Shown: piece by piece, positions 1-64,000 of the stretch
Numbering within the stretch: the stretch's first letter is position 1
Layout of the letters: each line of letters starts with the position of its first letter
Sequence record: PZ154897.1
DNA length: 64,000 nucleotides
From: a phage
Reading direction: 5' to 3' (one strand)
Notes under the pieces: generated by a model
What the model was told of the DNA's origin: nothing
Databases searched by the model: none
The model's input: only the letters and a program-made list of their open reading frames with translations
Translations under genes and position numbers: made by a program

Positions 1-1583
1 TCCTTCAAACCATCTAAAATTTTAGCCACATTTTTAATACCTTCAGCATCAAATGCACCGTCATACACTTCATCAAGAAATAAACAACTTATTTTAACAC
101 CTGAAACTTTTTCAGCAATATCACGCCAAGTAAATAAAAGAGCAATATCAATTCGTGCTTTTTCACCTTGACTAAATGAAGCATAACTAAAATCTTCACG
201 ACCACGGGATTTAATTGTCTCATTAAATTCTTCATCTAATGTAAACACATAATCCGCTTCCATTATTTTAAGATAATGGTTAATCTGCTTATTAAATAAT
301 GGAATGTACTTTTTAATAATAGCACCTTTAATACCAGAATCTTTGAGCATATCAGTCAAAATTCCTCGGTGGTATTTTTCCATTACTAAATTAGTTTTTG
401 TCTTAACAATTTTATCAAGTTCTTCTTGAAGCAGTGCTATTTCATCAGCATGGTCAATAAACTCAGAAGATGCTTTTTCTATAGCCGCTTTAACCTTTTT
501 AGCTTTATCTACCGTCGTGATTAGAGATTGCTTTTTATTGCGAATATCATTTGCCAACGTCTGTTGGGTTTTAATATTATCTCGGTATTCATCAACGAGA
601 ACTTTTAAATTATCACGATGTGTTGAAAGCTGTTCAAACGAATGCGTGCATTCAGAAACTTTATCTTTAATTTTAGAAACAACTTTATCACCGGAACTTA
701 ATTGTGACAAACAGGTTGGACATAATCCACCTTCGTGATACATATTAATGACTTTATTATACGAGTCAATTTTTGATTTAATTAAAAATGCTTCTTGACC
801 GATTTTATTAAATGCATCAGTCGGGTCTTCATCCAAAACAATATTAACTAATCTTTCATTAGCTTCTTCTATTTCCGATTTTAGCGTTCTAGCTTCTTTT
901 GCCAAATCATCATACATATTCTGCAGACGAGTAAGGTTATCACCAGTTAATTTTTTCTGGCGTTCAACGTTATCATTATATATTTTAATTTGTTGGATAA
1001 TACTATCTTTTTTAACATCAAGCACTTGGTTTTGTGAATTTAATTCACGTATTAGTGCTTTATTAAGCTTATCCATTTCAGCTAATGTTCCTACCTCAAG
1101 CAGGTCTTCCACAAGCTTTCTTCGCGCAGGGGTCGACAAACCCATGAAAGGGGTATACCCTGCTGTACCAAGGACAACAATCTGCTTGAAACTGGCATAT
1201 GACATTCCGATAAGCTGTTCAAATTCTGCTTGGAAATCTTTACTGCTGGCAGATTCATTAAGACGTGTACCGTTAACGGTGATTTCGAAAACGTTTGGTT
1301 TTTGTCCTCTTTTGATATAGTACTTTTTCTCATCATATTCCATCCACAGTTCAACTAAAAGTTCTTTCTTATTTGTGCTGTTTATTAATTGACCTTTCTT
1401 TACATCACGGAATGGCTTGCCAAAAAGCCCAAATGTGATGGCTTCTAACATAGTAGACTTACCACCGCCATTTCGTCCAGTAATAAGAGTTTTTTGAACC
1501 TTATCTAATTGAATGTCAACTCCATTTTGACCAACTGACATTATATTTTTATATTTTACTCTATTAAGTTTAAATGATTTCAT
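1..1583 (-). CDS. 46: Recombination endonuclease subunit gp46 (SbcC/Rad50-like ATPase); 3' end cut by window start
   Basis: Manual minus-strand translation from ATG at 1583 gives MKSFKLNRVKYKNIMSVGQNG...GRNGGGKST (Walker A); frame stays open to position 3. Absent from ORF track because it is edge-truncated. Confidence 0.9.
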   Translation of the reverse strand, partial: MKSFKLNRVKYKNIMSVGQNGVDIQLDKVQKTLITGRNGGGKSTMLEAITFGLFGKPFRDVKKGQLINSTNKKELLVELWMEYDEKKYYIKRGQKPNVFEITVNGTRLNESASSKDFQAEFEQLIGMSYASFKQIVVLGTAGYTPFMGLSTPARRKLVEDLLEVGTLAEMDKLNKALIRELNSQNQVLDVKKDSIIQQIKIYNDNVERQKKLTGDNLTRLQNMYDDLAKEARTLKSEIEEANERLVNIVLDEDPTDAFNKIGQEAFLIKSKIDSYNKVINMYHEGGLCPTCLSQLSSGDKVVSKIKDKVSECTHSFEQLSTHRDNLKVLVDEYRDNIKTQQTLANDIRNKKQSLITTVDKAKKVKAAIEKASSEFIDHADEIALLQEELDKIVKTKTNLVMEKYHRGILTDMLKDSGIKGAIIKKYIPLFNKQINHYLKIMEADYVFTLDEEFNETIKSRGREDFSYASFSQGEKARIDIALLFTWRDIAEKVSGVKISCLFLDEVYDGAFDAEGIKNVAKILDGLK

Positions 1584-1598
1584 TTTGTATCCAATTGT

Positions 1599-2453
1599 TC
1601 ACAATGAAGAAAATTCTTTAACTAAAGCCTGTAATGAAGCCTCTATTGGATATCCATTCTTAACTAACATTTTCCTAAACATCACATGTTTAGGACGATT
1701 ATATGATATCCACAATTCATACAATTTATCTTTATTATCCCAATGATAGCCTTTTCGTCGAGATGCTATATGAGCTTTTCTAATCTCCGGATTTTTCCAA
1801 CTAGCAGCTACTGAATTTGATATAGCTATTTTATATTCAGGTTTTGATAAAGCAGCGCGAACAGCCCTTTGGTGTTTAATTTTATTTTCTTCGTTATTAA
1901 ACCATTCCCTTGAAGCCATTGAAATTTTTTGTTTTGTTTTAAAATTATTTAATCTTTCTTTGTTATCTTTTCTATTTTTTGCTACTGAAAAATATTTTAA
2001 TGCCCTTTCTCTAGCAGCATTTCTATTTTGCGGATTTGAATAATACTGTTGAAGCCTTTTTGATATTGTGTCACTTACATCTTGTTTTATAAAACTATAT
2101 TCAGCAGCTATTAAATCAACTTCGGCTAAAGATAAATTTTTATATGTTTTTCCTGACATCATTCTATTTAAAGCATTTAGCATTTTTCCATTTTTACCTT
2201 TTGCTAATAAGAAATGTGCTTTGAAATGATTGAAATGACTTAAATTAACTAAATTCCATGTAGATTTTAAATATTCAGGAAATATTGATTTAGGAAGCAC
2301 GTGATGTGCTTCCGTTTTACCTGGAGTTTTAACAGTTGAATTCATAGAAATAAAATTAATGTAAGACTTGGCGTCTTCTTCGCTCAACACTAATTTTTCA
2401 ACTAATTCCTTTATTAAAAATTCATCATTAATATCAAGTTTAAAATTCTTCAC
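1599..2453 (-). CDS. HNH homing endonuclease, free-standing, with NUMOD-like C-terminal repeats
   Basis: 284 aa; HNH motif AHHVLPKS...NLVNLSHFNHFKAH; basic repeat-rich C-terminus; GTG start preceded by SD AAGGAA; lies between gene 46 and the 46.x/47 genes. Confidence 0.7.
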   Translation of the reverse strand: MKNFKLDINDEFLIKELVEKLVLSEEDAKSYINFISMNSTVKTPGKTEAHHVLPKSIFPEYLKSTWNLVNLSHFNHFKAHFLLAKGKNGKMLNALNRMMSGKTYKNLSLAEVDLIAAEYSFIKQDVSDTISKRLQQYYSNPQNRNAARERALKYFSVAKNRKDNKERLNNFKTKQKISMASREWFNNEENKIKHQRAVRAALSKPEYKIAISNSVAASWKNPEIRKAHIASRRKGYHWDNKDKLYELWISYNRPKHVMFRKMLVKNGYPIEASLQALVKEFSSL

Positions 2454-2656
2454 AAAAGATTCCTTTTAATGTATCTTTTAGACCATTCTATCATATCATC
2501 ATAATCTAAAAAGTATTCATCAAATTCAGCCATGCAAACAACACCTTGTGCTGCTTTTGATGTGATATAAATTATTCCAACATATCTAGAATCTTCTTCG
2601 GTGTAATCAATATTTGCTATGAATTCATCGTTAATGTCAAATGTCGAAAACTTCAC
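2450..2656 (-). CDS. Hypothetical small protein (46.x-like)
   Basis: ORF track 2450..2713; likely true start is GTG at 2656 with SD AAGGA; N-terminus MKFSTFDINDEF resembles the N-terminus of the adjacent HNH ORF. Confidence 0.4.
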   Translation of the reverse strand: MKFSTFDINDEFIANIDYTEEDSRYVGIIYITSKAAQGVVCMAEFDEYFLDYDDMIEWSKRYIKRNLL

Positions 2657-2900
2657 AGTATGCATCCTTAATACAAGATACAGCCATATCTTGTAATGAT
2701 TTAGGTGTGTCATTATCTAAAATGTTGAAGTTAAAAGATACAGCCCAGTCAGTGCAGACCGTGACCTTTTTAATACAATTATCTTCAACCTCTAACGGTT
2801 CAAACCAATATTCAATAATTTCTTTATGCCCAATATCATCTTTTACTTCACATTCAAAATGCTGACTCATCATAACATTTTTAAATTCATCAAAAGTCAT
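2637..2900 (-). CDS. Hypothetical protein, 87 aa
   Basis: ORF track; its ATG overlaps the gene 47 stop (ATGA), suggesting translational coupling. Confidence 0.45.
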   Translation of the reverse strand: MTFDEFKNVMMSQHFECEVKDDIGHKEIIEYWFEPLEVEDNCIKKVTVCTDWAVSFNFNILDNDTPKSLQDMAVSCIKDAYCEVFDI

Positions 2901-3916
2901 TGTGTTGCCTCTACATATAACTGATTTGCATATTGAATAAGTGCTTCGCGATCAGAATCAGTGATGTCTGGAATTGCATTAATGTATTCTTCCATCAACG
3001 TCTGAAGAGATTGAACTTCAACTTCTTCGCTATCATCTGACTCGACAGAGTTATCAATCTTTGACACAACTCGTAATGAATGCACAACTTTTTCTAGTTC
3101 AGATTCGAACTTCGTTAGATTTTTGTCTACCTCAGTTACTATAACACGCACTGATAGATTTGTAAAATCTTTATAGTCAATTTTTCCCTTAAATGGATAC
3201 TGAATTCGACGATGCCAGGTAGTGTTGTTTGGAATAAATTCCATTCGTTCTGTTTCTGTATCAAACATCCAGAACCCGCGAGGGTCATTCTCGTCACCTG
3301 CAGTTAGTGTCCATGGTGTCCCAATATATCTGACGTTAGCAGCCTCAGAGATAGTATGGAAGTGACCAGACCACACCTCTTTATAAGTCTTAAGGAAATC
3401 AGGTTCAAGACCGTGAGATTTCATTCCTTTATAAAAATAAAATCCATTCAACTCCCAGTGACCAACACAAAAAGAAGCAGATGAAGTTTTGATGTGTTCA
3501 AGAATTTCACCAGTATTTTCTTCGCACATCCAAGGAATTAAATCAATCAAACATCCGTCAAAATCTACTGTAGTAGGCTTATCATATACTTTAACATTAG
3601 GATATTTAGCCAAAAGCTCAGTAGAGGCATTTGGATGCATTACATTTTTATAGTGGAGATCGTGATTTCCTACAATAGTATGTAATGTGATTCCAACGTC
3701 ATCAAGCATTTGAACTATTTCGCGAGCAAACTCCATAGTTTTATGCGTGATCGCTTTTCGCACATCAAAAATATCACCATATTGAATCCATACAGTAATT
3801 CCGTTTTTCTTAGAATATTCTATCGCTTGCTTAATTCCATCAATTTGAATACCGCGAATCCACTCATCATCAGCTTTAACGCCTAAATGCCAATCACCTA
3901 AATTTAAAATTTTCAT
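2897..3916 (-). CDS. 47: Recombination endonuclease subunit gp47 (Mre11/SbcD-like phosphoesterase)
   Basis: 339 aa; calcineurin-like motifs GDWHLG, GNHD, GHFH; same length as T4 gp47. Confidence 0.92.
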   Translation of the reverse strand: MKILNLGDWHLGVKADDEWIRGIQIDGIKQAIEYSKKNGITVWIQYGDIFDVRKAITHKTMEFAREIVQMLDDVGITLHTIVGNHDLHYKNVMHPNASTELLAKYPNVKVYDKPTTVDFDGCLIDLIPWMCEENTGEILEHIKTSSASFCVGHWELNGFYFYKGMKSHGLEPDFLKTYKEVWSGHFHTISEAANVRYIGTPWTLTAGDENDPRGFWMFDTETERMEFIPNNTTWHRRIQYPFKGKIDYKDFTNLSVRVIVTEVDKNLTKFESELEKVVHSLRVVSKIDNSVESDDSEEVEVQSLQTLMEEYINAIPDITDSDREALIQYANQLYVEATQ

Positions 3917-4069
3917 ATATCAAGAACCGTCATTGAAATGCAAAATAAAATTATTGAAATAAATCCATCTGGAGTGCTAAAGAACCCAATCCAACATGCT
4001 CTAGTGAATAGATAAAATGCAAGAAAAAGTATCACATATCCAAGAAATATCATTATATCAAACTCCGTA

Positions 4070-4095
4070 TAAAGCTAAAGGGCCGAAGCCCTTTA
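4070..4095 (-). terminator. Hairpin (stem AAAGGGC, UUCG loop) overlapping the a-gt stop codon; terminator or RNA-stabilising element
   Basis: Inverted repeat aaagggc-cgaa-gcccttt at 4077-4094; U-rich tract downstream on minus strand is interrupted. Confidence 0.4.
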
Positions 4096-5295
4096 TTTTG
4101 TAATAATGTCAAACTGTTCTTTAAAGCAGAAGCTTGAATCTTGATGCTGATACAAAAATTCATAAGCTTTTTCACGTTCACGGTCATAAAGAGCTCGGTC
4201 AGATGACAGTTCTTTAATACGTTCAAATGTTGATTCCATGTCATTTTCATCAAACCAAACGATACCGCTATCGTGTGAAATTAATGGAGTATTATCAACA
4301 CGGAATTTTAAATTTTCGCCAGTACATTTCCAAAATACCGGAATTGTTCCACATGCACCAAGCTCGAGATGAGTATATTCTAAAGAACGTTGTAGATATT
4401 TTTTGTCCAACTTACTCAGCTGATAACCAAATCCGGATTTACTCATGCGTTCAAGCATTTCGCTATTTACATAACGGTCGAGAATTTGCGTCGGCAAATT
4501 AGGAGCAATTTTAATTTGGTCTACTTGGTGAAGACGATAATACTCGTATGGAATTCCTTTTTCTTTAATAGGAATGAACGCTGGAGAACGTTCCAGACCT
4601 TCCATAATAGTACTTAGTCCTGCAGGTTTAAGATGTTTTTCATGAAAATCAAACATCTGATAAAAACCTTTCCATGTAGTCGTACGACCAATCCAACGGT
4701 TGATATTCATGTTAATTTCAGAAACATCTTTCCAGTAGGTTGACCGAACCTTCGCAATATCCATAGGAGGCTGAAAGTTATATACTGCCGGTGCTTCTTC
4801 AATATCATCAAACAGAGAAACTGTTTCAGGATACCATTCTTTCATCAGAACTTTATTAAAATCACCATTATCAGAATGGCTAAAAATAACATCAGCTCGA
4901 CGAACAGTTTCTTCTAATCCCAAATTTCGGCGCAAAGAAAGAGAAGAATGGTCATGTTGATAAACTACAACACGAACAGAAGGTTTAATGTTATCAATAA
5001 TTTTTTTATAGTTATTAATAGTGTCTTCTTCAACCGAAGTAGCAGGAACTGAATTGATAATTAGAATATCACAATCATTTACCAGCTTAAGTGTTTTATC
5101 GTATTCTTTTGCCAATAAAACTGGAATTGAAAATGATTTATAATCATGCGCGCAATTACGAGTAAATGATTTATCTTTAGCATAAACCAAAGTCACTTCA
5201 TGACCATTTTTAATAAACCAATCACGTTGCTCGAGTGAGAATTTTGTTACACCACAACCTTCAAGACCTCGAGCCATAAAAATACATACTTTCAT
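4093..5295 (-). CDS. a-gt: DNA alpha-glucosyltransferase
   Basis: 400 aa, N-terminus MKVCIFMARGLEGCGVTKFSLEQRDWFIKNGHEV; length and position as T4 a-gt. Confidence 0.88.
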   Translation of the reverse strand: MKVCIFMARGLEGCGVTKFSLEQRDWFIKNGHEVTLVYAKDKSFTRNCAHDYKSFSIPVLLAKEYDKTLKLVNDCDILIINSVPATSVEEDTINNYKKIIDNIKPSVRVVVYQHDHSSLSLRRNLGLEETVRRADVIFSHSDNGDFNKVLMKEWYPETVSLFDDIEEAPAVYNFQPPMDIAKVRSTYWKDVSEINMNINRWIGRTTTWKGFYQMFDFHEKHLKPAGLSTIMEGLERSPAFIPIKEKGIPYEYYRLHQVDQIKIAPNLPTQILDRYVNSEMLERMSKSGFGYQLSKLDKKYLQRSLEYTHLELGACGTIPVFWKCTGENLKFRVDNTPLISHDSGIVWFDENDMESTFERIKELSSDRALYDREREKAYEFLYQHQDSSFCFKEQFDIITK

Positions 5296-5361
5296 TTAAT
5301 ATCCTCTTTGTTTTGGTTTATTTTACCAAAAATTTATAAAGCAATATAGGAGCCGAAGCTC

Positions 5362-5532
5362 CTATCCACATAATACGTCATACAGAGGCTCATTTGAACT
5401 TTTAAATCGAATGGGCTTGTACGTAATAGTTCCTTCGGCTTTAGCTTTATCATAAGACTCTTTAAAACGTCTCATTCTTTCTGCTTTGCCTTTACGGATT
5501 TTATCGAAATTTTCAGAAGTCTGGGTGTTCAT
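5362..5532 (-). CDS. Hypothetical small basic protein, about 56 aa, below ORF-track threshold
   Basis: Manual translation MNTQTSENFDKIRKGKAERMRRFKESYDKAKAEGTITYKPIRFKSSNEPLYDVLCG; ATG at 5532; followed by hairpin 5347-5364. Confidence 0.3.
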   Translation of the reverse strand: MNTQTSENFDKIRKGKAERMRRFKESYDKAKAEGTITYKPIRFKSSNEPLYDVLCG

Positions 5533-5535
5533 CTT

Positions 5536-5742
5536 TCACAGTTGCCACCATTTTTTGACTTGATAAGAATCAACCCACACTTTCATATTAGGGTCTGCTC
5601 TTACAATAGGAGGATTAACTTCTTTAATTGAACTATCATGGTATTCTTTTTCAGAAATTTTCACACAAAGATGACCGTTCAAAGATTCAGTAAATCCTGC
5701 ATTAATTTTAAGACGCTTGAATTTTACGTGTGTAAGCATCAA
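5536..5742 (-). CDS. Hypothetical protein, 68 aa
   Basis: ORF track; same strand, tightly packed with neighbours. Confidence 0.4.
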   Translation of the reverse strand: MMLTHVKFKRLKINAGFTESLNGHLCVKISEKEYHDSSIKEVNPPIVRADPNMKVWVDSYQVKKWWQL

Positions 5743-6025
5743 TCATATCCTCAATCTGCGATCTAGTAGTCTTCCAAAGAATACTAATGAGTTCATCGTT
5801 ATATGGCTGTTTTAGAATATCCCGACTTTTCTTGATAGCATATTCGTATTGAGCAAAATTATTGTTTTCGGCTGCAATCTGAGCATGTTTATAAAGACGG
5901 TTCAGTTCGCGTTTATTTTTAGACAATAACTTATTTGCTTTTCTTTCTGCTTCAAGACGGTTCTTTTCTTCAATAGAAGAAATAAGCTTTTCAACTTCAT
6001 CATTAATTTCGGATTTATCAGTCAT
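5708..6025 (-). CDS. Hypothetical protein, 105 aa
   Basis: ORF track; charged, helical-looking sequence. Confidence 0.5.
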   Translation of the reverse strand: MTDKSEINDEVEKLISSIEEKNRLEAERKANKLLSKNKRELNRLYKHAQIAAENNNFAQYEYAIKKSRDILKQPYNDELISILWKTTRSQIEDMIDAYTRKIQAS

Positions 6026-6026
6026 A

Positions 6027-6245
6027 TTATTTCTCTAATATAAAATAAAAATCATCATCTGTTAAATGATACCGATAGTTTAATTCTACACCATTAGATT
6101 TAAAAGCGGTATCATACGGATTTTCTGGATCAATATCAATGTCAAGAGCTAAAACTTCCCTGAGATACATTTTAAGTAAATAGGGAATAGCTTCAACTTC
6201 AGGTATTTCTTCCAAGAATCCGGAGAGGTTAATCGTTAGCCTCAT
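6027..6245 (-). CDS. Hypothetical protein, 72 aa
   Basis: ORF track; 1-nt gap to downstream ORF. Confidence 0.45.
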
Positions 6246-6786
6246 ATAAAAAATCCAAACTAGGAGAATCGTCTACAACACTTTTCTTTTCAGCCCCCGG
6301 TGTTCTATAGGTTGATTCTTCGTAATGCGTCATTTTATCGTAGATGTCTTGAATAAAAGTTTCATCTACTAACGCAACCATATCGTCGTCACGGCTGTCA
6401 TAGACATTGTGAACGAAGTAACTATATTTCTTTGCAACTTCCTTACGTTCTTTTTTAATACGCTGGACGAATGCATTAAAACAAGCTTGAGTTATATACG
6501 CATGTGGGTTTTTATATTTCGTTTCATCAAAATTATGAAGCCCCTTAATAGAAGCTTCTATACCATCTGCAATCATTTCTTGTTTCCAAGACTGGGTGTA
6601 TCCTGAAAAGTTGAAACGTTTAGATAAGCCTTCTGCAATAAGCATAATGGCTAATCCGATAGTATCATTCTGACGAACTACTTTATTTGGGTCTTTATTA
6701 TTTGCTAATTCTGTTTTCCAATCAATAATAGCTTGTAAAAGCTCTTTATTGTTTACGTAATTATATTTAGGCTTAGTTTCTGACAT
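6229..6786 (-). CDS. 55: Late-transcription sigma factor gp55
   Basis: [27 protein letters not shown]...; ATG at 6786 with SD AAGAGG; 185 aa as in T4. ORF track extends 2 codons upstream. Confidence 0.9.
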
Positions 6787-6864
6787 TTTCACCTCTTAGC
6801 TCAATTCATAGATCTATTATATCATAATATTTGAAGATCTATCTTAAAGCATAGAGGATATCAG

Positions 6865-7134
6865 TTATCTAAGTAAACAGTATGCTTGGAACACTTTCTC
6901 CATCATCTTTTTAAATTCATGAATATCTATGTAATGATCATTAATATCAGCACGATATAAAAAGTCTAAAAACTTTTTATGGGTGTTAGAATATTTACTT
7001 TCATTTAATTCAGAAACATGGCTTTCCCAATATCCAACACCAATCTTATTTGGGAAAAATGAAATTTTCATGTATTGGTCAACATAGAAAATACCAAAAT
7101 TTTCAATAGCAATAGAAATATTAATTAATTTCAT
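6865..7134 (-). CDS. Hypothetical protein, 89 aa
   Basis: ORF track. Confidence 0.4.
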   Translation of the reverse strand: MKLINISIAIENFGIFYVDQYMKISFFPNKIGVGYWESHVSELNESKYSNTHKKFLDFLYRADINDHYIDIHEFKKMMEKVFQAYCLLR

Positions 7135-7346
7135 GCATTCATCAACTTAGCCGCTTCAAGAGCTGCATCTAGTGAATCAAATTGGTCAACGTATTCAATC
7201 AATTCGCCGTAATTAGCGTATAACCACCATTGGCTAAATTCATACTCAAGGATGAATCCATTTCCTTCAATTTGAGTTAAACCAATACCGTTTGTATTTA
7301 CTTCATATCCGGCAAGACGCAAATCGTTAATAAGAGCTTCGTTCAT
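7131..7346 (-). CDS. Hypothetical acidic protein, 71 aa
   Basis: ORF track; 4-nt overlap with neighbour. Confidence 0.45.
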   Translation of the reverse strand: MNEALINDLRLAGYEVNTNGIGLTQIEGNGFILEYEFSQWWLYANYGELIEYVDQFDSLDAALEAAKLMNA

Positions 7347-7348
7347 AA

Positions 7349-7675
7349 TTATACCTTAGCAATTTTCAGGTCTGCAAATTTTTTCTTGCGTTGATTTTTC
7401 ATGCGACGAATAGTTTTATCGGAAATTTCATGCTTTTGATAAGCTTTAGATTCTACACCAAAAGCTTTAACATCAAATTCTGACAAGATATATTGAACCA
7501 ACAATTCACGGACAGTATTGCGTCCAATCTTCTGATCATTCTGTTTCATCATTTGATGAAGCTCTTTTTCCCATTTATCCAAAATTTGAGGAGTTACAAT
7601 ATCGCCTTTTTCTAGCAAAGAAACTACTTTATCATATGCGTAAGAATTAATGACGTTTTTAATTTGAATAGTCAT
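7349..7675 (-). CDS. Hypothetical protein, 108 aa, basic C-terminus
   Basis: ORF track. Confidence 0.5.
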   Translation of the reverse strand: MTIQIKNVINSYAYDKVVSLLEKGDIVTPQILDKWEKELHQMMKQNDQKIGRNTVRELLVQYILSEFDVKAFGVESKAYQKHEISDKTIRRMKNQRKKKFADLKIAKV

Positions 7676-7707
7676 ACATTATCCTCAATTACGTTAAAAT
7701 TTTATTA

Positions 7708-7728
7708 TCCAAAAAGGGCCGAAGCCCT
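7708..7728 (-). terminator. Intrinsic terminator (AGGGC-UUCG-GCCCU then UUUUU)
   Basis: Hairpin 7715-7728 followed on the minus strand by a T5 run; abuts the stop of ORF 7728..7928. Confidence 0.5.
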
Positions 7729-7928
7729 TAGCTAAACCGTTTGGCACCCTTCCAGCCTTCGTACATCATTGCGGCTGATATTAATATTGCTCCTGAGCAA
7801 CTTGAATATTTGTGATTCCAAAACCAGTTTAGAAAAACTTCATCATCAATACCTTGGGCTATCATATTTTCAAAGAACTGACGACGAGCTTCGGCAATTC
7901 GTTGTGATAATTTAGATTCAGGATTCAT
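7728..7928 (-). CDS. Hypothetical protein, 66 aa
   Basis: ORF track. Confidence 0.4.
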   Translation of the reverse strand: MNPESKLSQRIAEARRQFFENMIAQGIDDEVFLNWFWNHKYSSCSGAILISAAMMYEGWKGAKRFS

Positions 7929-8144
7929 TTAAATTTTCCAGTTACCGTTTTCATCAATAAATTTAATCCAGTCATTTACTGACCACTTAGTTGTATCACC
8001 TTTTGGAGTAACATTTAAAGTGTATAATCCTTGTTTAAAAAGCATTCGTTTGATATTCATATTTTCCTCAGCTGTAACGATAACACTCGTTTGATTTACG
8101 CTTAGCAACTCGTTGAGAAGTATTATAATCAAAATCATCGTCAA
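7929..8144 (-). CDS. Hypothetical small protein; true start probably internal near 8063
   Basis: ORF track; N-terminal part overlaps the upstream ORF in another frame. Confidence 0.3.
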   Translation of the reverse strand: MTMILIIILLNELLSVNQTSVIVTAEENMNIKRMLFKQGLYTLNVTPKGDTTKWSVNDWIKFIDENGNWKI

Positions 8145-8358
8145 TGTAAACTGATTTTTTCAACTTTCTTACTTCACTACGTAATTGACGATTTAGCTCA
8201 TCTTTAACTTCTGAATCAATGCCTTTCATTCTACGCCATTTATCAGAGCGAAAAATGTTTTCAACCATATCTTTATGACTTACACCATCAGGAGCTTTGC
8301 GCTTTCCAAAATAGTCATAATCACGTACTTTTAAATCTTTACGACGATATGTTTTACC
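8068..8358 (-). CDS. Hypothetical basic protein, about 96 aa
   Basis: ORF track 8068..8406 trimmed to internal Met MGKTYRRKDL, removing the overlap with 8354..8536. Confidence 0.45.
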   Translation of the reverse strand, partial: GKTYRRKDLKVRDYDYFGKRKAPDGVSHKDMVENIFRSDKWRRMKGIDSEVKDELNRQLRSEVRKLKKSVYIDDDFDYNTSQRVAKRKSNECYRYS

Positions 8359-8536
8359 CATGGAGTTTAATTTCCTTAGCAACTGAACTAAATACAGCAC
8401 GATCACAAATCATCTGTTTATGTAACTTGAGTATAAGATAATAAACTTCAAAACCGTTTACGTAAGTAACACGAACAACATTACCATTAATAAAATAATA
8501 TTGTCCCTTTTTAATTTCTTTATCAACCACAACCAT
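8354..8536 (-). CDS. Hypothetical protein, 60 aa
   Basis: ORF track; downstream of a T4-type early promoter. Confidence 0.4.
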   Translation of the reverse strand: MVVVDKEIKKGQYYFINGNVVRVTYVNGFEVYYLILKLHKQMICDRAVFSSVAKEIKLHG

Positions 8537-8564
8537 ATCAAATCCTCAAAGGCAATTCATATGT

Positions 8565-8596
8565 TAATAATACCACAGTTTGAACTTCTTGTAAAC
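8565..8596 (-). promoter_or_regulatory. T4-type early promoter (-35 GTTTAC, about 17-18 bp spacer, extended -10 TGTGGTATTAT)
   Basis: Plus-strand gtaaac at 8591-8596 and taataatacca at 8566-8575, with an A/T-rich upstream element. Confidence 0.5.
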
Positions 8597-8667
8597 AACT
8601 TTGTGAAAATTATTTTAGGGAACGATAAGAAGGGAACGATAGCTTAGAATGGTAATATACAGAATGT

Positions 8668-8692
8668 GAGAAAGAAAGGCCCAGAGGGCCCG
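8668..8692 (-). terminator. Terminator-like hairpin (GGCCC-loop-GGGCC then U-rich tract) after nrdH
   Basis: Inverted repeat ggccc-agag-ggccc at 8678-8691 with plus-strand A-run 8671-8677. Confidence 0.45.
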
Positions 8693-8694
8693 TC

Positions 8695-9018
8695 TTAGTC
8701 TTCTATGATATCTCTATCATATCCAAGTGAAATGAGAGTTTCTTTGAAGTGTTTAATGTTCTTTTGTCTAGAATCATTAATGAAAATGACTGGATAACGA
8801 ATGTTAAGAGATGTGAATCCAGCGCGTTTAGCAAGAGATACAATCAATGGACGATCATACTCGATCTTACCATTATTTGTAAGAACTTTATAGAAAGTAA
8901 AAGGAGCATTGAGCTCCTTTAGAAGTTTTGTAACTGATTGACATCCAGGACAACGACCTACTTCATCTGGAATTCCATAGACTTCAATCTTATTCTTTAA
9001 GTTCGAGTTTTGTTCCAC
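8695..9018 (-). CDS. nrdH: Glutaredoxin-like protein NrdH
   Basis: CPGC redox motif (EVYGIPDEVGRCPGCQS); ORF track 8695..9147 has a hydrophobic N-extension overlapping the upstream ORF, so start is placed at in-frame GTG about 9018; start uncertain. Confidence 0.55.
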   Translation of the reverse strand: MEQNSNLKNKIEVYGIPDEVGRCPGCQSVTKLLKELNAPFTFYKVLTNNGKIEYDRPLIVSLAKRAGFTSLNIRYPVIFINDSRQKNIKHFKETLISLGYDRDIIED

Positions 9019-9301
9019 GAGAAATAATTCCTTGATAAGCCCAGTATGGCGGGTTAACAGAATCATCGCCAGAATTTTCTTCAGGAAAATAAACCTGGAT
9101 AACAAATCCAGATGCATCAAAGGTAAAATAAACCGTAGGCAGTTCACCTAACAATTCAGCACGAGCATTAATTTCTTCGAGATCTCGTTCACGTCCAGCC
9201 CAAAAACTAGGATTTAGACTACATTCATAGAAATAATAGTCATTACCAAACATATCAAACCCCTTCCAACTCTCTACCACATACTGCTCAAAACTAATCA
9301 T
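8990..9301 (-). CDS. Hypothetical protein, 103 aa
   Basis: ORF track. Confidence 0.45.
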   Translation of the reverse strand: MISFEQYVVESWKGFDMFGNDYYFYECSLNPSFWAGRERDLEEINARAELLGELPTVYFTFDASGFVIQVYFPEENSGDDSVNPPYWAYQGIISRGTKLELKE

Positions 9302-9303
9302 AA

Positions 9304-9543
9304 TTAAGCCTTTTTATCAAGAACAGCATTAAGCTTGTTAGTAATTTTATCCAGACGCTCATTGAACTCGCTAGAAGATAAGCCTTTTTCTGGAGAAATT
9401 AAGCTAATTACGAAAAATATAGCAATAAAAGGAATAAGAAAAATAGCACCAACTGCCATAAACAAAAAGAACGTTACAGTTGTAAGAAAATCAGCTAAAC
9501 CTTTACGAAATTTATACATATTTACCCTTAATTGATTAACCAA
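9304..9543 (-). CDS. Small membrane protein, 79 aa
   Basis: Hydrophobic segment FLTTVTFFLFMAVGAIFLIPFIAIFFVISLI. Confidence 0.45.
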   Translation of the reverse strand: MVNQLRVNMYKFRKGLADFLTTVTFFLFMAVGAIFLIPFIAIFFVISLISPEKGLSSSEFNERLDKITNKLNAVLDKKA

Positions 9544-9633
9544 GCATTGATAAGTACTAAACTATACTGCGAATAAAATTCTGGACCAAAATGAAAAATC
9601 ATATCATTTATAGTATCAATAATATAATTCAGT

Positions 9634-10104
9634 TTAATCATGTTTCCACACCCCATCGGTATTTGACCAAAGTCGCTGATTATCTGAACCTCGCCACAGC
9701 TTTTTGGTTGGAAGATTTTTCTCATACTTCCCATCAATAATAACATCAACATATTTAAGCATTTCTAGTTGTTTAATATCTTCAAACTTGTACCCTGTCC
9801 ACAACCAAATGCTTTTATTTGGATAAAGATTTTTTACAGTTTGAACAATGCAATGAACATCATCTCGGTTATCAGGATAAAGAGGGTCACCTCCAGTTAT
9901 AGTTAATCCTTCTATATAATCATTATTCAAACATTCAATTAATTGTTCTAGTGTTTCACCAGTAAATGGAACGCCATTTCTAGCATTCCATGTTGATTTA
10001 TTATAACACCCTTCGCATTTATGCAAACAACCTGTAACGAAAAGAACTGTCCTGCATCCAGGACCATTAACAAAGCAGCACGGGTATATTCTGTCATAAT
10101 TCAT
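9634..10104 (-). CDS. nrdG: Anaerobic ribonucleotide reductase activating protein NrdG (radical SAM)
   Basis: CxxxCxxC cluster motif CLHKCEGC; start set at ATG 10104 (156 aa), which forms an ATGA overlap with the stop of the upstream endonuclease gene. Confidence 0.85.
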   Translation of the reverse strand: MNYDRIYPCCFVNGPGCRTVLFVTGCLHKCEGCYNKSTWNARNGVPFTGETLEQLIECLNNDYIEGLTITGGDPLYPDNRDDVHCIVQTVKNLYPNKSIWLWTGYKFEDIKQLEMLKYVDVIIDGKYEKNLPTKKLWRGSDNQRLWSNTDGVWKHD

Positions 10105-10931
10105 AATAATATCCAATTTTTCCAAGCTTCATCAGTAGAATTACAGCGTTTTAGTATAAGATGTCTAGAAACTTTTATGGCATTTGAGCACTTTTTAATT
10201 GAATCATATTTAATACCGTCAACTGAAACGGTTTTGCTAGTTGGAGAAATTTTTCCATACATTGGATTTTTTGAACCAACTTGAAGTCCTTTTAAAGCTT
10301 TTGAAAGCTTTTGTCTAGATTCCAATGACATGGGAGAATTCTTTTTACCTTCAATAATTCGCTTGCGATGAAGTTCGCGTTCTTCTTCACTCAAAGAATT
10401 GTAATATTTTTTAACACCGTTTGATATAGATAATTTATCTTTCTCAGACCGCTCTCCAGCTAATTTACTTCTAACATCTTTTCGCTTCATAGCTATGCTT
10501 ACGGCTTTATTTAAATTTGCTTGATGCTCTGGCGTACGTTTATATTTCTTTAAAGCACGTGAAATAGCTATTTTAGTTTCTTCTGTTCTCTTTTTACCTT
10601 TATTTGCTAAACTATTTTTGCGGCGATGTTCAAGTGTCTGTTCATAGGCAGTTCCACCTTTTCCACCAGGTTTAATATTATATGTATTTTCTTTTAGACA
10701 ATACTCTTCGGTTACAAGTTCAGCTTCTTTATCATACATTTGTTTTTCATTATCAAAAACATGTAAAATTTCTTTATTAAAATTTTTTCTACCATATTTT
10801 AATAAAGCGGCACGAATCAATGTTCCTGACCCCATATAACCGTCATTTATGTTATCGGTGCTATGCGCACCGATATATTCCTTTGAATTAATTATATTTG
10901 TTATTTTATAAATTATATAATACCTATGCAT
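10101..10931 (-). CDS. GIY-YIG homing endonuclease, Seg-like, NUMOD3 plus C-terminal DNA-binding region
   Basis: 276 aa; N-terminus YIIYKITNIINSKEYIGAHS; paralogous to segB N-terminus at 38739..39404; overlaps nrdD 3' end by 8 nt. Confidence 0.8.
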   Translation of the reverse strand: MHRYYIIYKITNIINSKEYIGAHSTDNINDGYMGSGTLIRAALLKYGRKNFNKEILHVFDNEKQMYDKEAELVTEEYCLKENTYNIKPGGKGGTAYEQTLEHRRKNSLANKGKKRTEETKIAISRALKKYKRTPEHQANLNKAVSIAMKRKDVRSKLAGERSEKDKLSISNGVKKYYNSLSEEERELHRKRIIEGKKNSPMSLESRQKLSKALKGLQVGSKNPMYGKISPTSKTVSVDGIKYDSIKKCSNAIKVSRHLILKRCNSTDEAWKNWILL

Positions 10932-12741
10932 GTTTTACTCGTTTTACCATTTCTTTCATTTTACCTAAATTCCATGGAACAACGCTAGGAGTTCCAAGAT
11001 ATCCGCATGTTCTTCTTATTGTGTTCATCTTTTTAGGATCAGTTTCTCCACAAATAGAACAAACAAATCCGTTTTCAGTAGGAGTCATTTCATGGGTACT
11101 TCCGCATGTAAAACATTTATCTACCGGCATGTTAACACCAAAATAATCTAAATGTTGTGCAGCATAATCCCATATGGCCTCAAGGCCTTTTAAGTTATTT
11201 TTCATATCAGGAAGTTCAACATAAGAAATGTGACCACCTGTCGCAATGAAATGATATGGCGCTTCACGAGAAATCTTTTCAAACGGAGTAATATTTTCTT
11301 CTACTGAAACGTGGAAACTGTTAGTGTACCAGCCTTTATCAGTAACATCCTTTACACTTCCATATTTTTCAGTATCAAGTTTACAGAAGCGATAGCACAG
11401 GTTTTCAGCAGGTGTAGAATACAAGCTAAAAGCAAAACCGGTTCTTTCAGTCCACTGCTTAAGACGAGTATTCATTTTAGTTAAAATTTCTTGTCCAATA
11501 TCACGACCAACAAGAATATTCAATTCGTGAATACCAATGTATCCTAGGGACACTGAACTTCTACCGTTTTTAAATAACTCAATTATATCATCATCGGGTT
11601 TAAGACGAACCCCGAATGCACCTTCTTGGTAAAGAATAGGAGCAACAGTAGCTTTAACTCCTTTTAAGGAACTAATTCTACACATCAATGCTTCAAAACA
11701 TAAATCAATTCGTTCATTGAACAATTCGGCAAATTTCTGTTCATTGAACTGTGTTCCAATATAAGAATCTAGCGCAATGCGAGGAAGATTCAGTGTTACA
11801 ACGCCAAGATTATTACGTCCATCAAGAATTTCATTACCAGTCGAATCTTTCCATACGCTCAAGAAACTGCGGCAACCCATTGGAGAAACAGGAATAGATG
11901 AACCTGTGATAGCTTTATTGTTCTTAGCCGAAATGATGTCAGGATACATTCTTTTGCTTGCACACTCTAAAGCAAGCTGTTTAATATCATAGTTCGGATC
12001 GTCTTTATAAAGATTAACACCTTCTTCAACGAACATAACAAGTTTAGGGAAAATAGGAGTTATCCCGTCACGACCAAGACCTTTAATACGATTTTTCAGA
12101 ATTGCTTTCTGAATCATTCGTTCAGTCCAGTCAGTTCCCGTACCAAATGTAATTGTTACAAAAGGCGTTTGTCCGTTTGAACTAAAGAGAGTATTTACTT
12201 CATATTCATAAGCTTGGAACGCATCGTATACATCTTTTTCTGTTTTAGATTGGGCATAATTCAATGCATCTGCGATTTGCCATTTTTCCGCGTCCTCAAT
12301 ATGTTTCGCATAGGTGCGTTTAACATAAGGAGAAAGTACTTTATCTACATTCGCAAAAGTCGTTCCACCATATTGATGGGAAGCAACCTGTGCAGTAATT
12401 TGTGCCATAATTGCAGTAGCAACACCGATTGATTTAGGAGTTTCAATCTGTGCATTACCGAGCTTAAACCCGTTCTCAAGCATTCCTTTTAAATCTACTA
12501 AACAACAATTAGTAAAAGGCAATGATATACTGTAATCTAAATCATGAAAATGAATTAATCCGACGTTATGAGCATTTACAATATGGCTTGGAAGAATACT
12601 ACAAGCGATATGTTTAGAAACAATACCAGCCATTAAATCTCTTTTTGTTGGAAAGACACGAGAATCTTTGTTGGCATTTTCGGTATTTAATTCTTTATCT
12701 TTATTTGAAATAAAATTTAAAACATCTTTCTCTAAAGACAT
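10924..12741 (-). CDS. nrdD: Anaerobic ribonucleoside-triphosphate reductase NrdD, uninterrupted (no intron)
   Basis: 605 aa; C-terminal zinc ribbon CFTCGS...CSICG and glycyl-radical motif RTCGYLG. Confidence 0.93.
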   Translation of the reverse strand: MSLEKDVLNFISNKDKELNTENANKDSRVFPTKRDLMAGIVSKHIACSILPSHIVNAHNVGLIHFHDLDYSISLPFTNCCLVDLKGMLENGFKLGNAQIETPKSIGVATAIMAQITAQVASHQYGGTTFANVDKVLSPYVKRTYAKHIEDAEKWQIADALNYAQSKTEKDVYDAFQAYEYEVNTLFSSNGQTPFVTITFGTGTDWTERMIQKAILKNRIKGLGRDGITPIFPKLVMFVEEGVNLYKDDPNYDIKQLALECASKRMYPDIISAKNNKAITGSSIPVSPMGCRSFLSVWKDSTGNEILDGRNNLGVVTLNLPRIALDSYIGTQFNEQKFAELFNERIDLCFEALMCRISSLKGVKATVAPILYQEGAFGVRLKPDDDIIELFKNGRSSVSLGYIGIHELNILVGRDIGQEILTKMNTRLKQWTERTGFAFSLYSTPAENLCYRFCKLDTEKYGSVKDVTDKGWYTNSFHVSVEENITPFEKISREAPYHFIATGGHISYVELPDMKNNLKGLEAIWDYAAQHLDYFGVNMPVDKCFTCGSTHEMTPTENGFVCSICGETDPKKMNTIRRTCGYLGTPSVVPWNLGKMKEMVKRVKHA

Positions 12742-13553
12742 AATTCTAATTTATCCTTTTGAAATTCTTCGTCTAAATATGGGTTCCAACCCATTTTAAA
12801 CCTTTTGATGAAATTATCAATTCTAAATTTCGGTAAGTTTAAATCCGCAAAAATAGATGATTTACTTTTAAAATATGGACCTAAATAATCATATAAAATT
12901 TCTGCGTATTTTAACCATAATATACAAGTACCAGATTTAATTGCTCTCGGAGTTTTCCAAGGTTTTACACCATACATCGGATTTCCACTTCCTTTATGCC
13001 TGATAGAAGATGAAATTCCAATTTTAATTTTAGCTTCCTTTGTGTGCGAAAATCCATGATGTGGATTTTCTTTCCAGTATTTTTTAGAAGCTTCTGATAT
13101 TTTCTTTCTGGCTAAATTAGTATGATGCTTTCCATAAAATCCATGATTTTTACCTTTATTACGATTTCTTTTAATCATGGTTATTGATTGCTTTTCTCTA
13201 GTTTCTTTAGAAGGAGAAATACCATACGTTGTAAATTGACCGTCAGCATATGCTAAATTGAAATACTCTTTATTCCATATATCTTTTTCTATATTCTTTT
13301 GAAATTCAGCTTCAATGCTAGTTATTTGTTCATCTCCGACTAATTGAAAATATAATATTTCAACTTTCGGCGTTTCTTTCAACAGGGCTTTTTGAAATTC
13401 GGAAGATGACGAAGACGAATAATAAAATTTACCATTTTTATCAATAATATTCGTTCCGTCAAAAGTGCAATTGGTTTTACTTCCAATATAATAATATGGC
13501 GGGGTTTTAGCATTAATTCTACTAATAAATGATAGTTTATATACTACATTCAT
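12732..13553 (-). CDS. Putative homing endonuclease (GIY-YIG-like N-terminus, NUMOD3-type repeats)
   Basis: 273 aa; VYKLSFI...YYYIGSKTN; repeats GKHHTNLARKKISEASKKYW and GFSHTKEAKIKIG; ATGA overlap with gene 49 stop; overlaps nrdD start by 10 nt. Confidence 0.55.
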   Translation of the reverse strand: MNVVYKLSFISRINAKTPPYYYIGSKTNCTFDGTNIIDKNGKFYYSSSSSSEFQKALLKETPKVEILYFQLVGDEQITSIEAEFQKNIEKDIWNKEYFNLAYADGQFTTYGISPSKETREKQSITMIKRNRNKGKNHGFYGKHHTNLARKKISEASKKYWKENPHHGFSHTKEAKIKIGISSSIRHKGSGNPMYGVKPWKTPRAIKSGTCILWLKYAEILYDYLGPYFKSKSSIFADLNLPKFRIDNFIKRFKMGWNPYLDEEFQKDKLELCL

Positions 13554-14023
13554 TTTAAACTCTTTCTAAGCTGCTTCTTGAATGAAGCTATTAATTGTGT
13601 TTTGGTGTCAGATTCATTATATTCAAATCCTCTTTGAAGCATCTCGGCCATCATTTCCTCTTTTCCTAAACGAGAAAATTCCTTTGATTTATCTCCAACG
13701 AAGTTAGGGTGAATATTATTTTGGGTGTAATCGGATTTTAAATAAGTAAGTAAATTTTCTAACCATTCAAGATAATCAACACCTTGTCCCTTTAAGCCAG
13801 AACGATTAAATTTGTGCTTCATTTGACCTTCTGCGGCATTGCATAGATTACAAAGCAATCCACGTACCTTTCCTGCTTTTGGTCCATTTAATTCATGGTC
13901 ATGATCGAGGTGATTAGCTTGAACGTCAGGATTTAGTTCTCGTTGGCAAATTAAGCATTTACCATTTTGTGCATCATAAAATTTCTGTTTTTCTTCTTTA
14001 TATAATTTGCCAGTCAATAACAT
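13550..14023 (-). CDS. 49: Endonuclease VII (Holliday junction resolvase)
   Basis: 157 aa; zinc-binding cysteines CLICQ...CNLCN and HLDHDHE motif; matches T4 gp49 length. Confidence 0.9.
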   Translation of the reverse strand: MLLTGKLYKEEKQKFYDAQNGKCLICQRELNPDVQANHLDHDHELNGPKAGKVRGLLCNLCNAAEGQMKHKFNRSGLKGQGVDYLEWLENLLTYLKSDYTQNNIHPNFVGDKSKEFSRLGKEEMMAEMLQRGFEYNESDTKTQLIASFKKQLRKSLK

Positions 14024-14064
14024 AATAAACCCTTACCTTAAATAGATAAGGGTATTTATTATTT

Positions 14065-14568
14065 TCAAGTATTGTAAAACATTTGATTCAATCGCTTATA
14101 TTGCCGAATCTTTTGGTCAGAAAAAGAAATTTGAGTTTCAAGCCATTCAATATATTCTGCCGCAGCTTGCATCAAATTTCCTTCATAGCCATCATTGTTT
14201 TCTTGCGCAGCTAATTTAGCTAATGCATATGAAATGCGTTCACCTTGAAAAGCGGCTTTAGGTTTATGAATAGCTTGATCAACTCGTTCTACAACTTCTT
14301 CAATTTCGCCGTTTTCTACTGATTCAGTATTCCATAGGCACCAATATGTAATTGGCTTATCATAGATGTTAATAACCTTTCCGTCAGAAAGTTCAATTTC
14401 AATAATTCCAGTATCAGGTTCTATATCATCTTCACATTCTTTTGCAAGTTCACGAACTTTAAAGACAGTACCTGCACTAAGTTCCGGCCAGTAATTACAC
14501 AGCCCTTTATCAGCACGATTAATTCTAAACCACTTATCTACTGTAATCATGTCCCATCTCCATATCAA
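14065..14568 (-). CDS. Hypothetical protein at the position of T4 pin (protease inhibitor); identity not verified
   Basis: ORF track 167 aa; an internal Met 6 codons in would give 161 aa. Confidence 0.45.
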   Translation of the reverse strand: MIWRWDMITVDKWFRINRADKGLCNYWPELSAGTVFKVRELAKECEDDIEPDTGIIEIELSDGKVINIYDKPITYWCLWNTESVENGEIEEVVERVDQAIHKPKAAFQGERISYALAKLAAQENNDGYEGNLMQAAAEYIEWLETQISFSDQKIRQYKRLNQMFYNT

Positions 14569-14673
14569 TTATGTCATTTATTGTAGGTTCATTATATACT
14601 GTTTCTTCATCAGTGTAAACCGGTTCTTCCGGTTCTGGCTCTACTGTTTCCCATCTAGCCGCCCACCAAGGTT

Positions 14674-14994
14674 TTATAGCGTAATCCATTCTCGTATTGT
14701 CTGAGTTACTACACGTTCACGGGGCTCGACTAATTCAACAGTCGGAACTGCATAATACCAGTCAGAATGGTAAGAACCTGAGCGAGATTCATTTACAGAC
14801 ACATGAACGTTATGTTTTGGACTAAAATAAACACACTGACGATATTGACATTTACCGTCTTGCACCCAGTCTTCTATTTCGACAGGTTTAAGATAATCGG
14901 AAAAATCGAAATCATAGTTTTCTGAAAATGCATCATGGTCTTCAATGATTTCACTCAGAACTGCATCAACATCTAATTTATTTTCAATATTCAT
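14674..14994 (-). CDS. Hypothetical acidic protein, 106 aa
   Basis: ORF track. Confidence 0.45.
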   Translation of the reverse strand: MNIENKLDVDAVLSEIIEDHDAFSENYDFDFSDYLKPVEIEDWVQDGKCQYRQCVYFSPKHNVHVSVNESRSGSYHSDWYYAVPTVELVEPRERVVTQTIREWITL

Positions 14995-15004
14995 TTGTCA
15001 CCAA

Positions 15005-15214
15005 TTAATTTCGCAATTTATTAAGTTCTTCATAATCAATCCAGGATTCTAGTCCTGATGGCAAATCAGATTCAATTTCCCAAAGAAGCTCTTCAATTTT
15101 CTGAAGACGATCTAATTCTTCGGCTGGAATAGTAACCATTGACGGAGTTCTTGATACACTAATATCGTAAATCATATTTACCCCAGTTTGACCATGCAAT
15201 CGCCATATTTCCAT
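15005..15214 (-). CDS. Hypothetical small protein
   Basis: ORF track; N-terminus overlaps upstream ORF, real start probably internal. Confidence 0.35.
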   Translation of the reverse strand: MEIWRLHGQTGVNMIYDISVSRTPSMVTIPAEELDRLQKIEELLWEIESDLPSGLESWIDYEELNKLRN

Positions 15215-15393
15215 TTAGAAATAGACTTTTCACCATTAGAATAATAAACTTCGAGTTTAGCACGATTATTTTTAATTTGAATAACCTTTGCTGTCATCAA
15301 AGTTCCATACCCATAATAAACTGCAACCTCATCACCTACATATACCGCGCTTCCGCGGTAGTCATGGATATAATCAGTTCCTTCGAGCATCAT
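15178..15393 (-). CDS. Hypothetical protein, 71 aa
   Basis: ORF track; ATGA-type overlap with nrdC. Confidence 0.4.
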   Translation of the reverse strand: MMLEGTDYIHDYRGSAVYVGDEVAVYYGYGTLMTAKVIQIKNNRAKLEVYYSNGEKSISKWKYGDCMVKLG

Positions 15394-15653
15394 TTAAAGT
15401 ATTCCCGCAATTGGTCAAATCCACCAATATGACTTCCATCAGGAGCAAATACTTGTGGCATCGTCAGTCCAATTTGAGTATCACGACCTAGTTTCGTCAG
15501 AAGCTCAGCGATTTTCTCATCATCAAAAACACCTTTTTCCGGCATAATGTTGATAAATTCAAACGGCTGTTTCTTCACAGTCAAGAGACGTTTTGCATTA
15601 TCGCAATACACACATTTGTGGATGTTGCTATCATAACCATATACTTTAAACAT
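15390..15653 (-). CDS. nrdC: Thioredoxin/glutaredoxin NrdC
   Basis: 87 aa with CVYC active site (MFKVYGYDSNIHKCVYCDNAKRLL). Confidence 0.87.
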   Translation of the reverse strand: MFKVYGYDSNIHKCVYCDNAKRLLTVKKQPFEFINIMPEKGVFDDEKIAELLTKLGRDTQIGLTMPQVFAPDGSHIGGFDQLREYFK

Positions 15654-15654
15654 A

Positions 15655-15912
15655 TTATTCCTTAATTCCTAGTACTTGTTTAAAAGTCTCGTCGTAATCA
15701 AGACTTTGGCCCGTTTGTTCTTTATGTTTGTATATAATATCACTTACTTCTGATAGCATATTTTTATATGAACGAGTTAAAGCAGATTTAAGCACGCTGT
15801 ATCTATCAGGAAATTTACCGTGTTCATTATAATACGCTATTGCTAATTCACGGACTGCCTTTTCAGCAATCTCCATATATTCTTTACGCTTTTTCATTTT
15901 CTTCTCGGTCAA
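15655..15912 (-). CDS. Hypothetical protein, 85 aa
   Basis: ORF track. Confidence 0.45.
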
Positions 15913-16201
15913 ATCGGTGTTTGCAATGACGACATTTATAACGAAGAATACTAGTCTGCCAATGAACTAATTGTACCTGTTCAGTACCACATTTTGGGCA
16001 GTTCGGAACATTCTTAGAAGCCCTTTCGCGGCGTTCAACCATAACCATAATAGCATCCCATGCCGGAGGTTTAAAATCTAAATCGTCACAACCATGAATC
16101 TTTCCACGCATTTCCAGATCGTCTTCTTCACCAGCCATAATAATTTTAATTAGACTAGAATTACTTGAAGCTGCAATGTCTTCTAATAGACGCTTTTTCA
16201 T
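15884..16201 (-). CDS. Zinc-ribbon protein, 105 aa
   Basis: CPKCG...CRHCKH four-cysteine motif. Confidence 0.45.
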
Positions 16202-17127
16202 TTCAATACCTCAATAGCATTACGTAAACCATTTGCTTTTGCATTAAGAGCTTTTAACAATTTGGTGTGTTCGGCAATCTGGGCTTCAACTTCAACCAAT
16301 CGAGATTTGAGATATTCACGTTCTTCACTCAGGTTATCAACCTTTTCTACTTTAGGTTCTTTTACATCTGGCTTATATGTATTAGGGTTCTTCAGTTTAA
16401 TTAGAATGCGTGAACTGTATAACATTGAACCATTATCTTCGGTTTCGTCATACATTTCCACTACGTCCATAATTTTTAGCATCATGCGGAGTTTATAAGA
16501 CAACGAACGAATAGTTTTGTTATGCTTATTAATTTCTCTAGCATTCATGGTGCCGAGATTACGTGAGTAATAATAAGGAACCTGGATATTAATTAATACT
16601 GATGAACCACCTGGCTTGTGTGTTACTTCATCAGCAATAACCCAATCCTTAACATGAACTGTATTTGTACGGTCATCACCCGCGGTAAACAGTTTGCGAG
16701 CATGCTTAAAAAGCATATTCACTTGGTCATTGAATTGACAAGCAAATTTATCAGCAAATTTAGTTTCAGGAATGGTAGATAACCAATCAGCCAAATGAGT
16801 CTTTTTAACATCGTTAACAATAGTAAATTCAACCAAATCAGTTATAGATGTCTCAGATTTAATAAAGCTCGGCTTCATAAAGTTTTTAATGTTATCGCGA
16901 GCTACAGTAGAAGATAACATACGAGAACGTTTAAACCATTCAAGCAAATTGCCTAACGAATGAGAATAAGCGTTTTGAGTATCTTTACAGATATGATTTT
17001 CCTGGCCAACATATTGAAGGAAATCACGAAGAATATTATTGATTACTGCTCTGTGCCCGATTTGATAATTACGGTGTTTAGTAATAAGACTGTCAAAATA
17101 ATCAATATAATGTTTACGAGTTTTCAT
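16198..17127 (-). CDS. Hypothetical protein, tandem paralog A; globular N-domain plus C-terminal coiled coil
   Basis: 309 aa; shares motif MLFKHARKLFTAGDD with the three downstream ORFs; heptad-like C-terminus. Confidence 0.6.
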   Translation of the reverse strand: MKTRKHYIDYFDSLITKHRNYQIGHRAVINNILRDFLQYVGQENHICKDTQNAYSHSLGNLLEWFKRSRMLSSTVARDNIKNFMKPSFIKSETSITDLVEFTIVNDVKKTHLADWLSTIPETKFADKFACQFNDQVNMLFKHARKLFTAGDDRTNTVHVKDWVIADEVTHKPGGSSVLINIQVPYYYSRNLGTMNAREINKHNKTIRSLSYKLRMMLKIMDVVEMYDETEDNGSMLYSSRILIKLKNPNTYKPDVKEPKVEKVDNLSEEREYLKSRLVEVEAQIAEHTKLLKALNAKANGLRNAIEVLK

Positions 17128-17179
17128 GTTCTTCTCACTTGGTTAATGATTTATACTCCGAGCCATCCTTGGCTTTAAA

Positions 17180-18181
17180 TTACTTAATTAATTGTAAAGC
17201 TTGTTCCAGACGATCCAGACGATTAACAGATTCTTCCCAAATCCTTTTAGTCTTCTCATATTCTTTCTGTGCTTTATTAGAAATTTCTAGAGCTTCTTTA
17301 TAAGCTTTTTCTAATGCAATAACTTCTGGACGAATTTCTACCGGTTCAGGTGAATCGTCAAGACATTCCATTAGTTCCTCAAGGGTAGTTTCTTCTTTAG
17401 GAGTATTCACAATTTCTTCGCATTTTTGTTGATAAATTTCTTTATCAGTCGGTGAGTACGCACGCTTTACTTCACGAAGGCTAATTATAATTTTATATCC
17501 TTCCCAACCACACATATTTTTGAAAGGATATGTATGAATACTTTTTACAGTTTCCATACAGCCCAAAGCCGCCTCTAATTGATAAGTTATAGTGCTAGCA
17601 ATTGAGAAAAATTTATTAATATTCTTTTGGTTAGCGTTTGGTGTAAAAAATCCATAATTCACAAAAATAGCTACTTTATTTTTATCAAGCTCATATTCTT
17701 TTACGATAATCATATCAGAAGCCAAAGGATGAATTTGACGATAATCGCCATAGCATAATTTAGAAGCTGATTTTAGAATTTGTCCTTTAAAAAGTCTGAA
17801 ATTACTAATCCAACGACGAGTAAAAATATTCTCAGGGTCTTCTTTATTATTAAGATGATAAGAATTAACATCACCGAACCAATTATATCCTACTACATCT
17901 TTAGTTCGTTTAATTTCTTTCCCAAATTTACTAAGAATATCTCTGTTGACTAAGTATGAAAGAAGACGAGACCCTTTAAAGGTTTTCTTAATGTCTTCTT
18001 TATCTGTACGACTAGAAATTTCACGAACTTCATGAATAAATTTGCCAGAAGAAACAATACTTGCATCAGTATTATTGAGCCATTGATTGATAATAGAAAT
18101 CAAACTATTCTGACTAGACATAGGTTTAACTTTATCATCAATAACGCTGTTGAACGATTTGATATATTCGTTGCGAGTCAT
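17180..18181 (-). CDS. Hypothetical protein, tandem paralog B
   Basis: ORF track 17180..18232 trimmed to ATG 18181 (SD GAGGAG), because an early promoter occupies 18210-18239; motif RLFKGQILKSASKLCYGDY. Confidence 0.6.
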   Translation of the reverse strand: MTRNEYIKSFNSVIDDKVKPMSSQNSLISIINQWLNNTDASIVSSGKFIHEVREISSRTDKEDIKKTFKGSRLLSYLVNRDILSKFGKEIKRTKDVVGYNWFGDVNSYHLNNKEDPENIFTRRWISNFRLFKGQILKSASKLCYGDYRQIHPLASDMIIVKEYELDKNKVAIFVNYGFFTPNANQKNINKFFSIASTITYQLEAALGCMETVKSIHTYPFKNMCGWEGYKIIISLREVKRAYSPTDKEIYQQKCEEIVNTPKEETTLEELMECLDDSPEPVEIRPEVIALEKAYKEALEISNKAQKEYEKTKRIWEESVNRLDRLEQALQLIK

Positions 18182-18209
18182 ATTAATCTCCTCAGTAGAA
18201 AGTAAGAAC

Positions 18210-18239
18210 ATTATACCACATCCTTGTGGCAAAGTAAAC
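18210..18239 (-). promoter_or_regulatory. T4-type early promoter (-35 GTTTAC, 17-bp spacer, TGGTATAAT)
   Basis: Plus-strand attatacca at 18210-18218 and gtaaac at 18234-18239. Confidence 0.55.
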
Positions 18240-19267
18240 TAGTTTAGTGCATTTAGTGCATTGTTCAGTTTAGAACGTTGCTTCGTGAGATTTTTGACTT
18301 TTTCTTGAGCTTTTTCTAGCATCTTTTCAGCTTCTAGCACTTCATTAGTTGCTTTAACGAGTTCATCATCTACTGCCTTGATAGACTTCTCAATCGCATC
18401 TGCATGCCATTTTTCAACAGGTTTAAGACTCGGATTTTCAACAGGAAGAAAATTCACTTTATTGAATTTCCATTCATCCTTATTACCTGAACTATACATC
18501 CAAAATTTAGGATCGTTTGATAAGTAATTGGATAAATTTAAATTTAAGTTATCTTGCACTTCCTGCTTTTTCTCTTGCGTGACTTCGTCCTTTCTCAAAA
18601 AATCGTATTTAAATGAAACGATCATATCAAGTTCATATGTTGTTGTGTCTAATTTAAATCGTTCGAAATGCTGTGAAATCTTAGACTGAACAGCAGCAAC
18701 AACATCCATATACTTAAATGCTTCTGTCAACTGCGATTTAAGGCATTCGCAAATTGAAAGAGAATTTTTTGTATTAGGTTTAAAGCTAATTCGTGCGGTT
18801 CTATTATTTTCTTTTAATGGTCTTACTTCCATCTGAAGAGTATAACCATCAAATTTCAGATTCTTTAAATTAATATCAGAACCTTTTAATCGACTCGCAG
18901 TTGATAAAATTTGCTTTAATTGCCTACGGAACAGAGCAATAAATCTCCATTCAATACGATAATGATTTGGATTGAAAAATCCAGATGATAAATCGACCTT
19001 ACTTTGGCCAACGCCTTGAACAAATAGAGGATTTTTATAATCAATAGTTTTACAGAAATCGGTGAGCTGCTCACGAGCAGTCATTTGTGTAATATATCCC
19101 GCTTTATTAAAATTACGCACCCATTCACTGCTATTCGTATACTTAAAGTGATGAATAACACGATTAACTTTATCAGGGTCTAAATTATTTTCACACAAAA
19201 ATGTCATAACATCACGAGTATAGCTGGCATTACGAACCATATCTTCAATTTGAGAACGAGTTTTCAT
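18239..19267 (-). CDS. Hypothetical protein, tandem paralog C
   Basis: 342 aa; motif LFRRQLKQILSTASRLKGSD; coiled-coil C-terminus. Confidence 0.6.
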   Translation of the reverse strand: MKTRSQIEDMVRNASYTRDVMTFLCENNLDPDKVNRVIHHFKYTNSSEWVRNFNKAGYITQMTAREQLTDFCKTIDYKNPLFVQGVGQSKVDLSSGFFNPNHYRIEWRFIALFRRQLKQILSTASRLKGSDINLKNLKFDGYTLQMEVRPLKENNRTARISFKPNTKNSLSICECLKSQLTEAFKYMDVVAAVQSKISQHFERFKLDTTTYELDMIVSFKYDFLRKDEVTQEKKQEVQDNLNLNLSNYLSNDPKFWMYSSGNKDEWKFNKVNFLPVENPSLKPVEKWHADAIEKSIKAVDDELVKATNEVLEAEKMLEKAQEKVKNLTKQRSKLNNALNALN

Positions 19268-19275
19268 GGTATTCC

Positions 19276-20202
19276 TTAAGATTTAAGTAAATCAACAATT
19301 TTAATTAACTTTTCACGCTCAGATTTAGCTTTACTACTCAGTCCAGATAGTCTGAAAATTTCATCGTCATATTGTTGAATAGAAATATTCAGCTCTTCAA
19401 TCTGCTTATTAAAATAATCAATTTGTTCAGAATGTTTTTCGTTACTACGAACTGGTACAGGTTTTGTAGGCAATTTAGTTGAACTGGATTCATCCGGGCG
19501 ATAAATTAAAATACAACTTGAACCAATAGGGCATTTAGCACCAGATGAATATTCTAGTGTTCCAGCTTCTTTTAAAACTTCAAAAGCTAAACAGAGATGA
19601 TGACCCATATTGACATAATCTGTAGAGCGAGCTCTGATGTAATAATCATCTCCGCGAATACTAAATTTAAAGCATTTAAGGTCTTCTGTATTATTGGTCT
19701 TAAAAATCATTTGTTTATCTAGACCTTTAGCTAATCGAGCGCCCAATGCTAATAATCGTCGTTGATTTTCCCACAAATCCGCAATCATTTGATCGAATGA
19801 TAATTTTGGCATTAGTCGACCATAAAGGTCATATCCTTTATTATAATTACGAAGGATTTCGCTCGCATTAATACGAGACAACGCTCCAATTTTATTAAGG
19901 GCTTTCATAATGCGATTAGATAAACTCATTCCAGACCCGGTTGTTCGCTGCAAATGTTTTTCTAATCCAAATCCAATATCAACTTTAAACTTATCTAAAA
20001 TTTCTGCATGAACATCTTTGTCGATAACATTCAAATCCAAAGTTGGGTTAAATCTATGAAAAAATTTATCTGGCTCTCCACGGCGAAGTACAGTCCATTC
20101 ATTCATCATTTTTTTATTAACTAATGATTTAATTACTGCATTGACATTATTAATTACTACTGACATATTTTCCTCACTCAATTTCAATTTTACTAAATAC
20201 AC
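19276..20202 (-). CDS. Hypothetical protein, tandem paralog D
   Basis: 308 aa; motif QRRLLALGARLAKGLD; coiled-coil C-terminus. Confidence 0.6.
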   Translation of the reverse strand: MYLVKLKLSEENMSVVINNVNAVIKSLVNKKMMNEWTVLRRGEPDKFFHRFNPTLDLNVIDKDVHAEILDKFKVDIGFGLEKHLQRTTGSGMSLSNRIMKALNKIGALSRINASEILRNYNKGYDLYGRLMPKLSFDQMIADLWENQRRLLALGARLAKGLDKQMIFKTNNTEDLKCFKFSIRGDDYYIRARSTDYVNMGHHLCLAFEVLKEAGTLEYSSGAKCPIGSSCILIYRPDESSSTKLPTKPVPVRSNEKHSEQIDYFNKQIEELNISIQQYDDEIFRLSGLSSKAKSEREKLIKIVDLLKS

Positions 20203-20581
20203 AGAATATGATTGAACAGACTACATAAGCGCCACACACGGATTGAACTAATACCATCCCAAAGAACCAAACAATATTATCAAACAGTGTCTGTTTTACG
20301 TCGAAAGGACGTAAACTTACAGTAATATTATCACCCTTTTCTATTGAAGAATACATCTCTGGGGAAATATATTCACTAAATCTATAACCGTCTTTGAGTT
20401 CATATACGGCAATAAACGATAAACTAGACCCCTTTCCTTGTGTTCCTGTAATGGTATTAACTACAGTAACATCATAATCTTTATAATGCATATAATCATT
20501 AATTGCGTAATAACCGTATGCAACTACTACACATAAACAACATATCAATAAATTCAATCTTTTAATTATCAACTGTTTCAT
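20174..20581 (-). CDS. Membrane protein, 135 aa, N- and C-terminal transmembrane helices
   Basis: Hydrophobic termini LLICCLCVVVAYGYY and IVWFFGMVLVQSVCGAYVVCSIIFCVF. Confidence 0.5.
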   Translation of the reverse strand: MKQLIIKRLNLLICCLCVVVAYGYYAINDYMHYKDYDVTVVNTITGTQGKGSSLSFIAVYELKDGYRFSEYISPEMYSSIEKGDNITVSLRPFDVKQTLFDNIVWFFGMVLVQSVCGAYVVCSIIFCVFSKIEIE

Positions 20582-20607
20582 AATAATCTCAATTAAAAGG
20601 GCTTAGA

Positions 20608-20640
20608 ACCATTATACCATCCTTGGTATAAAGCGGTTAT
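20608..20640 (-). promoter_or_regulatory. Probable early promoter (extended -10 TGGTATAAT; weak -35)
   Basis: Plus-strand ccattatacca at 20609-20619. Confidence 0.35.
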
Positions 20641-21164
20641 GCGAGTACCGTCTTTAACCGTTCTTCAAACTTCCGAAGAGTATTTTGGCGTTCAGCTCTT
20701 TGCTTTTTGTAAGTTTCAATACGCTCTGAAATGAGAGTGTATCGTTCATTTACTGATTCTTTCATAAAATCAGGAATTTCACGAGAAGCTTTAATCTCAT
20801 CAAATTTATCAATAACAGCTTGCTCTTCAGCAATTAAGTTATCATACATTAAAATATCTTTCTTGATGAACTCAATATCTTCTTGAGTTACACGAGATAA
20901 TTTAGATGCTTTATCCTTTTTGTACTGTTCGTTAGTATCACGAGACCAGTGTAATGTACGATTTTTATTCGTATTCTTGTAAATTTCTACAATACCAATC
21001 TCATCAATAATAACGATCCAATTCCAACGGGATTTGTAAATTTGTCCTCCATCAACAGTGATTTCACCTCCGATTGAGATGTCGTTAAAGAACTTACTCT
21101 GTACTTCAGATTTAAATTTACCATCGTTGTAATTTACTAAGTTGAAAATATCTTTAGCGTTCAT
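20637..21164 (-). CDS. Hypothetical protein, 175 aa, coiled-coil C-terminus
   Basis: ORF track; SD GGAGG upstream of ATG. Confidence 0.55.
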   Translation of the reverse strand: MNAKDIFNLVNYNDGKFKSEVQSKFFNDISIGGEITVDGGQIYKSRWNWIVIIDEIGIVEIYKNTNKNRTLHWSRDTNEQYKKDKASKLSRVTQEDIEFIKKDILMYDNLIAEEQAVIDKFDEIKASREIPDFMKESVNERYTLISERIETYKKQRAERQNTLRKFEERLKTVLA

Positions 21165-21191
21165 TTTCTGTTCCTCCGTAGTTGATAGTTG

Positions 21192-21222
21192 TATAGTACC
21201 ACAGAGGAACAGTCTTGTAAAC
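21192..21222 (-). promoter_or_regulatory. T4-type early promoter with conserved leader cassette
   Basis: gtaaac at 21217-21222, 17-bp spacer, -10 region in gtatagtacca; the 22-nt cassette is repeated at 22619 and 37594. Confidence 0.5.
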
Positions 21223-21224
21223 CA

Positions 21225-21539
21225 CTAAAAGAAACTTCTTTCACAATTTTTTCCACTGAACCATGCACTCACTGCTTTCTTAGTCTCAGGAGCAGTGTTA
21301 TCCATAAACCATTCAAAGGCAGCCTTTTTATGATTCTGGAGGGCTTCTCGGGCTTTAATCTGCTCACGGTCTATTAACACTAACATATGAGCCTTTCTTG
21401 TCACCATGGGCTTCTTATGATTTTTTGAATACTCCCAGTCATTTGTCCATCGCATTGTCGTTGCGAATTGAAATACAGCTTCTTTAATCTTAGTTTCGTA
21501 AATTTCACGAGCCTTTGAGTATAACATCACTACCTCCAT
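21225..21539 (-). CDS. Hypothetical protein, 104 aa
   Basis: ORF track. Confidence 0.45.
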   Translation of the reverse strand: MEVVMLYSKAREIYETKIKEAVFQFATTMRWTNDWEYSKNHKKPMVTRKAHMLVLIDREQIKAREALQNHKKAAFEWFMDNTAPETKKAVSAWFSGKNCERSFF

Positions 21540-21628
21540 TCACCAGTTTAATTCTAGTCATCTTTTTAATGGCAGTCCATATAATCTATTTCTGAACTGC
21601 CTTTTTGTCATAGAAGTCCTCTTATGAA

Positions 21629-22597
21629 TTATTTCAGAAGAGTAACCTCAGCAATTTCTTCCCAACCGTTTTTGTCGGTCATAATAAAGTCAGCAAGATA
21701 AAGAGCAGTACGCAGTGAAACATTGCGTAAACGGTTAACATTAACTTTCATCCATGATAATGCTTTATAAGTTTCTTCATCAGAAAGACCGCGCTTTTGC
21801 ATCATGTCAGTTGAAAGAATAACATCTTCAACCCTGACCATAATTTCTTCATTAGTGTGAACACCCAAATCTAAATAAACCGAGCGGGACACTAATGCTT
21901 GTAAGTGTGGAGCAAGTTTAGTACCACGGTCTAATTCGCGGTCAATGTCAACGTTTGTGATAAAAACAATCGTTCCTTTAAATTCAAACTCACGCTCAAT
22001 GCCTTTTTCTTCTAAGTAAGAAGATGCAGTGCTCCAGCAGACTTTACGGGTTTCTCCGGTGTCCAGAGCGGCTTTTAGAAGATTAAGAATGTCCATATCA
22101 GAGAAAACATCCACATCATCAATCAAAAGGACAGAATTCTCTTCACGATTATTCCAAAGCTGCTCATAAAGACCAATACCAGAGATTTTACCATTAATGC
22201 TTTTATATTCAATGTATCCAATATCATTTGCTTTATTTAAAGCTTTATCTAAAGAATACGTTTTACCAATACCTGCTGCGCCAGAGATAATTAATGAACG
22301 AATATTTCCATTAATAATACCATTCGTCATCATTCCCATAACATTAAATCTTTTATTAATGCGGGTTTTCATATCTTCATATGATTCTTTAACTTCTTCA
22401 ACTTTTACACCATCATATGAAATATCTGATTTGTAAACCCAAACACCGCGACGTTTACCGTCAATTTCAACAAAAACTTTACCATCTCCTTGTGCATCTA
22501 CCGGAGCATTATCTGGGAACCATTCGCCTAAGAGCTCAAAAGTTCCAGAGATTTCTTTACCGAAGTAGATACCCTTATTGATAGTTACAGTTTTCAT
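21629..22597 (-). CDS. P-loop NTPase (Walker A GAAGIGKT, Walker B VLLIDDVD)
   Basis: ORF track 21629..22663 trimmed to ATG 22597 (MKTVTINKG) preceded by SD GGAGA. Confidence 0.65.
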   Translation of the reverse strand: MKTVTINKGIYFGKEISGTFELLGEWFPDNAPVDAQGDGKVFVEIDGKRRGVWVYKSDISYDGVKVEEVKESYEDMKTRINKRFNVMGMMTNGIINGNIRSLIISGAAGIGKTYSLDKALNKANDIGYIEYKSINGKISGIGLYEQLWNNREENSVLLIDDVDVFSDMDILNLLKAALDTGETRKVCWSTASSYLEEKGIEREFEFKGTIVFITNVDIDRELDRGTKLAPHLQALVSRSVYLDLGVHTNEEIMVRVEDVILSTDMMQKRGLSDEETYKALSWMKVNVNRLRNVSLRTALYLADFIMTDKNGWEEIAEVTLLK

Positions 22598-22659
22598 TTT
22601 ATTCTCCAAATCCGTATCAGTTGATAGTTGTATAGTACCATAAGCCCGAAGGCTCCCTA

Positions 22660-23673
22660 TCATTTATAATAACTTCGATGGTTTTCAAGATAGACCTTCT
22701 CAAGGAAGTCATCCCAGAAACTCATGTCTACTGTTTTAGGCATACCGTTCTTAGAAGCTTCAGTAGATGCTGCTTCTACTTGATCGACCACATCTTCCAA
22801 AAACTCTTGAACGGTTTTAAATGGATGTTTACCCAACTTCACGTCGAGAATAAATGGAGCGTCTTGAAGTGGATAAACCAAGTCACCAGTTTTGTAAATT
22901 TCCAATAGTTGAAGTCCACCACGACAAGCATGGCTCAGAGCTTTCCAGTCGATGCCTTCATTGGCTTCGGCCTTACGAGCGCGTTCACCATATTCAGCAT
23001 TTAATTTGTTCAGTGACTGCTTAAGCTCAATAAGAGAAAGCGTTGTCTGATATTTACGACCCAATACAGTATAGAACGTTTGTGGGCCTGTTTTCTCATG
23101 ATCATGGAACACCCATTCACAGAATTCGTTTTTTGGAAGACGATGCTTAATATCTTCAACTTTAGTACGACGCTGCTTAATGGAACCGTCTTCTTGGTAA
23201 TCAACCCATTGCTCAGGGATTTGATTAACTACTTTCAATACATCACGTAATGCAGCCAAACGAGAACCCTTGACACCGTATTTAGAAGCTTGCTTACGGA
23301 CATATCCTAAATAGGATTTCATGTTAGTCGTATAAAAACGAGAACGGTTGTCTTGAATAAACTTCCACACATCAGGCAAATCAGATTTAACCACTAGTTC
23401 AGGTGGAGTGTGAAGCATATCCAATGCTACAGTTTCACCATCTGCTGCTAATTTAAAGAAATACTTAAGACTATACAATTCGTGGTCAATATCATCTTTA
23501 GTGTTTTTAGATGATGTGTTGTTGGTGTTTTTACTCATGTGCTCTTTGACGTTTCCGATAAGAATATCACGAGCAGGAGGAACAAAAATTTCTTTAAAAT
23601 CTACATCAGATTCTGGAGTAGAAGTTCCATAAAGATGACTACCAAAATAGCTTTTCATTACTGTTTTCATCAT
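22660..23673 (-). CDS. Nucleotidyltransferase-fold protein (Pol-beta superfamily motif GS-x11-DVD)
   Basis: 337 aa; N-terminal GSHLYGTSTPESDVDF; directly upstream of the P-loop NTPase. Confidence 0.6.
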   Translation of the reverse strand: MMKTVMKSYFGSHLYGTSTPESDVDFKEIFVPPARDILIGNVKEHMSKNTNNTSSKNTKDDIDHELYSLKYFFKLAADGETVALDMLHTPPELVVKSDLPDVWKFIQDNRSRFYTTNMKSYLGYVRKQASKYGVKGSRLAALRDVLKVVNQIPEQWVDYQEDGSIKQRRTKVEDIKHRLPKNEFCEWVFHDHEKTGPQTFYTVLGRKYQTTLSLIELKQSLNKLNAEYGERARKAEANEGIDWKALSHACRGGLQLLEIYKTGDLVYPLQDAPFILDVKLGKHPFKTVQEFLEDVVDQVEAASTEASKNGMPKTVDMSFWDDFLEKVYLENHRSYYK

Positions 23674-24131
23674 TCAGCCTTATATTCAATAACAGGACAT
23701 ACTTTAGCTTTACGCGCTTTTAAAAATTCGACGATAATAGATTTCTTGGGTTGAATAGGTGGTAAACCTTTATACGCCCTATCAATATTTTCTACATGTA
23801 AAGCATAATCCTTTTTCCATTTATAATCTTTATATTTTTCATGCAGCTGTGCAGGAATAACAAATGAACCAATAATAAGTAAAACAAGCAAAATGGCAAG
23901 TACAAATGCTGATGGAATAAGAGTCCATAAACTACCAAAAATAAGCCATTTCTGTATGATTTCTGCGCAGATGATAGTTAGACCTGCGAGTATAGTACAT
24001 CCGAAAAAAGAAACGAAAAATGTAGGGATAACAATAGACCAAAAGTATGCACACAGTGTCTTAGGTCGTTTCCATTCATCATTAAACATTTTGAATAATT
24101 TATAGTGCCAAGAGCTTTCATTAATAATCAT
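23670..24131 (-). CDS. Multi-pass membrane protein, 153 aa
   Basis: Several hydrophobic helices; ATGA overlap with downstream ORF. Confidence 0.5.
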   Translation of the reverse strand: MIINESSWHYKLFKMFNDEWKRPKTLCAYFWSIVIPTFFVSFFGCTILAGLTIICAEIIQKWLIFGSLWTLIPSAFVLAILLVLLIIGSFVIPAQLHEKYKDYKWKKDYALHVENIDRAYKGLPPIQPKKSIIVEFLKARKAKVCPVIEYKAE

Positions 24132-24133
24132 AA

Positions 24134-24655
24134 TTATCCTTTCATTGAAGGTGTAACAGTTGTTAAATACTTAATCATAGCTTCAGCTTCTGATTTTGAT
24201 AATGAAATTTCTCCATTGTTTTGACGAATAGAAATAAAATCCGGATGACGGTCACCACCAGCTTTCAAAACACACATATAAGTATCAGTTTCATCTTCAA
24301 TATTTGAAATGATTGAAGCAGTTCCACATGAATGCGGTTTTTGATAAATCAATACGGCTTTTCTTCCACTGTTTGACTGTTCATAAACTTTTAACACATC
24401 AAACAAATCACTTCTTTTATCAATAGCTAAGATGTTGTTTTCATCTTCAATGTTAAATCCTTCGGATACTTCATAAAGTGTCACCCATAAATCACCTATA
24501 TCGATAGTAGCATTTTCCTTTCCATGACTTTCAAGAGCATGACAAATTTTCTTGATTTCGTCATAACTCATTTTAATAATATCATCTCCTTGAATAAGGA
24601 AGATGTCATTTTTAAATTCAACACGAATTAAACCGCTTTCACTTGAAATAAACAT
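24134..24655 (-). CDS. Hypothetical protein, member of a tandem paralog pair
   Basis: 173 aa; C-terminus SKSEAEAMIKYLTTVTPSMKG resembles neighbour; shared GFNIEDENN motif. Confidence 0.5.
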   Translation of the reverse strand: MFISSESGLIRVEFKNDIFLIQGDDIIKMSYDEIKKICHALESHGKENATIDIGDLWVTLYEVSEGFNIEDENNILAIDKRSDLFDVLKVYEQSNSGRKAVLIYQKPHSCGTASIISNIEDETDTYMCVLKAGGDRHPDFISIRQNNGEISLSKSEAEAMIKYLTTVTPSMKG

Positions 24656-24661
24656 ATTTCC

Positions 24662-25225
24662 TCACTTTGAAATCATAGTTGGAATGACAGAATCAAGATA
24701 AGTCTTTAGCGCAATAGCTTCGTCTTTGGTAAATGTGACAATATGTGATCGAAAATCGTCAATTTGACGAATAGATACTACATCTCCTTCTTCATAGCAT
24801 TTTGATACATTTAAAACAGTTTCATCATTCTGATCGCACTGATCGCAAGCGTTAGTAATAATAGCATTGCAATTTTTAAGCCATTTTAAACTATGTTTTC
24901 TTTCATTAGAATAATAAAAATATTTAATGTAAGTTATAAAATTATCCCAATTATTAATTGATAAGCATATTGACTCGCTTTCAATGTTAAATCCTGGGCA
25001 TAAAGAATAGAAATGAATTTTATGCTCATCATTAATGCTTACAATTTTATCAGTATAAGGATATTCAATTTGGGTTAAATGAATAATTTCGCTAGGCGTA
25101 AAATATAGCATATCATCTTCTTGCGTCAAACGATACATATTATTTACTTTTTCTATAGCCAATTCACCAAAAAGTGAACTAACTTCTAATACTAATCGTT
25201 TCATATTAATCCTTTTTATTGGCAC
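24662..25225 (-). CDS. Hypothetical protein, member of a tandem paralog pair
   Basis: 187 aa; C-terminus TKDEAIALKTYLDSVIPTMISK; GFNIESES motif. Confidence 0.5.
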   Translation of the reverse strand: MPIKRINMKRLVLEVSSLFGELAIEKVNNMYRLTQEDDMLYFTPSEIIHLTQIEYPYTDKIVSINDEHKIHFYSLCPGFNIESESICLSINNWDNFITYIKYFYYSNERKHSLKWLKNCNAIITNACDQCDQNDETVLNVSKCYEEGDVVSIRQIDDFRSHIVTFTKDEAIALKTYLDSVIPTMISK

Positions 25226-25484
25226 GAATTTGTTCTAAAATTTTAGAATATTCCTTTGTATCAGATTTACGTACAATTGATACACTATAAGGCATACTAT
25301 CGGTGTCTTTTATAAAGCGTTCCAAATGACACTCTAACAAAATTTCTGGATTATAAATCGTGTACATCAAATTACCTGTTGCTCCACGATATTGGCAGAT
25401 TTCTACTGATTGAACACCATTCCATAATTTTGTTAAAACTAAATCACCTACTTCTAATTTAGGAAAGCCCATGTTATTCACCAA
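25206..25484 (-). CDS. Hypothetical protein, about 90 aa
   Basis: ORF track. Confidence 0.4.
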   Translation of the reverse strand: MVNNMGFPKLEVGDLVLTKLWNGVQSVEICQYRGATGNLMYTIYNPEILLECHLERFIKDTDSMPYSVSIVRKSDTKEYSKILEQIRANKKD

Positions 25485-25659
25485 TTAAAGTTTCAATATA
25501 AGAATCAAGATTTACTTTAGCTTCTTCCATAAGAGTTTTGTATTTAATCTTGTTAGCATGTCCGGAGAAAGCTGATTCATCAATAATTGTTGATGTATGA
25601 ACAGCTTTACTATACGTCTCAATTAATTCTCTTAATTTAAAAGCCTGCTCACTTGTCAT
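25474..25659 (-). CDS. Hypothetical protein, 61 aa
   Basis: ORF track. Confidence 0.35.
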   Translation of the reverse strand: MTSEQAFKLRELIETYSKAVHTSTIIDESAFSGHANKIKYKTLMEEAKVNLDSYIETLIGE

Positions 25660-25790
25660 TACATACTCCTTTGAATAATATCAATAATGTTGTTCACTAG
25701 ATTATAAGTAAACATTGGGTAATTATATTGAATCATCACATACACAACAAACAAAATTTTCATTCTCTTCTCCTTGGCAGTTGACAAGAT

Positions 25791-25821
25791 TACTATACCA
25801 TAACCTTGCCAACTTGTAAAC
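25791..25821 (-). promoter_or_regulatory. T4-type early promoter
   Basis: gtaaac at 25816-25821, 17-bp spacer, tactatacca at 25791-25800. Confidence 0.4.
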
Positions 25822-25986
25822 CATTAAATGACGTTTTCAATAAAATTCTGAAGCTTTGTGTGAGCATCAACCATAATTTTCATTTCTTCCTTTGCGAAAG
25901 CTGTACCTCTTTCACGAGAAGAATACTCATAGTCAGAAACTGCATTAGCGTATTCTTCAATTAGCTTCATTAAAAACATCTGCTTT

Positions 25987-26181
25987 TCAGTTTTCATTAT
26001 TCCACCTAATCATTTCAAGATATTGAACTAACTTAGCTTTGGATTTATCCAAATCCTTTTTTGCTGCTTCTATACCATCGTACGAATATCCTTCGCAATG
26101 CTCAACTGCTAATTGATATGAATCTATTTCAACATCACGTGCTAATTTAATGATTTTTTCAAACTGTTCGCGTGTTAGCAT
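25987..26181 (-). CDS. Hypothetical protein, 64 aa
   Basis: ORF track. Confidence 0.35.
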   Translation of the reverse strand: MLTREQFEKIIKLARDVEIDSYQLAVEHCEGYSYDGIEAAKKDLDKSKAKLVQYLEMIRWNNEN

Positions 26182-26183
26182 AC

Positions 26184-26423
26184 TTACACTCTCGTATTAT
26201 GATCGATAATTTCATCAAGAAACATATCTAACGCTTCTACAGCATTATCAACTTTAGTTTCAAAGTCTTTAATGCCTTTATTCGAAATACCCGATGAATA
26301 CCAAGCAAAGTCAATCAGCTCTTCATCTGCTTTACGAATTAAAGCTACCAATTCCTTGATTTTATCTGCTTGTTCGATACTAATCATTATTCCACCACAT
26401 ATGAAAGAGAGAATATTGCACAC
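26184..26423 (-). CDS. Hypothetical protein, 79 aa
   Basis: ORF track. Confidence 0.35.
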
Positions 26424-26575
26424 GCCATGTGAGTTGCAACTTCATCACACATATCATAACGTTTCTTAAGAAGTTCTACAAGTTCTTCACTAGTAACTTC
26501 ATCCATGCCGACGAAAAAATCACCATTAATGATGACGTAGATATTTCCTTCTTGATTGAGTGCTTCAATTTTCAT
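26387..26575 (-). CDS. Hypothetical protein, about 62 aa
   Basis: ORF track 26387..26620 (TTG start) trimmed to ATG 26575 with SD AAAGAGGAGA. Confidence 0.4.
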
Positions 26576-26602
26576 GATGTTCTCCTCTTTATCCGATGGT
26601 TG

Positions 26603-26633
26603 TATAGTATCACAGCTCAAATGGAAAGTAAAC
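26603..26633 (-). promoter_or_regulatory. T4-type early promoter
   Basis: gtaaac at 26628-26633, 17-bp spacer, tatagtatcaca at 26603-26614. Confidence 0.5.
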
Positions 26634-26642
26634 CGGTAAAAT

Positions 26643-26667
26643 GAAAAAAGTCTCCCGAAGGAGACTA
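26643..26667 (-). terminator. Intrinsic terminator (AGUCUCC-UUCG-GGAGACU then U6)
   Basis: Perfect inverted repeat 26650-26665 with plus-strand A6 at 26644-26649; directly after the stop of ORF 26671..27057. Confidence 0.65.
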
Positions 26668-26670
26668 ATG

Positions 26671-27057
26671 TTATTCGAGGGAAAGAAGATACTTACTCTG
26701 GTAAAACATTCCAGTAATATCATCTATCGTGCTTTGAATGGCTGGAGGCATTTCTTTATAAATGCTGTTAGATTGGTCTAGTATACGATCAATCATTTTA
26801 ATTGTGTCGGTAGGAAGTTTACTAGCATCTGGAATTGAAGGTGTGTATTTTCTACCAGAATACCCCAAATATTGCTCACCAAATTTATCAATCAAATCTG
26901 GCAACTCGGAGAAAATAAAATCGTATGCTTTGTGTCTAGCATAACTTTTAGTTTCAAAATGTGCAGAATGAAAATAAGCTTGTGCAGCCATTAATAAACC
27001 TAAGTATTCATCTGCCTTTGAAGGTTTTCCACTTTGTGAAAAGTCGCTGAATTTCAT
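26671..27057 (-). CDS. Hypothetical protein, 128 aa, downstream of rI
   Basis: ORF track; ATGA overlap with rI. Confidence 0.5.
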
Positions 27058-27347
27058 TCAGTCTCCAATTTAATGTTCATAATTCTAGCGTATGATTGTG
27101 CCATCTCCGCGCCTCGTTCTATACATTCAAAATCAGAAGAGCACGGGTCATTTTTATAGGTCGTTCTCATAAAACTATAGAATTGTTCAGACGATTCTAC
27201 GCTTTTATTTTCAAAAAGCATATAAACGTGCCTAATACCAGATTCCATAAATTTATCAAAATGAGGATCGACATTCGCTTCAATCGGTGGAGATAAAACA
27301 AATGACAATCCTAGCATGGCAAATAGTGCCGTTGCTTTTAAGGCCAT
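27054..27347 (-). CDS. rI: Lysis-inhibition regulator RI (signal-anchored periplasmic antiholin)
   Basis: 97 aa; MALKATALFAMLGLSFVLSPPIEANVDPHFDKFMESG..., recognised as T4 RI. Confidence 0.85.
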   Translation of the reverse strand: MALKATALFAMLGLSFVLSPPIEANVDPHFDKFMESGIRHVYMLFENKSVESSEQFYSFMRTTYKNDPCSSDFECIERGAEMAQSYARIMNIKLETE

Positions 27348-27359
27348 AAAGGCCTCCTA

Positions 27360-27572
27360 TCATTTTTGTCCTGTATTTACTTTATGCCGATGCACGGCCT
27401 TAACTTTATCAAGGTATTTTTCAAAATTTCGCAATCTAGTATAGTCTGCCGGAGATTGGTTGAGTGATACTTCTCGACGCAAAGCTGAAATGATATTTCC
27501 AACTTCCCTACGAATTTCATCTAATTGAAGAACAGTAAGATTGCGAAGTTGCTTTTCAGTTAATTGTAGCAT
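27360..27572 (-). CDS. Hypothetical protein, 70 aa
   Basis: ORF track. Confidence 0.45.
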
Positions 27573-27614
27573 ATATACCCCTTTAGTTAGATAAACCTAT
27601 TTATAACTTTTGCA

Positions 27615-28196
27615 CTAACCGAGCTTTTTAGTTAATTCATTCCAATGTTTTCTACACAAAGAAACATAAATTTCATCACCAATACAGATTTGATTACCTT
27701 CTTTAACTGGTGTTCCATCTTCCATTAATCGAGCTGTCATAATAGCTTTTTTACCACAATGACAAACTGCTTTTAGTTCAATAAGTTTATCTGCAATCGC
27801 CAAAAGTTCTTTAGAACCTTCAAATAATTTTCCAGCGAAATCAGTCCTTAGTCCATAAGCCATAACAGGAACATTATATGTATCAACAATTCGGCTTAAT
27901 TGATGCACCTGTTCAGTTTTTAAAAACTGGGCTTCATCTACAAATACACAATGAATATCTTTTTGTGCTTCAGCCCATTTATAGAACTCAAAAATATCCA
28001 TATCATCCGTAATAATATTCGCTTCCTGCTTAATTCCAATGCGAGAAACGACTTCACAGACAGAATCACGAGTATCAATAGCAGGCTTAAGAACTAATAC
28101 ACCCATTCCGCGTTCTTTATAATTATGCGCAGCAGTCAAAAGAGAAGCAGATTTTCCAGCATTCATTGCTGCATAAGTAAAAATTAAACTCGCCAT
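27615..28196 (-). CDS. tk: Thymidine kinase
   Basis: 193 aa; P-loop NAGKSASLL; C-terminal zinc-binding cysteines CHCGKK...CRKH. Confidence 0.92.
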   Translation of the reverse strand: MASLIFTYAAMNAGKSASLLTAAHNYKERGMGVLVLKPAIDTRDSVCEVVSRIGIKQEANIITDDMDIFEFYKWAEAQKDIHCVFVDEAQFLKTEQVHQLSRIVDTYNVPVMAYGLRTDFAGKLFEGSKELLAIADKLIELKAVCHCGKKAIMTARLMEDGTPVKEGNQICIGDEIYVSLCRKHWNELTKKLG

Positions 28197-28205
28197 ATCA
28201 CCTTC

Positions 28206-28391
28206 TTAAAGCGTATTCACATAAGCTATTAATTCGTTTTCTTTCTTATCAAACCGATCAGCAAATTCTTCCTGTTGTTCGGGAGATAGCGGGCCGTATT
28301 CATCATAAAAGGCGTTTGCTTCTGTATGCTCATCTAGAAGTTCATGGATAAGCTCAAACAATTTATCTTTTTGTTCTTTACTCAGACTCAT
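28206..28391 (-). CDS. Hypothetical acidic protein, 61 aa
   Basis: ORF track. Confidence 0.45.
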   Translation of the reverse strand: MSLSKEQKDKLFELIHELLDEHTEANAFYDEYGPLSPEQQEEFADRFDKKENELIAYVNTL

Positions 28392-28557
28392 ATATTAATT
28401 TCCAGAAGTTTTAAAATAATTCGCTTTTGCTTAAATATTTCCATAGTTAAATGATCAGTATCTTTTTGACCAATTCCGATGGCAAAACCTTTATTAACAG
28501 CGAGTTCAATTAAATTATCGAGTTCACGTAACACTTCATATTGTAACTCAGAACTAT

Positions 28558-28785
28558 TCATTTTGGTTTACCTTCTTTAACAAAATCGGGATAAGGATAA
28601 AATCCTGAATAAAATCCTTCACCTTTATGATTAATGCATCCTTTATTAGAGCAATAGCACCAATAATCGAAATCACAAGCCATTTCATCATTGCATAAAG
28701 CAAAAACAACTGGCCATTTACACTTTTCACAATGTGCATTTTTAAGAATGCTAGTTTGGCTCATAACCATGTAACCTTTAAGCAA
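28558..28785 (-). CDS. Cysteine-rich small protein, 75 aa
   Basis: CEKCKWPVVFALCNDEMACDFDYWCYCSNKGC. Confidence 0.4.
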   Translation of the reverse strand: MLKGYMVMSQTSILKNAHCEKCKWPVVFALCNDEMACDFDYWCYCSNKGCINHKGEGFYSGFYPYPDFVKEGKPK

Positions 28786-28973
28786 TATTCTTCTACATGC
28801 TGTTTACGACCTTTCTTATCAATAAAGGTATATTCAACGAATGTTCCAATATAGTCTTTATCTACATCATGAGGACTATTAATTGGGCATTTAGTACGGC
28901 AAATGCGTTCCCATTGACGAATAATTTCTGCTTTGTTTTTAGGATCAAACGGATGCGGGTAATGTACTTTCAT
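28761..28973 (-). CDS. Hypothetical protein, 70 aa
   Basis: ORF track. Confidence 0.4.
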   Translation of the reverse strand: MKVHYPHPFDPKNKAEIIRQWERICRTKCPINSPHDVDKDYIGTFVEYTFIDKKGRKQHVEEYCLKVTWL

Positions 28974-29424
28974 AATCCACCACTATTAAATCAATATCAG
29001 GAGTAAACATGTCGATTAATTTAGAAACCTTATCCCAATCACCGCCAGCAATACCACAACCTATGCGTGGAATGTAAATTACTGGTTTAAACAAAAGGGT
29101 CTCTGCCTGTAGATTTAATTCTATCATGCAGTTTACTAAAGCACCATAATCAAGATTAGGACCCGGTTCGTATTGCGTATACAGGTTATAGCATATACCA
29201 AATCCCGTAGGACTATGTTTAAAAACAATAGACATATCGCCTAATTTATCACGAGAACCGTACTCGGTAGTGGTTTTATCTATTTCTAAAATTTTGGGAT
29301 AGGCCCTCGCTAATTGACCCGCTACACCTGAACCCATAGTATGAAAGCAGTTGCACCCGTGCGCAATAATATTACCTTGAAGAAATAGGGCGACAATATC
29401 GCCCTTGATATATTTTACAATCAT
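28945..29424 (-). CDS. Macro-domain-like protein (putative ADP-ribose binding or hydrolase)
   Basis: 159 aa; GDIVALFLQGNIIAHGCNCFHTMGSGVAGQLA and IPRIGCGIAGGDWDKV resemble macrodomain glycine-rich motifs; not verified by search. Confidence 0.45.
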   Translation of the reverse strand: MIVKYIKGDIVALFLQGNIIAHGCNCFHTMGSGVAGQLARAYPKILEIDKTTTEYGSRDKLGDMSIVFKHSPTGFGICYNLYTQYEPGPNLDYGALVNCMIELNLQAETLLFKPVIYIPRIGCGIAGGDWDKVSKLIDMFTPDIDLIVVDYESTLPASV

Positions 29425-29762
29425 CTAGTACTCAATCCTCGATTATAAGAATCTACCAAACGGTCAACCATTGAATGACAAGCGGCTTTATCTTTCTCCT
29501 CCGCAACTGAACATTCTAAGGTATTCCACTTTTTAGCATATCGTTTTAATAAAGTATCGTTCTTGTATCTGCTTGATTTATCTCTTTCTCCGTCTTTATA
29601 TGCATATATTAATTTCTGCGCAAATTCAGCTTGGCATGCTTTATTTTTCCCGCAATAATCCGCGGCAGTACGGTTTACATACTCTCTAATTTCAGTATAT
29701 GATGTATTTGCTAACGCAGAAAATGAAATTAATCCTATACATAAAACCAAAATTTTAGTCAT
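29421..29762 (-). CDS. Secreted or periplasmic protein with signal peptide, 113 aa
   Basis: N-terminal MTKILVLCIGLISFSALA; four cysteines in the mature part. Confidence 0.5.
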   Translation of the reverse strand: MTKILVLCIGLISFSALANTSYTEIREYVNRTAADYCGKNKACQAEFAQKLIYAYKDGERDKSSRYKNDTLLKRYAKKWNTLECSVAEEKDKAACHSMVDRLVDSYNRGLSTR

Positions 29763-30300
29763 TTACTATTTCCAAAAGTTTATTATTTTTAAGGTAGTTA
29801 GCCTTTTCTAGGACTTCAGAAGCATATTTAGAACCTGCTTTAACATTCCATCCCGAATTATAAGAGGATATAGCCTTTCTTATATCGCCCTTATGTATAT
29901 TTAACCAATAAGAAAGTTCAATGTACGCCCAGGAAGCTGAATTGGACCGTTTATTCAACATTCTTTTTATTTCAGCATCGGTCATATTATAACCAAGTTC
30001 CTTAACTCTTGCTCGCATTGTCGGCAAATAATTTTGGAACATTCCATAGGCATGATGCTTTGGTTTAGATTTTAAATTAACTCCGGCAGAGCTTTCTTGC
30101 CATAAAATAGCAGCCATTATATGACCTAATCCACCCTTGTGGATATTTTTATGTGTTTTATATTTTCCATCCTTAGAAAATTGTTCCCCGAATTGATACG
30201 CGTAACGCATGTTATCGAGTTGGACATTACTGAAAGTATGCTCGGAGCTATGTGCCATCATTGAAATGGCCAATAGACCAGCGAGTAGTGCTTTTCTCAT
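29755..30300 (-). CDS. Secreted lytic-transglycosylase-like protein (SLT-domain motifs)
   Basis: 181 aa; signal peptide MRKALLAGLLAISMMAHS; motifs WQESSAG, GMFQ, YNSG. Confidence 0.5.
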   Translation of the reverse strand: MRKALLAGLLAISMMAHSSEHTFSNVQLDNMRYAYQFGEQFSKDGKYKTHKNIHKGGLGHIMAAILWQESSAGVNLKSKPKHHAYGMFQNYLPTMRARVKELGYNMTDAEIKRMLNKRSNSASWAYIELSYWLNIHKGDIRKAISSYNSGWNVKAGSKYASEVLEKANYLKNNKLLEIVND

Positions 30301-30307
30301 GCTTACC

Positions 30308-30769
30308 TCATTGAGTTTTAATTACTGCTTTAGAAGCCTTTCCTGGTAAACGACGACTGTTGATAATTGCCATCCTACATTGAAGTGACGGGTCTTTGAA
30401 CTTCGCATTAGGTTTACAAACTGTAAATCCAAGCCAAAGATTTCCATCAGTGATTTCTAAACGCCCAGGACGATATTCAACCCCATCAATAAAATCCTCG
30501 TCAATGTCAGGACGCGGAGGCATACTCAGGAATTCATTAACTTCTAAAACATGGTCTTTTATTTTATGGAATAATTCAAAAACATATGTCTCATCAATCT
30601 CCCGTTGAATTGCACGATCAAGAAGATGTTGAGAATATTTTAGATGAAACGATGAGACCCCTGCTGCTTTTGATGCCTCACGAATCTCATTGTTAATTTG
30701 ACGAAACTCCGACTCAAAGTGACGACGAAGCTTATTTCGACGGATAAAAACTTCTGTATTGATAGTCAT
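30308..30769 (-). CDS. regB: Sequence-specific endoribonuclease RegB
   Basis: 153 aa, MTINTEVFIRRNKLRRHFESEFRQ; length, position and early promoter consistent with T4 regB. Confidence 0.7.
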   Translation of the reverse strand: MTINTEVFIRRNKLRRHFESEFRQINNEIREASKAAGVSSFHLKYSQHLLDRAIQREIDETYVFELFHKIKDHVLEVNEFLSMPPRPDIDEDFIDGVEYRPGRLEITDGNLWLGFTVCKPNAKFKDPSLQCRMAIINSRRLPGKASKAVIKTQ

Positions 30770-30796
30770 GTTATTCTCCTCTTAACTGATAGAAAA

Positions 30797-30826
30797 ATTA
30801 TACCACAGTCAAGAGGAAAAGTAAAC
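30797..30826 (-). promoter_or_regulatory. T4-type early promoter upstream of regB (-35 GTTTAC, -10 TATAAT)
   Basis: gtaaac at 30821-30826; attata at 30797-30802. Confidence 0.55.
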
Positions 30827-30829
30827 AAG

Positions 30830-31108
30830 TTATTCTTTAAATCTAATCAATTTATTCATAGACTTTGAAACTTCTGCACGAACCTCATGTAGGTTTTTAA
30901 GCTGTTCAAGACGCTGCTCATAGTAAGCAATTTCATCTTCTTCGAGACAGTCCTGTGAATCTTCTTTAAGATAACGCGCATAGTCCTGGAAAGCTTTACG
31001 GACTACTTCCTGGAAGTCATCAAGACTTTGAATTTTCTTAGGAGCAACAGATACACGACGAGGGGCAGTATAATACTCATAACCAAACCCTGCGCTTAAT
31101 TGAGCCAT
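30830..31108 (-). CDS. Hypothetical protein, about 92 aa
   Basis: ORF track 30830..31150 trimmed to internal Met [13 protein letters not shown]. Confidence 0.4.
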
Positions 31109-31374
31109 TAATATTTTTCCTCTGGTTGGAACACAGCACGACAAGCCCACATACTGGCTTCTTTGAGTTTCGTTTTAGCAATAGTTAACTGATCAAGACT
31201 TTCAGCATAATTCTTTGCGAATTCGCAGTCTTCACAATTATCTAATGCTTCCCAGAATTCATCGTATAAAGCATCAAAGATAAGTCCTAAACGAACTTCA
31301 GCGTCTTTGATAGCATTCACTTTACTGATTTTATCGTCAGTATGTGGCTTATAACCTTTAATATCTTCAATCAT
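31108..31374 (-). CDS. Hypothetical acidic protein, about 88 aa
   Basis: ORF track 31108..31410 trimmed to internal Met. Confidence 0.4.
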
Positions 31375-31588
31375 ATTTGACTTCCTCACCAGTGCATAAA
31401 TCATATTCAACTAAACGAATAGGTTCATGAATGCCATATCCCTGAACAGAAATTTCTGTCGTAGGATAAATTCCACTAATATCACCCATATTCCACGCTT
31501 CATTAAATTGCTGTTCGCCTGAATTACTAAACCATTCGGCGAAAGCATTTAGCACATCTTTAGAACCTTCAATAATTATCTTTGCCAT
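31367..31588 (-). CDS. Hypothetical protein, 73 aa
   Basis: ORF track. Confidence 0.4.
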   Translation of the reverse strand: MAKIIIEGSKDVLNAFAEWFSNSGEQQFNEAWNMGDISGIYPTTEISVQGYGIHEPIRLVEYDLCTGEEVKYD

Positions 31589-31962
31589 TACAGACTCTCG
31601 GTAAAGGTACGAGCGATAACGTCGCGCTGCTGTTCCGGAGTCAGAGAGTTAAAGCGAACTGCATAACCGGATACACGGATGGTCAGCTGCGGATATTTTT
31701 CCGGATGCTTAACTGCATCTTCCAGAGTTTCACGACGCAGAACGTTAACGTTCAGGTGTTGACCACCTTCAATTTTAACTGTAGGTTGTGTTTCAATTTC
31801 AATTTCACGGGCATGCAAACCATAGAAAATTTCTGGGTCTACAAAAGAGTCCTCTTTAAAGGTTTTAGAGACAATAATTCGTGCTTGAATACCGTCTTCA
31901 AAATAAATAGTACCTTTATGCGTGCCTTCAAGAATTTGATATGCTTTCATATAACCTCTCAA
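31588..31962 (-). CDS. grcA: Autonomous glycyl-radical cofactor (GrcA/YfiD-like)
   Basis: 124 aa; C-terminal half [63 protein letters not shown] carries the RVSGYAV glycyl-radical motif; this half is noticeably GC-richer than the surrounding phage DNA. Confidence 0.85.
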
Positions 31963-32288
31963 TTAGAAAATAAATTTATCCAAGATTGCTCTTTAATTAA
32001 AAATGGCTCAGAATCATATGCCATTAAACTTTGGGTAATTAGTCCTTTAAAAGGCCCATCAATAAATTCCATGGTAAAATATGGAATTTTATTCATTAAT
32101 CTTGCATTAGGAGCAGTGCACAAAACTCTGCATCCTTTGAATACGCCTTTTTGTAATTTGTATTGCTTAGGATAAAATTCGCTCAAGACGTTGTTATTTG
32201 CCAAAATTTCAAAATGATTCACCAATTTATTTTTAATAGTTTTTGGCGAAAAATAAAGATATTCGAAAAGTTGCGTGTCTGTCATCAT
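31959..32288 (-). CDS. Hypothetical protein, about 109 aa
   Basis: ORF track 31959..32339 trimmed to internal Met, giving a 4-nt overlap with upstream gene. Confidence 0.4.
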
Positions 32289-32872
32289 TGCATTCCAATC
32301 ACAAAAAATTGAGGACGAGTAATACCACCAATGCAACATTTACTATTGCAGCAGTACTGTACAGTGTCAATATGAGCATCATAAATCTTATCCATATCAG
32401 GAGATTTGACAGGCTCATCAATTATATATAAAATTCGCGAAAGAGATAAACCTCTGAACTTGCTTCCTTTATTACCAATAAAACTACACACAGAATCAGT
32501 AAATAAACGAAAACGTATATCATCATTAGAATAACGCGAAAATTCCTTTTTGATGTTATCTGCAGAAATTTTAGCATAAGCTGAACTATTAGAAAGAACA
32601 ATAACTGTTCCACCGTCATACAACCAATTAGCGGCAAAATTAGTTACTGCAATTGATTTACCGGATTGACGTCCACCATCTAGTCGAAGTGTGCAATACT
32701 GCTTAAGTAAGTCTTCAAATGGCAGGATATATTCGTTTTTACAAATTTCTTCTACTCTAGCATCAGAATGGTGTGTAAAAGCATTCATCAGGGATAGATA
32801 AGGACCAGTTAAAAATGTTCTCATTTTGTTATCTCTAAATTTGGGCCATTCCGTGGCGCATGAATTGTCCAT
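32285..32872 (-). CDS. P-loop-containing protein (Walker A GGRQSGKS), 195 aa
   Basis: ORF track; Walker A-like motif. Confidence 0.5.
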   Translation of the reverse strand: MDNSCATEWPKFRDNKMRTFLTGPYLSLMNAFTHHSDARVEEICKNEYILPFEDLLKQYCTLRLDGGRQSGKSIAVTNFAANWLYDGGTVIVLSNSSAYAKISADNIKKEFSRYSNDDIRFRLFTDSVCSFIGNKGSKFRGLSLSRILYIIDEPVKSPDMDKIYDAHIDTVQYCCNSKCCIGGITRPQFFVIGMQ

Positions 32873-32969
32873 TTCTGTATTTACCCATTACCGCACTTGG
32901 GCTCGACCTTATTACAGGTTGGCGGGAATCCCTCATAGAATCATGAGGTCCAGGTTATTCCCATGTTAT

Positions 32970-33386
32970 TTAAATGTAAATATTTTTGCCGTAATACTTG
33001 TACCAGTGTGGCTTCATTAAAATTTTTTCATCGAGTCGTTGTTGACTCAACCTAATAGCTGATTTGCATGGATTATAATCATTTTTCCATTCTACTGGAA
33101 TATCACTGATGTCAGGAACTTCAGTATCTTTTATACTAAACCCGCGTTTTAAGCATTCCGTTATAATGTCTGATTGACGCTTTCGCAAAAATTCTAACTT
33201 ATCGTAAAAGAACGTAACATGACCAGAACCTAAAATAAACTCGGAAGATATTTTAAAATCTTTAACTCGTTTACCATTTGCCACGTGTTTACGAATTATA
33301 CCAAAAACACGTGGCAATTCACGGTATTCTGCGATTAAATGCTGATCAGCAAGTTCAGATACTAAAGTCAAATTAATACGAGTCAT
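32970..33386 (-). CDS. denV: Endonuclease V (pyrimidine-dimer DNA glycosylase)
   Basis: 138 aa; [29 protein letters not shown], recognised as T4 endonuclease V. Confidence 0.9.
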
Positions 33387-33410
33387 TTTATCCCTCCAAG
33401 TAACTGTGAA

Positions 33411-33442
33411 TATACTATCACAGTTACTTGGAGAAAGTAAAC
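33411..33442 (-). promoter_or_regulatory. T4-type early promoter upstream of denV
   Basis: gtaaac at 33437-33442; tatactatcaca at 33411-33422. Confidence 0.5.
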
Positions 33443-33446
33443 AACT

Positions 33447-33977
<531 letters not shown>

Positions 33978-34433
33978 TTAAAAGAGGCTGTTCATTATTC
34001 GGTAAAGTGAAGGACCCATCACATATTGCCACTGAGTACGAGGAATAAGAGCAAAAGCATCCATCTCTGGAATCATAACACCATCTTTATTTTCAAAATA
34101 AGACTCGCAATGGCAATTTCTAAACATCTCATGCTCTACTGGAATCGTATAATAAAATAACTGTAAGTCTTTATTACTAGAATATTTAAATACACCTAGG
34201 TCTTCTAGAAGGTCTGGATTATAATTATTAAAACCAGTCTCTTCTAAGCATTCTCTTCGTGCTGCATCTAGCGCGCTTAAATCAGAATTTTCTACACGGC
34301 CCTTTGGGATATCCCAGCGATGTGCCATCATTCCAGGCTTACGAGAACCAGTAACCCGACCCATAAATAAATCTTTATCTTCTGTCATAAAGATAATACC
34401 AGCTGATAATGTTTTCATTTTAATTTCCTGCAT
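33978..34433 (-). CDS. nudE: Nudix hydrolase NudE (e.1)
   Basis: 151 aa; Nudix box GRVENSDLSALDAARRECLEETG. Confidence 0.85.
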   Translation of the reverse strand: MQEIKMKTLSAGIIFMTEDKDLFMGRVTGSRKPGMMAHRWDIPKGRVENSDLSALDAARRECLEETGFNNYNPDLLEDLGVFKYSSNKDLQLFYYTIPVEHEMFRNCHCESYFENKDGVMIPEMDAFALIPRTQWQYVMGPSLYRIMNSLF

Positions 34434-34903
34434 TCAGTGATAAAGTTATTTAAATTTTGAGTATATTTCTTTTCATCAAAAATCTTTTGTTGTCTGCGTA
34501 GCCGCCATGGCATTTCAATGAACGTGTACCATATCCCAGATAATATTGCTGCTGTAAAAATATTAACAAGTATGGTTAAAAGAATCCAATCTCCTATTCT
34601 GTCCATTGGATTTTTTATAAAAAAGTAAAATACGAATGATGTCACAGGAAGACTAATAATATACCACAGAATCATAATTTTATCTGTGAACCAATCAGCG
34701 TTCGTTAATTTAGCGCGACCATTATGAATACATACGAATTTATCATCTGTTGCAGTAGATGGCTTAACTGGTTGATATCCCATTCTAAACTCCCTAATCA
34801 GCAAATTTTTCATATCTTCGGAACAGCCATTCCAGTCAACTCTATCAACTGGAATGCCATCATCCCCATCATCTAAATCATACCAGCGAGTTTTTAAAAT
34901 CAT
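34415..34903 (-). CDS. Membrane protein, 162 aa
   Basis: Two hydrophobic helices; C-terminus NFITECRKLK overlaps the SD and start of nudE. Confidence 0.5.
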   Translation of the reverse strand: MILKTRWYDLDDGDDGIPVDRVDWNGCSEDMKNLLIREFRMGYQPVKPSTATDDKFVCIHNGRAKLTNADWFTDKIMILWYIISLPVTSFVFYFFIKNPMDRIGDWILLTILVNIFTAAILSGIWYTFIEMPWRLRRQQKIFDEKKYTQNLNNFITECRKLK

Positions 34904-35265
34904 CTGATTTTCCTACAATCACTCACAAACTCTTTCATTGATTCATTTTCAATATAAGACATGTAGCTATTATATTCTTTTAATTGTATTTTGTAATCCT
35001 TTTTTCTTTGCCAATTTATTTTAAAATTATCATAATGAAAATATAGAATGATACAAAAGAATGAAAATAATGAAATAATTTTAGTATAGCGAAGTTCACT
35101 CCAAACTTCTATTATATTTACTGTGCCATCGATGTTTAAAATAAAACAGTCGTCAATTAACAATCCAAAAAGACTACCCGCAAGAGCTGCAGCCAACGCC
35201 ACAGCAAAAATTAAAAATGACTCAGGAAGCGAATATTTGACTTTATTTAGTTTTGGCTTTTGCAT
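34900..35265 (-). CDS. Membrane protein, 121 aa
   Basis: Two hydrophobic helices; C-terminus EFVSDCRKIR; ATGA overlap with downstream gene. Confidence 0.5.
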   Translation of the reverse strand: MQKPKLNKVKYSLPESFLIFAVALAAALAGSLFGLLIDDCFILNIDGTVNIIEVWSELRYTKIISLFSFFCIILYFHYDNFKINWQRKKDYKIQLKEYNSYMSYIENESMKEFVSDCRKIR

Positions 35266-35639
35266 CGTGATTCCTTAACAAATTTCATAATTTCATCAAA
35301 TTCATACGCAGCAAGTTTAAGCTGATATTCCTTTTTAATCTTTTTACACTGTGCTTTCCAATCACGTACGCGTTTACGATAATGCCTTCCTTGATACCAG
35401 TATCCTACCCAATTTACAGGTACTAATAAAAATGGAACTATTAATGGAAGAATTAGCATTAATACAAGTATTTCGCCAGAATCAATATCAGTCATAACAT
35501 CTAAAACACCTCCAATAATCAATAGAATTACAAATGATATGAGTATAACAGGACCTATTAATACATCAGTAGAAATTAGCTGACGCTTTGGTTCATACTT
35601 CACAGGTTTACTTGGAAGGTATAGTGATGGCTTTGACAT
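35247..35639 (-). CDS. Membrane protein, about 130 aa
   Basis: ORF track 35247..35660 trimmed to ATG 35639 (MSKPSLYL); C-terminus KFVKESRCKSQN. Confidence 0.5.
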   Translation of the reverse strand: MSKPSLYLPSKPVKYEPKRQLISTDVLIGPVILISFVILLIIGGVLDVMTDIDSGEILVLMLILPLIVPFLLVPVNWVGYWYQGRHYRKRVRDWKAQCKKIKKEYQLKLAAYEFDEIMKFVKESRCKSQN

Positions 35640-36216
35640 ATTCTCTACATTCCTTAACAAATTTTTCTAATAATAAATCGCTTTCAAAATTAGGATTTTC
35701 CACGAATTTATCAAAAAGATCATCAACAATAGTTAAGATATTCTTTTTACTAAGAATACGTTTATTTTCATGCTTTGTTTCAGAATCAACTATAAGAGTA
35801 AAGAAATATTTCTTTCCCTGAAATTTTACCGTAGTATCAATATAGAACAAATTTGACTTTTGTAAATTACGTTTAAACCATGCGTCACTTAAACTATAAA
35901 CGCCAAGATAATCATAATCGTCATTTAAATAACAAACCGTCCATTCAGGAGAAATGAAATCAGTAAATTCAACATCAAAATCACACGTCAATGAATGAAT
36001 TGATTCAATACTTTTAATGAGTATTCCAGGACGTATTAAAGACTTTTTACCTCTAGAAAATCTTCCAGAAAGACTTTCATCAGTTTCATATGAAGACCCC
36101 CAATAGTAATTACGTCCTTCTGCCATACGTTTAAGAGCATTTAGTAATTGGTCTGGAACATCAACCTGTCTTTGGAACTCTTCAAACATTGAATTGAAAT
36201 CACTTTGCATTTTCAT
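35608..36216 (-). CDS. Hypothetical soluble protein, 202 aa
   Basis: ORF track; C-terminus EKFVKECREYVK shares the junction motif with the three downstream membrane proteins. Confidence 0.5.
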   Translation of the reverse strand: MKMQSDFNSMFEEFQRQVDVPDQLLNALKRMAEGRNYYWGSSYETDESLSGRFSRGKKSLIRPGILIKSIESIHSLTCDFDVEFTDFISPEWTVCYLNDDYDYLGVYSLSDAWFKRNLQKSNLFYIDTTVKFQGKKYFFTLIVDSETKHENKRILSKKNILTIVDDLFDKFVENPNFESDLLLEKFVKECREYVKAITIPSK

Positions 36217-36224
36217 TCCTATTT

Positions 36225-36252
36225 ACTCCAAGTAATAGGGGCCGAAGCCCCT
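36225..36252 (-). terminator. Hairpin (AGGGGC-UUCG-GCCCCU) after ORF 36258..36851; weak U tract
   Basis: Inverted repeat 36237-36252. Confidence 0.35.
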
Positions 36253-36257
36253 TATCA

Positions 36258-36851
36258 TTATTTCAGAGAATTAATGTATTCCTGAACATCGGCAGAGGTA
36301 GTTTCAACCCCGGAAATATTACCGTTAAAGGTTTCAACTCGAGCAAGAGTATCTTCAATATCAACCTTAGTTAGCGCTGCGATTTCAACTACATCATCGG
36401 CAGTACTAATTCCAAGGGCATTTGCTGCACGAGTTTCACGGATATATTCCAATTTAACTGCAAGTTCTTGACGAGCATCATCTAATTCAACTACTTTCTT
36501 GGCGATTTCAATTCGCATTTCAGCATAACCATCAGCTTTAGTAGTCAACTGCTCAGCTGTTCGACGATATAGTAAACCGAGCTTAGCATGCATTGTTACA
36601 TCTTGACCTTCGGAAAGAAGTTTGCGAATTTCACGCTCTTTTGATTCGGCTTGTCGATTCTTTTCGATAACAAGTTCACGAATACGTTTTTCTTCATTAA
36701 TAGATTTAACAGAAGCAGTTTTTAGATCTTTAATTTTATCAAGCAGTTTTGCTGCTGCAGCAGTATACTGTTCTTCAACAGATAGATTTTTAGCCATAGC
36801 AGAACCAAGTTTAGTGCGAATAAACTCAACAATTTTCTTCAGTGTGTTCAT
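36258..36851 (-). CDS. Coiled-coil protein, 197 aa, possibly PspA/IM30-like
   Basis: Long heptad-rich charged helices ([45 protein letters not shown]); family assignment unverified. Confidence 0.45.
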
Positions 36852-36908
36852 AGTATTTCCTTAGATTGATACAATTAGATAATATCACGTTTTTAATAGA
36901 TTGTAAAC

Positions 36909-37244
36909 TTATTCTTCGTCTAGCTCGTCGATAAAGACGTTGATGGACTCGACAATGGCATCGTTAATAGCCAGTAAAATAAAATCGTCGTCAGTACCTT
37001 TATAAGATTCTGAAGCATTGATATATGCTTGATTGGCGAGTTCCCAAGCCTTTTTAAAATAAGGAGCTTCATCATCAGGACAAATATCCCGCACACCTTC
37101 AAAGATACGATTGGCATAATCTAACACCCATTGTACAGGTATGTTTTGAGAACGTTCATTAAACTCTTTAAAGTCCTTAGATTCAAAAAGCTCTTCAGGG
37201 TAATCATTTCTATTGCAAAAATCTTTGCTAAAGTTACGTTTCAT
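36909..37244 (-). CDS. Hypothetical acidic protein, 111 aa
   Basis: ORF track. Confidence 0.45.
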   Translation of the reverse strand: MKRNFSKDFCNRNDYPEELFESKDFKEFNERSQNIPVQWVLDYANRIFEGVRDICPDDEAPYFKKAWELANQAYINASESYKGTDDDFILLAINDAIVESINVFIDELDEE

Positions 37245-37299
37245 AATATTTTCCTCAAATTATAGGCTCATAATATCTCAATCATGAGCCTATGTAAAC

Positions 37300-37563
37300 T
37301 TATTTCATATTATTAAAATATTCTTCTGCGATTTCGTCGTTATCATGGTAAACTTTAGAAGACAGTTTAACATAACCTTCAGCAGTGAACATGTTAATCA
37401 CAACCTTTACAGTATACCACTGACCGTCTTCATTACCCATTACTGCGTAAGTTTCAAACATCGGATGGTCAGGACCGATAACTTTAATATCATTCACTGT
37501 ACGACCGAAATCTTCTGAAACACATTTCATAAAGAAGTTGAACAGTTCGCCGTAATTATCCAT
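37300..37563 (-). CDS. Hypothetical protein, about 87 aa
   Basis: ORF track 37300..37575 (TTG) trimmed to ATG 37563 with SD GGAG. Confidence 0.45.
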   Translation of the reverse strand: MDNYGELFNFFMKCVSEDFGRTVNDIKVIGPDHPMFETYAVMGNEDGQWYTVKVVINMFTAEGYVKLSSKVYHDNDEIAEEYFNNMK

Positions 37564-37604
37564 TTCATTCTCCAAGTTATTTTCTGTATCAGTAGTTGAT
37601 AGTT

Positions 37605-37636
37605 GTATAGTACCATGGAAAAACGGGGATGTAAAC
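37605..37636 (-). promoter_or_regulatory. T4-type early promoter with conserved leader cassette
   Basis: gtaaac at 37631-37636, 17-bp spacer, gtatagtacca at 37605-37615. Confidence 0.5.
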
Positions 37637-37765
37637 AGTTTTGTGAAAAATTTTTTTAAAAAGTTTTAGGGAATTCTAGGGTGGGAAGGGGCAATTAAAG
37701 GATAGGATAATATATTATAAAGGGTAGAAACTAAATGATGCCTAGAGAGGTCCAGAAAGGTCTAG

Positions 37766-37800
37766 ATACCAAAAAGCCCCAACCTTTCGGTCGGGGCTAA
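37766..37800. repeat. 35-bp perfect direct repeat (copy 1) carrying a terminator hairpin
   Basis: ataccaaaaagccccaacctttcggtcggggctaa; identical to 38309-38343. Confidence 0.8.
37769..37798 (-). terminator. Intrinsic terminator (GCCCCGACC-GAAA-GGUUGGGGC then U5)
   Basis: Hairpin 37776-37797, plus-strand A5 at 37771-37775; perfect 35-bp copy at 38309-38343. Confidence 0.6.
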
Positions 37801-37805
37801 GAATG

Positions 37806-38264
37806 TTATTTGATTTGTTTAGCAGACCAAATGCGGTCTTTAATAATTTTTTGGATGTCTTCAACATACTCTAGGTCATGAGCATGTGGATTATCTTTAA
37901 AACTATAAGCTCGCGCAAGTTTCTGGCCTTCGGTCTTAATTACCAAAAGTTCTTTAAGAATTGCTTCATACCTAGAAATAATTCCTTTAGCAATATTTTT
38001 TTCTTGTGCTGCTTTAGGGTCAGCCTTAGGAGCAGGTTTACCAGAAGGTTTTTCGAAAGCCGCACCAGTAGCAACCAGGCTTTTCCAGGCGGTGGTAACA
38101 TAGTTACCCACAAAGCCTTCAGCTCTCATATCGTCGTAGAACTTGTACCGAGATTCGTCAGAAGCATCTTTATAAGAATATTTACCAGCTTTAATAGCAG
38201 CAGTTGCTACAGCGCGAACATCTGAAGCGGATGCTTCATTTAAAAATTGAGCATATGATTTCAT
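37806..38264 (-). CDS. Internal-protein-like capsid-targeted protein (CTS MKSYAQFLNE with L-N-E protease site)
   Basis: 152 aa, Ala/Lys-rich; N-terminus resembles the T4 internal-protein targeting sequence MKTYQEFIAE; late promoter TATAAATA just upstream. Confidence 0.5.
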   Translation of the reverse strand: MKSYAQFLNEASASDVRAVATAAIKAGKYSYKDASDESRYKFYDDMRAEGFVGNYVTTAWKSLVATGAAFEKPSGKPAPKADPKAAQEKNIAKGIISRYEAILKELLVIKTEGQKLARAYSFKDNPHAHDLEYVEDIQKIIKDRIWSAKQIK

Positions 38265-38303
38265 CTTATTTCCTGTTTTAATTCGTGATTTAATATACTA
38301 CTA

Positions 38304-38311
38304 TATTTATA
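38304..38311 (-). promoter_or_regulatory. Late promoter box TATAAATA
   Basis: Plus-strand tatttata at 38304-38311, 40 nt upstream of the ATG at 38264. Confidence 0.5.
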
Positions 38312-38343
38312 CCAAAAAGCCCCAACCTTTCGGTCGGGGCTAA
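38309..38343. repeat. 35-bp perfect direct repeat (copy 2) carrying a terminator hairpin
   Basis: Identical to 37766-37800; the two copies bracket the CTS-protein gene 37806..38264. Confidence 0.8.
38312..38341 (-). terminator. Intrinsic terminator ending the tRNA/stable-RNA transcription unit
   Basis: Hairpin 38319-38340 with A5 at 38314-38318; identical to the copy at 37769-37798. Confidence 0.6.
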
Positions 38344-38344
38344 A

Positions 38345-38655
38345 GCCTTGCGGCAACCTTGTCGGGGTTCCACCTGCTAAGGCAAGTGTTTGTACGAAAC
38401 GCCGGGATTCGAACCCGGTTATTAAGCAGTTGACGCTACTTAATATTTTTAAAAGGCCATATCTCGACCATATCCGAACGTTCCGTCAAAAACGCTACTC
38501 GGCTTACGGCAAAGATATTTCCTCGAATCGATAATTCGGTGCGCCGTTTCTGCTGTGATGTAAGAGGGCATCAACAAATCATAAAGATTTATTAACGCAA
38601 TTCCTTACCCAGGGAACATCAGTCCGACGACTTACCGGTAGCGACCCGGTTTCTT
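38345..38655 (-). ncRNA. Probable small stable RNA region (position of T4 species 1 and 2 RNAs), includes a tRNA-like T-arm
   Basis: No ORF; lies between tRNA-Arg and a terminator; cggg-attcgaa-cccgg T-arm-like element at 38403-38419; boundaries not determined. Confidence 0.3.
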
Positions 38656-38658
38656 GTC

Positions 38659-38735
<77 letters not shown>

Positions 38736-38738
38736 TAA

Positions 38739-39404
38739 TTAAAATTTCATTTTTCGACCTTTAAACCATCCTTCTGGAATTGGGTCAGTTTTCTTAATAC
38801 GTTTAGAAACTTTTTCATCTAATGAATGAATCCACATCATACCAAATTGGGAATTCTTTTCGCCCTGTTGGTGTTTATTTCTGGCGTGAGATTCTTTCAT
38901 TTTATTAATAGTTTCAGGAGTATGGGTCTTACCCAAGAAAGATTTAATATTTAAAAATTTCTCTCTATACTTAGGATTATCCCAAAGCTGTTTAAACCTT
39001 TCTGAACCCATTTTACGATATTTTTCTTTAAGGTCTGGGTCGTTCTCAAATCTGGTTTTAAAAGCAGCAGCCCCTTTTAAGGAAGCTTCTTTCTTTTTAT
39101 CCAAATATTCTTTAGTGTTTAAATGGTCCCAACCACCTTCACCACCTAATTTCAAATTATAAACATCAGGGCGCTTTAAAAACTCTTCAGTCACAATATT
39201 CTTTTCTGACTCAAACATAGAGGTTTTATCGTCAAAGAACTCTAATATTTCTTTAGAGAAATTTTCTATACCATACTTGTCTTGGGCTCTTTTTAATAAT
39301 TTACCAGAACCCATATATCCATCATCTAAATTTTCGGTAGAATGAGCGCCTATATAGATTTTATTATTAATTTTATTTGTTATTTTATAAGTGTAATGGA
39401 ACAT
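38739..39404 (-). CDS. segB: GIY-YIG homing endonuclease SegB in the tRNA cluster
   Basis: 221 aa; MFHYTYKITNKINNKIYIGAHS; splits the tRNA cluster as in T4. Confidence 0.85.
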   Translation of the reverse strand: MFHYTYKITNKINNKIYIGAHSTENLDDGYMGSGKLLKRAQDKYGIENFSKEILEFFDDKTSMFESEKNIVTEEFLKRPDVYNLKLGGEGGWDHLNTKEYLDKKKEASLKGAAAFKTRFENDPDLKEKYRKMGSERFKQLWDNPKYREKFLNIKSFLGKTHTPETINKMKESHARNKHQQGEKNSQFGMMWIHSLDEKVSKRIKKTDPIPEGWFKGRKMKF

Positions 39405-39445
39405 AAATATCTCCTATTTCTAAGAGTATTTATGTTCCCAAAATA

Positions 39446-39517
39446 TGGCCCTGGGTGGAATTGAACCACCATCTGGCGATTATGAGTCGCTTGCTTGAAC
39501 CTTCCAGCTACAGGGCC
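39446..39517 (-). tRNA. tRNA-Ile (anticodon CAU)
   Basis: Perfect 7-bp acceptor ggccctg/cagggcc; anticodon loop CUCAUAA; T-arm GGUGG-UUCAAUU-CCACC; CCA not encoded. Confidence 0.75.
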
Positions 39518-39523
39518 TTGATA

Positions 39524-39596
39524 TGCTGATTGACGGAATCGAACCGCCGACATCCTCATTACAAGTGAGGTGCTCTACCTACTGAGCTAAATCAGC
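39524..39596 (-). tRNA. tRNA-Thr (anticodon UGU)
   Basis: Acceptor gctgatt/aatcagc; anticodon stem-loop with CUUGUAA. Confidence 0.75.
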
Positions 39597-39603
39597 GAAA
39601 TTA

Positions 39604-39690
39604 CGGAGGCGATAGGATTTGAACCTATGAGTCACCGGAGCGACTGCCGGTTTTCAAGACCGGTGCATTAAACCACTCTGCCACGCCTCC
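39604..39690 (-). tRNA. tRNA-Ser (anticodon UGA), long variable arm
   Basis: Acceptor ggaggcg/cgcctcc; anticodon loop CUUGAAA; 87 nt. Confidence 0.75.
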
Positions 39691-39692
39691 AG

Positions 39693-39766
39693 TCTCCGCG
39701 GCAGGATTTGAACCTGTGACATTCTGCTCCCAAAGCAGACGCTCTACCAAACTGAGCTACACGGAG
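39693..39766 (-). tRNA. tRNA-Pro (anticodon UGG)
   Basis: Acceptor with one U-G pair; anticodon loop UUUGGGA. Confidence 0.7.
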
Positions 39767-39778
39767 TAAATTAAATTT

Positions 39779-39850
<72 letters not shown>

Positions 39851-39856
39851 AAACTT

Positions 39857-39943
39857 TGGTACGAGAAGTGGGACTCGAACCCACAAGGAAATCATTCCGC
39901 AGCATTTTAAGTGCTGTGCCTTTACCAATTTGACCATTCTCGC
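39857..39943 (-). tRNA. tRNA-Leu (anticodon UAA), long variable arm, CCA encoded
   Basis: 5' GCGAGAA; anticodon loop CUUAAAA; 3' CCA from plus-strand tgg at 39857-39859. Confidence 0.75.
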
Positions 39944-39944
39944 G

Positions 39945-40017
39945 CGGGGAATAAAGGACTCGAACCTTTGCATCTAGCAGTCAAAGTGCTATGCCTTACC
40001 AACTTGGCTAATTCCCA
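39945..40017 (-). tRNA. tRNA-Gln (anticodon UUG)
   Basis: 5' UGGGAAU; anticodon loop CUUUGAC; position 1-72 is a mismatch; directly abuts tRNA-Leu. Confidence 0.7.
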
Positions 40018-40079
40018 ATTATTAACAAAGGCTCTCTAACAAGAACCCTTGATGATAGAGGGTATTAATCAGTGCGATA

Positions 40080-40113
40080 TGAGTTAATAATAACAAATAA
40101 TTCTTAAAGCATA
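40080..40113 (-). promoter_or_regulatory. Candidate MotA-dependent middle promoter upstream of the tRNA cluster
   Basis: Minus-strand ATGCTTTAA (MotA-box-like) at 40105-40113 followed about 12 nt later by a TATTAT-like -10. Confidence 0.3.
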
Positions 40114-40114
40114 T

Positions 40115-40402
40115 TTACCATTTATGATAATACATATTTACGATGCATTCAAGACCCAAAGAATTCTTGAAAATATCATATTCAAGAGGACCTTTTTCTG
40201 TTTCAATAAAGAAATCAAAGTTAACTGTGTTAAATTTACGGTCTTCCTTCACTAATTTAACTTGAGAAGATGAACGGTCAACATAAACCTTTTCAACTTC
40301 AAAACATGTTAAAACGCCATAATCATCAATCAAGGCTTTAGCTGCTTCTTGATCATATTTATATCCATTTTCAATGGATGATACTTTCGCATAAAGAATC
40401 AT
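40115..40402 (-). CDS. Hypothetical protein, 95 aa
   Basis: ORF track; no capsid-targeting sequence. Confidence 0.45.
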   Translation of the reverse strand: MILYAKVSSIENGYKYDQEAAKALIDDYGVLTCFEVEKVYVDRSSSQVKLVKEDRKFNTVNFDFFIETEKGPLEYDIFKNSLGLECIVNMYYHKW

Positions 40403-40404
40403 TA

Positions 40405-40788
40405 TCAGCCTTCATCAACAATAGTATGAGTATTGGCATTTACAATTTGCCACCAATCAAAGCGGTTGGAACCATAATCTGGTTTGTTTTCATTTTCTTT
40501 GATAATGTCACGGAGTTCATCTTCAGTGGCGGCTTTCGCGATTAAATCAGCATATCCACCACGAGGATAATAATTATCACCTGCAAAAAGTAAAAAATTT
40601 GGTTTAATATTATTAAACTCTTCAAGAGTAATAACTTTTCCTGATGGTAGTTGAACAATCTCTACATATTTATATCCTAATTTTTGAGCAGCATCTACTG
40701 CTTCAAGCAAAGTATCATGAGCCCATCCAATTTGACAACCTGGCTTTTCAGATGGATTAGCCTGATAATCCGCGTACACTTTATACAT
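40405..40788 (-). CDS. Hypothetical protein, about 127 aa
   Basis: ORF track 40405..40821 trimmed to ATG 40788 with SD AAGGTG. Confidence 0.45.
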   Translation of the reverse strand: MYKVYADYQANPSEKPGCQIGWAHDTLLEAVDAAQKLGYKYVEIVQLPSGKVITLEEFNNIKPNFLLFAGDNYYPRGGYADLIAKAATEDELRDIIKENENKPDYGSNRFDWWQIVNANTHTIVDEG

Positions 40789-40789
40789 T

Positions 40790-40975
40790 CTATTCACCTT
40801 TAGAAATTTTATCCATAACAATAGCGATTAAACCAATTAAAAATGCTACTACAAGTGAAAACACATTTTCTGCTGTAGTTAATAATCCACATATAAATCC
40901 AACAAACATTGAAAAACTAAAAGCAGAAGCAGAAATTGCAATAGCAACATTTCGAATTAATTCACATCGTTTCAT
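40790..40975 (-). CDS. Small membrane protein, 61 aa
   Basis: Two hydrophobic helices; SD GAGGAG; downstream of an early promoter cassette. Confidence 0.45.
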   Translation of the reverse strand: MKRCELIRNVAIAISASAFSFSMFVGFICGLLTTAENVFSLVVAFLIGLIAIVMDKISKGE

Positions 40976-40992
40976 TTTATTCTCCTCAGTAA

Positions 40993-41038
40993 TTGATAGG
41001 GTAATAGTATCACACTACTACCCAGAAGTAAACAACTT
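40993..41038. repeat. Repeated early-promoter cassette, copy A (ttgatagggtaatagtatcaca ... gtaaacaactt)
   Basis: About 45-bp unit also found at 41285-41330 and 41621-41667. Confidence 0.7.
41005..41033 (-). promoter_or_regulatory. T4-type early promoter (cassette copy A)
   Basis: gtaaac at 41028-41033, 17-bp spacer, tagtatcaca at 41005-41014. Confidence 0.5.
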
Positions 41039-41261
41039 ATTCCGCTCCAGCAGCTTTCAAAAGCTTTTTAAGATTAACAGTGCCACGAGCAGAAAACGTG
41101 ACTTTACCATCCTTTTCACTAATAGAGCCAGTTAACTTAGAAAGTTTATCGCTAGGAATTTTTTTAAAATCACTTAATGTACCATCAAAAGTTTTCGTAA
41201 CAATTGGTAGTTCATCTTCATGTCTTTTAGCTTCATTGATAAATTCTTGATATGTTTTCAT
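41037..41261 (-). CDS. Internal-protein-like capsid-targeted protein (CTS MKTYQEFINE)
   Basis: ORF track 41037..41273; likely start at ATG 41261, giving the canonical CTS with I-N-E protease site; about 74 aa. Confidence 0.55.
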   Translation of the reverse strand: MKTYQEFINEAKRHEDELPIVTKTFDGTLSDFKKIPSDKLSKLTGSISEKDGKVTFSARGTVNLKKLLKAAGAE

Positions 41262-41284
41262 TTTGATTTCCATTTAGTTTTGTT

Positions 41285-41330
41285 TTGATAGGGTAATAGT
41301 ATCACAACTAAACCACCGTGTAAACAATTT
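41285..41330. repeat. Repeated early-promoter cassette, copy B
   Basis: Near-identical to copies A and C. Confidence 0.7.
41297..41325 (-). promoter_or_regulatory. T4-type early promoter (cassette copy B)
   Basis: gtaaac at 41320-41325; tagtatcaca at 41297-41306. Confidence 0.5.
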
Positions 41331-41601
41331 ATTTTAAATAAATTGCATATTTTTTATAACCAGCCGTCTCGTGACGCAGACCTTTTTCATTAGCAAAGCG
41401 TTCAATATTATTAATTTGATTCTGATCAAGTTCTGAAATATCAAATACAAAAAAGTTTCGTTTATTTCCTAACGTTACATGATTCGTCAAATCAATGTTA
41501 TAAAGATGATTTATATTATCAATCATAGTCTTAACAGATTTGCTAATTTTTACTTCTTCATTAAGAGCAGATTCAACGATAAACTCTTTGAAAGTTTTCA
41601 T
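41329..41601 (-). CDS. Internal-protein-like capsid-targeted protein (CTS MKTFKEFIVE)
   Basis: 90 aa; CTS-like N-terminus with I-V-E site; SD AGGAA. Confidence 0.5.
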   Translation of the reverse strand: MKTFKEFIVESALNEEVKISKSVKTMIDNINHLYNIDLTNHVTLGNKRNFFVFDISELDQNQINNIERFANEKGLRHETAGYKKYAIYLK

Positions 41602-41620
41602 TTTATTTTCCTAATTAATT

Positions 41621-41667
41621 TTGATGAGGTAATAGTATCACAACTAAAACCCCGTGTAAACAACTTT
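41621..41667. repeat. Repeated early-promoter cassette, copy C
   Basis: Near-identical to copies A and B. Confidence 0.7.
41633..41661 (-). promoter_or_regulatory. T4-type early promoter (cassette copy C)
   Basis: gtaaac at 41656-41661; tagtatcaca at 41633-41642. Confidence 0.5.
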
Positions 41668-41673
41668 GTGAAA

Positions 41674-42370
<697 letters not shown>

Positions 42371-42371
<1 letters not shown>

Positions 42372-43084
42372 TATAGTACCTTTAGTGTATTTTTAATTTT
42401 AGAAAAAAGTTCTTCAAGAGAACCATCGTTTGTAATTACTAAATCGCCATCACGAATTGGCAATCCAGCTTCTGTAATATGTGTATCATTGGATTTTTGA
42501 CCAGGACGAACTACATGAATTACTGTAGCACCCATCGCCCTAGCCGCATCCATTTCATGATCTTGACGAGTATCAGGAACGATATAATAATCATAACCTG
42601 AGTTAAATTTATCAAGATAATCTAAAGCAAATAATTTTACCCAATACATGCGGTCGAAGTTATTAACAATCAAATCCGTACCTAGGGCTTGCATCAGACG
42701 ACGGACTGACCATTGATCTTCAATATTATTTATAACGTCAGCAATCTTGTTAAATGCTACGAAATTAACTGCGTCATCAAAAACAAACACACCTTTAATT
42801 GGGCTTTTACTATTAAGATAGCAAAATGCTTGTTCCATAATCGTGATTACTTCTGATTTAGTCAGATTTAAATTAGTCTCACGATCATAGTCAATTCCTT
42901 CAAACTCTCTACGAGTTAAGCAAGGATAGTCAGTGTTTGCTGCAAATACACCCCATGCATAAGCCAATGCATCTTTAATAGGACCAGCAAGTTGATATTT
43001 AACTGCAGAATAATTATTCATGATAAAATCTGCAGTAGTATCTTTTCCACTACGCTTTACACCACTTAAAAAGATTAGTTTCAT
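42371..43084 (-). CDS. 1: Deoxynucleoside monophosphate kinase gp1
   Basis: 237 aa; P-loop GVKRSGKDT. Confidence 0.9.
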
Positions 43085-43133
43085 ATGTTTCTCCTCAAAT
43101 TTAGTTAAGATTATAACACATGAAACTTAAGCA

Positions 43134-43664
43134 TTAAACTTCTGCTATAATTTTGCCATCTTTTTCTACTTGAAAATACGTATAAGGAATCGTTGCTGTG
43201 CATACTAAAGCTGGGTCTGAATCTTCTGTGTAGCTAAATTCTACTTCAGACAGGTCAGAAACCCAAGGCTTATAAAAGTTTATTGACATCACGATTTCAG
43301 TTTTACTATTATCTAAAATGTAAAGCGTAATGTATTCAGGACCTGTTTTTTGGGCAGTATTTTCGCCTGTAAGATAGTTACTAGTTCCTAGCATCCATTC
43401 ATACATTCCTATCCACGACTTAAGTTCTTCATCAACTATAAATCTCACAATGAGTGGGTCGTACTCAAATGTAACTCCTGGACGTTGTGCTCGGCCCAGT
43501 CCAAACGGCCCAGTCACAGTATCAGTAACAGGTATTCTAATTCCTGGAATAGGAACTGACTGAGCATTTAAAGTAAAAGCAGATGTAGTATTACTATGTG
43601 GTATTGATACTACAAAGTTAGTTGTATTTGCTTGGTTAAAAATTTGTTGCAGAGCTTGCGACAT
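43134..43664 (-). CDS. 3: Tail tube terminator / sheath stabiliser gp3
   Basis: ORF track 43134..43745 trimmed to ATG 43664 (MSQALQQIFNQ, SD GAGGAA), 176 aa. Confidence 0.85.
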   Translation of the reverse strand: MSQALQQIFNQANTTNFVVSIPHSNTTSAFTLNAQSVPIPGIRIPVTDTVTGPFGLGRAQRPGVTFEYDPLIVRFIVDEELKSWIGMYEWMLGTSNYLTGENTAQKTGPEYITLYILDNSKTEIVMSINFYKPWVSDLSEVEFSYTEDSDPALVCTATIPYTYFQVEKDGKIIAEV

Positions 43665-43770
43665 ATATTCCTCATAATGCTTTATAAATGTTGGTGGTAT
43701 AATGGGTCTAAGTCCCTTCCATTCAATTCCAATTAGAACAAACAATAGAAAAGAATGGAAGATAATAGAA

Positions 43771-44430
43771 TTAATTTATTAGACTTCTTAAACGAGCAGA
43801 AGTCATAAATGGAAATTTTTCTAAAGTTGGCTTTCGCCAATATCTTGGATGACAAGTTGATTTAAAATCAAGAACAATTTTCTTTGCTTCATCAATAGTG
43901 CTAACTCCAAAGTTATCTAACATTATTTTCTTTTCTTTTTCCCACCGTTTATTAGCTAAAGCAGATTGAAGCTTTTTGTTTTTAAATGTATCATTTTTTC
44001 TAGAATGAGTTGTGCCTTGTGTCGGACTCCATCCTCTTCCTAAAATAAATCCCTCAGGAATTATATCTCCATCATGCAATTTTATACATCTTTTACCATT
44101 ATTATAATATTTTCGTCCAGTTTGTGTATTTGAAATATTATTTGCATGTTTTCTTTTTAACCAACCATAAACTTTATTATTTCTCCTAACATATTTAGTT
44201 GAAACCGTCATTTTTATGGCCGCATAAGATAATTTTAAAGAATTTGGGTGTATTTTTACTAATAGTTGATGTGCAACATAATGCTCTTCTGGAGTTAAAT
44301 CAACCAAGTTAGAAGCATCATTACTACCGCCTAAACATTTCGGAATAATATGATGTCTTTCTTTATATCCAGTAAGGGCTCTATTGCGAGCCCTATCAAT
44401 TAGTGAATTATAAATTTTTTCATAATTCAT
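43771..44430 (-). CDS. HNH endonuclease (free-standing homing-endonuclease-like) between genes 2 and 3
   Basis: HNH motif [27 protein letters not shown]; ATG 44430 forms an ATGA overlap with the gene 2 stop; ORF track begins 5 codons upstream at TTG. Confidence 0.7.
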
Positions 44431-45254
44431 CGTACATTGCTCCAAACTTTGTTTGCAGAGAAACGTTTTCCTTTGGAGTAGAAGCTTTGGAGTGGCATCA
44501 ACACAACGTTCGCCCAGTCTTTCGGGGCGATTTCAACAAGGCTACCCATAATATTACCAGGTATATATGCCTTAATCATTTGGTCTGCACCCCTAAATCC
44601 TTTCACTTGACTCCAATCAATTTTTAATTTCGTTTTATTAGTAATAGTAGGTGTATTTGAATATTGCTTTAAAAGCTCTTCTAGAAATTGCTGACGAGCT
44701 TTAGGTGGAATATAGTGCAAGTTCAATCCATACATTAAATTATGTTTACCTAAACCGAGGTAAATTATCAAAGGAAATTTATCCCAATAAGGAAGAGTTT
44801 CCTTGTGTTTAGCATCATAAGCAAAAGCATATATTCGTCCCGGCTGCGGGCGAACAACTTTATGTCCTTTTACTTGCTTAATAGTTTCAGCAAACCACTT
44901 TCTGGTTTTATTATTAATTGCTGCGCCTTCATTACGAATTTTATCACGCAATGTTTGTCTGAATGAATTTATCATAAGCAGTTGTCTTTCTTGCTTATTG
45001 AGTTTATTCATTGGTTTTGATTCAAGCTTTTGAATCTTTTCAGCCGTTTTAATTCCTGAAGCATATTTTGACATTGCCGAAGTAAACGTAGAGTATTTGA
45101 TTCCTCTTTCTTCAGCAAATTGCTTTCCTGTCATTCCTTTTGCTTTGGCCTTTTTGTATTCAAGACCTATCTGAATCCATTTCTTTTCATTTAATGATTG
45201 CTTAACCTTTGGAACTTGGGGAGTGCTTTCATTAATTATTTGAAAAATAGCCAT
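44427..45254 (-). CDS. 2: DNA end protector protein gp2
   Basis: 275 aa; position between genes 4 and 3. Confidence 0.85.
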
Positions 45255-45706
45255 TATGCCCCCTTAAAGCCAAGAGCTCTTAATCCATCTTCTGTTAGAA
45301 TTCTAAATTTTATTCCACGCTTTTCAGCTAAAGCCTGCGCTGCTTTCCATTTGTCAGTATTAACAGAATATGTATAAATTTCATTCATAAATCTTTTCTT
45401 CGCTGCAGTTGTTAGATGTGCTGGTTTAACTGGTGGTTGTGTTTCTTTTTTAGGTTTTATTTCAATAAAAAATTCTTGTCCAGAAGAATCTTTCATCCAA
45501 ATATCCATGAAGTATCTACGTTTTTTCCCTTCTGCATTACAAAAATAAGGAATTACTGCTGTTTCACTACCCCATGCAATAATTTCTGGATTTTTATCTA
45601 ACCATTCAAAAAAGAATTTTTCCCAATTTGATCTATACGTAATTTTTTTAGGGTCACCTCTATATTTTGATATATTTTTAGGAACCCATTTTCCAGAATA
45701 TGCCAT
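45254..45706 (-). CDS. 4: Head completion protein gp4
   Basis: 150 aa, [21 protein letters not shown]; SD GGAG. Confidence 0.88.
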
Positions 45707-45717
45707 TGGATTCTCCT

Positions 45718-45725
45718 TATAAATA
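45718..45725 (+). promoter_or_regulatory. Late promoter TATAAATA for gene 53
   Basis: tataaata at 45718-45725, 29 nt upstream of the gene 53 ATG. Confidence 0.55.
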
Positions 45726-45732
45726 GATAATA

Positions 45733-45740
45733 TATTTATA
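45733..45740 (-). promoter_or_regulatory. Late promoter TATAAATA for gene 4
   Basis: Plus-strand tatttata at 45733-45740. Confidence 0.5.
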
Positions 45741-45753
45741 AACAGGAGGGCCC

Positions 45754-46344
45754 ATGCTCTTTACATTTTTTGATCCGATTGAATATGCGGCCAAAACGGT
45801 GAATAAAAACGCGCCGACTATTCCTATGACAGATATTTTTAGAAACTATAAAGACTATTTCAAACGTGCTCTTGCGGGATACCGCTTACGTACTTATTAT
45901 ATTAAAGGTTCACCACGCCCGGAAGAATTAGCAAATGCTATATATGGAAATCCGCAGTTGTATTGGGTTTTATTGATGTGTAATGATAATTATGATCCGT
46001 ATTATGGATGGATTACTTCGCAAGAAGCTGCTTATCAAGCATCTATACAAAAATACAAAAACGTAGGTGGAGACCAAATAGTATATCATGTGAATGAAAA
46101 CGGTGAAAAATTTTATAATTTAATATCATACGATGATAATCCATATGTTTGGTATGACAAAGGCGATAAAGCTAGAAAATATCCTCAATATGAAGGAGCA
46201 CTTGCTGCGGTCGATACGTATGAAGCTGCTGTTCTTGAAAATGAAAAACTTCGTCAAATAAAAATAATAGCAAAATCAGACATCAATTCATTTATGAACG
46301 ACCTTATACGTATAATGGAGAAATCTTATGGAAATGATAAGTAA
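45754..46344 (+). CDS. 53: Baseplate wedge protein gp53
   Basis: 196 aa; SD GGAGGG; first plus-strand late gene. Confidence 0.9.
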   Translation: MLFTFFDPIEYAAKTVNKNAPTIPMTDIFRNYKDYFKRALAGYRLRTYYIKGSPRPEELANAIYGNPQLYWVLLMCNDNYDPYYGWITSQEAAYQASIQKYKNVGGDQIVYHVNENGEKFYNLISYDDNPYVWYDKGDKARKYPQYEGALAAVDTYEAAVLENEKLRQIKIIAKSDINSFMNDLIRIMEKSYGNDK

Positions 46345-48055
46345 TAACCTTAATTGGTTTGTTGGTGTTGTTGAAGATAGAATGGACCCATTAAAATTAG
46401 GTCGTGTTCGTGTTCGTGTAGTTGGTCTGCATCCACCTCAAAGAGCGCAAGGCGACGTAATGGGTATTCCAACTGATAAATTACCATGGATGTCAGTTAT
46501 TCAACCTATAACTTCTGCAGCAATGTCTGGAATTGGAGGCTCCGTTACTGGTCCAGTAGAAGGAACTAGAGTTTATGGTCATTTTTTAGACAAATGGAAA
46601 ACTAACGGAATTGTCCTTGGCACTTATGGTGGAATAGTTCGCGAAAAACCGAATAGACTTGAAGGATTTTCTGACCCGACTGGACAGTATCCTAGACGTC
46701 TAGGAAATGATACTAACGTATTAAACCAAGGCGGAGAAGTAGGATATGATTCGTCTTCTAATATTATCCAAGATAGCAATCTAGATACTGCGATAAATCC
46801 CGATGATAGACCGTTATCAGAAATTCCAACTGATGATAATCCAAATATGTCAATGGCTGAAATGCTTCGCCGTGATGAAGGATTAAGACTAAAAGTTTAT
46901 TGGGATACTGAAGGATATCCGACAATTGGTATTGGTCATCTTATCATGAAGCAACCAGTTCGTGATATGACCCAAATTAATAAAGTTTTATCAAAACAGG
47001 TTGGTCGTGAAATTACCGGAAATCCGGGTTCTATTACAATGGAAGAAGCGGTAACTTTATTTGAACGTGATTTAGCTGATATGCAACGTGACATTAAATC
47101 ACATTCTAAAGTTGGCCCAGTTTGGCAGGCAGTTAATCGTTCTCGTCAAATGGCATTAGAAAATATGGCATTTCAGATGGGTGTTGGCGGTGTAGCTAAA
47201 TTTAACACAATGTTAACTGCTATGTTAGCCGGAGATTGGGAAAAAGCATATAAAGCTGGTCGTGATTCATTGTGGTATCAACAAACAAAAGGCCGTGCAT
47301 CCCGTGTTACCATGATTATTCTTACAGGGAATTTGGAATCATACGGTATTGAAGTGAAAACACCGGCTAGGTCTTTGTCAGCAATGGCTGCTGCTGTAGC
47401 AAAGTCTTCTGATCCAGCTGACCCTCCTATTCCGAATGATTCGAGAATTTTATTTAAAGAACCTGTTTCTTCATATAAAGGTGAATATCCGTATGTTCAC
47501 ACAATGGAAACTGAAAGCGGTCATATTCAGGAATTTGACGATACCCCGGGACAAGAACGATACAGATTAGTTCATCCGACTGGAACATATGAGGAAGTAT
47601 CACCGTCAGGAAGAAGAACAAGAAAAACTGTTGATAATTTGTATGATATAACAAATGCTGATGGTAATTTTTTAGTAGCCGGCGATAAAAAGACTAACGT
47701 CGGTGGATCAGAAATTTATTACAACATGGATAATCGTCTTCACCAAATAGATGGAAGCAACACAATATTTGTGCGTGGCGATGAAACTAAGACAGTTGAA
47801 GGTAATGGAACTATCCTAGTCAAAGGTAATGTTACTATTGTAGTTGAAGGTAATGCTGACATTACAGTTAAAGGAGATGCTACCACTTTAGTTGAAGGAA
47901 ATCAGACTAATACAGTAAATGGAAATCTTTCTTGGAAAGTTGCTGGGACAGTTGATTGGGACGTTGGTGGCGATTGGACAGAAAAAATGGCATCTATGAG
48001 TTCTATTTCATCTGGTCAATACACAATTGATGGATCGAGGATTGACATTGGCTAA
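46328..48055 (+). CDS. 5: Baseplate central spike gp5 with lysozyme domain
   Basis: 575 aa; OB-fold N-terminus; lysozyme domain MAEMLRRDEGLRLKVYWDTEGYPTIGIGHL; C-terminal VxGxxxxx beta-helix repeats. Confidence 0.95.
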   Translation: MEMISNNLNWFVGVVEDRMDPLKLGRVRVRVVGLHPPQRAQGDVMGIPTDKLPWMSVIQPITSAAMSGIGGSVTGPVEGTRVYGHFLDKWKTNGIVLGTYGGIVREKPNRLEGFSDPTGQYPRRLGNDTNVLNQGGEVGYDSSSNIIQDSNLDTAINPDDRPLSEIPTDDNPNMSMAEMLRRDEGLRLKVYWDTEGYPTIGIGHLIMKQPVRDMTQINKVLSKQVGREITGNPGSITMEEAVTLFERDLADMQRDIKSHSKVGPVWQAVNRSRQMALENMAFQMGVGGVAKFNTMLTAMLAGDWEKAYKAGRDSLWYQQTKGRASRVTMIILTGNLESYGIEVKTPARSLSAMAAAVAKSSDPADPPIPNDSRILFKEPVSSYKGEYPYVHTMETESGHIQEFDDTPGQERYRLVHPTGTYEEVSPSGRRTRKTVDNLYDITNADGNFLVAGDKKTNVGGSEIYYNMDNRLHQIDGSNTIFVRGDETKTVEGNGTILVKGNVTIVVEGNADITVKGDATTLVEGNQTNTVNGNLSWKVAGTVDWDVGGDWTEKMASMSSISSGQYTIDGSRIDIG

Positions 48056-48089
48056 TATACTTCCAATGAGCGCTGATTTAGGAGAATCC

Positions 48090-48584
48090 ATGGAAGGTTC
48101 TTCTATCGACGTCACCTTTACCGCTCAATTAGAAACAGGTGAAACGTTAGTATCTATAAATATAACTAGTTACGAAGAAACTCCTGGGGTTTTAGTAGAA
48201 GAAAATCGTTTATATGGAACGTATGAATCTGTATTTGGATTTGGAAATGATGCGTTGAAATATCGTTTAGATAATGAATTTAAAACTGCTGCTTCATGGG
48301 AAGACCTTCCAACTGATTCTAATACTCAGTTATATTTATGGAAAGCTCCTCAAAACCTCCAGAAGACATTCACTTACGAAGTAACATTAATATATGACTA
48401 CCAAGAACAAGGTGAATCTGGAGGTTCTGGCAGTAATTCTAGGTCATCTTCTGATACTACTGAACCAACGAATCCTCCAGCTCCAATAAGAAAAACTCTT
48501 GTTAAAAATTATACAAAAACTATAGTTGGAAATTGGAGTCGTTGGGCTAATAAATTGAGAAGCTATGTGTATGAGAGGCCATAA
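48090..48584 (+). CDS. Hypothetical protein 5.1-like
   Basis: ORF track 48027..48584 trimmed to ATG 48090 with SD AGGAGAA. Confidence 0.6.
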   Translation: MEGSSIDVTFTAQLETGETLVSINITSYEETPGVLVEENRLYGTYESVFGFGNDALKYRLDNEFKTAASWEDLPTDSNTQLYLWKAPQNLQKTFTYEVTLIYDYQEQGESGGSGSNSRSSSDTTEPTNPPAPIRKTLVKNYTKTIVGNWSRWANKLRSYVYERP

Positions 48585-48878
48585 ATGTCAGGATTAAGTT
48601 ACGATAAGTGTGTTACTGCTGGCCATGAAGCATGGCCTCCAACAGTTGTGAATGCCACACAAAGTAAAGTATTCACTGGAGGAATTGCTGTTCTCGTAGC
48701 AGGTGATCCAATTATAGAACATACAGAAATTAAAAAGCCATATGAAACACATGGCGGAGTGACACAACCTAGAACTTCTAAGGTATATGTCACTGGAAAG
48801 AAAGCTGTTCAAATGGCTGATCCAATATCATGCGGTGATACTGTGGCTCAGGCATCATCTAAAGTATTCATTAAATAG
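48585..48878 (+). CDS. 5.4: PAAR-repeat spike tip protein gp5.4
   Basis: 97 aa; PAAR-like fold sequence with conserved Gly and Val positions. Confidence 0.85.
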
Positions 48879-48886
48879 GATTTAAA

Positions 48887-50869
48887 ATGGCAAATACCCC
48901 TGTAAATTATCAATTAACAAGAACAGCAAATGCTATTCCCGAGATATTCGTCGGGGGTACATTTGCTGAAATAAAACAAAACCTCATTGAATGGCTTAAT
49001 GGTCAAAATGAATTTTTGGATTATGATTTTGAAGGCTCAAGATTAAACGTTCTGTGCGACCTTTTGGCTTATAATACATTATACATTCAGCAGTTTGGTA
49101 ATGCTGCCGTGTATGAAAGCTTTATGCGTACTGCTAACTTACGTAGTTCAGTAGTTCAAGCGGCACAAGATAATGGATATTTACCTACTTCAAAATCAGC
49201 TGCTCAAACTGAAATTATGCTAACTTGTACAGACGCATTGAATAGAAATTACATTACTATTCCTCGTGGTACTCGCTTTTTAGCATATGCAAAAGATACT
49301 TCTGTTAATCCTTATAACTTTGTATCTACCGAAGATGTTATTGCTATTCGCGACAAAAATAACCAATATTTTCCGCGTTTAAAATTAGCCCAGGGACGTA
49401 TAGTAAGAACTGAAATCATTTATGATAAATTAACACCTATTATCATTTATGACAAAAATATAGATAGAAACCAAGTTAAACTATACGTTGATGGAGCAGA
49501 ATGGATTAACTGGACAAGAAAGTCAATGGTTCATGCTGGTTCTACATCAACAATTTACTACATGCGTGAAACTATTGATGGAAATACTGAGTTTTATTTT
49601 GGCGAAGGTGAGATTTCTGTTAATGCGGCAGAAGGAGCATTGACTGCTAATTATATTGGAGGTCTTAAACCTACCCAAAACTCTACGATTGTTATTGAGT
49701 ACATCAGTACTAACGGTGCAGATGCGAATGGCGCAGTCGGATTTTCATACGCAGATACATTAACAAATATAACTGTCATCAACATTAATGAAAATCCAAA
49801 CGATGACCCAGATTTTGTTGGGGCAGATGGCGGCGGCGATCCAGAAGATATTGAACGTATTCGCGAATTGGGTACTATTAAACGCGAAACCCAGCAACGC
49901 TGCGTAACTGCAACTGACTATGATACATTCGTTTCAGAGAGATTTGGTTCTATTATTCAAGCAGTTCAGACGTTCACTGATTCTACTAAACCTGGTTATG
50001 CATTTATTGCTGCTAAACCTAAATCAGGTCTGTATTTAACTACTGTACAGCGCGAAGATATTAAAAATTATCTCAAAGACTATAATTTAGCTCCTATTAC
50101 GCCATCAATTATTTCTCCTAATTATCTTTTTATTAAGACTAATTTAAAAGTCACATATGCTTTAAATAAGCTGCAAGAATCCGAACAGTGGCTCGAAGGT
50201 CAAATAATTGATAAAATTGATCGTTATTATACCGAAGATGTAGAAATTTTTAACTCATCTTTCGCTAAATCTAAGATGTTGACATATGTAGATGATGCAG
50301 ATCATTCTATCATTGGCTCATCAGCGACAATTCAAATTGTTCGTGAAGTACAAAACTTCTATAAAACGCCTGAAGCAGGTATTAAATACAATAATCAAAT
50401 AAAAGATCGTTCTATGGAATCTAATACGTTTTCATTTAATTCTGGACGAAAGGTTGTAAATCCTGATACTGGTTTAGAAGAAGATGTATTATATGACGTT
50501 CGCATAGTATCAACAGACCGAGATTCTAAAGGAATTGGTAAAGTTATTATTGGTCCATTTGCTTCTGGCGATGTTACAGAAAATGAAAACATTCAGCCGT
50601 ATACAGGCAACGATTTTAACAAATTAGCAAATTCTGATGGACGCGACAAATATTATGTTATCGGTGAAATAAATTATCCAGCTGATGTGATTTACTGGAA
50701 TATCGCTAAAATTAATTTAACATCTGAAAAATTTGAAGTTCAGACTATTGAATTATATTCTGACCCAACCGATGATGTTATCTTTACTCGCGATGGTTCA
50801 CTGATTGTATTTGAAAATGACTTACGTCCACAATACTTAACTATCGATTTGGAGCCTATATCACAATGA
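48887..50869 (+). CDS. 6: Baseplate wedge protein gp6
   Basis: 660 aa, length and position as T4. Confidence 0.92.
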   Translation: MANTPVNYQLTRTANAIPEIFVGGTFAEIKQNLIEWLNGQNEFLDYDFEGSRLNVLCDLLAYNTLYIQQFGNAAVYESFMRTANLRSSVVQAAQDNGYLPTSKSAAQTEIMLTCTDALNRNYITIPRGTRFLAYAKDTSVNPYNFVSTEDVIAIRDKNNQYFPRLKLAQGRIVRTEIIYDKLTPIIIYDKNIDRNQVKLYVDGAEWINWTRKSMVHAGSTSTIYYMRETIDGNTEFYFGEGEISVNAAEGALTANYIGGLKPTQNSTIVIEYISTNGADANGAVGFSYADTLTNITVININENPNDDPDFVGADGGGDPEDIERIRELGTIKRETQQRCVTATDYDTFVSERFGSIIQAVQTFTDSTKPGYAFIAAKPKSGLYLTTVQREDIKNYLKDYNLAPITPSIISPNYLFIKTNLKVTYALNKLQESEQWLEGQIIDKIDRYYTEDVEIFNSSFAKSKMLTYVDDADHSIIGSSATIQIVREVQNFYKTPEAGIKYNNQIKDRSMESNTFSFNSGRKVVNPDTGLEEDVLYDVRIVSTDRDSKGIGKVIIGPFASGDVTENENIQPYTGNDFNKLANSDGRDKYYVIGEINYPADVIYWNIAKINLTSEKFEVQTIELYSDPTDDVIFTRDGSLIVFENDLRPQYLTIDLEPISQ

Positions 50870-53800
50870 CAGTAAAAGCACCTTCAGTCACTAGTCTCAG
50901 AATTTCCAAGTTATCCGCAAATCAGGTGCAAGTACGCTGGGATGACGTTGGTGCTAATTTCTACTATTTTGTAGAAATCGCTGAGACAAAAACAAACTCG
51001 GGGGAAAATCTCCCGAGTAATCAATACAGATGGATTAACTTAGGATATACTGCAAATAACAGCTTCTTTTTTGATGATGCTGACCCATTGACATCATACG
51101 TTATTAGAGTAGCCACAGCTGCGCAAGATTTTGAGCAGTCTGATTGGATTTATACCGAAGAGTTTGAAACTTTTGCTACAAATGCTTATACATTTCAAAA
51201 CATGATTGAAATGCAATTAGCTAATAAATTCATTCAGGAAAAATTTACTCTTAATAATTCTGATTATGTTAATTTTAATAATGACACTATAATGGCTGCA
51301 TTGATGAATGAATCATTTCAGTTCAGCCCATCATATGTTGATGTTTCATCAATAAGTAATTTTATTATTGGTGAAAATGAGTATCATGAAATACAAGGTT
51401 CTATTCAGCAAGTATGTAAGGATATTAACCGAGTTTATTTGATGGAATCAGAAGGGATTCTATACCTTTTTGAGCGCTATCAACCTGTAGTTAAAGTATC
51501 CAATGATAAAGGACAAACTTGGAAAGCTGTAAAGCTCTTCAATGACCGCGTAGGATATCCTTTATCTAAGACAGTATATTACCAATCTGCGAACACAACA
51601 TACGTTCTAGGATACGACAAGATTTTCTATGGCCGCAAATCGACTGATGTTAGATGGTCAGCTGATGATGTCAGATTTAGTTCTCAGGATATAACATTCG
51701 CTAAACTCGGTGACCAATTACATCTAGGATTTGATGTAGAAATTTTTGCCACTTACGCGACTTTACCAGCTAATGTATACCGTATTGCAGAAGCTATTAC
51801 TTGCACCGATGATTACATTTACGTTGTCGCCAGAGATAAAGTTAGATACATAAAAACGAGTAATGCACCTATAGATTCTGATCCATTATCTCCGACATAT
51901 TCGGAAAGGCTTTTTGAACCTGATACTATGACTATAACTGGAAATCCTAAAGCAGTATGCTATAAAATGGATTCTGTCGGTGATAAAGTTTTTGCTCTTA
52001 TTATTGGTGAAGTTGAAACATTAAATGCTAATCCTAGAACATCAAAAATAATTGATTCTGCTGATAAAGGAATATATGTTTTAAATCATGACACAAAAAC
52101 GTGGAAAAGAGTTTTTGGCAACACTGAAGAAGAAAGAAGACGTATTCAACCAGGGTATGCGAATATGTCAACTGATGGTAAATTAGTTTCTCTATCATCG
52201 AGTAATTTTAAATTTTTAAGTGATAATGTTGTTAATGACCCTGAAACTGCAGCAAAATATCAGTTAATCGGTGCCGTTAAATATGAATTTCCTCGTGAAT
52301 GGCTAGCTGATAAGCATTATCATATGATGGCATTTATAGCAGATGAAAAGTCTGATTGGGAAACTTTTACTCCTCAGCCGATGAAATACTACGCTGAACC
52401 ATTCTTTAACTGGTCTAAAAAATCTAACACACGTTGTTGGATAAACAACTCTGATAGGGTTGTAGTAGTTTATGCTGATTTAAAATACACTAAAGTTATA
52501 GAAAATATTCCGGAAACATCACCAGATAGATTAGTTCATGAATATTGGGACGATGGCGATTGCACTATAGTAATGCCAAATGTTAAATTCACTGGATTTA
52601 AAAAATATGCATCTGGGATGCTTTTCTATAAAGCCTCTGGTGAAATAATTTCTTACTATGATTTTAACTATCGTGTTAGAGACACTGTCGAAATTATTTG
52701 GAAACCAACTGAAGTATTTTTAAAAGCATTTTTACAAAACCAAGAGCATGAAACTCCTTGGTCGCCCGAAGAAGAGCGTGGATTAGCTGACCCTGATTTA
52801 AGACCATTGATTGGCACAATGATGCCTGATTCTTATTTGTTACAGGATTCGAATTTTGAGGCATTTTGTGAAGCATATATTCAGTATCTCTCTGATGGAT
52901 ATGGAACTCAGTATAACAATTTACGAAATTTAATTCGTAACAAATATCCACGAGAAGAGCATGCATGGGAATATTTGTGGTCAGAGATATATAAAAGAAA
53001 CATTTATTTAAATGCTGACAAACGTGATGCTGTTGCAAGATTTTTCGAATCACGTAGCTATGATTTTTATTCTACTAAAGGAATTGAAGCATCATATAAA
53101 TTTCTTTTTAAAGTTCTTTATAATGAAGAAGTTGAAATTGAAATTGAATCTGGGGCTGGTACTGAATATGATATAATCGTTCAATCTGATTCTTTGACTG
53201 AAGACTTAGTAGGACAAACGATTTATACAGCTACAGGAAGATGTAATGTTACTTATATAGAAAGAAGCTATTCTAATGGTAAATTGCAATGGACCGTAAC
53301 TATTCATAATCTTTTAGGAAGATTAATTGCCGGTCAAGAAGTTAAAGCAGAAAGACTCCCTAGTTTTGAAGGCGAAATTATTCGTGGAGTTAAAGGGAAG
53401 GATTTGCTTCAAAATAATATAGACTATATTAATAGAAGTCGATCATATTATGTAATGAAAATTAAATCCAATTTACCTTCTTCCCGCTGGAAATCTGACG
53501 TTATTCGTTTTGTTCATCCAGTAGGATTTGGATTTATAGCAATTACTCTTTTAACAATGTTTATTAATGTTGGTTTAACTCTTAAACCAACAGAGACTAT
53601 AATTAATAAATACAAAAACTATAAATGGGATTCTGGATTGCCTACTGAATATGCTGATAGAGTAGCTAAATTGACTCCAACCGGTGAAATTGAGCATGAT
53701 TCGGTAACAGGTGAAGCAATTTATGAACCTGGCCCAATGGCTGGTGTAAAATATCCTCTTCCTGATGACTATAATGCTGAAAATAATAATTCAATATTTC

Positions 53801-53964
53801 AAGGTCAATTGCCATCTGAACGACGTAAATTAATGAGTCCTTTATTCGATGCATCTGGAACAACATTTGCACAATTTAGGGATTTAGTTAATAAACGTCT
53901 AAAAGATAATATAGGAAATCCAAGAGACCCTGAAAATCCAACACAGGTTAAAATAGATGAATGA
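50866..53964 (+). CDS. 7: Baseplate wedge protein gp7
   Basis: 1032 aa. Confidence 0.92.
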   Translation: MTVKAPSVTSLRISKLSANQVQVRWDDVGANFYYFVEIAETKTNSGENLPSNQYRWINLGYTANNSFFFDDADPLTSYVIRVATAAQDFEQSDWIYTEEFETFATNAYTFQNMIEMQLANKFIQEKFTLNNSDYVNFNNDTIMAALMNESFQFSPSYVDVSSISNFIIGENEYHEIQGSIQQVCKDINRVYLMESEGILYLFERYQPVVKVSNDKGQTWKAVKLFNDRVGYPLSKTVYYQSANTTYVLGYDKIFYGRKSTDVRWSADDVRFSSQDITFAKLGDQLHLGFDVEIFATYATLPANVYRIAEAITCTDDYIYVVARDKVRYIKTSNAPIDSDPLSPTYSERLFEPDTMTITGNPKAVCYKMDSVGDKVFALIIGEVETLNANPRTSKIIDSADKGIYVLNHDTKTWKRVFGNTEEERRRIQPGYANMSTDGKLVSLSSSNFKFLSDNVVNDPETAAKYQLIGAVKYEFPREWLADKHYHMMAFIADEKSDWETFTPQPMKYYAEPFFNWSKKSNTRCWINNSDRVVVVYADLKYTKVIENIPETSPDRLVHEYWDDGDCTIVMPNVKFTGFKKYASGMLFYKASGEIISYYDFNYRVRDTVEIIWKPTEVFLKAFLQNQEHETPWSPEEERGLADPDLRPLIGTMMPDSYLLQDSNFEAFCEAYIQYLSDGYGTQYNNLRNLIRNKYPREEHAWEYLWSEIYKRNIYLNADKRDAVARFFESRSYDFYSTKGIEASYKFLFKVLYNEEVEIEIESGAGTEYDIIVQSDSLTEDLVGQTIYTATGRCNVTYIERSYSNGKLQWTVTIHNLLGRLIAGQEVKAERLPSFEGEIIRGVKGKDLLQNNIDYINRSRSYYVMKIKSNLPSSRWKSDVIRFVHPVGFGFIAITLLTMFINVGLTLKPTETIINKYKNYKWDSGLPTEYADRVAKLTPTGEIEHDSVTGEAIYEPGPMAGVKYPLPDDYNAENNNSIFQGQLPSERRKLMSPLFDASGTTFAQFRDLVNKRLKDNIGNPRDPENPTQVKIDE

Positions 53965-54961
53965 TTCAAGTGTTATCTATCGTGCGATAGTTACTTCAAA
54001 ATTTAGAACAGAAAAAATGTTGAATTTTTATAATTCAATTGGAAGTGGTCCGGATAAAAACACTATCTTTATCACATTTGGAAGATCAGAACCATGGTCA
54101 TCAAATGAAAATGAGGTGGGATTTGCCCCACCTTATCCCACCGATTCTGTATTAGGTGTAACTGACATGTGGACTCATATGATGGGAACCGTGAAGGTTC
54201 TTCCATCTATGCTTGATGCAGTTATTCCTCGTCGAGATTGGGGAGATACTAGATATCCGGATCCATACACATTTAGAATTAACGATATTGTAGTATGTAA
54301 CTCAGCTCCTTACAATGCTACCGAATCAGGCGCAGGCTGGTTAGTATATCGTTGTTTAGATGTTCCTGATACCGGAATGTGTTCAATTGAGTCTTTAACT
54401 AATAAGGATGAATGCCTTAAGTTAGGTGGAAAATGGACTCCTTCTGCTAGGTCAATGACTCCTCCTGAAGGTCGAGGAGACGCGGAAGGAACAATCGAAC
54501 CTGGAGACGGGTATGTATGGGAATATCTTTTTGAGATTCCGCCTGATGTATCTATAAATAGATGTACGAATGAATATATCGTGGTTCCTTGGCCGGAAGA
54601 ATTAAAAGAAGACCCAACTAGATGGGGGTATGAAGATAATCTCACTTGGCAACAAGATGATTTTGGATTAATTTACCGTGTTAAGGCAAATACTATCCGT
54701 TTTAAAGCATATTTAGATTCAGTTTATTTTCCTGAAGCTGCACTGCCGGGAAATAAAGGATTTAGGCAAATATCAATAATCACGAATCCTCTTGAAGCTA
54801 AAGCTCATCCAAATGACCCAAACGTTAAAGCTGAAAAGGATTATTATGATCCGGAAGATTTAATGAGGCATTCGGGAGAAATGATTTATATGGAAAATAG
54901 GCCACCTATTATCATGGCAATGGATCAAACAGAAGAAATCAATATTCTGTTTACATTTTAA
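53957..54961 (+). CDS. 8: Baseplate wedge protein gp8
   Basis: 334 aa. Confidence 0.92.
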   Translation: MNDSSVIYRAIVTSKFRTEKMLNFYNSIGSGPDKNTIFITFGRSEPWSSNENEVGFAPPYPTDSVLGVTDMWTHMMGTVKVLPSMLDAVIPRRDWGDTRYPDPYTFRINDIVVCNSAPYNATESGAGWLVYRCLDVPDTGMCSIESLTNKDECLKLGGKWTPSARSMTPPEGRGDAEGTIEPGDGYVWEYLFEIPPDVSINRCTNEYIVVPWPEELKEDPTRWGYEDNLTWQQDDFGLIYRVKANTIRFKAYLDSVYFPEAALPGNKGFRQISIITNPLEAKAHPNDPNVKAEKDYYDPEDLMRHSGEMIYMENRPPIIMAMDQTEEINILFTF

Positions 54962-54964
54962 CTT

Positions 54965-54993
54965 AAGGGAGCCCATGGGCTCCCTTTTTCTTT
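54965..54993 (+). terminator. Intrinsic terminator after gene 8 (GGGAGCCC-loop-GGGCUCCC then U-rich)
   Basis: Perfect 8-bp inverted repeat 54967-54984 followed by tttttcttt. Confidence 0.6.
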
Positions 54994-55000
54994 ATAAATA
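54993..55000 (+). promoter_or_regulatory. Late promoter TATAAATA for gene 9
   Basis: tataaata at 54993-55000, 25 nt upstream of the gene 9 ATG. Confidence 0.55.
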
Positions 55001-55024
55001 CTATAAACTCATAAGGAAACCGCT

Positions 55025-55891
55025 ATGTTCATTCAAGAACCAAAGAAATTGATTGATACCGGCGAAATTGGTAACGCTTCTACTGGTGATATCTTATTCG
55101 ACGGTGGTAATAAAATTAATAGTGATTTTAACGCAATTTATAATGCGTTTGGCGATCAACGTAAAATGGCAGTAGCAAATGGAACTGGAGCAGATGGCCA
55201 AATTATCCATGCTACTGGATATTATCAAAAACACTCTATCGCAGAGTACGCAACTCCAGTAAAAGTTGGCACTAGGCATGATATTGATACCTCTACTGTA
55301 GGTGTTAAAGTTATCATTGAAAGAGGCGAACTTGGTGATTGTGTTGAATTTATTAACTCAAATGGATCAATATCAGTTACTAATCCTTTAACAATTCAAG
55401 CCATTGATTCAATTAAAGGTGTTTCAGGTAATTTAGTAGTAACTAGCCCATATAGTAAAGTAACTTTACGTTGTATTTCATCTGATAATTCTACATCGGT
55501 GTGGAATTATTCTATTGAAAGTATGTTTGGTCAAAAGGAATCACCAGCTGAAGGTACATGGAATATTTCTACATCCGGATCAGTTGATATTCCACTATTT
55601 CATCGTACTGAATATAACATGGCTAAATTGTTAGTTACATGCCAATCAGTAGATGGAAGAAAAATTAAAACGGCAGAAATAAATATTCTTGTGGATACTG
55701 TTAATTCAGAGGTCATTTCTTCTGAATATGCTGTCATGCGGGTTGGGAATGAAACCGAAGAAGACGAAATCGCTAATATTGCATTTAGTATTAAAGAAAA
55801 TTATGTAACGGCGACTATAAGTTCTTCAACTGTCGGTATGAGAGCAGCAGTTAAAGTTATCGCTACGCAGAAAATCGGGGTGGCTCAATAA
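55025..55891 (+). CDS. 9: Baseplate protein gp9 (long tail fibre socket)
   Basis: 288 aa. Confidence 0.92.
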   Translation: MFIQEPKKLIDTGEIGNASTGDILFDGGNKINSDFNAIYNAFGDQRKMAVANGTGADGQIIHATGYYQKHSIAEYATPVKVGTRHDIDTSTVGVKVIIERGELGDCVEFINSNGSISVTNPLTIQAIDSIKGVSGNLVVTSPYSKVTLRCISSDNSTSVWNYSIESMFGQKESPAEGTWNISTSGSVDIPLFHRTEYNMAKLLVTCQSVDGRKIKTAEINILVDTVNSEVISSEYAVMRVGNETEEDEIANIAFSIKENYVTATISSSTVGMRAAVKVIATQKIGVAQ

Positions 55892-57699
55892 TGAAACAAA
55901 ATATTAATATCGGTAATGTTGTTGATGATGGTACCGGTGACTACCTGCGTAAAGGTGGTATAAAAATAAATGAAAACTTTGATGAGCTTTATTACGAGCT
56001 TGGTGATGGAGATGTTCCATATTCAGCCGGTGCCTGGAAAACTTATGATGCTTCATCTGGTCAAACACTAAAAGCTGAGTGGGGGAAATCATACGCTATT
56101 AATACCTCTTCTGGAAGAGTAACTATAAATCTTCCAAAAGGAACTGTCAATGATTACAACAAAGTAATTAGAGCTAGAGACGTATTTGCTACATGGAACG
56201 TTAACCCAGTTACATTAGTAGCTGCTTCCGGTGATACGATTAAAGGGTCTGCAGTACCAGTTGAAATTAATGTTCAATTCAGTGATTTGGAATTAGTGTA
56301 TTGCGCTCCAGGACGTTGGGAATATGTCAAAAATAAGCAAATTGACAAAATTACCAGTTCAGACATTAGTAATGTAGCTCGTAAAGAATTTTTAGTCGAA
56401 GTTCAAGGACAAACAGACTTTTTAGATGTTTTCCGTGGAACTAGCTATAATGTAAATAACATCAGAGTAAAACATCGTGGTAACGAATTGTATTACGGCG
56501 ATGTATTTAGTGAAAACAGCGATTTTGGCTCTCCGGGCGAAAATGAAGGTGAATTAGTTCCTCTTGATGGATTTAATATTCGATTAAGACAACCTTGTAA
56601 TATCGGTGACACCGTTCAAATTGAAACATTTATGGATGGTGTATCACAATGGAGAAGTTCATATACAAGACGCCAAATTAGACTGTTAGATTCAAAATTA
56701 ACGTCAAAAACTTCTTTAGAAGGAAGCATTTACGTTACTGATTTATCAACAATGAAATCAATTCCGTTTTCAGCTTTTGGATTAATTCCAGGTGAACCTA
56801 TTAATCCTAATTCTCTCGAGGTCCGTTTTAATGGAATTTTACAAGAATTGGCTGGAACAGTTGGAATGCCATTATTTCATTGTGTTGGTGCTGATTCAGA
56901 TGATGAAGTAGAATGCTCTGTTTTAGGTGGAACTTGGGAACAGTCTCACACAGACTATTCAGTTGAAACTGACGAAAACGGCATACCAGAAACATTGCAC
57001 TTCGATAGAGTATTTGAGCATGGCGACATTATCAATATCACCTGGTTTAATAATGATTTAGGTACATTATTAACAAAAGATGAGATTATTGATGAAACTG
57101 ATAATCTCTATGTATCGCAAGGACCAGGAGTAGATATTTCCGGTGATGTAAATTTAACAGACTTCGATAAAATTGGTTGGCCAAATGTAGAAGCAGTTCA
57201 GTCCTATCAACGCGAATTTAATGCTGTTTCAAATATCTTTGATACGATTTATCCTATTGGAACTATATATGAAAACGCTGTTAATCCAAATAACCCTGTT
57301 ACATATATGGGATTCGGCTCATGGAAATTATTTGGGCAAGGAAAAGTTTTAGTTGGATGGAATGAAGATATTTCGGACCCTAACTTTGCTCTAAATAACA
57401 ACGATTTAGATTCGGGTGGAAATCCTTCACATACTGCAGGCGGAACAGGTGGTTCTACTTCTGTTACATTGGAAAATGCTAATCTTCCTGCAACTGAGAC
57501 AGATGAAGAAGTTCTAATAGTTGATGAAAATGGATCAGTCATTGTTGGTGGATGTCAATACGATCCAGATGAATCCGGTCCAGTTTACACGAAATACCGT
57601 GAAGCTAAAGCATCTACTAACTCTACTCACACTCCGCCAACATCAATAACTAACATTCAACCATATATTACAGTTTATCGTTGGATAAGGATTGCATAA
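55891..57699 (+). CDS. 10: Baseplate wedge / short tail fibre attachment protein gp10
   Basis: 602 aa. Confidence 0.92.
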
Positions 57700-58358
57700 T
57701 GAGTTTACTTAATAATAAAGCGGGAGTTATTTCCCGCTTAGCCGATTTTCTTGGTTTTAGACCTAAAACTGGCGACATCGATGTAATGAATCGTCAATCG
57801 GTTGGGTCAGTGACAATTTCTCAATTAGCGAAAGGATTTTATGAACCAAACGTAGAATCAGCTATTAATGATGTTCATAATTTTTCTATAAAAGACGTTG
57901 GTACAATTATTACTAATAAAACTGGCGTTTCTCCTGAGGGTGTTTCTCAAACTGATTATTGGGCATTTTCAGGAACTGTGACAGATGATTCGCTTCCTCC
58001 TGGTTCTCCTGTTACTGTATTAGTATTTGGTCTTCCGGTTTCAGCAACAACCGGAATGACAGCTATCGAGTTTGTTGCCAAAGTTCGCGTTGCACTACAA
58101 GAAGCTATTGCGTCATTTACTGCTATCAATTCATATAAAGACCATCCAACTGACGGTAGTAAATTAGAAGTTACTTATTTAGATAATCAGAAACATGTAT
58201 TAAGCACATATTCCACATATGGAATAACTATTTCCCAAGAAATTATTTCAGAATCTAAGCCTGGATATGGCACATGGAATTTGCTTGGTGCACAAACTGT
58301 AACTTTAGATAATCAGCAAACTCCAATAGTACTTTATCATTTTGAGAGAACAGCATGA
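57699..58358 (+). CDS. 11: Baseplate wedge protein gp11
   Basis: ORF track 57681..58358 (TTG) trimmed to ATG 57699 (MSLLNNKAG), overlapping the gene 10 stop (TAATG); 219 aa. Confidence 0.9.
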
Positions 58359-59938
58359 GTAATAATACATATCAACACGTTTCTAATGAATCTCGCTATG
58401 TAAAATTTGATCCAACAGGTACAAATTTTCCGGCAGAGATTACTGATGTTCAGGCTGCTATAGCAGCCATTTCTCCTGCTGGTGTAAATGGAGTTCCTGA
58501 TGCATCATCAACAACAAAGGGAATTTTATTTCTTGCCACTGAACAGGAAGTTATCGACGGAACTGATAATACCAAAGCAGTTACACCAGCAACGTTGGCA
58601 ACAAGATTATCTTATCCAAACGCAACTGAAACTGTTTACGGATTAACAAGATATTCGACCAATGATGAAGCAATTGCCGGAGTTAATAATGAATCTTCTA
58701 TAACTCCTGCTAAATTTACTGTTGCCCTTAATAATGCCTTTGAAACACGAGTTTCAACTGAATCATCAAATGGAGTTATTAAAATTTCATCTCTACCGCA
58801 AGCATTAGCTGGCGCAGATGATACTACTGCGATGACTCCGTTAAAAACACAGCAGTTAGCTATTAAATTAATTGCGCAAATCGCTCCTTCTGAAACCACA
58901 GCTACCGAATCTGACCAAGGTGTTGTTCAATTAGCGACAGTAGCTCAAGTTCGTCAAGGAACCTTAAGAGAAGGCTATGCAATTTCTCCTTATACGCTAA
59001 TGAATTCTACTGCTACTGAAGAATATAAAGGCGTAATTAAATTAGGAACACAATCAGAAGTTAACTCGAATAATGCTTCTGTTGCGGTTACTGGCGCAAC
59101 TCTTAATGGTCGTGGTTCTACAACGTCAATGAGAGGCGTAGTTAAATTAACTACAACCGCCGGCTCACAGAGTGGAGGCGATGCTTCATCAGCACTAGCT
59201 TGGAATGCTGACGTTATCCACCAAAGAGGTGGTCAAACGATTAATGGAACACTTCGCATTAATAATACGCTCACAATAGCTTCAGGCGGAGCAAATATTA
59301 CCGGAACAGTTAACATGACCGGTGGTTATATTCAAGGTAAGCGCGTTGTAACGCAGAATGAAATAGATAGAACTATTCCTGTCGGAGCTATTATGATGTG
59401 GGCGGCTGATAGCCTTCCTAGTGATGCTTGGCGCTTCTGTCATGGCGGAACTGTTTCAGCATCAGATTGTCCATTATATGCTTCTAGAATTGGAACAAGA
59501 TACGGCGGAAGTTCATCAAATCCTGGATTACCTGATATGCGTGGCCTTTTTGTTCGCGGCTCTGGTCGTGGTTCTCACTTAACAAATCCAAATGTTAATG
59601 GTAATGACCAATTTGGTAAGCCTAGATTAGGCGTAGGTTGTACCGGTGGATATGTTGGCGAAGTACAAAAACAGCAGATGTCTTATCATAAACACGCTGG
59701 CGGATTTGGTGAGCATGATGATTCTGGAGCATTCGGTAATACCCGCAGATCAAATTTTGTTGGTACACGTAAAGGACTTGACTGGGATAACCGTTCATAC
59801 TTCACCAATGACGGATATGAAATTGACCCAGCATCACAACGAAATTCCAAATATACACTAAATCGTCCTGAATTAATTGGAAATGAAACACGTCCATGGA
59901 ACATTTCTTTAAACTACATAATTAAGGTAAAAGAATGA
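58355..59938 (+). CDS. 12: Short tail fibre protein gp12
   Basis: 527 aa; repeat-rich fibre sequence. Confidence 0.92.
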
Positions 59939-61398
59939 CAGATATTGTACTGAATGACTTACCATTCGTTGACGGCCCTCCTGCAGAGGGCCAGAGCCGC
60001 ATTTCCTGGATTAAAAACGGCGAAGAAATATTAGGAGCTGACACACAGTATGGAAGTGAAGGTTCAATGAATAGACCTACAGTTTCTGTACTAAGAAATG
60101 TTGAAGTTCTTGATAAAAACATTGGAATACTTAAAACATCTTTAGAATCCGCGAATAGTGATATTAAAACAATTCAGGGCATCTTAGATGTATCTGGTGA
60201 TATTGAAGCTTTGGCCCAAATAAGTATCAATAAAAATGATATTTCTGACCTTAAAACGCTAACCAGTGAACATACAGAAATATTAAATGGGACTAATAGT
60301 ACTGTTGACAGCATTCTTGCTGATATTGGTCCATTTAACTCCGAGGCCAACTCTGTATACAGAACGATCAGAAATGATTTACTGTGGATAAAGCGTGAAC
60401 TTGGACAATATACAGGCCAAGATATTAATGGTCTTCCTGTTGTAGGAAATCCTAGCACAGGAATGAAGCATCGCATTATTAATAATACTGATGTCATCAC
60501 TTCACAGGGAATACGTTTAAGCGAATTAGAAACAAAATTTATTGAATCTGATGTAGGTTCTTTAACTATTGAAGTTGGCAATCTTCGCGAAGAGCTTGGA
60601 CCGAAACCACCGTCATTTTCACAAAACATCTACAGTCGTTTAAATGAAATTGACACTAAACAGACAACAGTTGAGTCTGACATTAGTGCTATTAAGACCT
60701 CAATAGGATATCCAGGAAATAATTCGATTATTACGAGTGTTAATACAAACACTGATAATATTGCATCTATTAATTTAGAGCTAAATCAAAGTGGAGGTAT
60801 TAAACAGCGTTTAACCGTTATTGAAACTTCTATTGGTTCAGATGATATTCCTTCGAGTATTAAAGGCCAAATCAAAGATAATACAACTTCAATTGAAGCT
60901 CTAAATGGAATCGTCGGTGAAAACACTTCATCCGGTTTAAGAGCGAATGTTTCGTGGTTAAACCAAATTGTTGGAACTGATTCTAGCGGTGGACAACCTT
61001 CTCCTCCTGGGTCTCTTTTAAACCGAGTTTCTACAATTGAAACTTCTGTTTCAAGCTTGAATAACGATGTTCAAAACCTACAAGTAGAGATTGGTAATAA
61101 CAGCACAGGAATTAAAGGGCAAGTTGTAGCGTTAAATACTTTAGTAAATGGAACTAATCCAAACGGTTCAACAGTCGAAGAACGTGGATTAACCAATTCA
61201 ATAAAAGCTAACGAAACCAACATTGCATCAGTTACACAAGAAGTGAATACAGCCAAAGGTAGTATATCTTCTCTGCAAGGTGATGTTCAAGCTCTACAAG
61301 AAGCAGGTTATATTCCTGAAGCTCCAAAAGATGGTCAAGCTTACGTTCGTAAAGACGGCGAATGGGTATTACTTTCTACCTTTTTATCACCAGCATAA
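59935..61398 (+). CDS. wac: Fibritin (whisker) with C-terminal foldon
   Basis: 487 aa; coiled-coil heptads; C-terminus [30 protein letters not shown] is the foldon. Confidence 0.95.
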
Positions 61399-61399
61399 C

Positions 61400-61430
61400 A
61401 TGGGGCCGCAAGGCCCCAAAGGATTTTTAA
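61400..61430 (+). terminator. Hairpin after wac (GGGGCC-GCAA-GGCCCC); terminator or RNA-stabilising element
   Basis: Inverted repeat 61402-61417; T-run 61424-61428 separated from the stem by the gene 13 SD. Confidence 0.4.
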
Positions 61431-63132
<1,702 letters not shown>

Positions 63133-63173
63133 TAAATATTATAAACTAATTAAAGCCCAGATTAGGAGAAATC

Positions 63174-63992
63174 ATGTTTGGTTATTTTTATAATTCGTCT
63201 TTTAGACGATATGCTACCTTGATGGGCGATTTGTTTTCAAATATCCAAATCAAACGTCAGTTAGAATCTGGTGATAAGTTTATACGTGTTCCTATTACGT
63301 ATGCATCAAAGGAACACTTCATGATGAAATTAAATAAATGGACATCGATAAATTCGCAAGAAGATGTAGCTAAAGTTGAAACTATTCTACCTCGTATAAA
63401 TTTACATTTAGTTGATTTTAGCTATAATGCTCCATTTAAAACAAACATTTTAAATCAGAATTTACTGCAAAAAGGCGCAACTTCTGTAGTATCACAGTAT
63501 AATCCATCTCCTATTAAAATGATTTATGAATTGAGTATCTTTACTCGTTACGAAGATGATATGTTTCAAATAGTTGAGCAGATTCTTCCATATTTTCAAC
63601 CTCATTTTAATACAACCATGTACGAACAGTTTGGAAATGATATTCCATTTAAAAGGGATATTAAAATTGTACTGATGTCTGCTGCTATAGATGAAGCTAT
63701 AGATGGAGATAATTTATCTCGTCGTAGAATTGAATGGTCACTAACATTTGAAGTAAATGGGTGGATGTATCCTCCAGTAGATGATGCAGAAGGATTAATT
63801 CGTACTACTTATACAGATTTTCACGCCAACACAAGAGATTTGCCTGATGGCGAAGGTGTTTTTGAATCTGTAGATAGCGAAGTTGTTCCTCGAGATATTA
63901 ACCCAGAAGACTGGGATGGAACAGTAAAACAAACTTTCACTAGCAATGTAAATAGACCAACACCGCCAGAACCTCCTGGCCCAAGAACATAG
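63174..63992 (+). CDS. 15: Tail sheath stabiliser / connector gp15
   Basis: 272 aa; SD AGGAGA. Confidence 0.9.
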   Translation: MFGYFYNSSFRRYATLMGDLFSNIQIKRQLESGDKFIRVPITYASKEHFMMKLNKWTSINSQEDVAKVETILPRINLHLVDFSYNAPFKTNILNQNLLQKGATSVVSQYNPSPIKMIYELSIFTRYEDDMFQIVEQILPYFQPHFNTTMYEQFGNDIPFKRDIKIVLMSAAIDEAIDGDNLSRRRIEWSLTFEVNGWMYPPVDDAEGLIRTTYTDFHANTRDLPDGEGVFESVDSEVVPRDINPEDWDGTVKQTFTSNVNRPTPPEPPGPRT

Positions 63993-64000
63993 AGGTTATT

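Follow-up and report, generated by a model that had tools for sequence, protein, structure and literature searches.

How does one gene of a virulent T4-type phage come to carry an AT-rich 5' half and a 3' half with the composition and codon choice of its host? The gene in question is vs.6, a homologue of bacterial grcA, and it lies within a 64,000-nt stretch of phage DNA (sequence record PZ154897.1; hereafter, the window) that is a T4-type (Tequatrovirus) genome segment with phage SYGD1 as its best GenBank match over 1.6 kb (98.6%). A sequence-only reading of this stretch had proposed a GrcA-like glycyl-radical cofactor gene whose N-terminal half was phage-specific and whose 3' half was relatively recently acquired from an enterobacterial host. 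Below, we refer to the 5' and 3' halves of vs.6 as its head and tail.

Gene order around the locus is that of T4. On the minus strand near vs.6 are homologues of vs.1, regB, vs.3-vs.8, denV, e (lysozyme) and nudE, with vs.8-vs.7-vs.6-vs.5...regB forming a block between denV and vs.1 as expected for an orthologue of T4 vs.6, and the matching block in T4 is annotated vs.8-vs.7-vs.6-vs.5-vs.4-vs.3-regB (Table 1). The mechanically called ORF opens at a TTG (31962-31960), which is probably not a real start since it overlaps the stop of the upstream ORF, and the real start is likely the ATG at 31950-31948, yielding the 120 aa annotated for T4 vs.6 (363 nt). At the other end of the gene, the stop codon (TAA, 31590-31588) overlaps the ATG of the downstream ORF as TAATG, and a GAGAG lies within the phage-type 3' end, 5' of that downstream start. 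One tentative idea, plausible for the window, is that the phage-type last codons have been kept because this GAGAG is the Shine-Dalgarno of the downstream gene, although T4 has GAAAGT at that place. Scanning around vs.6 for promoters and terminators returned sites no more numerous than in shuffled sequence, and Rfam searches of the window returned tRNAs only.

Table 1. Features of vs.6/grcA and of the other loci discussed, in window coordinates.
Feature	Position	Strand	Basis
vs.6 / grcA-like CDS, 120 aa plus stop	31588..31950	-	ORF list, Pfam, T4 orthology, 6owr
Mechanical ORF with TTG start	31588..31962	-	ORF list
Shine-Dalgarno-like GAGAGG, 4 nt 5' of ATG	31955..31960	-	direct sequence reading
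Phage-type 5' half: codons 1-59 and first base of codon 60	31773..31950	-	composition, BLASTP of halves
Host-derived tract, 172 nt, codons I60-T117 (EGGQH...RTFT segment)	31601..31772	-	zero mismatches to E. coli K-12-type grcA
RVSGYAV glycyl-radical motif, residues 92-98	31657..31677	-	translation; alignment to 6owr and PflB
Radical-bearing Gly95 codon	31666-31668	-	equals G102 of E. coli GrcA, G734 of PflB
Phage-type 3' end: third base of ACC, then GAG AGT CTG TAA	31588..31600	-	base-by-base comparison
Upstream ORF	31959..32339
Downstream ORF	31367..31588
nrdG	9634..10104
Homing-endonuclease-like ORF between nrdD and nrdG	10101..10931	-
nrdD, 605 aa, uninterrupted	10924..12741	-	Pfam NRDD (2e-170) and Gly_radical
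Homing-endonuclease-like ORF overlapping nrdD start	12732..13553	-
denV	32970..33386	-
e (lysozyme)	33447..33941	-
8 tRNA genes (Arg-tct, Met, Thr, Ser, Pro, Gly, Leu, Gln)	38300..40017	-
Gene 12 short-tail-fibre ORF	58355..59938		Pfam gp12 middle, collar and receptor-binding domains
GC-rich stretch (up to 49%) inside gene 12	59045..59586	+

Evaluating the encoded protein, we found a single Pfam domain, Gly_radical (residues 60-101, E=2e-18), together with alignments of residues 22-120 to the structure of E. coli YfiD/GrcA (PDB 6owr, E=4.6e-42) and of residues 58-120 to PflB 697-759 (PDB 1h16, E=4.8e-26), and the last 60 residues are identical to those of E. coli GrcA at 60 of 60 positions. 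The GrcA/YfiD assignment and the RVSGYAV motif of the sequence-only reading are both borne out, and the product has the features by which GrcA is recognized, being a small (~14 kDa), stand-alone glycyl-radical domain protein with RVSGYAV and a PflB-like C-terminal segment of ~60 residues. Against the NCBIfam equivalog model TIGR04365 it reaches 154.6 bits, where the cutoff is 170 and E. coli GrcA itself obtains 233.9, a shortfall that follows from the diverged N-terminal 20 residues falling outside the alignment; this notwithstanding, RefSeq names the T4 orthologue GrcA. Its orthology with the biochemically tested T4 protein (98.3% amino acid identity), rather than TIGR04365, leads us to infer that vs.6 encodes a working spare part of the GrcA type. 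The T4 protein (Y06I) is activated by PFL-AE and rescues O2-cleaved PFL (Wagner 2001, as cited in PMC8683613). By extension, the host PFL activase (PflA) would put the radical on Gly95 of the phage GrcA, the activated protein would dock onto PFL cleaved by oxygen at Gly734 and restore its activity, and the rescued PFL would sustain fermentative production of acetyl-CoA and formate in the infected, microaerobic cell. With nrdD and nrdG also present in the window, the phage has two glycyl-radical functions, as had been suggested.

Comparing vs.6 with its closest known counterparts places these similarities in context. T4 vs.6, correctly noted beforehand as a known homologue, has the same length (120 aa), the same neighbours and an E. 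coli-like 3' tract, with 96-99% nucleotide identity across the gene, and it differs from the window copy in two amino acids (T54P and R73H in T4), in having 1 core mismatch to E. coli where the window tract has 0, and in ending ACT GAA AGT TTG rather than ACC GAG AGT CTG. E. coli GrcA (YfiD; PDB 6owr, TIGR04365, IPR011140) shares the C-terminal 60 residues, the motif, the alignment over residues 22-120 and, presumably, activation by PflA and docking to cleaved PflB, whereas the phage protein has an N-terminal half only 36% identical and 7 residues shorter, lacks the 22-residue start of the host protein, and is encoded in a lytic early-gene block rather than between ung and eamB. The C-terminal domain of PflB is the part that GrcA replaces after oxygen cleavage, and it is there that residues 58-120 align, but the nucleotide tract matches grcA and not pflB (the tail of Jiaodavirus Kp122, for comparison, is 82-83% identical to E. 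coli pflB).

The two halves of the gene differ sharply in composition. GC content is 49.2% over 31588-31772, compared with 33.7% in the head of vs.6 and 34.8% in the window (SD 4.5% for 185-nt windows), such that 0.35% of 185-nt windows are as GC-rich as the vs.6 tail, with the remainder of these in the tRNA cluster and gene 12. At third codon positions, the tail has a GC3 of 0.45 and the head one of 0.20, and among 60-codon windows of the window's ORFs (mean GC3 0.235, SD 0.068) 0.87% reach 0.45. Codon choice shifts from ATT/AAA-rich in the head to CTG/CGT/CCG-rich in the tail, the latter being E. coli-like (CTG six times, CGT/CGC, CCG). The sliding-window GC analysis and the codon-usage comparison that had been proposed as checks both agree with a GC-richer 3' half, and the boundary that had been placed at about 31770 was right within 2 nt.

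At the nucleotide level, the tail is essentially identical to E. coli grcA. The 3' 185 nt of vs.6 matched grcA at 98.4% identity in 5426 of 5426 complete E. coli genomes (blastn), in which nothing matched upstream of the tract, and 31601-31772 forms an exact run of 172 nt that is at least 99% identical in 5156 of 5432 E. coli records. The only differences within the 185 nt are at 31594, 31597 and 31600, all of them synonymous (E. coli has ACT GAA AGC CTG TAA). Past 31772, towards the 5' end of the gene, only ~45% of nucleotides agree with E. coli grcA, so that a 172/172 match abuts ~45% with a GC step of 49% versus 34%, the kind of break seen in psbA-type recombination. The chance expectation of such a run is ~1e-12 to 1e-16, assuming 80-84% identity as in phage copies that resemble no host gene, and the remaining 63.6 kb of the window gave no megablast match in any E. 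coli genome. In E. coli the tract sits in a chromosomal ung-grcA-eamB context. Differences per 155 nt between the window core and candidate hosts number 0 for E. coli, 2 for a cryptic Escherichia clade, 12 for Citrobacter and 28 for Salmonella, and host grcA tails differ between genera at 12-31 sites per 155 nt, which supports the earlier suggestion of a relatively recent acquisition, taking enterobacterial divergence as the yardstick.

Two parts of that suggestion needed amending. The N-terminal half is indeed AT-rich and phage-type, but it is not unrelated to GrcA: compared alone, the N-terminal halves of the phage and E. coli proteins are 36% identical over 39 aa (E=5e-6, BLASTP), a diverged homology. 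Because the head is a distant GrcA homologue, we read the tract as a replacement of part of an existing phage grcA rather than as a new acquisition. Acquisition from a host holds for the tract, but it was not a one-off, as ~640 genomes and a group of Klebsiella phages carry comparable tracts.

To summarize the distribution of the gene, full-length vs.6 homologues of like architecture occur in ~1,600 phage records, which include many genera of T4-like phages as well as T5-like phages, phages of Aeromonas and Vibrio, and a jumbo phage of Yersinia. In most homologue lineages the tail is only 70-84% identical in nucleotides to the best of 80+ host grcA genes, and the Karam-, Slopek-, Pseudoteven- and Krischvirus, T5-like, Aeromonas, Vibrio and jumbo phages have phage-like tails without a GC step. 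E. coli grcA matched 753 phage records, ~640 of them at 95% or more (Tequatrovirus/Mosigvirus), and these matches always begin at nt 199/200 of grcA, with the 5' half never covered. Using the 171-nt E. coli core as BLAST query, identity bands contained 389 records at 99% or more, 254 at 95-99%, 2 at 90-95% and 107 at 80-90%. The last class consists of Klebsiella phages, whose tail GC is 54-56% against 35% in the head. In all, 643 phage records are at least 95% identical to the E. coli core and 114 at least 95% identical to the K. pneumoniae core, with scarcely any between.

The Klebsiella phages carry their own host's allele. E. coli and K. pneumoniae grcA differ at 19 of 155 sites; Tequatrovirus and Mosigvirus tails depart from E. 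coli at 0-3 of these sites but from K. pneumoniae at 19-20, and the Jiaodavirus tails differ from K. pneumoniae and E. coli, respectively, at 0 and 19 (L195), 1 and 20 (L119), 3 and 18 (Kp122), and 11 and 22 (KP179) sites, the KP179 tail having no close donor in the host panel. Phages of different hosts each match their own host, E. coli or K. pneumoniae, which is again the pattern described for psbA, and the 5' junction is common to both types of phage, lying 3-5 nt before the first Gly codon of E-G-G-Q-H. Jiaodavirus tails had at one point appeared to be without a close donor (88-89%), an appearance that arose from a host panel lacking K. pneumoniae and that was set aside once K. pneumoniae grcA matched. 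The sources of K. pneumoniae grcA were gut-metagenome contigs and a chromosome that PLSDB wrongly lists as a plasmid, and the K. aerogenes grcA (LR134122.1, NCTC10006), which has a frameshift in its record, was left out of codon-anchored comparisons. Several PLSDB 'plasmids' (CP125156.1 [L223], LR134122.1 [L224], NZ_OL790696.1 and others) are in fact chromosomes, complete or in part, among them a K. pneumoniae 'plasmid unnamed2' of 5.37 Mb and E. coli 'plasmids' of 4.8-4.9 Mb.

Other candidates for host-matching tails were rejected. A tail matching Yersinia at 91% (L123/L176) had a host-type N-terminus (MITGIQITK...) and is a bacterial grcA on a viral-classed contig, and L165-L175 and L182-L188, in which 200+ aa precede the tail and a PflB-like signature (NREMLLDAME) is present, were judged to be pflB/tdcE-type genes. 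A possible third and shorter case of host conversion is found in an uncultured T4-like phage with a Pasteurellaceae-type GrcA (L114, IMG/VR contig 3300008607_000007), in which tail positions 93-165 have 2-3 differences in 73 nt from a Haemophilus parainfluenzae-type grcA, including an exact run of 53-56 nt, compared with 20-22 differences from Haemophilus grcA at positions 1-92 (p about 1e-4 to 1e-3); its relatives (L115-L122) are without this patch. In Slopekviruses (Klebsiella phage Matisse, L008, and L106/L107), tail codons 15-20 encode the Klebsiella-type residues TLLDAVEH, with the rest of the tail not host-like (~80% nucleotide identity) and the Glu codon being GAA versus GAG in K. pneumoniae. 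Two residues in TLxDAVxH are host-specific, E/K as against L/E. The Slopekvirus residues could stem from a short patch of old date or from convergence on the host protein, and they give a hint that a match to the host allele may be under selection. Separately, the vs.6 protein of GenBank PV654520.1 ('Pseudomonas phage vB_PSGBLB0006', 142 kb) is 99.2% identical to that of the window; this record resembles a Tequatrovirus, and its Pseudomonas host label may be wrong.

Head and tail of the gene have had separate histories. The window and a Mosigvirus-like phage (L097) differ at 18 of 183 sites in the head and 0 of 165 in the tail core (Fisher p=7e-6), and the genes flanking vs.6 are 70-85% identical between the window and Mosigvirus, compared with 99% in the tail core. 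The window, L097, L098 and L099 each have 0/165 differences from E. coli, with heads that differ by up to 19/183. The reverse pattern is seen between the Jiaodaviruses KP179 and Kp122, with 2/183 differences in the head and 11/155 in the tail (p=0.008). Among nine E. coli-type phages compared site by site, no two share a core difference from E. coli, a star-like pattern; such site-by-site comparisons cover only ~13 phage sequences, and the larger counts above are BLAST identity bands. At the 3' end, the point at which host identity stops varies, with ACC GAG AGT in the window, ACT GAG AGT CTA in Mosigvirus and ACT GAA AGT TTG in T4, and the last 13-25 nt are phage-specific and conserved inside each phage group. 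The core and this 3' end differ accordingly in their distance from the host, with 0/165 versus 3/15 differences in the window (p=5e-4) and 0/155 versus 9/25 in Jiaodavirus L195 (p=5e-9).

To account for these observations, we favor, at a probability of roughly 0.8, the replacement of part of an old phage grcA by host sequence, through repeated host-to-phage gene conversion limited to the homologous stretch. T4-type phages would long have carried their own AT-rich, diverged grcA, and conversion would be confined to the C-terminal segment because this is the sole part similar enough to pair with the host gene. In Tequatrovirus and Mosigvirus, E. coli grcA would have overwritten a segment that starts one codon ahead of EGGQH and ends ~13 nt short of the stop, and in the Klebsiella Jiaodaviruses K. 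pneumoniae grcA would have overwritten the same segment, which points to at least two host-to-phage conversions (E. coli, K. pneumoniae), and probably to recurring ones. Once 150-170 nt are identical, later conversion would be easy, and the tail would tend to re-homogenise to the allele of the host at the time. The head would meanwhile evolve like any other phage DNA, and so would the last few codons, which coincide in part with the ribosome-binding site and start of the following gene. The sequence comparisons establish what the gene is, where the tract begins and ends, that its alleles are host-specific and that head and tail have separate histories; recombination as the mechanism, its host-to-phage direction and its continuing recurrence are what they suggest, with the direction indicated by the host-like GC and codons, the presence of the tract in every E. 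coli genome and the inter-genus divergence of host genes (12-31/155 nt). T4 breaks down host DNA early in infection, which would leave fewer chances for host-phage recombination. Homologies of roughly 50 bp or longer suffice for recombination in T4, however, and marker rescue from cytosine-containing plasmid DNA is routine in T4, which together make patches from host fragments plausible despite host DNA breakdown.

The bare identity of phage and host DNA would, by itself, fit an artefact, with host reads assembled into phage genomes, or a transfer from phage to host, and we regard either as barely credible. The T4 reference shares its in-frame junction with hundreds of assemblies made independently, and no evidence of phage-to-host transfer of the tract was seen: the tract has host GC and codon usage, it is in all E. 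coli genomes in its ung-grcA-eamB setting, and host tails differ at the genus level as expected for vertical chromosomal genes. Nor does the very strong conservation of the C-terminal 60 aa in all phage and host copies rescue a history without recombination, in which a single ancient capture of whole grcA would have been followed by purifying selection on the 3' half and drift of the 5' half. Every synonymous site over 172 nt is identical to E. coli, whereas hosts themselves differ at 12-31 of 155 sites, and other phage lineages under the same protein constraint reach only 70-84% identity to any host with phage-like GC. That Klebsiella phages carry K. pneumoniae synonymous variants effectively refutes this account, to which we assign a vanishingly small likelihood.

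A more serious challenge to repeated conversion is that each host species contributed a single event, after which there was only phage-to-phage recombination and vertical descent; the Tequatrovirus-Mosigvirus similarity island and the shared junction would then go back to co-infecting phages that exchanged DNA. T4-like phages are known to be mosaic, neighbouring genes of vs.6 are patchy in identity, and all ~750 phage records have one and the same 5' junction, although a uniform junction fits a homology limit as well as it fits one event per host with phage-to-phage spread. Tequatroviruses isolated on Yersinia, Salmonella, Citrobacter, Serratia and Hafnia retain the E. coli allele, which also means that re-homogenisation is not fast. 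Against this account, the core differences from E. coli are all private in the sampled phages, with none shared-derived, cores with zero differences persist beside heads that have diverged, the 3' end points of host identity differ by lineage, and tails diverge more than heads within Jiaodavirus. Taken together, we consider a single event per host unlikely. Whether the repeated conversion that we prefer amounts to concerted evolution of the vs.6 tail with host grcA, with the tail set back again and again to whichever allele the current host species carries in strictly lytic, host-DNA-destroying T-even-type phages, is a stronger claim that we hold at even odds.

Beyond vs.6, some other features of the window stand out. 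The denV region is ~55-80% identical in nucleotides to T4 and the adjacent vs genes 91-100%, a step that marks another mosaic boundary, and e adjoins denV, with ipII and ipIII, which intervene in T4, absent. Within 9634-13553, homing-endonuclease-like ORFs with NUMOD3 / I-TevI DNA-binding motifs flank nrdD, and Rfam found no group I intron in the window. Most other GC peaks coincide with the tRNA genes, and for a peak at ~38300-38550, beside tRNA-Arg, no tRNA or Rfam match covers it. The GC-rich stretch in gene 12 is without an E. coli DNA match and is thus not host-derived at megablast sensitivity, unlike vs.6.

The gene itself is already known. A conserved T4-like ORF with a Gly_radical domain was noted by Nolan 2006 (PMC1524935), and vs.6/Y06I has a biochemical role that is textbook-level for T4. 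In the searchable full-text literature we found no description of the nucleotide-exact host tract with host-specific alleles, though an earlier mention is possible. The closest known phenomenon is the intragenic recombination of psbA/psbD between cyanophages and Prochlorococcus/Synechococcus (Zeidner 2005; Sullivan 2006, PMC1484495), which likewise involves a phage copy of a host metabolic gene, patchy %G+C, exchanged segments and phage alleles that cluster by host. The vs.6 tract differs in being single, sharp-ended and exact (0 mismatches over 155-172 nt), with partners known to species in two host genera, a junction that would be fixed by the homology limit, and phages that are T-even coliphages degrading host DNA. 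The vs.6 case is the cleaner one and lies in a model system open to direct testing.

As such, the vs.6 pattern provides unusually clean evidence that virulent T4-type phages swap short patches with homologous host genes in nature, and vs.6/grcA offers a simple model phage-host system in which to measure the frequency and limits of such exchange. Host tracts like the vs.6 tail can mislead host prediction, as well as auxiliary-gene phylogenies that assume whole-gene histories. If concerted evolution with the host gene is true, vs.6 would be a natural, sequence-readable reporter of phage-host recombination and of the recent host species of a phage lineage, and the pattern may reflect selection for a tail that exactly fits host PflB and PflA.

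Follow-up and report, generated by a model that had tools for sequence, protein, structure and literature searches.

A C-terminal peptide motif shared by the overlapping early genes e.2–e.5 of a T4-type phage, with the Shine-Dalgarno site of the next gene inside it

Proteins of four consecutive early genes in a T4-type phage carry the peptide F-[VI]-x-[ED]-[CS]-R, located 3–11 residues from their C-termini, and each copy of its coding sequence contains an AGGA-type Shine-Dalgarno (SD) site for the next gene. The peptide is probably a real C-terminal module kept as protein, perhaps a docking tag, with the SD fitted into its flexible codons, and its coding repeats also form joints between genes. 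Across the genera compared, its consensus can be written as hydrophobic-x-x-F-[I/V/L]-x-E-C-R, at or near the C-terminus. The peptide appears to be the selected object because its residues are kept, the codons for Arg and Cys vary, the SD moves, and orf109 of related phages has the tag without a nearby start. Purifying selection on the protein is shown by this comparison of codons and residues.

The locus and the C-terminal tag

The window, i.e., the whole 64-kb stretch of DNA analysed, belongs to a Tequatrovirus with 99.5% identity to Shigella phage SP21535 and 94.5% to T4. The four genes correspond to the T4 early genes e.5, e.4, e.3, and e.2, and are followed by nudE. The e.2–e.5 ORFs are all on the minus strand and have the coordinates as first described (Table 1). 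Consecutive ORFs from e.5 to nudE have stop/start overlaps of 32, 19, 4, and 4 nt. The start of nudE at MKTLS is favoured over an ATG at 34433, with support from the N-termini of orthologues. Programmed frameshifting at the overlaps was dismissed by inspection because they have no slippery heptamer.

Table 1. Genes, tag codons, SD sites, and direct repeats at the e.5–nudE locus (positions in the window)
Feature	Position	Strand	Remarks
e.5 CDS	35608..36216	-	soluble, 202 aa; tail FVKECR plus 11 residues coded in the e.4 overlap
e.4 CDS	35247..35639	-	130 aa, ATG start; two predicted TM segments; tail FVKESRCKSQN to the stop
e.3 CDS	34900..35265	-	121 aa; two predicted TM segments; tail FVSDCRKIR to the stop
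e.2 CDS	34415..34903	-	162 aa; soluble N-domain, two predicted TM segments; tail FITECRKLK to the stop
nudE CDS	33978..34418	-	146 aa, start MKTLS; ATGA stop/start overlap with e.2
e.5 tag codons	35644..35661	-	TTT GTT AAG GAA TGT AGA (FVKECR)
e.4 tag codons	35265..35282	-	TTT GTT AAG GAA TCA CGA (FVKESR)
e.3 tag codons	34912..34929	-	TTT GTG AGT GAT TGT AGG (FVSDCR)
e.2 tag codons	34427..34444	-	TTT ATC ACT GAA TGC AGG (FITECR)
SD AAGGAA for e.4	35650..35655	-	K-E codons of e.5 tag; 10 nt before ATG at 35639
SD AAGGAA for e.3	35271..35276	-	K-E codons of e.4 tag; 5 nt before ATG at 35265
SD AGGAAA for e.2	34909..34914	-	R-K codons of e.3 tag; 5 nt before ATG at 34903
SD AGGAAA for nudE	34424..34429	-	R-K codons of e.2 tag; 5 nt before ATG at 34418
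16-nt exact direct repeat AAATTTGTTAAGGAAT, copy 1	35649..35664	-	e.5/e.4 junction
16-nt exact direct repeat AAATTTGTTAAGGAAT, copy 2	35270..35285	-	e.4/e.3 junction

The proteins of e.2, e.3, and e.4 had been described as two-helix membrane proteins, and hydropathy agrees with this, with two hydrophobic segments for each of them (in e.3, one is strong and the other weaker) and none for e.5. The e.5 protein has 95.5% identity to T4 e.5 and falls into PHROG 2607. The three membrane proteins have the same architecture, with a net-negative loop, a strongly basic segment after TM2, and then a tail of about 30–50 aa ending in the tag; net charge of the tails after TM2 is +4 to +9. The charges of the segments indicate that both ends of e.4 would be cytoplasmic, and the tag is predicted to be on the cytoplasmic side from the tail and loop charges and from the absence of TM segments in e.5.

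The tails read NNFITECRKLK in e.2, KEFVSDCRKIR in e.3, MKFVKESRCKSQN in e.4, and EKFVKECREYVKAITIPSK in e.5. The four proteins had been said to end in the motif; it is present in all of them, near the end and not at it, being followed by 3, 3, 5, and 11 residues in e.2, e.3, e.4, and e.5, respectively. The e.4 tag has Ser at position 5, and its Cys comes after Arg; the last tag codon, CGA, together with the next codon, TGC, contains the start of e.3 (cgATGc). AlphaFold2 suggests a helical conformation of the tag, and only suggests it because both models have low confidence (pLDDT 40 for e.5 from a single sequence, and 52 for e.2 from a shallow alignment), too low for fold searches.

The peptide pattern has five matches in the six-frame translation of the window, four of them being the e.2–e.5 tails. 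The fifth, FINDSR (8767–8784), is inside NrdH and was taken as chance, as was YVSLCR near the C-terminus of a 193-aa ORF starting at 28196. The DNA pattern TTTRT-N4-GANTSNMG occurs four times in the window against 0.52 expected, a number reached in 0 of 100 shuffles. The 416 six-frame ORFs (50 aa or longer) of a complete T4-type genome were also scanned, and among them only e.2, e.3, and e.5 have F[VILM]..C[RK] no more than 12 residues from the C-terminus. As far as substantial ORFs are concerned, the pattern with Cys is limited to e.2–e.5 in the whole genome; two other matches are in frames of 7 and 35 residues.

SD sites and conservation across genera

The preliminary description placed the motif over the SD of the next gene, and an AGGA-type site is indeed inside every copy. 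In the window, the site at the e.5/e.4 and e.4/e.3 junctions is AAGGAA, within the K-E codons, and at e.3/e.2 and e.2/nudE it is AGGAAA, within the R-K codons, with SD-to-ATG spacings of 5–10 nt (6, 6, 6, and 10 when counted from AGGAA/AAGGA). Thirteen junctions were tabulated from five genera, and all 13 have the AGGA-type SD inside the motif, at positions 3–4 in eight and at positions 6–7 in five. In Mosigvirus orf101 and Kanagawavirus orf92, the SD is in R-G(-K) codons. In the 13 junctions the Phe codon is 17–26 nt before the next ATG, and between 1 and 11 codons separate the tag from its own stop. AGG is chosen for Arg exactly where the SD needs AGG. The start region shapes x, the free position, as well as which Arg codon is used and which residues follow Arg. 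In Kanagawavirus it also shapes the change of Glu to Gly, and in e.4 the Cys that follows Arg, the e.3 ATG there being contained in xGA TGC.

The overlapping ORFs from e.5 to nudE are probably translationally coupled, judging from their arrangement. A promoter/terminator scan gave 21 promoter-like sites against 17 ± 2.8 expected and none at the junctions; inside e.5–nudE, both a promoter excess and spacers are absent.

Among 14 distinct tails, F at position 0, I/V/L at +1, and R at +5 are present in 14/14, C at +4 in 12/14, E at +3 in 10/14, and a hydrophobic residue (L/I/M/V/A) at -3 in 12/14; all genomes compared are closely related coliphage-type Tevenvirinae, so that independent evolutionary sampling is modest. 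The tails come from Tequatro-, Mosig-, Dhaka-, Gapriver-, and Kanagawavirus, in which orthologues and further bearers keep F, I/V, C, and R. Synonymous codons turn over across the 13 junctions, for Arg (AGG, AGA, CGA, and CGT), Cys (TGT and TGC), Phe (TTT and TTC), and Ile (ATC and ATT). Orthologues of e.2 are found in Dhaka-, Gapriver-, Mosig-, and Kanagawavirus; those that are about 30% identical or unalignable in the C-terminal half still end in FIEECRK, FITECRNLR, and FIKGCRNGRN. Among the cluster representatives of Tequatrovirus, the tag residues F, E/D, C, and R are invariant, and position x and the TM segments vary. The exceptions, e.4 without Cys at +4 and Kanagawavirus e.2 without Glu at +3, suggest that not every tag position is indispensable; the invariant Cys and Arg are likely to be its functional residues. 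In the overlap regions, the downstream coding frame inflates conservation of the residues after Arg, and perhaps that of Arg in e.4.

Further tag bearers include Mosigvirus orf101, which has two TM segments, and the soluble Dhakavirus orf109 and Kanagawavirus orf92, which are few and were found by pattern. The soluble proteins e.5, orf109, and orf92 resemble the membrane proteins in the tag only. The Dhaka/Gaprivervirus orf109 ends in LFLEYCRSDVQL, followed by a spacer of 44–64 nt, and the SD of the next gene is a separate one. When IMG/VR was scanned with the degenerate pattern FI-x-E-C-R-K-stop, the only matches apart from about a dozen chance ones in tiny ORFs were Dhaka/Gaprivervirus e.2 and Mosigvirus e.3.

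Junction repeats, gene loss, and possible paralogy

The junction sequences were earlier thought to have been copied along with the genes. This is supported for two junctions, e.5/e.4 and e.4/e.3, which share the 16-nt repeat AAATTTGTTAAGGAAT and are followed by similar N-termini (MSKPSL in e.4 and MQKPKL in e.3). The nucleotide alignment of junctions that had been proposed as a check gave one exceptional pair, the one with the 16-nt repeat (0.09% of null pairs), and one marginal pair (1.8%), and the other 4/6 pairs are no better than random pairs of start regions from the window.

The suggestion of cassette-type behaviour is borne out by T2-type phages, in which e.2 is exactly absent and the deletion is bounded by two tag copies. 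In T2, the crossover is at GAT|TGC AGGAAATTAAAATGA, and e.3 ends in FVSDCRKLK. About 55 of about 500 Tequatrovirus records have no e.2. In addition, an in-frame chimera e.4(1–31)::e.2(88–162) is joined at a TCCTGT microhomology. As judged from the T2-type loss of e.2, which is a crossover inside tag codons, the tag repeats act as in-frame recombination joints. What is observed at the joints is gene loss; genes could be gained by the same joints.

Paralogy of the three membrane proteins, as first proposed, is plausible from their common architecture, and their sequences point to it only weakly. Alignments with hhalign among the proteins cover only 16–37 columns, all in the tail. The e.3–e.4 comparison gives z = 3.0 (2.1 without the tail), and the e.2–e.3 and e.2–e.4 pairs without the tail are at z of about 0. 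The C-terminal half of e.2 matches Mosigvirus orf101 with a pairwise E of 4e-5.

Alternative explanations, proposed role, and known systems

The peptide had been seen as constrained by, or hitch-hiking on, the downstream initiation region, i.e., the SD and nearby nucleotides would be selected and the amino acids would follow. The position of the SD in all 13 junctions and the 17–26 nt between the Phe codon and the next ATG fit this, as does the e.5 motif, which tracks the e.4 start and not its own stop 11 codons on. The start region also dictates Gly for Glu in Kanagawavirus (AAAGGA) and, through the embedded ATG, the post-Arg Cys of e.4. However, F, I/V, and C fall outside the SD, Arg is kept by four codons of which only AGG feeds an SD, and the SD shifts between positions 3–4 and 6–8 with the peptide unchanged. 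The orf109 tag has no overlying start region, and in 4/6 junction pairs the DNA is no closer than in random start-region pairs. This origin of the peptide is largely refuted and improbable. Still less can be said for a repeat acting at the RNA level as an operator or structure, which is hardly credible. The sequence AAAUUUGUUAAGGAAU, identical at the two upstream junctions, presumably resembles an AU-rich site for a RegA-type translational repressor, yet it is in only 2/4 junctions, and orthologous junctions of Mosigvirus differ in these nucleotides and keep the peptide. RNA folding of the four junctions was no better than that of shuffles (z from +1.7 to -0.9), giving no stable fold, and an Rfam scan of the junctions matched no family.

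It is unlikely that the tag is a functionless relic of tandem duplication or gene conversion (e.2, e.3, e.4, and the e.5 tail) that diverges slowly as a dual-coding sequence. The architecture common to e.2, e.3, e.4, and Mosigvirus orf101 would be expected of such a history, as would the e.3–e.4 and e.2–orf101 similarities and the 16-nt identity between the two upstream junctions, and overlapping frames add constraint. However, the overlaps that end e.3 and e.2 are only 4 nt, so that F, I/V, E, and C lie outside the dual-coding part there and yet are invariant. Moreover, the tag persists in a C-terminal half that can otherwise no longer be aligned (Tequatrovirus versus Mosigvirus e.2) and is present on soluble proteins with unrelated bodies. 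An action in cis, in which the nascent peptide near the stop tunes termination and re-initiation to give a fixed ratio of downstream product, would suit the overlap of all four window genes with their successors (4–32 nt), the lack of a promoter excess or spacer in e.5–nudE, and the fairly constant distance from tag to next start. It is very improbable given orf109, which has the tag together with a spacer and an independent downstream SD. A defined position in the exit tunnel is hard to reconcile with tag-to-stop distances of 1–11 codons.

With a peptide module kept as protein, the arrangement is as follows. The genes are packed as overlapping ORFs, and therefore the SD of the next gene must sit in the last codons. 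It is accommodated via the free x (AAG/GAG followed by GAA), via AGG for Arg followed by AAA/AAT, or via xGA GGA. A crossover at a joint removes a gene and leaves a complete tag and an intact start for the next one; the joints may also be able to add genes. The set may have arisen by tandem duplication of a 2-TM ancestor, the tail being passed on to unrelated bodies through recombination at the joints.

The best guess for the role is a shared cytoplasmic docking tag, a short peptide through which early accessory proteins that are otherwise unlike one another would reach the same partner or modification. A wider version is put forward tentatively. The tag would be a true targeting or docking signal on at least seven otherwise unrelated early T-even proteins, membrane and soluble, that are encoded in the e-tRNA hyperplastic region. 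It would direct them to a single partner, of host or phage origin, or to a Cys/Arg modification, and its coding sequence would also be a portable tag-plus-start joint for swapping gene bodies in frame. As pure speculation prompted by the adjoining Nudix gene nudE, the modification could be ADP-ribosylation by the phage's own transferases. Short terminal peptides on otherwise unrelated proteins occur in T4, e.g., the C-terminal tails of gp43, gp33, and gp55 that bind gp45 (the sliding clamp), and the N-terminal capsid-targeting sequence of internal proteins, whose bearers are encoded close together. These likewise are short terminal motifs on unrelated bodies, implying a common partner. The tag has no sequence resemblance to them; it has an invariant Cys-Arg and is on early membrane proteins and soluble accessory proteins.

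In translational coupling with ATGA-type overlaps, as here, the downstream SD lies within the last upstream codons, and some residues or codons are forced. Ordinary coupling predicts SD-like codons, whereas the motif at this locus is six residues long, its Phe, Cys, and Arg being invariant, and the same peptide precedes unrelated downstream genes and is conserved wherever the SD sits. The locus illustrates cleanly how two codes are reconciled in overlapping genes, the peptide being fixed and the ribosome-binding site migrating among the free codons.

Modular shuffling in the hyperplastic regions of T4-type phages involves PeSL (promoter-early stem-loop) cassettes (Arbiol et al., 2010, PMC2839356; Comeau et al., 2014, PMC4122927). 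The joints are similar to PeSLs in being short conserved repeats between non-essential genes of a hyperplastic region, at which recombination results in indels between close relatives. In a PeSL, a strong sigma-70-like early promoter is combined with a stem-loop terminator, whereas the joints are coding (tail plus SD) and have neither a promoter excess nor a stable stem-loop. Crossover at the joints is in frame, regenerates a functional tail, and involves no more than a few nucleotides of microhomology. The e.2–e.5 genes are not mentioned in the PeSL paper in which T4 and PST are compared. In-frame loss of accessory genes at joints is a coding-level addition to the promoter/terminator cassettes of T4-type phages, and if the docking-signal reading is true, the joint would be the coding-level counterpart of PeSL-mediated shuffling.

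The e.2–e.5 genes are conserved T4 genes in hundreds of sequenced phages, for which the shared Cys-Arg tail is a concrete handle. Literature searches on them returned nothing relevant, and no description of the shared tail was found. An exhaustive HMMER search with e.5 against 1.84 billion representatives gave, apart from one spurious repeat protein, only relatives from Tequatro/Mosigvirus. Word-indexed searches for homologues gave almost only close relatives (e.2 matches all at least 84% identical, except the e.4::e.2 chimera; nearly all e.3 and e.4 matches at least 66%). No match of the window proteins to Phage_T4_Y06M (PF26896, e.2), Phage_T4_Y06O (PF26873, e.4), or Phage_T4_Y06P (PF26876, e.5) was obtained with a local Pfam copy, and Pfam, NCBIfam, and PADLOC scans of e.2–e.6 gave none above threshold. 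Precomputed matches place PF26896 or PF26873 on cluster representatives 85–97% identical to the window proteins, and PF26876 on the e.5 gene of phage vB_EcoM-UFV05 (locus L018). A PHROGs scan of e.2–e.5 gave only four separate families without known function (2203, 2330, 2604, and 2607). Each gene is an ordinary member of its uncharacterised family, and both Pfam and PHROGs keep the e.2–e.5 families separate despite the common tail.

The common tail of e.2 to e.5 and its nested SD

Judged by its sequence, the window belongs to Tequatrovirus; in DNA comparison, identity over 33900-36900 is 99.5% with Shigella phage SP21535 and 94.5% with T4. Four consecutive genes, e.5, e.4, e.3 and e.2 (Table), are followed by nudE and then the lysozyme gene e. 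Proteins e.2-e.5 are themselves known ORFans: each has its own uncharacterised family in PHROGs and in newer Pfam models, no matches were found in the local Pfam copy, NCBIfam or PADLOC, and no remote homologue of e.5 was found among the 1.84 billion representatives searched. Hydropathy and charge distribution predict two membrane segments each in e.2, e.3 and e.4, and hydropathy none in e.5. A net-negative loop and a strongly basic stretch following TM2 put the tails of the three membrane proteins in the cytoplasm.

The C-terminal motif F-[VI]-x-[ED]-[CS]-R of these four proteins (position 1 = Phe), reported in the preliminary description, is real and robust, and its pattern is far from chance. 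A six-frame scan of the 64 kb gave five peptide matches, the four tails and one inside NrdH; the degenerate DNA pattern occurs four times against 0.52 expected, a number reached in 0 of 100 shuffles. Of the 416 six-frame ORFs with 50 aa or more in a whole T4-type genome, only e.2, e.3 and e.5 carry a C-terminal F[VILM]..C[RK]. Two details need amending: the motif lies close to the C-terminus but not at its very end, and e.4 has Ser or Ile at position 5, the Cys coming after the Arg. The coincidence with the SD of the next gene also holds, as every window copy contains an AGGA-type SD, in the K-E codons (AAG GAA) for e.5 to e.4 and e.4 to e.3, and in the R-K codons (AGG AAA) for e.3 to e.2 and e.2 to nudE. 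Stop/start overlaps are 32 nt (e.5/e.4), 19 nt (e.4/e.3), 4 nt (e.3/e.2) and 4 nt (e.2/nudE).

Table. Genes, tails and neighbouring features of the locus. Window positions unless a locus of a related phage (L) is named; tails run to the stop codon unless dots follow.
Feature	Position	Strand	Description	Tail
e.5	35608-36216	minus	T4 gene e.5	...EKFVKECREYVKAITIPSK
e.4	35247-35639	minus	T4 gene e.4	...MKFVKESRCKSQN
e.3	34900-35265	minus	T4 gene e.3	...KEFVSDCRKIR
e.2	34415-34903	minus	T4 gene e.2	...NNFITECRKLK
Mosigvirus e.5				FIMECR...
Mosigvirus e.4				FVKEIRC...
Mosigvirus e.3				FIKECRK
Mosigvirus e.2			very divergent, located further downstream	FITECRNLR
Dhaka-/Gaprivervirus e.2			30-45% identical	FIEECRK
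Kanagawavirus e.2			28% identity to query, Mosigvirus e.2	FIKGCRNGRN
Mosigvirus orf101	L001 7211-7516		2-TM	...NLENFIKECRGK
Dhaka/Gaprivervirus orf109	L009 825-1154, L010 633-962, L011 678-1007		soluble	...NKLFLEYCRSDVQL
Kanagawavirus orf92	L014 88-366		soluble, related to orf109	...DLESFIQMCRGNQNVS
Mosigvirus orf79	L001 5647-5886		weak possible member	...DLWDEYNIACREI
Mosigvirus SHSML-52-1 insert	L001 4790-5584		three tandem genes after e.3; 101, 90, 65 aa	
T4 strain wild e.2 (KJ477684)	L002 4811-5298		frameshifted in A-run, annotated 102 aa	
vB_EcoM-UFV05 fusion gene	L018 2001-2321		106 aa, replaces e.4, e.3 and e.2	
Mosigvirus e.3 pseudogene (IMG/VR 2974739009)	L008 3946-4045		about 250 nt of body deleted	
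nudE start codons	34416-34433		two candidates	
Hairpin, nudE/e	33942-33971		11-bp stem, AATACCTCCTAAGTATTTATAGGAGGTATT, includes GGAGG	
Hairpin, e.6/e.5	36237-36252		GGGGC-TTCG-GCCCC	
e, then directly denV	32970-33941			
e.6	36258-36851		197 aa	

The nudE ATG at 34433 (151-aa form, T4 annotation) falls within the codons for E-C in the e.2 tag and lacks an SD; that at 34418 (146 aa, MKTLS) has an AGGAAA SD and agrees with orthologue N-termini. The GAATGY of the E-C codons creates an out-of-frame ATG in every tag copy with E-C at positions 4-5. Whereas e.2 is an intact 162-aa gene in the window phage and most relatives, in T4 strain wild its remainder forms a 63-aa ORF in a different frame, with FITECRKLK at the end.

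Peptide or start region as the conserved object

A cytoplasmic C-terminal tag is conserved at the peptide level, and the SD is nested in it at variable positions. The preliminary description had the peptide constrained by, or hitch-hiking on, the start region of the next gene, which does dictate some residues: Glu became Gly in Kanagawavirus, and Cys follows Arg in e.4, where xGA TGC includes the ATG that starts e.3; in this register an ATG allows only Cys or Trp. Phe, Ile/Val and Arg are nevertheless kept in 13/13 tabulated junctions, and Cys in all but the two of e.4, while codons turn over (Arg AGG/AGA/CGA/CGT, Cys TGT/TGC, Phe TTT/TTC). The SD lies at positions 3-4 (AAGGAA, GAGGAA, AAAGGA) in eight of the 13 and at positions 6-7 (AGGAAA/T) in five, exactly those in which Arg is AGG; in Mosigvirus orf101 and Kanagawavirus orf92 it is within the R-G(-K) codons. 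Tequatrovirus cluster representatives vary at position 3 and in the membrane segments but never at F, E/D, C or R. Neither a stable fold nor an Rfam match was obtained for the junction RNAs. Since the residues are kept while codons change, the SD moves and the RNA has no stable fold, the peptide is the conserved object, with the SD fitted into the free position, the Arg codon choice and the post-Arg residues. The proposed direction of constraint is thus largely reversed, and the earlier interpretation is partly right.

The junctions had also been thought to be copied along with the genes. When the stretches from -32 to +12 were compared for all 113 genes called, crudely, in the window, e.5/e.4 against e.4/e.3 was the only exceptional pair (0.09% of null pairs score as high), and these two share the region's only exact repeat of 16 nt; e.3/e.2 against e.2/nudE was marginal (1.8%), and the four cross pairs were at background for the 113 gene starts. 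The four junctions therefore do not form a single repeated DNA element; the peptide is what they have in common. Further, orf109 and the next gene are separated by a 44-64 nt spacer with that gene's own GAGGAG SD, so the tag can occur without an overlying start region.

Recombination at tag copies

In-frame recombination, a cassette-type behaviour, occurs at tag copies. Gene e.2 is absent from T2 and from about 55 of about 500 Tequatrovirus records; T2 e.3 ends FVSDCRKLK, directly followed by nudE. The T2 crossover (GAT | TGC AGGAAATTAAAATGA) lies inside the tag codons, so that the tag is again complete and nudE again has its start site. Escherichia phage vB_EcoM-UFV05 has an in-frame e.4(1-31)::e.2(88-162) fusion at TCCTGT microhomology, with loss of e.3; the fusion gene is found on five contigs. 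In the e.3 pseudogene of one Mosigvirus the final 25 codons, tag included, are kept, as is the start site of the gene that follows. Such loss and rearrangement resemble the PeSL-mediated modular shuffling of T4-type hyperplastic regions (PMC2839356, PMC4122927), but the e.2-e.5 joints are coding sequence and have neither the promoter nor the stem-loop by which PeSLs are defined.

Relationships of the tag-bearing proteins

Further bearers (orf101, orf109, orf92) were obtained by scanning loci of related phages and are small proteins of the same e-tRNA variable region, and an IMG/VR pattern scan placed the tag only in known coliphage-type genera. The consensus of 14 distinct tails, hydrophobic(-3)-x-x-F-[IVL]-x-E-C-R, has a spacing that fits one helix face; the tail is drawn as a helix in both AlphaFold models, which are of low confidence and unusable.

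In the preliminary description the three membrane proteins also look paralogous. Only tails align in profile-profile comparison (e.2-e.3, 16 columns, P = 1e-4; e.3-e.4, 37 columns, P = 2e-4; e.5 with e.2 or e.3, 11 columns, P = 4e-3). In segment-preserving shuffles e.3-e.4 gave z = 3.0, and 2.1 without the tail, but tail-less e.2 retained no similarity to e.3 or e.4. The N-terminus M-x-K-P-x-L...VKY is common to e.3 and e.4, and the e.2 hairpin aligns with Mosigvirus orf101 (pairwise E = 4e-5). A diverged family of 2-TM paralogues is plausible rather than demonstrated. Likeness of the soluble bearers is confined to the tag. The tag may be a signal for docking or modification that e.2-e.5-type early accessory proteins share, and the gene set may have arisen by duplication and tail transfer at the joints. 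The literature searched gave no description of the common tail, of the way it and the SD are combined, or of its use as a joint for recombination.

A second, unrelated C-terminal motif occurs in the same variable region: all three SHSML-52-1 insert genes end W-V-[S/A]-S-S-x-x-C, and after each come TAAGGAA and the start of the next gene. The nudE/e hairpin is probably the known structure that keeps the start site of e masked in early transcripts. The other hairpin lies in the 41-nt e.6/e.5 spacer, the only real intergenic gap of the e.6-nudE block and the upstream limit of the overlapping-gene run. The internal-protein genes ipIII and ipII, upstream of denV in T4, are absent at the window position. 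Protein e.6, predicted from its sequence to be largely helical, had no match to curated families in this analysis; several database records give it the name 'host specificity protein'. Its conservation exceeds that of the neighbouring genes, with about 80% DNA identity in records that do not match the rest of the 3-kb query.

Follow-up and report, generated by a model that had tools for sequence, protein, structure and literature searches.

A probable capsid-targeted internal-protein gene on a terminator-bounded cassette at a third locus in a T4-like bacteriophage

Introduction

An open reading frame (ORF) that begins with the capsid-targeting signal of the T-even internal proteins, yet stands apart from the loci at which ip genes are described, raises two questions: whether it encodes such a protein, and how it is gained, lost and exchanged at its site. 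We address both for a T4-like phage (Tequatrovirus; record PZ154897.1), of which a stretch of 64,000 nucleotides, here called the window, was analysed. Arbiol et al. (2010) limit ip genes to two loci with early-promoter-based repeats. The ORF studied here lies between e.8 and rnaC, which is neither the ipI nor the ipII/ipIII locus; this location is a matter of positional habit and not of functional requirement. We consider it likely that the ORF forms a cassette for a capsid-targeted internal protein and that this cassette is shuffled by way of its flanks; it is probably an unnamed internal protein of the T4 type at a third ip locus.

Results

The ORF and its surroundings

An initial annotation had described a 152-aa ORF at 37806..38264 starting MKSYAQFLNE, bracketed by two repeats. 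Re-reading of the sequence bore out the coordinates and the start; the strand, missing from that description, is minus, and the N-terminus reads MKSYAQFLNEASAS. The features of the site are as follows.

37300..37563, minus strand: e.8 (98.1% identity to T4 e.8; PHROG 2678)
37607..37635, minus strand: early-type promoter of e.8 (TTTACA, 17 nt spacer, TG-TACTAT), read from the sequence; downstream boundary of the site
37766..37800, minus strand: downstream repeat copy, or terminator 2; predicted intrinsic terminator of the cassette
37806..38264, minus strand: the ORF (PHROG 2280), 152 aa; supported by profile match, dN/dS and structure model
38235..38264, minus strand: putative capsid-targeting propeptide MKSYAQFLNE, codons 1-10; motif kept across the family
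38270..38274, minus strand: Shine-Dalgarno sequence AGGAA, by direct reading, 5 nt before the ATG
38304..38311, minus strand: putative T4-type late promoter TATAAATA, with its first 3 nt inside the upstream repeat
38309..38343, minus strand: upstream repeat copy, or terminator 1; stem 38341-38318 plus U-run, aligning to the single terminator of T4
38393-38531, minus strand: rnaC, small stable RNA (blastn to T4 rnaC, 97.8%)
38538-38654, minus strand: rnaD, small stable RNA (blastn to T4 rnaD, 94.1%)
38659-38735, minus strand: tRNA-Arg (ARAGORN, Rfam)

Read along the minus strand, the order is thus tRNA cluster, segB, tRNA-Arg, rnaD, rnaC, terminator 1 with the late promoter, the ORF, terminator 2, the early-type promoter and e.8. 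The tRNA transcription unit has these two small stable RNAs at its 3' end and is closed by the upstream terminator; Rfam searches returned tRNAs only, with no family for rnaC or rnaD. Positions 37300-38800 have matches in 783 phage records, with vB_EcoM_SYGD1 ranking first at 97.9%. In the record of phage fPS-90, a 'predicted early promoter' stands where the window has that of e.8. In the neighbouring tRNA cluster, the gene at 39446-39517 was called tRNA-Met(CAT) by ARAGORN, while the RB32 record gives its equivalent as the tRNA-Ile of T4, which once modified reads AUA.

A conserved family of hypothetical proteins

The dN/dS of the ORF is 0.07-0.12 at dS ~1, and we therefore take it to be a real gene under purifying selection. 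Searches of Pfam and NCBIfam with the product gave no meaningful match, and over residues 1-152 it matches PHROG 2280 ('unknown function') with E = 1.1e-53. Homologs in Klebsiella and Yersinia phages, and a second gene found at the same site in some relatives (cassette B, below), match this family at 1e-53 to 1e-59. The family is narrow (8 clusters among 1.84 billion representative proteins); tblastn found a homolog of the ORF in 512 phage records, all of them labelled 'hypothetical protein'. The sequence of the gene was known beforehand: it is in the databases, and its repeat is annotated in RB32, whose GenBank record describes the gene as 'flanked by 34 bp imperfect direct repeat'.

The GenBank entry RB32ORF133c is the same gene as the ORF of the window (83% amino acid identity), and RB14ncORF136c corresponds to the cassette B paralog. 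These two, together with RB69ORF148c/149c, all match PHROG 2280 at about 1e-53; among the annotations examined they are hypothetical, with no link to internal proteins. More than 30 internal-protein variants are said to have been given by Comeau et al. in 2007, and this family may be among them. A literature search by RB32 locus tag, protein accession and PHROG identifier produced no match.

Across genera, all family members carry the motif [YF]-x-[EQ]-F-L-x-E, while neighbouring residues vary. The homolog of a T4-like Klebsiella phage (start MKFKEFLAEASS) comes directly after tRNA genes, behind a terminator whose T-run leads into TATAAATA, and a Yersinia Tegunavirus has two tandem paralogs, likewise behind a terminator and TATAAATA. 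Such synteny suggests that the gene is old at this site and was lost by T2, T4 and T6. Across genera, PHROG 2280 varies less than do the classical internal proteins, which are hypervariable; this fits a structural role as well as a role in an arms race.

The alleles of 157 aa (RB32, L001, 4006-4479; fD1, L009, 3943-4416; fPS-90, L005, 2683-3156) contain a 15-bp tandem duplication, which doubles the LNE-A motif in frame (MKSYAQFLNEAVLNEAS) and gives two possible protease sites. Frameshifted and truncated alleles exist as well, for example in SfPhi01, as do natural fusions of part of the gene to a trna.3-like protein (P0011) or to NudE (P0012); P0016, P0017, P0008 and P0010 are also listed, and P0011, P0012, P0016 and P0017 come from metagenomes. 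The fusions and truncated alleles point to frequent deletion and decay around the gene.

The targeting signal

We found that the likeness of MKSYAQFLNE to the T-even capsid-targeting sequence and prohead-protease site, on which the initial annotation had relied, holds at the four experimentally relevant residues. In the signal of IPIII, its first ten residues (MKTYQEFIAE), targeting depends on positions 4 and 7 and processing on positions 8 and 10, according to the review PMC9026906, which summarises Mullaney & Black (1996). The ORF has the aromatic residue at position 4 and the phenylalanine at position 7 (Y4, F7), and it fits the motif of the prohead protease gp21, in which Ile or Leu at position 8 and Glu at position 10 precede a small residue (L8-N9-E10, Ala11; a predicted site). 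The signals of T4 IPI, IPII and IPIII and of the T-even variants Ip4-Ip10 likewise comprise ten residues, with Tyr or Phe at 4, Phe at 7, Ile or Leu at 8 and Glu at 10, and precede a small residue (Repoila et al. 1994; Mullaney & Black 1996; Silas et al. 2025). The predicted mature product of 142 aa, 15.7 kDa and pI 9.36 is small and basic, as are IPI, IPII and IPIII (pI 9.0, 9.6 and 9.65, respectively).

The strict motif fits three ORFs across the six frames of the 64-kb window. The other two lie at the ipI locus and match PHROG families that are annotated as internal proteins (41037-41261, minus strand, MKTYQEFINEA; 41329-41601, minus strand, MKTFKEFIVES). Each of them comes after an early-promoter repeat of ~40 bp (GTTTAC...GTGATACTATTACC), copies of which lie near 41035, 41325 and 41660. 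Repeats of this kind are classical for ip loci and are seen both at the ipI locus of the window and at the ipII/ipIII locus of T4. The phage of the window is without ipII and ipIII, which in T4 stand between denV and the lysozyme gene e; here denV (32970-33386) adjoins e (33447-33941). Beside denV in fD1 lies g129 (L009 record, 62785-63258), a 157-aa 'head protein' found in virions, at the position of ipII/ipIII in T4; it may be another internal-protein variant.

Unlike the signal, the remainder of the product has no counterpart among the classical proteins. With blastp and hhalign against IPI, IPII and IPIII, the propeptide (~10 residues) aligned and nothing beyond it, and there was no fold similarity to them. 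This is no argument against function, because Ip1, Ip2 and Ip3 are mutually unrelated too. We also considered whether the ORF replaces IPIII. This was rejected, since PhAPEC2 matches both the IPIII query and the ORF query; T4-like Klebsiella phages, as a group and not necessarily in the same record, likewise appear in both match lists.

In Yersinia phage fD1 the ortholog g140 (157 aa, start MKSYTQFLNEAVLNEASS) was detected in purified virions, in a dataset of low specificity (PXD026812): of 277 phage proteins, 113-137 were called particle-associated, among them DenV, lysozyme e and NudE. After a gp21 cut, its predicted neo-N-terminal peptides would be AVLNEASSTEIQAVAK or ASSTEIQAVAK. The virion proteome of the Klebsiella phage ValerieMcCarty gave no peptides of the PHROG 2280 family, and the paper on the fPS phages contains no proteome of virions.

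Structure and the possibility of a DNA-associated core protein

An AlphaFold model of the product, built on a small alignment (pLDDT 78), begins with a disordered propeptide, continues with an N-domain of three helices (residues 13-66) and a flexible linker rich in Lys, Pro and Ala (67-82), and ends in a long C-terminal helical hairpin (83-149). Its fold matches are generic helical hairpins, and the function can therefore not be read from the structure.

The layout bears on the strongest competing explanation, namely that the product is packaged and acts as a structural or DNA-associated core protein, for example in charge neutralisation or in DNA condensation and ejection, with no specific defence target. 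The composition of the linker (KPSGKPAPKADPKAAQEK) is kept in all homologs, a mature pI of 9.4 suits association with DNA, and lysines of T4 internal proteins touch DNA phosphates, according to a review (PMC3012670). Moreover, the family keeps its position across several Tevenvirinae genera and has a dN/dS of ~0.025 in the C-domain, unlike a fast arms-race gene. We nevertheless regard a purely structural role as rather unlikely. The gene is dispensable, as T2, T4, T6 and RB5 are without it and frameshifted alleles are known, and about 15 of 50 N-domain residues differ between alleles. Furthermore, IPII and IPIII were long seen as DNA-binding fillers and turned out to be specific GmrSD inhibitors (PMC12373910).

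Terminator repeats and a late promoter

The two 35-bp repeats that the initial annotation had placed around the ORF are 100% identical copies (ATACCAAAAAGCCCCAACCTTTCGGTCGGGGCTAA, exact over 35 bp), at 37766-37800 and 38309-38343, and the 28-nt core of the repeat has two matches in the window against 0.00 expected (100 shuffles). Each copy, as had been proposed, contains a terminator: on the minus strand it reads AGCCCCGACC-GAAA-GGTTGGGGCT followed by TTTTT, predicted to fold into a hairpin with a 10-bp stem, a GAAA loop and dG of -22.1 kcal/mol (z ~-4), a strong intrinsic terminator. The upstream copy would end the tRNA/rnaC unit and shield the cassette from early transcription.

The late promoter that had been assigned to the cassette, TATAAATA, is present at 38311..38304 on the minus strand. 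The downstream copy is without it and has GGTATCTAGA in place of GGTATAAATA. Within the 64-kb window TATAAATA is not enriched (12 found against 10.9 expected), so the argument for the promoter rests on its conserved position in relatives. Indeed, TATAAATA comes directly after the terminator T-run in the window, in RB32, in fPS-90 and in the Klebsiella (L007) and Yersinia (L006) phages, and the fPS-90 record annotates the site as a 'predicted late promoter'. The retention of the propeptide motif and of the promoter position amid differing sequence supports function better than the raw count of TATAAATA does.

Gain and loss of the cassette

The gene is missing in T4, T2 and T6 alike, and RB5 is also without it. 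In T4, a gene-free spacer of 284 bp separates e.8 from rnaC, and it aligns to the window as two segments, positions 1-236 to 37564-37800 and positions 202-284 to 38309-38392, and the 35-bp overlap of the two alignments is exactly the repeat; T4 thus equals the window minus one repeat copy and all DNA between the copies. T2 matches in a single piece (805 bp for 809 query bases), and in T6 the gap from e.8 to tRNA-Arg is 550 bp, compared with 549 bp in T4. Because the single terminator of T4 aligns to both copies in the window, we interpret the difference as a precise cassette indel.

Four states of the site occur in relatives: empty, cassette A (the ORF described here), cassette B, and A together with B. 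Cassettes A and B are taken as remote paralogs because both match PHROG 2280 at about 1e-53, and the targeting signal is present in B as well. In a spread sample of 60 records, ~6 were empty, 21 had A only, 3 had B only and 9 bore the signature of A+B, which was verified in DalCa only. Phages fPS-90 and DalCa have two genes and three terminators, the cassette A homolog being 157 aa and the cassette B gene 187 aa (start MKTYAEFLTEAAK). RB14 has cassette B only, and its upstream junction is that of the A+B form minus the DNA between terminators 1 and 2.

Cassette B ends with a different terminator, CCCTATC...GATAGGG (L005, fPS-90, 1952-1991; L008, ~670-700), which has GGGCTTTTTGGTATCTAGG alone in common with the terminator and flank of cassette A. 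Upstream of cassette B there are mere near-matches to the late promoter, AATAAATA or GATAAATA.

These comparisons bear on the alternative that the 35-bp repeat is simply a pair of efficient terminators, each kept for regulation and with no part in cassette gain or loss. Both copies look functional as terminators with clear insulating roles, and the upstream and downstream terminators of the Klebsiella phage are unrelated. We consider this explanation very unlikely, however, since the identity of the repeats runs past the hairpin into the flanks for 35 exact bp, in T4 the left flank of copy 1 meets the right flank of copy 2 precisely at the single copy, and taking the segment from terminator 1 to terminator 2 out of fPS-90 gives RB14. 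For recombination in T4, moreover, a homology shorter than 50 bp suffices (Singer et al. 1982, cited in PMC2839356).

Exchange of alleles

The initial annotation had ascribed insertion or exchange of the cassette to recombination between the terminator repeats. Its account of presence and absence stands, with T4, T2 and T6 empty and the T4 copy aligning to both copies of the window, but alleles are not exchanged via the terminators only. Compared with RB32 and fD1, the flanks of the window are 97-100% identical and the interior, about 38255-37870, only 55-85%, with identity back at 100% from the final ~65 nt of the ORF through the terminator; taken as a whole, the ORF is 77.7% identical, compared with 95-99% for the flanks. 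The breakpoints thus fall in the 5' UTR and propeptide-coding region and at the 3' end of the ORF. Synonymous divergence within the ORF is near saturation (dS about 1), and from this, together with the dN/dS of 0.07-0.12, we conclude that old alleles of a selected gene were swapped into near-identical backbones. As judged from these alignments, the terminator repeat accounts for presence and absence, and allele replacement makes use of the wider conserved flanks.

The 5' breakpoint in the signal-coding region, along with the unspecific nature of the fD1 virion mass-spectrometry dataset, could also be taken to mean that the product is an ordinary late non-virion protein whose likeness to the signal persists solely in the DNA, where it would give this gene and the ip genes a common patch for recombination, a highly improbable reading given that Klebsiella and Yersinia homologs keep the amino acid motif with different nucleotides and neighbours (MKFKEFLAE, MLEYSEFLKE, MLKFNEFLAE), that the LNE-A motif is duplicated in frame in the 157-aa alleles, and that the fD1 ortholog stands above the strict virion threshold.

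Discussion

The ORF resembles the T-even internal proteins in that its product is small, basic, Lys-rich and dispensable, and in that it is variably present in close relatives and flanked by repeated regulatory DNA. It differs from them in standing at a third locus, from e.8 to rnaC, in being flanked by GC-rich intrinsic terminators and a canonical late promoter instead of early-promoter repeats, and in belonging to a family that is missing from T2, T4 and T6 and conserved across genera; it is also homologous to none of them beyond the propeptide.

The arrangement is likewise reminiscent of the promoter-early stem-loop (PeSL) cassettes of T4-type phages (Arbiol et al. 2010; Comeau et al. 2014) and of the PeSL-like elements of T-even ip loci, where a promoter/stem-loop motif stands on both sides of a small accessory ORF. 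As with PeSL cassettes, there are indels between close relatives with junctions inside the motif, for which homologous recombination has been proposed. In contrast to PeSL, the promoter of the cassette described here is late, not early or sigma70-like, and accompanies the upstream copy only, and the stem-loop is a strong terminator.

We propose that the cassette works in the following way. The upstream terminator would, as far as its sequence indicates, stop early and middle transcription arriving from the tRNA unit, and the overlapping TATAAATA, a conserved motif, would drive gp55-dependent late transcription. The ten-residue signal, with Y4 and F7 as key residues, would then carry the 152-aa precursor into the scaffolding core of the prohead. 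There gp21 would cut after L8-N9-E10 to leave a 142-aa basic protein that stays with the packaged DNA, a step to which virion mass spectrometry of the fD1 ortholog lends weak support. The protein would be injected with the DNA at the next infection and, by analogy with known internal proteins, may neutralise a host defence against modified T-even DNA, for instance a type IV restriction enzyme, of the GmrSD type or another. The two identical terminators serve as portable homology for recombination; comparative genomics shows that, jointly with the 5' UTR/signal region and the 3' end of the gene, both of them conserved, they permit the cassette to be lost or gained and its alleles to be swapped.

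Which defence might be countered can be approached from the internal proteins already assayed. Ip1, Ip2 and Ip3 each inhibit a distinct GmrSD type IV enzyme; ip4-ip10 were assayed too, with no confirmed activity, and several active GmrSD groups are without a known inhibitor (Silas et al. 2025, PMC12373910). In the supplements of that study we found neither the N-terminal sequence of the ORF product nor further Ip names. Bas37_0260, a signal-bearing protein encoded at the ipI locus, is an McrBC inhibitor (2025 preprint). Because Ip1, Ip2, Ip3 and Bas37_0260 all inhibit type IV restriction, an anti-defence role of this kind is plausible for the ORF product, and we put it forward, tentatively and at less than even odds, as the leading guess. 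A broader proposal, somewhat doubtful as a whole, is that PHROG 2280 constitutes an unrecognised family of packaged and injected proteins of the Tevenvirinae, occupying a third ip locus by the tRNA genes in one or two shuffling cassettes and inhibiting a defence covered by no known internal protein. The target would be, for example, a GmrSD group without an inhibitor in Silas et al. (2025) or another modification-dependent nuclease, and the family would have been overlooked because it is missing from the classical phages T2, T4 and T6.

A widespread, unnamed, signal-bearing protein is thereby a concrete candidate inhibitor of type IV restriction, which can be assayed with existing methods because T2, T4 and T6 are naturally without the gene and provide ready null backgrounds. 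In more than 500 genome records, 'hypothetical protein' could become 'putative internal (capsid-targeted) protein'. For the T4-like phages, the locus suggests that ip genes also occur outside the two loci of the literature, and that units of terminator and late promoter can fill the shuffling role ascribed to early-promoter stem-loops.

Follow-up and report, generated by a model that had tools for sequence, protein, structure and literature searches.

In phage T4 the gene order around ipI is 57A-57B-ipI-trna.4-trna.3-trna.2-tRNAs (T4 record). For T4 IPIII, the first 10 residues are enough for packaging, the targeting information being in residues 4 and 7 and that for processing by gp21 in residues 8 and 10 (PMC9026906, a review of L. 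Black's work). T4 Ip1, Ip2 and Ip3 are inhibitors of type IV restriction enzymes, each of a different GmrSD (Silas and co-workers, PMC12373910), and the other proteins of the two Ip loci have been proposed to act likewise on GmrSD (PMC12373910). A repeated early-promoter cassette at the ipI locus, together with the shuffling idea, is attributed to Repoila 1994 in the summaries given by Arbiol 2010 (PMC2839356) and Comeau 2014 (PMC4122927). Arbiol 2010 recasts these elements as PeSL-like, mentions 'weaker, more AT-rich' stem-loops for them, and treats them as analogues, not homologues, of the PeSLs of RB49 (PMC2839356). By its published definition, a PeSL comprises a promoter and a stem-loop (Comeau 2014, PMC4122927), the promoter consensus for the PST/T4 pair being TTTACW-N17-TAYWAT (Comeau 2014, PMC4122927), and PeSL mini-circles have been shown for RB49 and phi1 only (PMC2839356, PMC4122927).

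The DNA analyzed here, referred to as the window, is a 64,000-nucleotide phage sequence (record PZ154897.1) whose closest database records are Tequatrovirus phages. On its minus strand, the 57B (Acb1) gene is followed by a cassette, a 90-aa ORF, a second cassette, a 74-aa ORF, a third cassette and trna.4. The most similar described arrangement is that of RB15, which shares with the window the 57B–trna.4 locus, the two protein families (79% and 82% full-length identity to Ip9 and Ip8 of the window), the leader and the intergenic promoter cassettes, but carries four ip genes (ip5-ip9-ip7-ip8) where the window carries ip9-ip8. We consider it highly probable that the window contains an internal-protein locus of the ipI type, from a T-even (Tequatrovirus-like) phage, with ip9 and ip8 in the place of T4 ipI, and that ip genes at this locus are shuffled by recombination at cassettes and leader codons.

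Gene order and identity of ip9 and ip8

All genes of the region are on the minus strand, in the order 57A-57B-ip9-ip8-trna.4-trna.3-trna.2-tRNAs, which agrees with T4 and RB15. Upstream are gene 3 (43134-43745), gene 1 (42371-43084) and 57A (42129-42371). The left border of the IP locus is 57B (41674..42129), which is predicted to encode an Acb1-type anti-CBASS phosphodiesterase (Pfam Acb1, 2.6e-60; PHROG 755) and has the position of T4 57B. The right border is trna.4 (40790..40975), which corresponds in gene and position to T4 trna.4 (PHROG 1692, 6e-35); a simple hydropathy scan marks two hydrophobic segments in its 61-aa product, a predicted membrane protein, as a reading of this DNA without database searches (the sequence-only reading) had proposed for this ORF. 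Two conserved small genes (40405-40791 and 40115-40402) and an array of eight tRNA genes (38659-40017) follow. No record in the phage collection searched covered ≥80% of the 1-kb locus at >88% identity.

By homology, the 90-aa and 74-aa ORFs are the already named internal-protein genes ip9 and ip8 of T4-like phages. The 90-aa precursor encoded at 41329..41601 is 79% identical over its full length to RB15 Ip9 (E = 7e-55) and belongs to PHROG 7673, 'internal head protein' (9e-56); the 74-aa precursor encoded at 41037..41261 is 82% identical over its full length to RB15 Ip8 (E = 3e-45) and belongs to PHROG 8765, 'internal virion protein' (6e-26). Searches with tblastn matched 175 phage records for the 90-aa ORF and 108 for the 74-aa ORF. 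RB15 is not the nearest source of either allele, since Ip9 is 100% identical to that of ECO07P2 (RB32 'Ip9', 80%) and Ip8 is closest to that of EP01 (96%). Both genes are annotated by name in the vB_EcoM-VR5 record. The sequence-only reading had the coordinates of both ORFs and their N-termini right, the strand being minus, but its suggestion that the proteins might be previously uncharacterised is not supported, given these named matches. Neither protein scored above threshold in Pfam, and searches of the paper library for Ip8 and Ip9 by name returned nothing relevant, neither virion proteomics nor a functional test.

For ip8, translation most likely starts at the ATG at 41261. The 5′UTR of this gene (41262-41282) also contains an in-frame ATG at 41273, which is disfavoured as the start because it lacks a Shine-Dalgarno (SD) sequence; moreover, ip8 of EP01 and VEc74 has a different 5′UTR, in which GAGGAG directly precedes the MKT start codon.

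The leaders of both proteins fit the capsid-targeting pattern MKT(Y/F)xEF(I/L)xE, with an (L/I)-x-E site at the end. The Ip8 leader, MKTYQEFINE, contains Y4, F7, I8 and E10 with a gp21-type site at I8-N-E10, and shares 9 of 10 positions with the MKTYQEFIAE leader of T4 IPII and IPIII; the Ip9 leader, MKTFKEFIVE, contains F4, F7, I8 and E10 with a gp21-type site at I8-V-E10, and its first seven residues, MKTFKEF, are those of T4 IPI. F7, I8 and E10 are invariant in the alignments of both families. When all six frames of the window were scanned for this leader pattern, only ip8, ip9 and a third, more divergent ORF at 37806..38264 were returned. Cleavage by gp21 after E10 is predicted to leave a mature Ip9 of 80 aa (9.3 kDa, pI 8.0) and a mature Ip8 of 64 aa (6.9 kDa, pI 9.6), compared with 76 aa and pI 9.0 for IPI* and 90 aa and pI 9.6 for IPII*; mature T4 IPI-III are likewise small and basic. 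In leader, gp21 site, locus and Ip-family homology, Ip8 and Ip9 have the sequence features of CTS-bearing T4-type internal proteins. The leaders had been called canonical or near-canonical from the letters alone, with alignment to IPI, IPII and IPIII given as a check; in that alignment the leaders match and the mature parts are dissimilar. Forced alignments of the mature domains gave 15-30% identity, and neither a sequence nor a fold relationship was found between Ip8 or Ip9 and the mature domains of IPI*, IPII and IPIII. Ip8 and Ip9 also have no similarity to each other past the leader, in line with the earlier remark that the two encoded proteins differ.

Promoter cassettes and the inverted repeat around the -10 box

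Three copies of a ~48-nt repeat family were found, 73-90% identical to the reference copy: cassette 3, before ip9 (41619..41666), cassette 2, before ip8 (41283..41330), and cassette 1, before trna.4 (40991..41038), all on the minus strand. In cassette 3, a spacer of 17 nt separates the -35 hexamer TTTACA (41660-41655) from the -10 hexamer TACTAT (41637-41632), which is preceded by TG-n. Cassette 2 has the -35 TTTACA at 41324-41319 and the -10 TACTAT at 41301-41296, and cassette 1 has the -35 TTTACT at 41032-41027 and the -10 TACTAT at 41009-41004. In the consensus scan, the ip9 and ip8 cassettes (TTTACA, 17-nt spacer, TG-n-TACTAT) each gave 9 of 12 matches; the trna.4 cassette (TTTACT-17-TACTAT), whose hexamers were read by eye, gave 8 of 12 by hand count and lies under the scan threshold. 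All three fit the PST/T4 PeSL promoter consensus. Both ipI and trna.4 of T4 are preceded by the identical cassette core, and T4 ipI occupies the same genomic slot as ip9-ip8. Every cassette begins 3-12 nt past the stop codon of the preceding gene (cassette 2 starts 3 nt past that of ip9) and leads into a short 5′UTR with an SD, which is AGGA in the ip9 5′UTR (41602-41618) and GAGGAG after cassette 1. Judged by these features, the three cassettes are known T-even early-promoter, PeSL-like units. The sequence-only reading had placed a near-identical promoter unit before each of the two genes and trna.4, and its description of these units as early promoters is supported by their resemblance to T4 early promoters. 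Its 17-bp spacer and its -35 and -10 motifs also stand, but the letters that it gave, gtaaac and tagtatcaca, are those of the plus strand; the minus strand reads (G)TTTAC(A/T) and TG-n-TACTAT.

The core GTTTAC-N13-TGTGATACTATTACC (21 specified bases) has three exact matches in 64 kb, with the next-best site differing at 3 positions; none was found in 100 shuffles (0 expected). The conserved core coincides exactly with the -35, TGn and -10 elements, as it would if the cassettes were ordinary strong early promoters conserved for promoter function, with recombination incidental and without a dedicated 'mobile cassette' mechanism of the PeSL mini-circle type. This explanation is a real possibility, although short of probable. 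It does not readily account for the confinement of the exact cassette type to this locus in a 64-kb window in which many other early promoters must be present.

The late-promoter motif TATAAATA is absent directly upstream of ip9 and ip8, and its nearest same-strand copy lies in gene 1 (42727-42734). For the proteins to be made late for packaging, either read-through or a stable early message or protein would therefore be required. In T4, ipI and trna.4 RNAs are classed as early and that of 57B, just upstream, as middle, while the Ip proteins accumulate late (PMC9697503 supplement). By analogy, these RNA classes fit an active early promoter in the cassette, and the combination of early ipI RNA with late Ip proteins in T4 indicates that a gene transcribed early can still provide a protein for late packaging.

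Most cassettes of this kind also carry an inverted repeat enclosing the -10 box. In the T4 ipI cassette this forms a perfect 13-bp hairpin (z = -3.6), and in cassette 1 an 11-bp hairpin (z = -2.1, or -5.2 on the 40-nt core). The arms are mismatched in the other two cassettes, where the hairpin is weak (ip9, z = -1.15) or absent (ip8, z = -0.03), as expected after crossovers between cassette types. The hairpin survey covered 48 unique cassettes, drawn from the window, eleven annotated phage loci and 17 stretches of IMG/VR (29 sources in all). Among the 48 cassettes, z was < -2 in 71%, with a median of -3.7. The arms covary, GATGAG pairing with CTCATC and GAT(A/G)GG with CCTATC, and 29 cells had changed on both sides, a count reached by 0 of 500 shuffles, although the cassettes are related, which inflates the shuffle statistics. 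In the slide control, 63.6% of cells were still paired at a slide of -3, and the pairing register varied by cassette type. One pairing register for every cassette was tried and rejected, as it fits only part of them and at least three registers exist. The survey is no more than suggestive of selection for pairing in the cassettes.

Such pairing bears on two explanations. For the cassettes as plain promoters, it is an obstacle, since conservation outside the hexamers, the proportion of cassettes with z < -2 and the compensatory arm variants are features that a plain promoter needs none of. It would instead be expected if the inverted repeat were the main functional part of the cassette and the promoter were secondary; the repeat would then form an RNA hairpin by which the upstream message is ended or stabilised, or serve recombination as a DNA structure or protein site. 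The perfect T4 ipI hairpin, the median z, the covarying arms, the cells changed on both sides and the definition of PeSLs as promoter plus stem-loop (PMC4122927) speak for this role. We nevertheless think it unlikely, because two of the three window cassettes have lost the hairpin and kept the promoter core intact, the register differs among cassette types, the slide controls are unclean and the relatedness of the sequences inflates the shuffle result. The stem is also not followed by a T-run, so the hairpin is not an intrinsic terminator, and a search for terminator-like sites gave 0 in 40000-42500 and none between genes. The term 'promoter-terminator' in its strict sense was dropped for the same absence of intrinsic terminators between genes. 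Rfam searches of 38000-42200 matched tRNAs only, which means that no curated RNA family corresponds to the cassettes.

The reading of the cassettes as T-even early-promoter, PeSL-like units is kept, with some differences from the published PeSLs of RB49/phi1, PST/T4 and nt-1/KVP40. As in these, an early promoter and an SD/start codon make up a composite intergenic element, with an inverted repeat that is well preserved in one of the window copies; the element recurs among the small variable ORFs of a hyperplastic region, and breakpoints of indels and exchanges lie within it. The published inverted repeat lies upstream of the promoter, whereas that of the window overlaps the spacer and the -10 box and, unlike in PeSLs, has decayed in two of the three copies.

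Mosaic structure of the locus

The window was compared with two phages that match it over different stretches. From 41760 to 41230, it is 97.6% identical to ECO07P2; this stretch runs from the end of 57B through cassette 3, ip9 and cassette 2 into the first 10 codons of the gene that follows, which in ECO07P2 is 309 nt, the length of RB15 ip7, and is not ip8. From 41306 to 40700, which takes in ip8, cassette 1 and trna.4 as well as the -10 box belonging to cassette 2, it is 97.5% identical to Shigella phage vB_SsoM_113, in which ip5 and not ip9 is upstream of ip8. The ECO07P2-like and vB_SsoM_113-like matches overlap in 41306-41230 only, which consists of the -10 core, 5′UTR and leader codons, so the crossover must lie there. 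On this comparison, the window is itself a recombinant with its junction inside the cassette and leader codons. Cassette 3 is chimeric as well, with a spacer of one cassette type and a right arm of another: it differs from the ECO07P2 copy only in an 11-nt spacer patch, ACGGGGTTTTAGTT versus ACGTTGATGAGGTA, and the patch is of the type seen in other cassettes, e.g., those of G4498 and T4 trna.4. Three kinds of 5′UTR combine freely with different ip genes.

Nine arrangements between 57B and trna.4 were found in the phages compared, with names that, outside RB15, were mostly assigned from CDS length and N-terminal sequence and not from record annotation. These are ipI (T4), ip5-ip9-ip7-ip8 (RB15 and VEc74), ipI-like-ip9-ip7-ip8 (EP01), ip9-ip7-ip8 (G4498), ip9-ip7 (ECO07P2 and HMD-9), ip5-ip8 (vB_SsoM_113), ip7-ip9-ip8 (ESCO47), orf-ip8-ip9 (IME341) and ip9-ip8 (this window). 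They agree with the proposal of the sequence-only reading that the region is hypervariable among T-even phages. Its further proposal, that repeated cassettes supply homology for shuffling, is supported by the switches in homology with different phages at cassettes and leader codons, and was already in print.

Some features of these mosaics are also compatible with the cassettes being plain promoters at which recombination is incidental. Breakpoints lie in the leader codons too, which are another functionally conserved block; in Dhakavirus IME341, only 2 nt and no cassette separate ip8 from ip9, which stand in the reverse order relative to the window; and the T-even IP elements are termed analogues of PeSLs, not homologues (Arbiol 2010, PMC2839356). 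In the reading that we favour, recombination at the cassettes shapes the locus. Cassette and leader codons would be the sole homology among otherwise unrelated ip genes, and homologous recombination at either would add, delete, swap or reorder ip genes among co-infecting phages. The cassette-shuffling model and the polymorphism of the ipI locus are already published; to these the window adds one clean natural recombinant and no new kind of element. For annotation, the labels should be ip9 and ip8 for the two ORFs, and T-even early-promoter (PeSL-like) cassette for each of the three intergenic repeats.

Predicted roles of Ip8 and Ip9

Each ip gene may be regarded as a self-contained unit, in which a T4-type early promoter (-35 TTTACW, 17 nt, TGn-TACTAT) and a short 5′UTR with SD precede a 10-codon capsid-targeting sequence; an unrelated 'cargo' domain and the stop codon complete the unit. 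On the model of T4 IPI-III, the leader would steer the precursor into the scaffolding core of the prohead, the prohead protease gp21 would cleave after I-x-E at residue 10, and the small basic mature protein would remain in the head and be injected with the DNA. The injected protein would most likely inhibit a single, specific defence nuclease of the host; type IV restriction enzymes of the GmrSD type are the targets documented for Ip1, Ip2 and Ip3. Ip8 and Ip9 are likened to the T4 proteins by analogy, and our best inference is that they too are injected inhibitors of host defence nucleases.

Structure prediction was of fair quality for both proteins, with a pLDDT of 79 for Ip8; the AlphaFold2 model of Ip9 (pLDDT 78) has an alpha/beta fold in the order helix, helix, two strands, helix, two strands. 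Searches of BFVD with Ip8 and Ip9 returned no informative relative, and sequence searches of the PDB with profiles of both families returned no meaningful match. The lack of an informative fold match would suit proteins that are mainly structural or DNA-condensing head fillers, acting as counter-ions or as scaffold helpers like IPIII without a specific host target. So would the basic pI of 9.6 of mature Ip8, the head-assembly defects of IPIII-negative T4 and the binding of IPs to DNA at low salt (PMC9026906). Such a role is nonetheless very improbable for Ip8 and Ip9. Mature Ip9 is nearly neutral (pI 8.0), the locus is dispensable with a gene number that varies from 1 to 4, the adjoining gene is the anti-CBASS gene acb1, and all three T4 IPs have specific GmrSD targets (PMC12373910).

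The occurrence of the Ip9 domain in siphophages also argues against head filling. Exhaustive HMMER searches and tblastn detected the mature Ip9 domain without a leader in proteins of 66-74 aa. A leaderless homologue is the first gene of a small-gene cluster beside the replication genes in the Guernseyvirinae phage M01, and leaderless homologues are early genes of Guernseyvirinae siphophages, which have no T4-type heads. The domain was also found within phage proteins of 535-861 aa, e.g., as residues 661-734 of an 861-aa protein (PHROG 3867). In other T4-like relatives it stands behind the variant leaders MKSFKEYLTE and MKTFQEFLNE. This distribution fits a 'leader plus captured cargo' origin for Ip9.

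Guernseyvirinae siphophages are not known to have glucosyl-hmC DNA. The presence of leaderless homologues in these phages argues that the target of Ip9 need not be a glucosyl-hmC-specific nuclease. We raise tentatively, and as rather unlikely, the stronger proposal that the Ip9 cargo is a portable anti-host module that T4-like phages fused to the leader, with a defence or host factor as its target that is not specific to glucosyl-hmC DNA, so that Ip9 would not be a GmrSD inhibitor. If this proposal were true, the proposed rule that every Ip-locus protein targets GmrSD variants would fail.

With regard to injected inhibition of host nucleases, which we favour for both proteins, the Ip loci are an anti-defence hotspot adjoining acb1, in which only the targets of Ip1-3 are known, each a distinct GmrSD; Ip8 and Ip9 are therefore candidates for new injected defence inhibitors.

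The inverted repeat of the promoter cassettes

Unique cassettes (48 in total) were collected from the window and from L001-L028, which comprise eleven annotated phage loci and 17 IMG/VR stretches. With a median z of -3.7, most contain an inverted repeat around the -10 box. Its arms carry compensatory variants and pair in at least three registers. No T-run was found 3′ of the inverted repeat in these 48 cassettes, and a classical terminator was therefore ruled out.

The cassette preceding the internal-protein gene ip9 (41619-41666) was compared with its counterpart in phage ECO07P2 (L005, positions 1711-1782). The sole difference is an 11-nt patch in the spacer, which is of another cassette type and abolishes in the ip9 cassette the hairpin of 13/14 bp present in ECO07P2 and T4. 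This patch looks like a short conversion tract within the cassette. In Dhakavirus phages, the order of ip8 and ip9 is reversed, with 2 nt and no cassette between the two genes (IME341, L027 2501-3000); thus, rearrangement independent of the cassette, or subsequent loss of the cassette, also occurs.

Genes neighboring the internal-protein locus

57B (41674-42129, minus strand), labeled "RNA ligase" in many records, encodes an Acb1-family anti-CBASS phosphodiesterase (Pfam, 2.6e-60), so that the internal-protein locus directly adjoins another anti-defense gene. Two putative homing-endonuclease ORFs, both on the minus strand and recognized by eye in the translated sequence, lie on either side of the region. 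The ORF at 38739-39404, with a GIY-YIG-like start, lies among the arrayed tRNA genes, where T4 carries segB. The HNH-like ORF at 43771-44445 is upstream of gene 3, a place where in Shigella phage vB_SsoM_113 gene 2 leads almost directly to gene 3.

An ORF of 152 amino acids (37806-38264, minus strand) begins with a divergent leader resembling a capsid-targeting sequence, MKSYAQFLNE/A (slash, predicted cut site). In its upstream region (38265-38360), the ORF has a late-promoter motif of its own (38304-38311, TATAAATA); immediately 5′ lie a GC-rich hairpin and a T-run. The protein belongs to PHROG 2280 ("unknown function") and has 512 phage matches; among the matches listed, all are hypothetical or unannotated. 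The corresponding site in T4, flanked by e.8 and the small RNAs, lacks a gene. The ORF may encode an unannotated internal protein that is expressed late rather than early.

Other occurrences of the mature Ip9 domain

Outside the window, the mature Ip9 domain was detected in proteins P0037, P0038, P0045 and P0043. In Guernseyvirinae siphophages it occurs without the leader, as a small early-region gene (phage M01, L025, 3504-3722), while in an 861-amino acid phage protein (PHROG 3867) it is internal, at residues 661-734. Together, the leaderless and internal occurrences suggest that the Ip9 domain is a portable module, which T4-like phages have joined to the capsid-targeting leader.

Follow-up and report, generated by a model that had tools for sequence, protein, structure and literature searches.

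A probable free-standing HNH homing endonuclease gene at the gene 2 stop codon of a T4-like phage

We describe a 219-codon gene lying between genes 2 and 3 of a T4-like phage and propose that it is a free-standing homing endonuclease gene (HEG) of the Mob-type HNH class, the same gene as ORF146c of phage RB32, inserted exactly at the gene 2 stop codon and spreading in mixed infections through nicking or cutting of the HEG-less junction followed by repair copying. From comparative sequence analysis, we put the probability of this reading at roughly 85%. The sporadic presence of the gene, its homology to MobB, its fixed intergenic insertion point, the recoded flank that accompanies it and the existence of altered copies all support the free-standing homing endonuclease interpretation put forward in a preliminary description of this DNA.

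Background

Mob genes encode an HNH domain joined to a distinct C-terminal region, and for two of them, MobA and MobE, target nicking and over-inheritance in mixed infections are described (PMC2988022). The gene analyzed here is already annotated as a putative homing endonuclease, both in RB32 (2006) and in RefSeq. The RB32 record of that year describes ORF146c as a 'putative site-specific intron-like DNA endonuclease; similar to mobB; not conserved from T4 position', and the tally for RB32 given by Petrov et al. in 2010 lists two 'mob-like HNH' HEGs (PMC2993671), under which the gene 2 HEG falls. A literature search on this gene or locus, including its locus tags, returned no study.

Already annotated, the gene carries little weight as a discovery, and its practical value is modest. 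The availability of many near-isogenic pairs with and without the HEG makes a cross or a cleavage assay easy to set up, and the location of the HEG inside an essential late operon leads us to expect localized marker exclusion in marker and engineering work around genes 2 and 3. Its conserved attachment to the gene 2 3' end over several genera also makes it a convenient case for asking how long a HEG lineage persists.

Genomic context

The window, by which we mean the complete 64,000-nt stretch of sequence record PZ154897.1 analyzed here, is part of a T4-like (Tequatrovirus) genome. The block that holds the gene comprises the following features:

42371-43084, minus strand: gene 1, dNMP kinase by Pfam (T4 and RB32 annotations)
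43134-43664, minus strand: gene 3, tail completion and sheath stabilizer (Pfam Phage_T4_gp19, E 2e-12; T4 annotation)
43665-43770, minus strand: gene 2-gene 3 spacer, 106 nt (aligned with T4 and RB32)
43771-44430, minus strand: HNH HEG, 219 aa plus TAA (ORF and translation; RB32 annotation; PHROG 655)
44427-45254, minus strand: gene 2, DNA end protector, 275 aa (T4 and RB32 annotations)
45254-45706, minus strand: gene 4 (T4 and RB32 annotations; Pfam TnsA-like N domain)

Read along the minus strand, the order in the window is gene 4, gene 2, HEG, spacer, gene 3 and gene 1, with genes 53 and 5 on the plus strand, divergent from this block; the N-termini of gene 3 products can be aligned between genera. 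The preliminary description had reported a 219-aa HNH ORF at 43771-44430, which is indeed present, and to which we add the strand (minus) that it omitted. It had also placed the gene between tail genes 2 and 3; the placement stands, but the designation of gene 2 as a tail gene does not, as the records give it as the DNA end protector.

The reported ATG/stop overlap can be read directly from the sequence: the HEG ATG occupies 44430-44428 and the gene 2 TGA 44429-44427, forming an ATGA junction that appears as TCAT at 44427-44430 of the plus strand. The longest ORF call reaches an upstream TTG at 44445. The ATG at 44430 is nevertheless the likely start, because it is preceded at 9 nt by a GGAG and because the ten homologues compared all begin at equivalent M(N/D)Y codons. 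The HEG has a GC content of 29.7%, against 34.8% for the whole window. It is intergenic, leaving both gene 2 and gene 3 intact, and a search of positions 43000-45800 against Rfam returned nothing, and thus no group I intron.

An HNH nuclease domain shared with MobB

The N-terminal half of the protein contains two nested features:

44122-44430, minus strand: N-terminal nuclease domain, about aa 1-103, common to T4 MobB, MobE and many phage HNH HEGs
44269-44367, minus strand: H-N-H motif, aa 22-54 (Y22 E24 H26 H27 ... N41 ... H50 ... H54), from an alignment of 29 sequences

The description of the product as an HNH protein is borne out by an intact motif, in which H26, H27, N41, H50 and H54, together with Y22 and E24, are invariant among the 29 homologues, so that the catalytic histidine, the structural asparagine and the metal-binding histidine of the superfamily are all in place. 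The protein also matches PHROG 655, 'homing endonuclease', with an E-value of 9e-59. This match and the 2,933 database proteins similar to the HEG product at E ≤ 1e-5 indicate that the ORF is not a chance one.

A profile built from the 29 homologues aligns the motif with the HNH of McrA (E 0.002) and of a group II intron maturase (E 0.01). The curated Pfam gathering scores are not reached, with 17.8 bits for HNH_5 (cut-off 27.5) and 16.5 bits for HNH (cut-off 21.4), and the sole NCBIfam match, to IscB HNH, is faint; the Pfam HNH models give poor coverage of this family, which is a divergent HNH branch. No NUMOD was matched by Pfam in the HEG protein, and some more distant homologues bear PF07460 or PF22083. 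The AF2 model (pLDDT 89.1) predicts strands at residues 24-27 and 42-45 followed by a helix at 47-60, a beta-beta-alpha arrangement at the motif, and for the rest of the protein a beta-hairpin at 107-118 and a helical C-terminal region at 152-218. Searches of PDB structures with the HEG protein gave no significant match.

Residues 1-114 are 45% identical to T4 MobB (E 2e-30), both proteins begin MNY...IYN.LI and both genes are free-standing and intergenic. Past that point there is no similarity: the C-terminal half of MobB is unrelated, and mobB lies beside alpha-gt.2, in the alpha-gt region, as opposed to genes 2 and 3. When the whole protein is used as a tblastn query, 1,070 records are matched at 1,704 places, mainly through the N-terminal domain. 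These N-terminal matches are scattered over loci that include mobB, mobE/nrdA, helicase genes and topoisomerase genes, and they reach mobB and mobE in both T4 and RB6.

Sporadic distribution and the empty site

A megablast search with positions 43000-45300 of the window (2,301 nt) matched 513 phage records. The HEG is present in the 37 records (about 7%) that span the full query and missing from the other 476. Apart from two partial matches, the HEG-less records listed are covered at 71% in two pieces, amounting to 1,639-1,642 nt as against 2,301, and the net insert relative to the clean empty site is 659 nt. The gene is found in RB32, RB33, HY03, vB_EcoM_112 and fPS-2, and is absent from T4, T2, RB3 and RB18. 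Synteny with T4 and relatives hence upholds the claim of an insertion into an otherwise conserved block, the empty site being 659 nt shorter in about 93% of them. The preliminary description had named universal presence together with a structural role as the finding that would speak against it; what we observe is that about 93% of relatives, T4 among them, do without the gene.

The insertion point can be delimited from both sides. The spacer is intact 3' of the HEG and begins TTCTATTATC, the same sequence that the gene 2 stop precedes in T4, and TCTATTATC is found after the HEG stop also in Gaprivervirus, Kanagawavirus and Dhakavirus. On the gene 2 side, five HEG-plus alleles (the window, RB32, CT01, Manna and FL23) were compared with five HEG-minus alleles (T4, T2, BF15, ECML-134 and QOTSP) drawn from the 513 records. 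The empty site is identical in all five of the HEG-minus genomes, and the comparison delimits one further feature:

44435-44490, minus strand: recoded gene 2 3' end, with 14 substitutions in 56 nt, including patch A (44475-44490) and patch B (44435-44445)

These 14 substitutions separate the HEG-plus (5/5) from the HEG-minus (5/5) alleles perfectly, and the C-terminus of gp2 encoded by the HEG-plus allele is altered relative to T4. Farther from the HEG the SNPs are mosaic, to the extent that BF15, which has no HEG, carries the spacer and gene 3 alleles of the window.

Comparison of records around QL01 indicates that the sporadic pattern recurs independently in Dhakavirus, where 11 of 85 records have the full length and the remainder are 647-650 nt shorter. 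The HEG-plus QL01 and the HEG-minus LHE83 are 99.3% identical in their flanks.

The spacer itself carries a non-coding motif, (G/A)ACC(C)ATTATA(C/A)C, at window positions 43696-43707 (minus strand), some 30-70 nt upstream of gene 3, which is kept in Tequatro-, Gapriver-, Lazarus-, Kanagawa-, Winkler- and Dhakavirus. In its place, the spacers of Roskilde-, Gualtar- and Muldoonvirus have a hairpin followed by TTATTACTT...TTATATAGA. Judging from position and conservation, both elements are possibly promoter or regulatory elements of gene 3; Rfam gave no hit.

A C-terminal domain that accompanies gene 2

The remainder of the protein is treated here as a separate domain:

43774-44130, minus strand: C-terminal domain, aa 101-219 (tblastn of this half; locus survey)

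This domain is presumed to be the target-recognition, DNA-binding part of the protein. Used alone as a tblastn query, the C-terminal 119 aa match 78 phage records at one place each. All nine of the distant full-length homologues fetched, which are 50-63% identical and come from eight genera, lie between gene 2 and gene 3, each following gene 2:

P479, Gaprivervirus: full-length homologue after gene 2, with a TTG start
Konradin, Lazarusvirus (Acinetobacter host): full-length homologue after gene 2
Kosakonia 305, Kanagawavirus: full-length homologue after gene 2
X20, Winklervirus: full-length homologue after gene 2
Cronus, Roskildevirus: full-length homologue after gene 2
QL01 and dhabil, Dhakavirus: full-length homologues after gene 2
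PSTRCR_121, Gualtarvirus: full-length homologue after gene 2
SP1, Muldoonvirus: full-length homologue after gene 2

Across these lineages and the window, ten in all, the HEG start either overlaps the gene 2 stop, by 4 nt or by 1 nt, or is separated from it by 1 nt. The metagenomic homologue P0024, which is 46% identical, shares the 4-nt overlap with a gp2 gene, yet the gene that comes after it is gene 4 instead of gene 3, an order that rules out gene 3 as the constant neighbour of the HEG. Since P0024 and the ten lineages all abut gene 2, the fixed partner is the 3' end of gene 2, a pattern to be expected if the C-terminal domain recognizes a site in or next to the conserved gene 2 end. The partial homologues P0051 and P0109 (about 85% coverage) are not beside gene 2, and locus specificity is therefore confined to the full-length relatives. 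The protein accordingly has the make-up of Mob-type enzymes, with a C-terminal region that is distinct from that of MobB and accompanies the insertion site. Among the ten lineages HEG identity follows gp2 identity (Spearman 0.58, p 3e-5), so the HEG lineage has a long history at this locus.

This long association admits another explanation, the chief rival, in which the gene is an old accessory gene resident beside gene 2 that is passed on vertically and has been lost many times, that no longer homes and that in some lineages may be kept as a weapon against co-infecting phages or for some other nuclease role. We regard this as unlikely, although several features are of the kind that such a gene would show: it occupies the same place in at least nine genera, with a divergence correlated to that of gp2, it is set tightly against gene 2 and has no promoter of its own, and its retained catalytic residues, together with a 4:1 ratio of synonymous to non-synonymous changes, suggest selection on the protein. 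Vertical inheritance with loss sits poorly with the near-isogenic plus/minus pairs, represented by QL01/LHE83 and by the flanking haplotype that the window has in common with BF15, and with the mosaic of SNPs flanking the HEG. Moreover, simple deletion could not turn the HEG-plus end of gene 2 into the HEG-minus one, because the alleles differ by 14 substitutions, a difference from which we infer that they have been exchanged by recombination; and the 7% frequency within the genus is typical of a cycling selfish element. A resident gene and a cycling HEG are not fully exclusive explanations.

The P0024 contig (L023:92-2221, Logan SRR13090265) is itself of a divergent T4-like type, with the order gene 2-HEG-gene 4-Y07E-like-Gly_radical-gp6, which departs from the 4-2-3-1 order of T4.

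Further HEGs were seen around the same block. In P479 (L003:1033-1680) and Konradin (L004:1018-1668) a second HEG, of the GIY-YIG (seg-like) type and with an N-terminus reading ...YTVYQITNKINNKIYIGVH, lies between gene 4 and gene 2, so that gene 2 is bordered by unrelated HEGs on both sides, and PSTRCR_121 has a further HEG upstream of gene 4. These arrangements suggest that the 4-2-3 block is a hotspot for HEGs.

Altered copies and the integrity of the window copy

Several copies of the gene are altered. In CT01 an in-frame deletion of 486 nt (44391-43906) removes aa 14-175 and leaves a 57-aa remnant, with the recoded gene 2 end and the ATGA retained. A 1-nt deletion within an A-run at 44251 shifts the frame in FL23 and FL44; a sequencing error is conceivable, yet the deletion is in both records. 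In the Salmonella phage Manna (L006:135-1430) the T4 gene 2 terminus GTCAAATATCTAA is found at the HEG 3' junction, where the HEG stop is lost and a 432-aa read-through ORF of HEG, spacer and gp3 is annotated. The junction looks like a recombination joint of HEG-plus and HEG-minus alleles at a short homology, the HEG and gene 2 being similar at their 3' ends.

Such copies in the same clade (CT01, FL23/FL44 and Manna) lend some plausibility to the idea that the window, too, holds an inactive relic, an intact ORF whose product no longer cuts, as in T4 I-TevIII. We consider this very improbable for the window copy, which is full-length and retains all 19 invariant and 21 near-invariant family positions, the H-N-H residues included (the positions being listed from the window sequence itself). 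It is 99-100% identical to 34 other records, and its differences from the RB32 copy, 5 nt in 660, are mostly synonymous (4 synonymous changes and 1 non-synonymous). A part in morphogenesis or packaging, for instance as an HNH partner to the machinery of packaging or head completion, kept among genes 4, 2 and 3 for its function, would suit a gene inside a late morphogenetic operon, next to the genes for the DNA end protector and the TnsA-like, nuclease-fold gp4, but a structural role is excluded for practical purposes because the gene is absent from T4 and most relatives, T4, T2, RB3, RB18 and about 93% of Tequatrovirus records assembling normally without it, and it is deleted or frameshifted in deposited and presumably viable phage genomes.

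Expression and the recoded end of gene 2

Three elements bear on expression of the gene, the last of them hypothetical:

45733-45740, minus strand: late-promoter consensus TATAAATA upstream of gene 4 (pattern scan)
44440-44443, minus strand: Shine-Dalgarno sequence GGAG, 9 nt before the HEG ATG (from the sequence; T4 has GGTC there)
44440-44492, minus strand: possible hairpin sequestering the ribosome-binding site (MFE and centroid folds)

The TATAAATA at 45733-45740 is the sole copy on the minus strand between 42735 and 46500, and its promoter role is assigned from T4 late promoters generally. Given this single late-promoter consensus, and with no terminator-like site detected in or beside the HEG, the HEG most likely resides on a late 4-2-HEG-3 transcript and is translated in a manner coupled to gene 2. 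Within or just upstream of the HEG there is no TATAAATA that could provide a promoter of its own. Two other candidates were set aside: a MotA-box-like TGCTTTA at 43963 is not accompanied by a convincing -10 element, and sigma-70-like matches are no commoner than in shuffled sequences.

Opposed copies of TATAAATA (window 45718-45740) lie in the 47 nt that separate gene 4 from gene 53, one on the plus strand at 45718 and the minus-strand copy at 45733-45740.

The GGAG arises from a TCA to AGC switch of a serine codon within gene 2. The QL01/LHE83 pair differs at five positions near the junction, among them a TT to GG change, AAGAATTCATAA to AAGAAGGCATAATG, that makes a Shine-Dalgarno sequence. 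Patch A had been considered as a cleavage or immunity site. It has no counterpart in the near-isogenic QL01 and LHE83, and other HEG-plus genera retain T4-like QQF(V/F/M) coding at this position. Given that QL01 and LHE83 show no large change corresponding to patch A, the patch is not to be taken as an immunity determinant.

The folds predict that patch A supplies one arm of the hairpin, CUCCAAAgCUU (44482-44492), pairing with AAGUUUGGAG (44440-44449), which contains the Shine-Dalgarno sequence. The computed energy of the arm duplex is -10.3 kcal/mol for the HEG-plus allele as against -2.8 for the T4 allele, and chimeras that take only patch A or only patch B from the HEG-plus allele yield -4.0 and -4.8 kcal/mol, respectively. 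Shuffled arms paired equally well in 111 of 5,000 trials (about 2%), and gene 2 contains one further site of equal pairing strength. As a conserved feature the hairpin was rejected: folds of the ten lineages give partial pairing of the Shine-Dalgarno sequence in several of them, and no stem at a conserved position.

Taken together, these elements allow a tentative proposal, which we hold to be doubtful rather than probable. The HEG lineage, tied to the last codons of gene 2 in at least nine genera, may have rewritten them for control of its own expression, by way of a Shine-Dalgarno sequence made through the serine codon switch and, in Tequatrovirus, an anti-Shine-Dalgarno hairpin patch. The HEG would then be translated only once the stem has been opened by a ribosome completing gene 2, and the two patches would be regulatory and co-evolved rather than, or besides, conferring target-site immunity.

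Proposed mechanism of homing

The following scheme would account for spread of the gene as a homing endonuclease gene. The HEG would be transcribed as part of a late polycistronic gene 4-2-HEG-3 mRNA from the TATAAATA upstream of gene 4. Its translation would begin from its own GGAG, generated by synonymous recoding in gene 2, and/or by termination-reinitiation at the ATGA, which would keep HEG output low and coupled to gene 2. On co-infection with a HEG-less relative, the C-terminal domain may bind the empty gene 2/spacer junction and the HNH domain may nick or cut nearby, by analogy with MobA, MobE and I-HmuI, and the recombination-dependent repair of T4 would then use the HEG-plus genome as the template for copying in the HEG with a short stretch of its flank. 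The HEG-plus genome could itself be protected by the insertion, which would interrupt the site, and by the recoding of the final 56 nt of gene 2, the link between these changes and protection being a correlation.

Relationship to known systems

RB32 ORF146c (ABI94970.1) and its copies in RB33, HY03, vB_EcoM_112, fPS-2 and other phages are the same gene at the same position, with about 99% protein identity. The ATGA overlap and the recoded gene 2 end are as in the window, there is no material difference, and the window is another isolate of the RB32-type HEG-plus haplotype.

T4 MobE and MobA share with the gene 2 HEG the combination of an HNH domain and a distinct C-terminal region in a free-standing gene, and they serve as the model for the nick-initiated homing proposed here (PMC2988022; PMC2790892). 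They differ in their sites, nrdA/nrdB and 60.1/39, and in their C-terminal domains, and their activity has been shown, whereas the gene 2 HEG is known from sequence. The predicted gene 2 HEG hairpin resembles that at the mobE ribosome-binding site, but the latter has experimental support, according to work cited in PMC2988022, whereas the former is a fold prediction. With I-HmuI of Bacillus phage SPO1, the HEG may have in common the idea of an HNH nickase that is monomeric and has an extended DNA-binding region, a parallel taken from literature cited in PMC2988022 and not from the window data. I-HmuI is, however, intron-encoded, and neither the PDB sequence search nor the structural search detected a match between it and the gene 2 HEG, so that a likeness is not established.

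The window contains a second HNH-type ORF at 1599-2453 (minus strand), of 284 aa and with the motif TEAHHVLPK...NLVNLSHFNHFKAH, situated downstream of gene 47 (2897-3916) and separated from it by two small ORFs. It shares only 32% identity with T4 MobB, across about 100 aa, and 41% with the gene 2 HEG, across 41 aa. It is probably another free-standing HEG.
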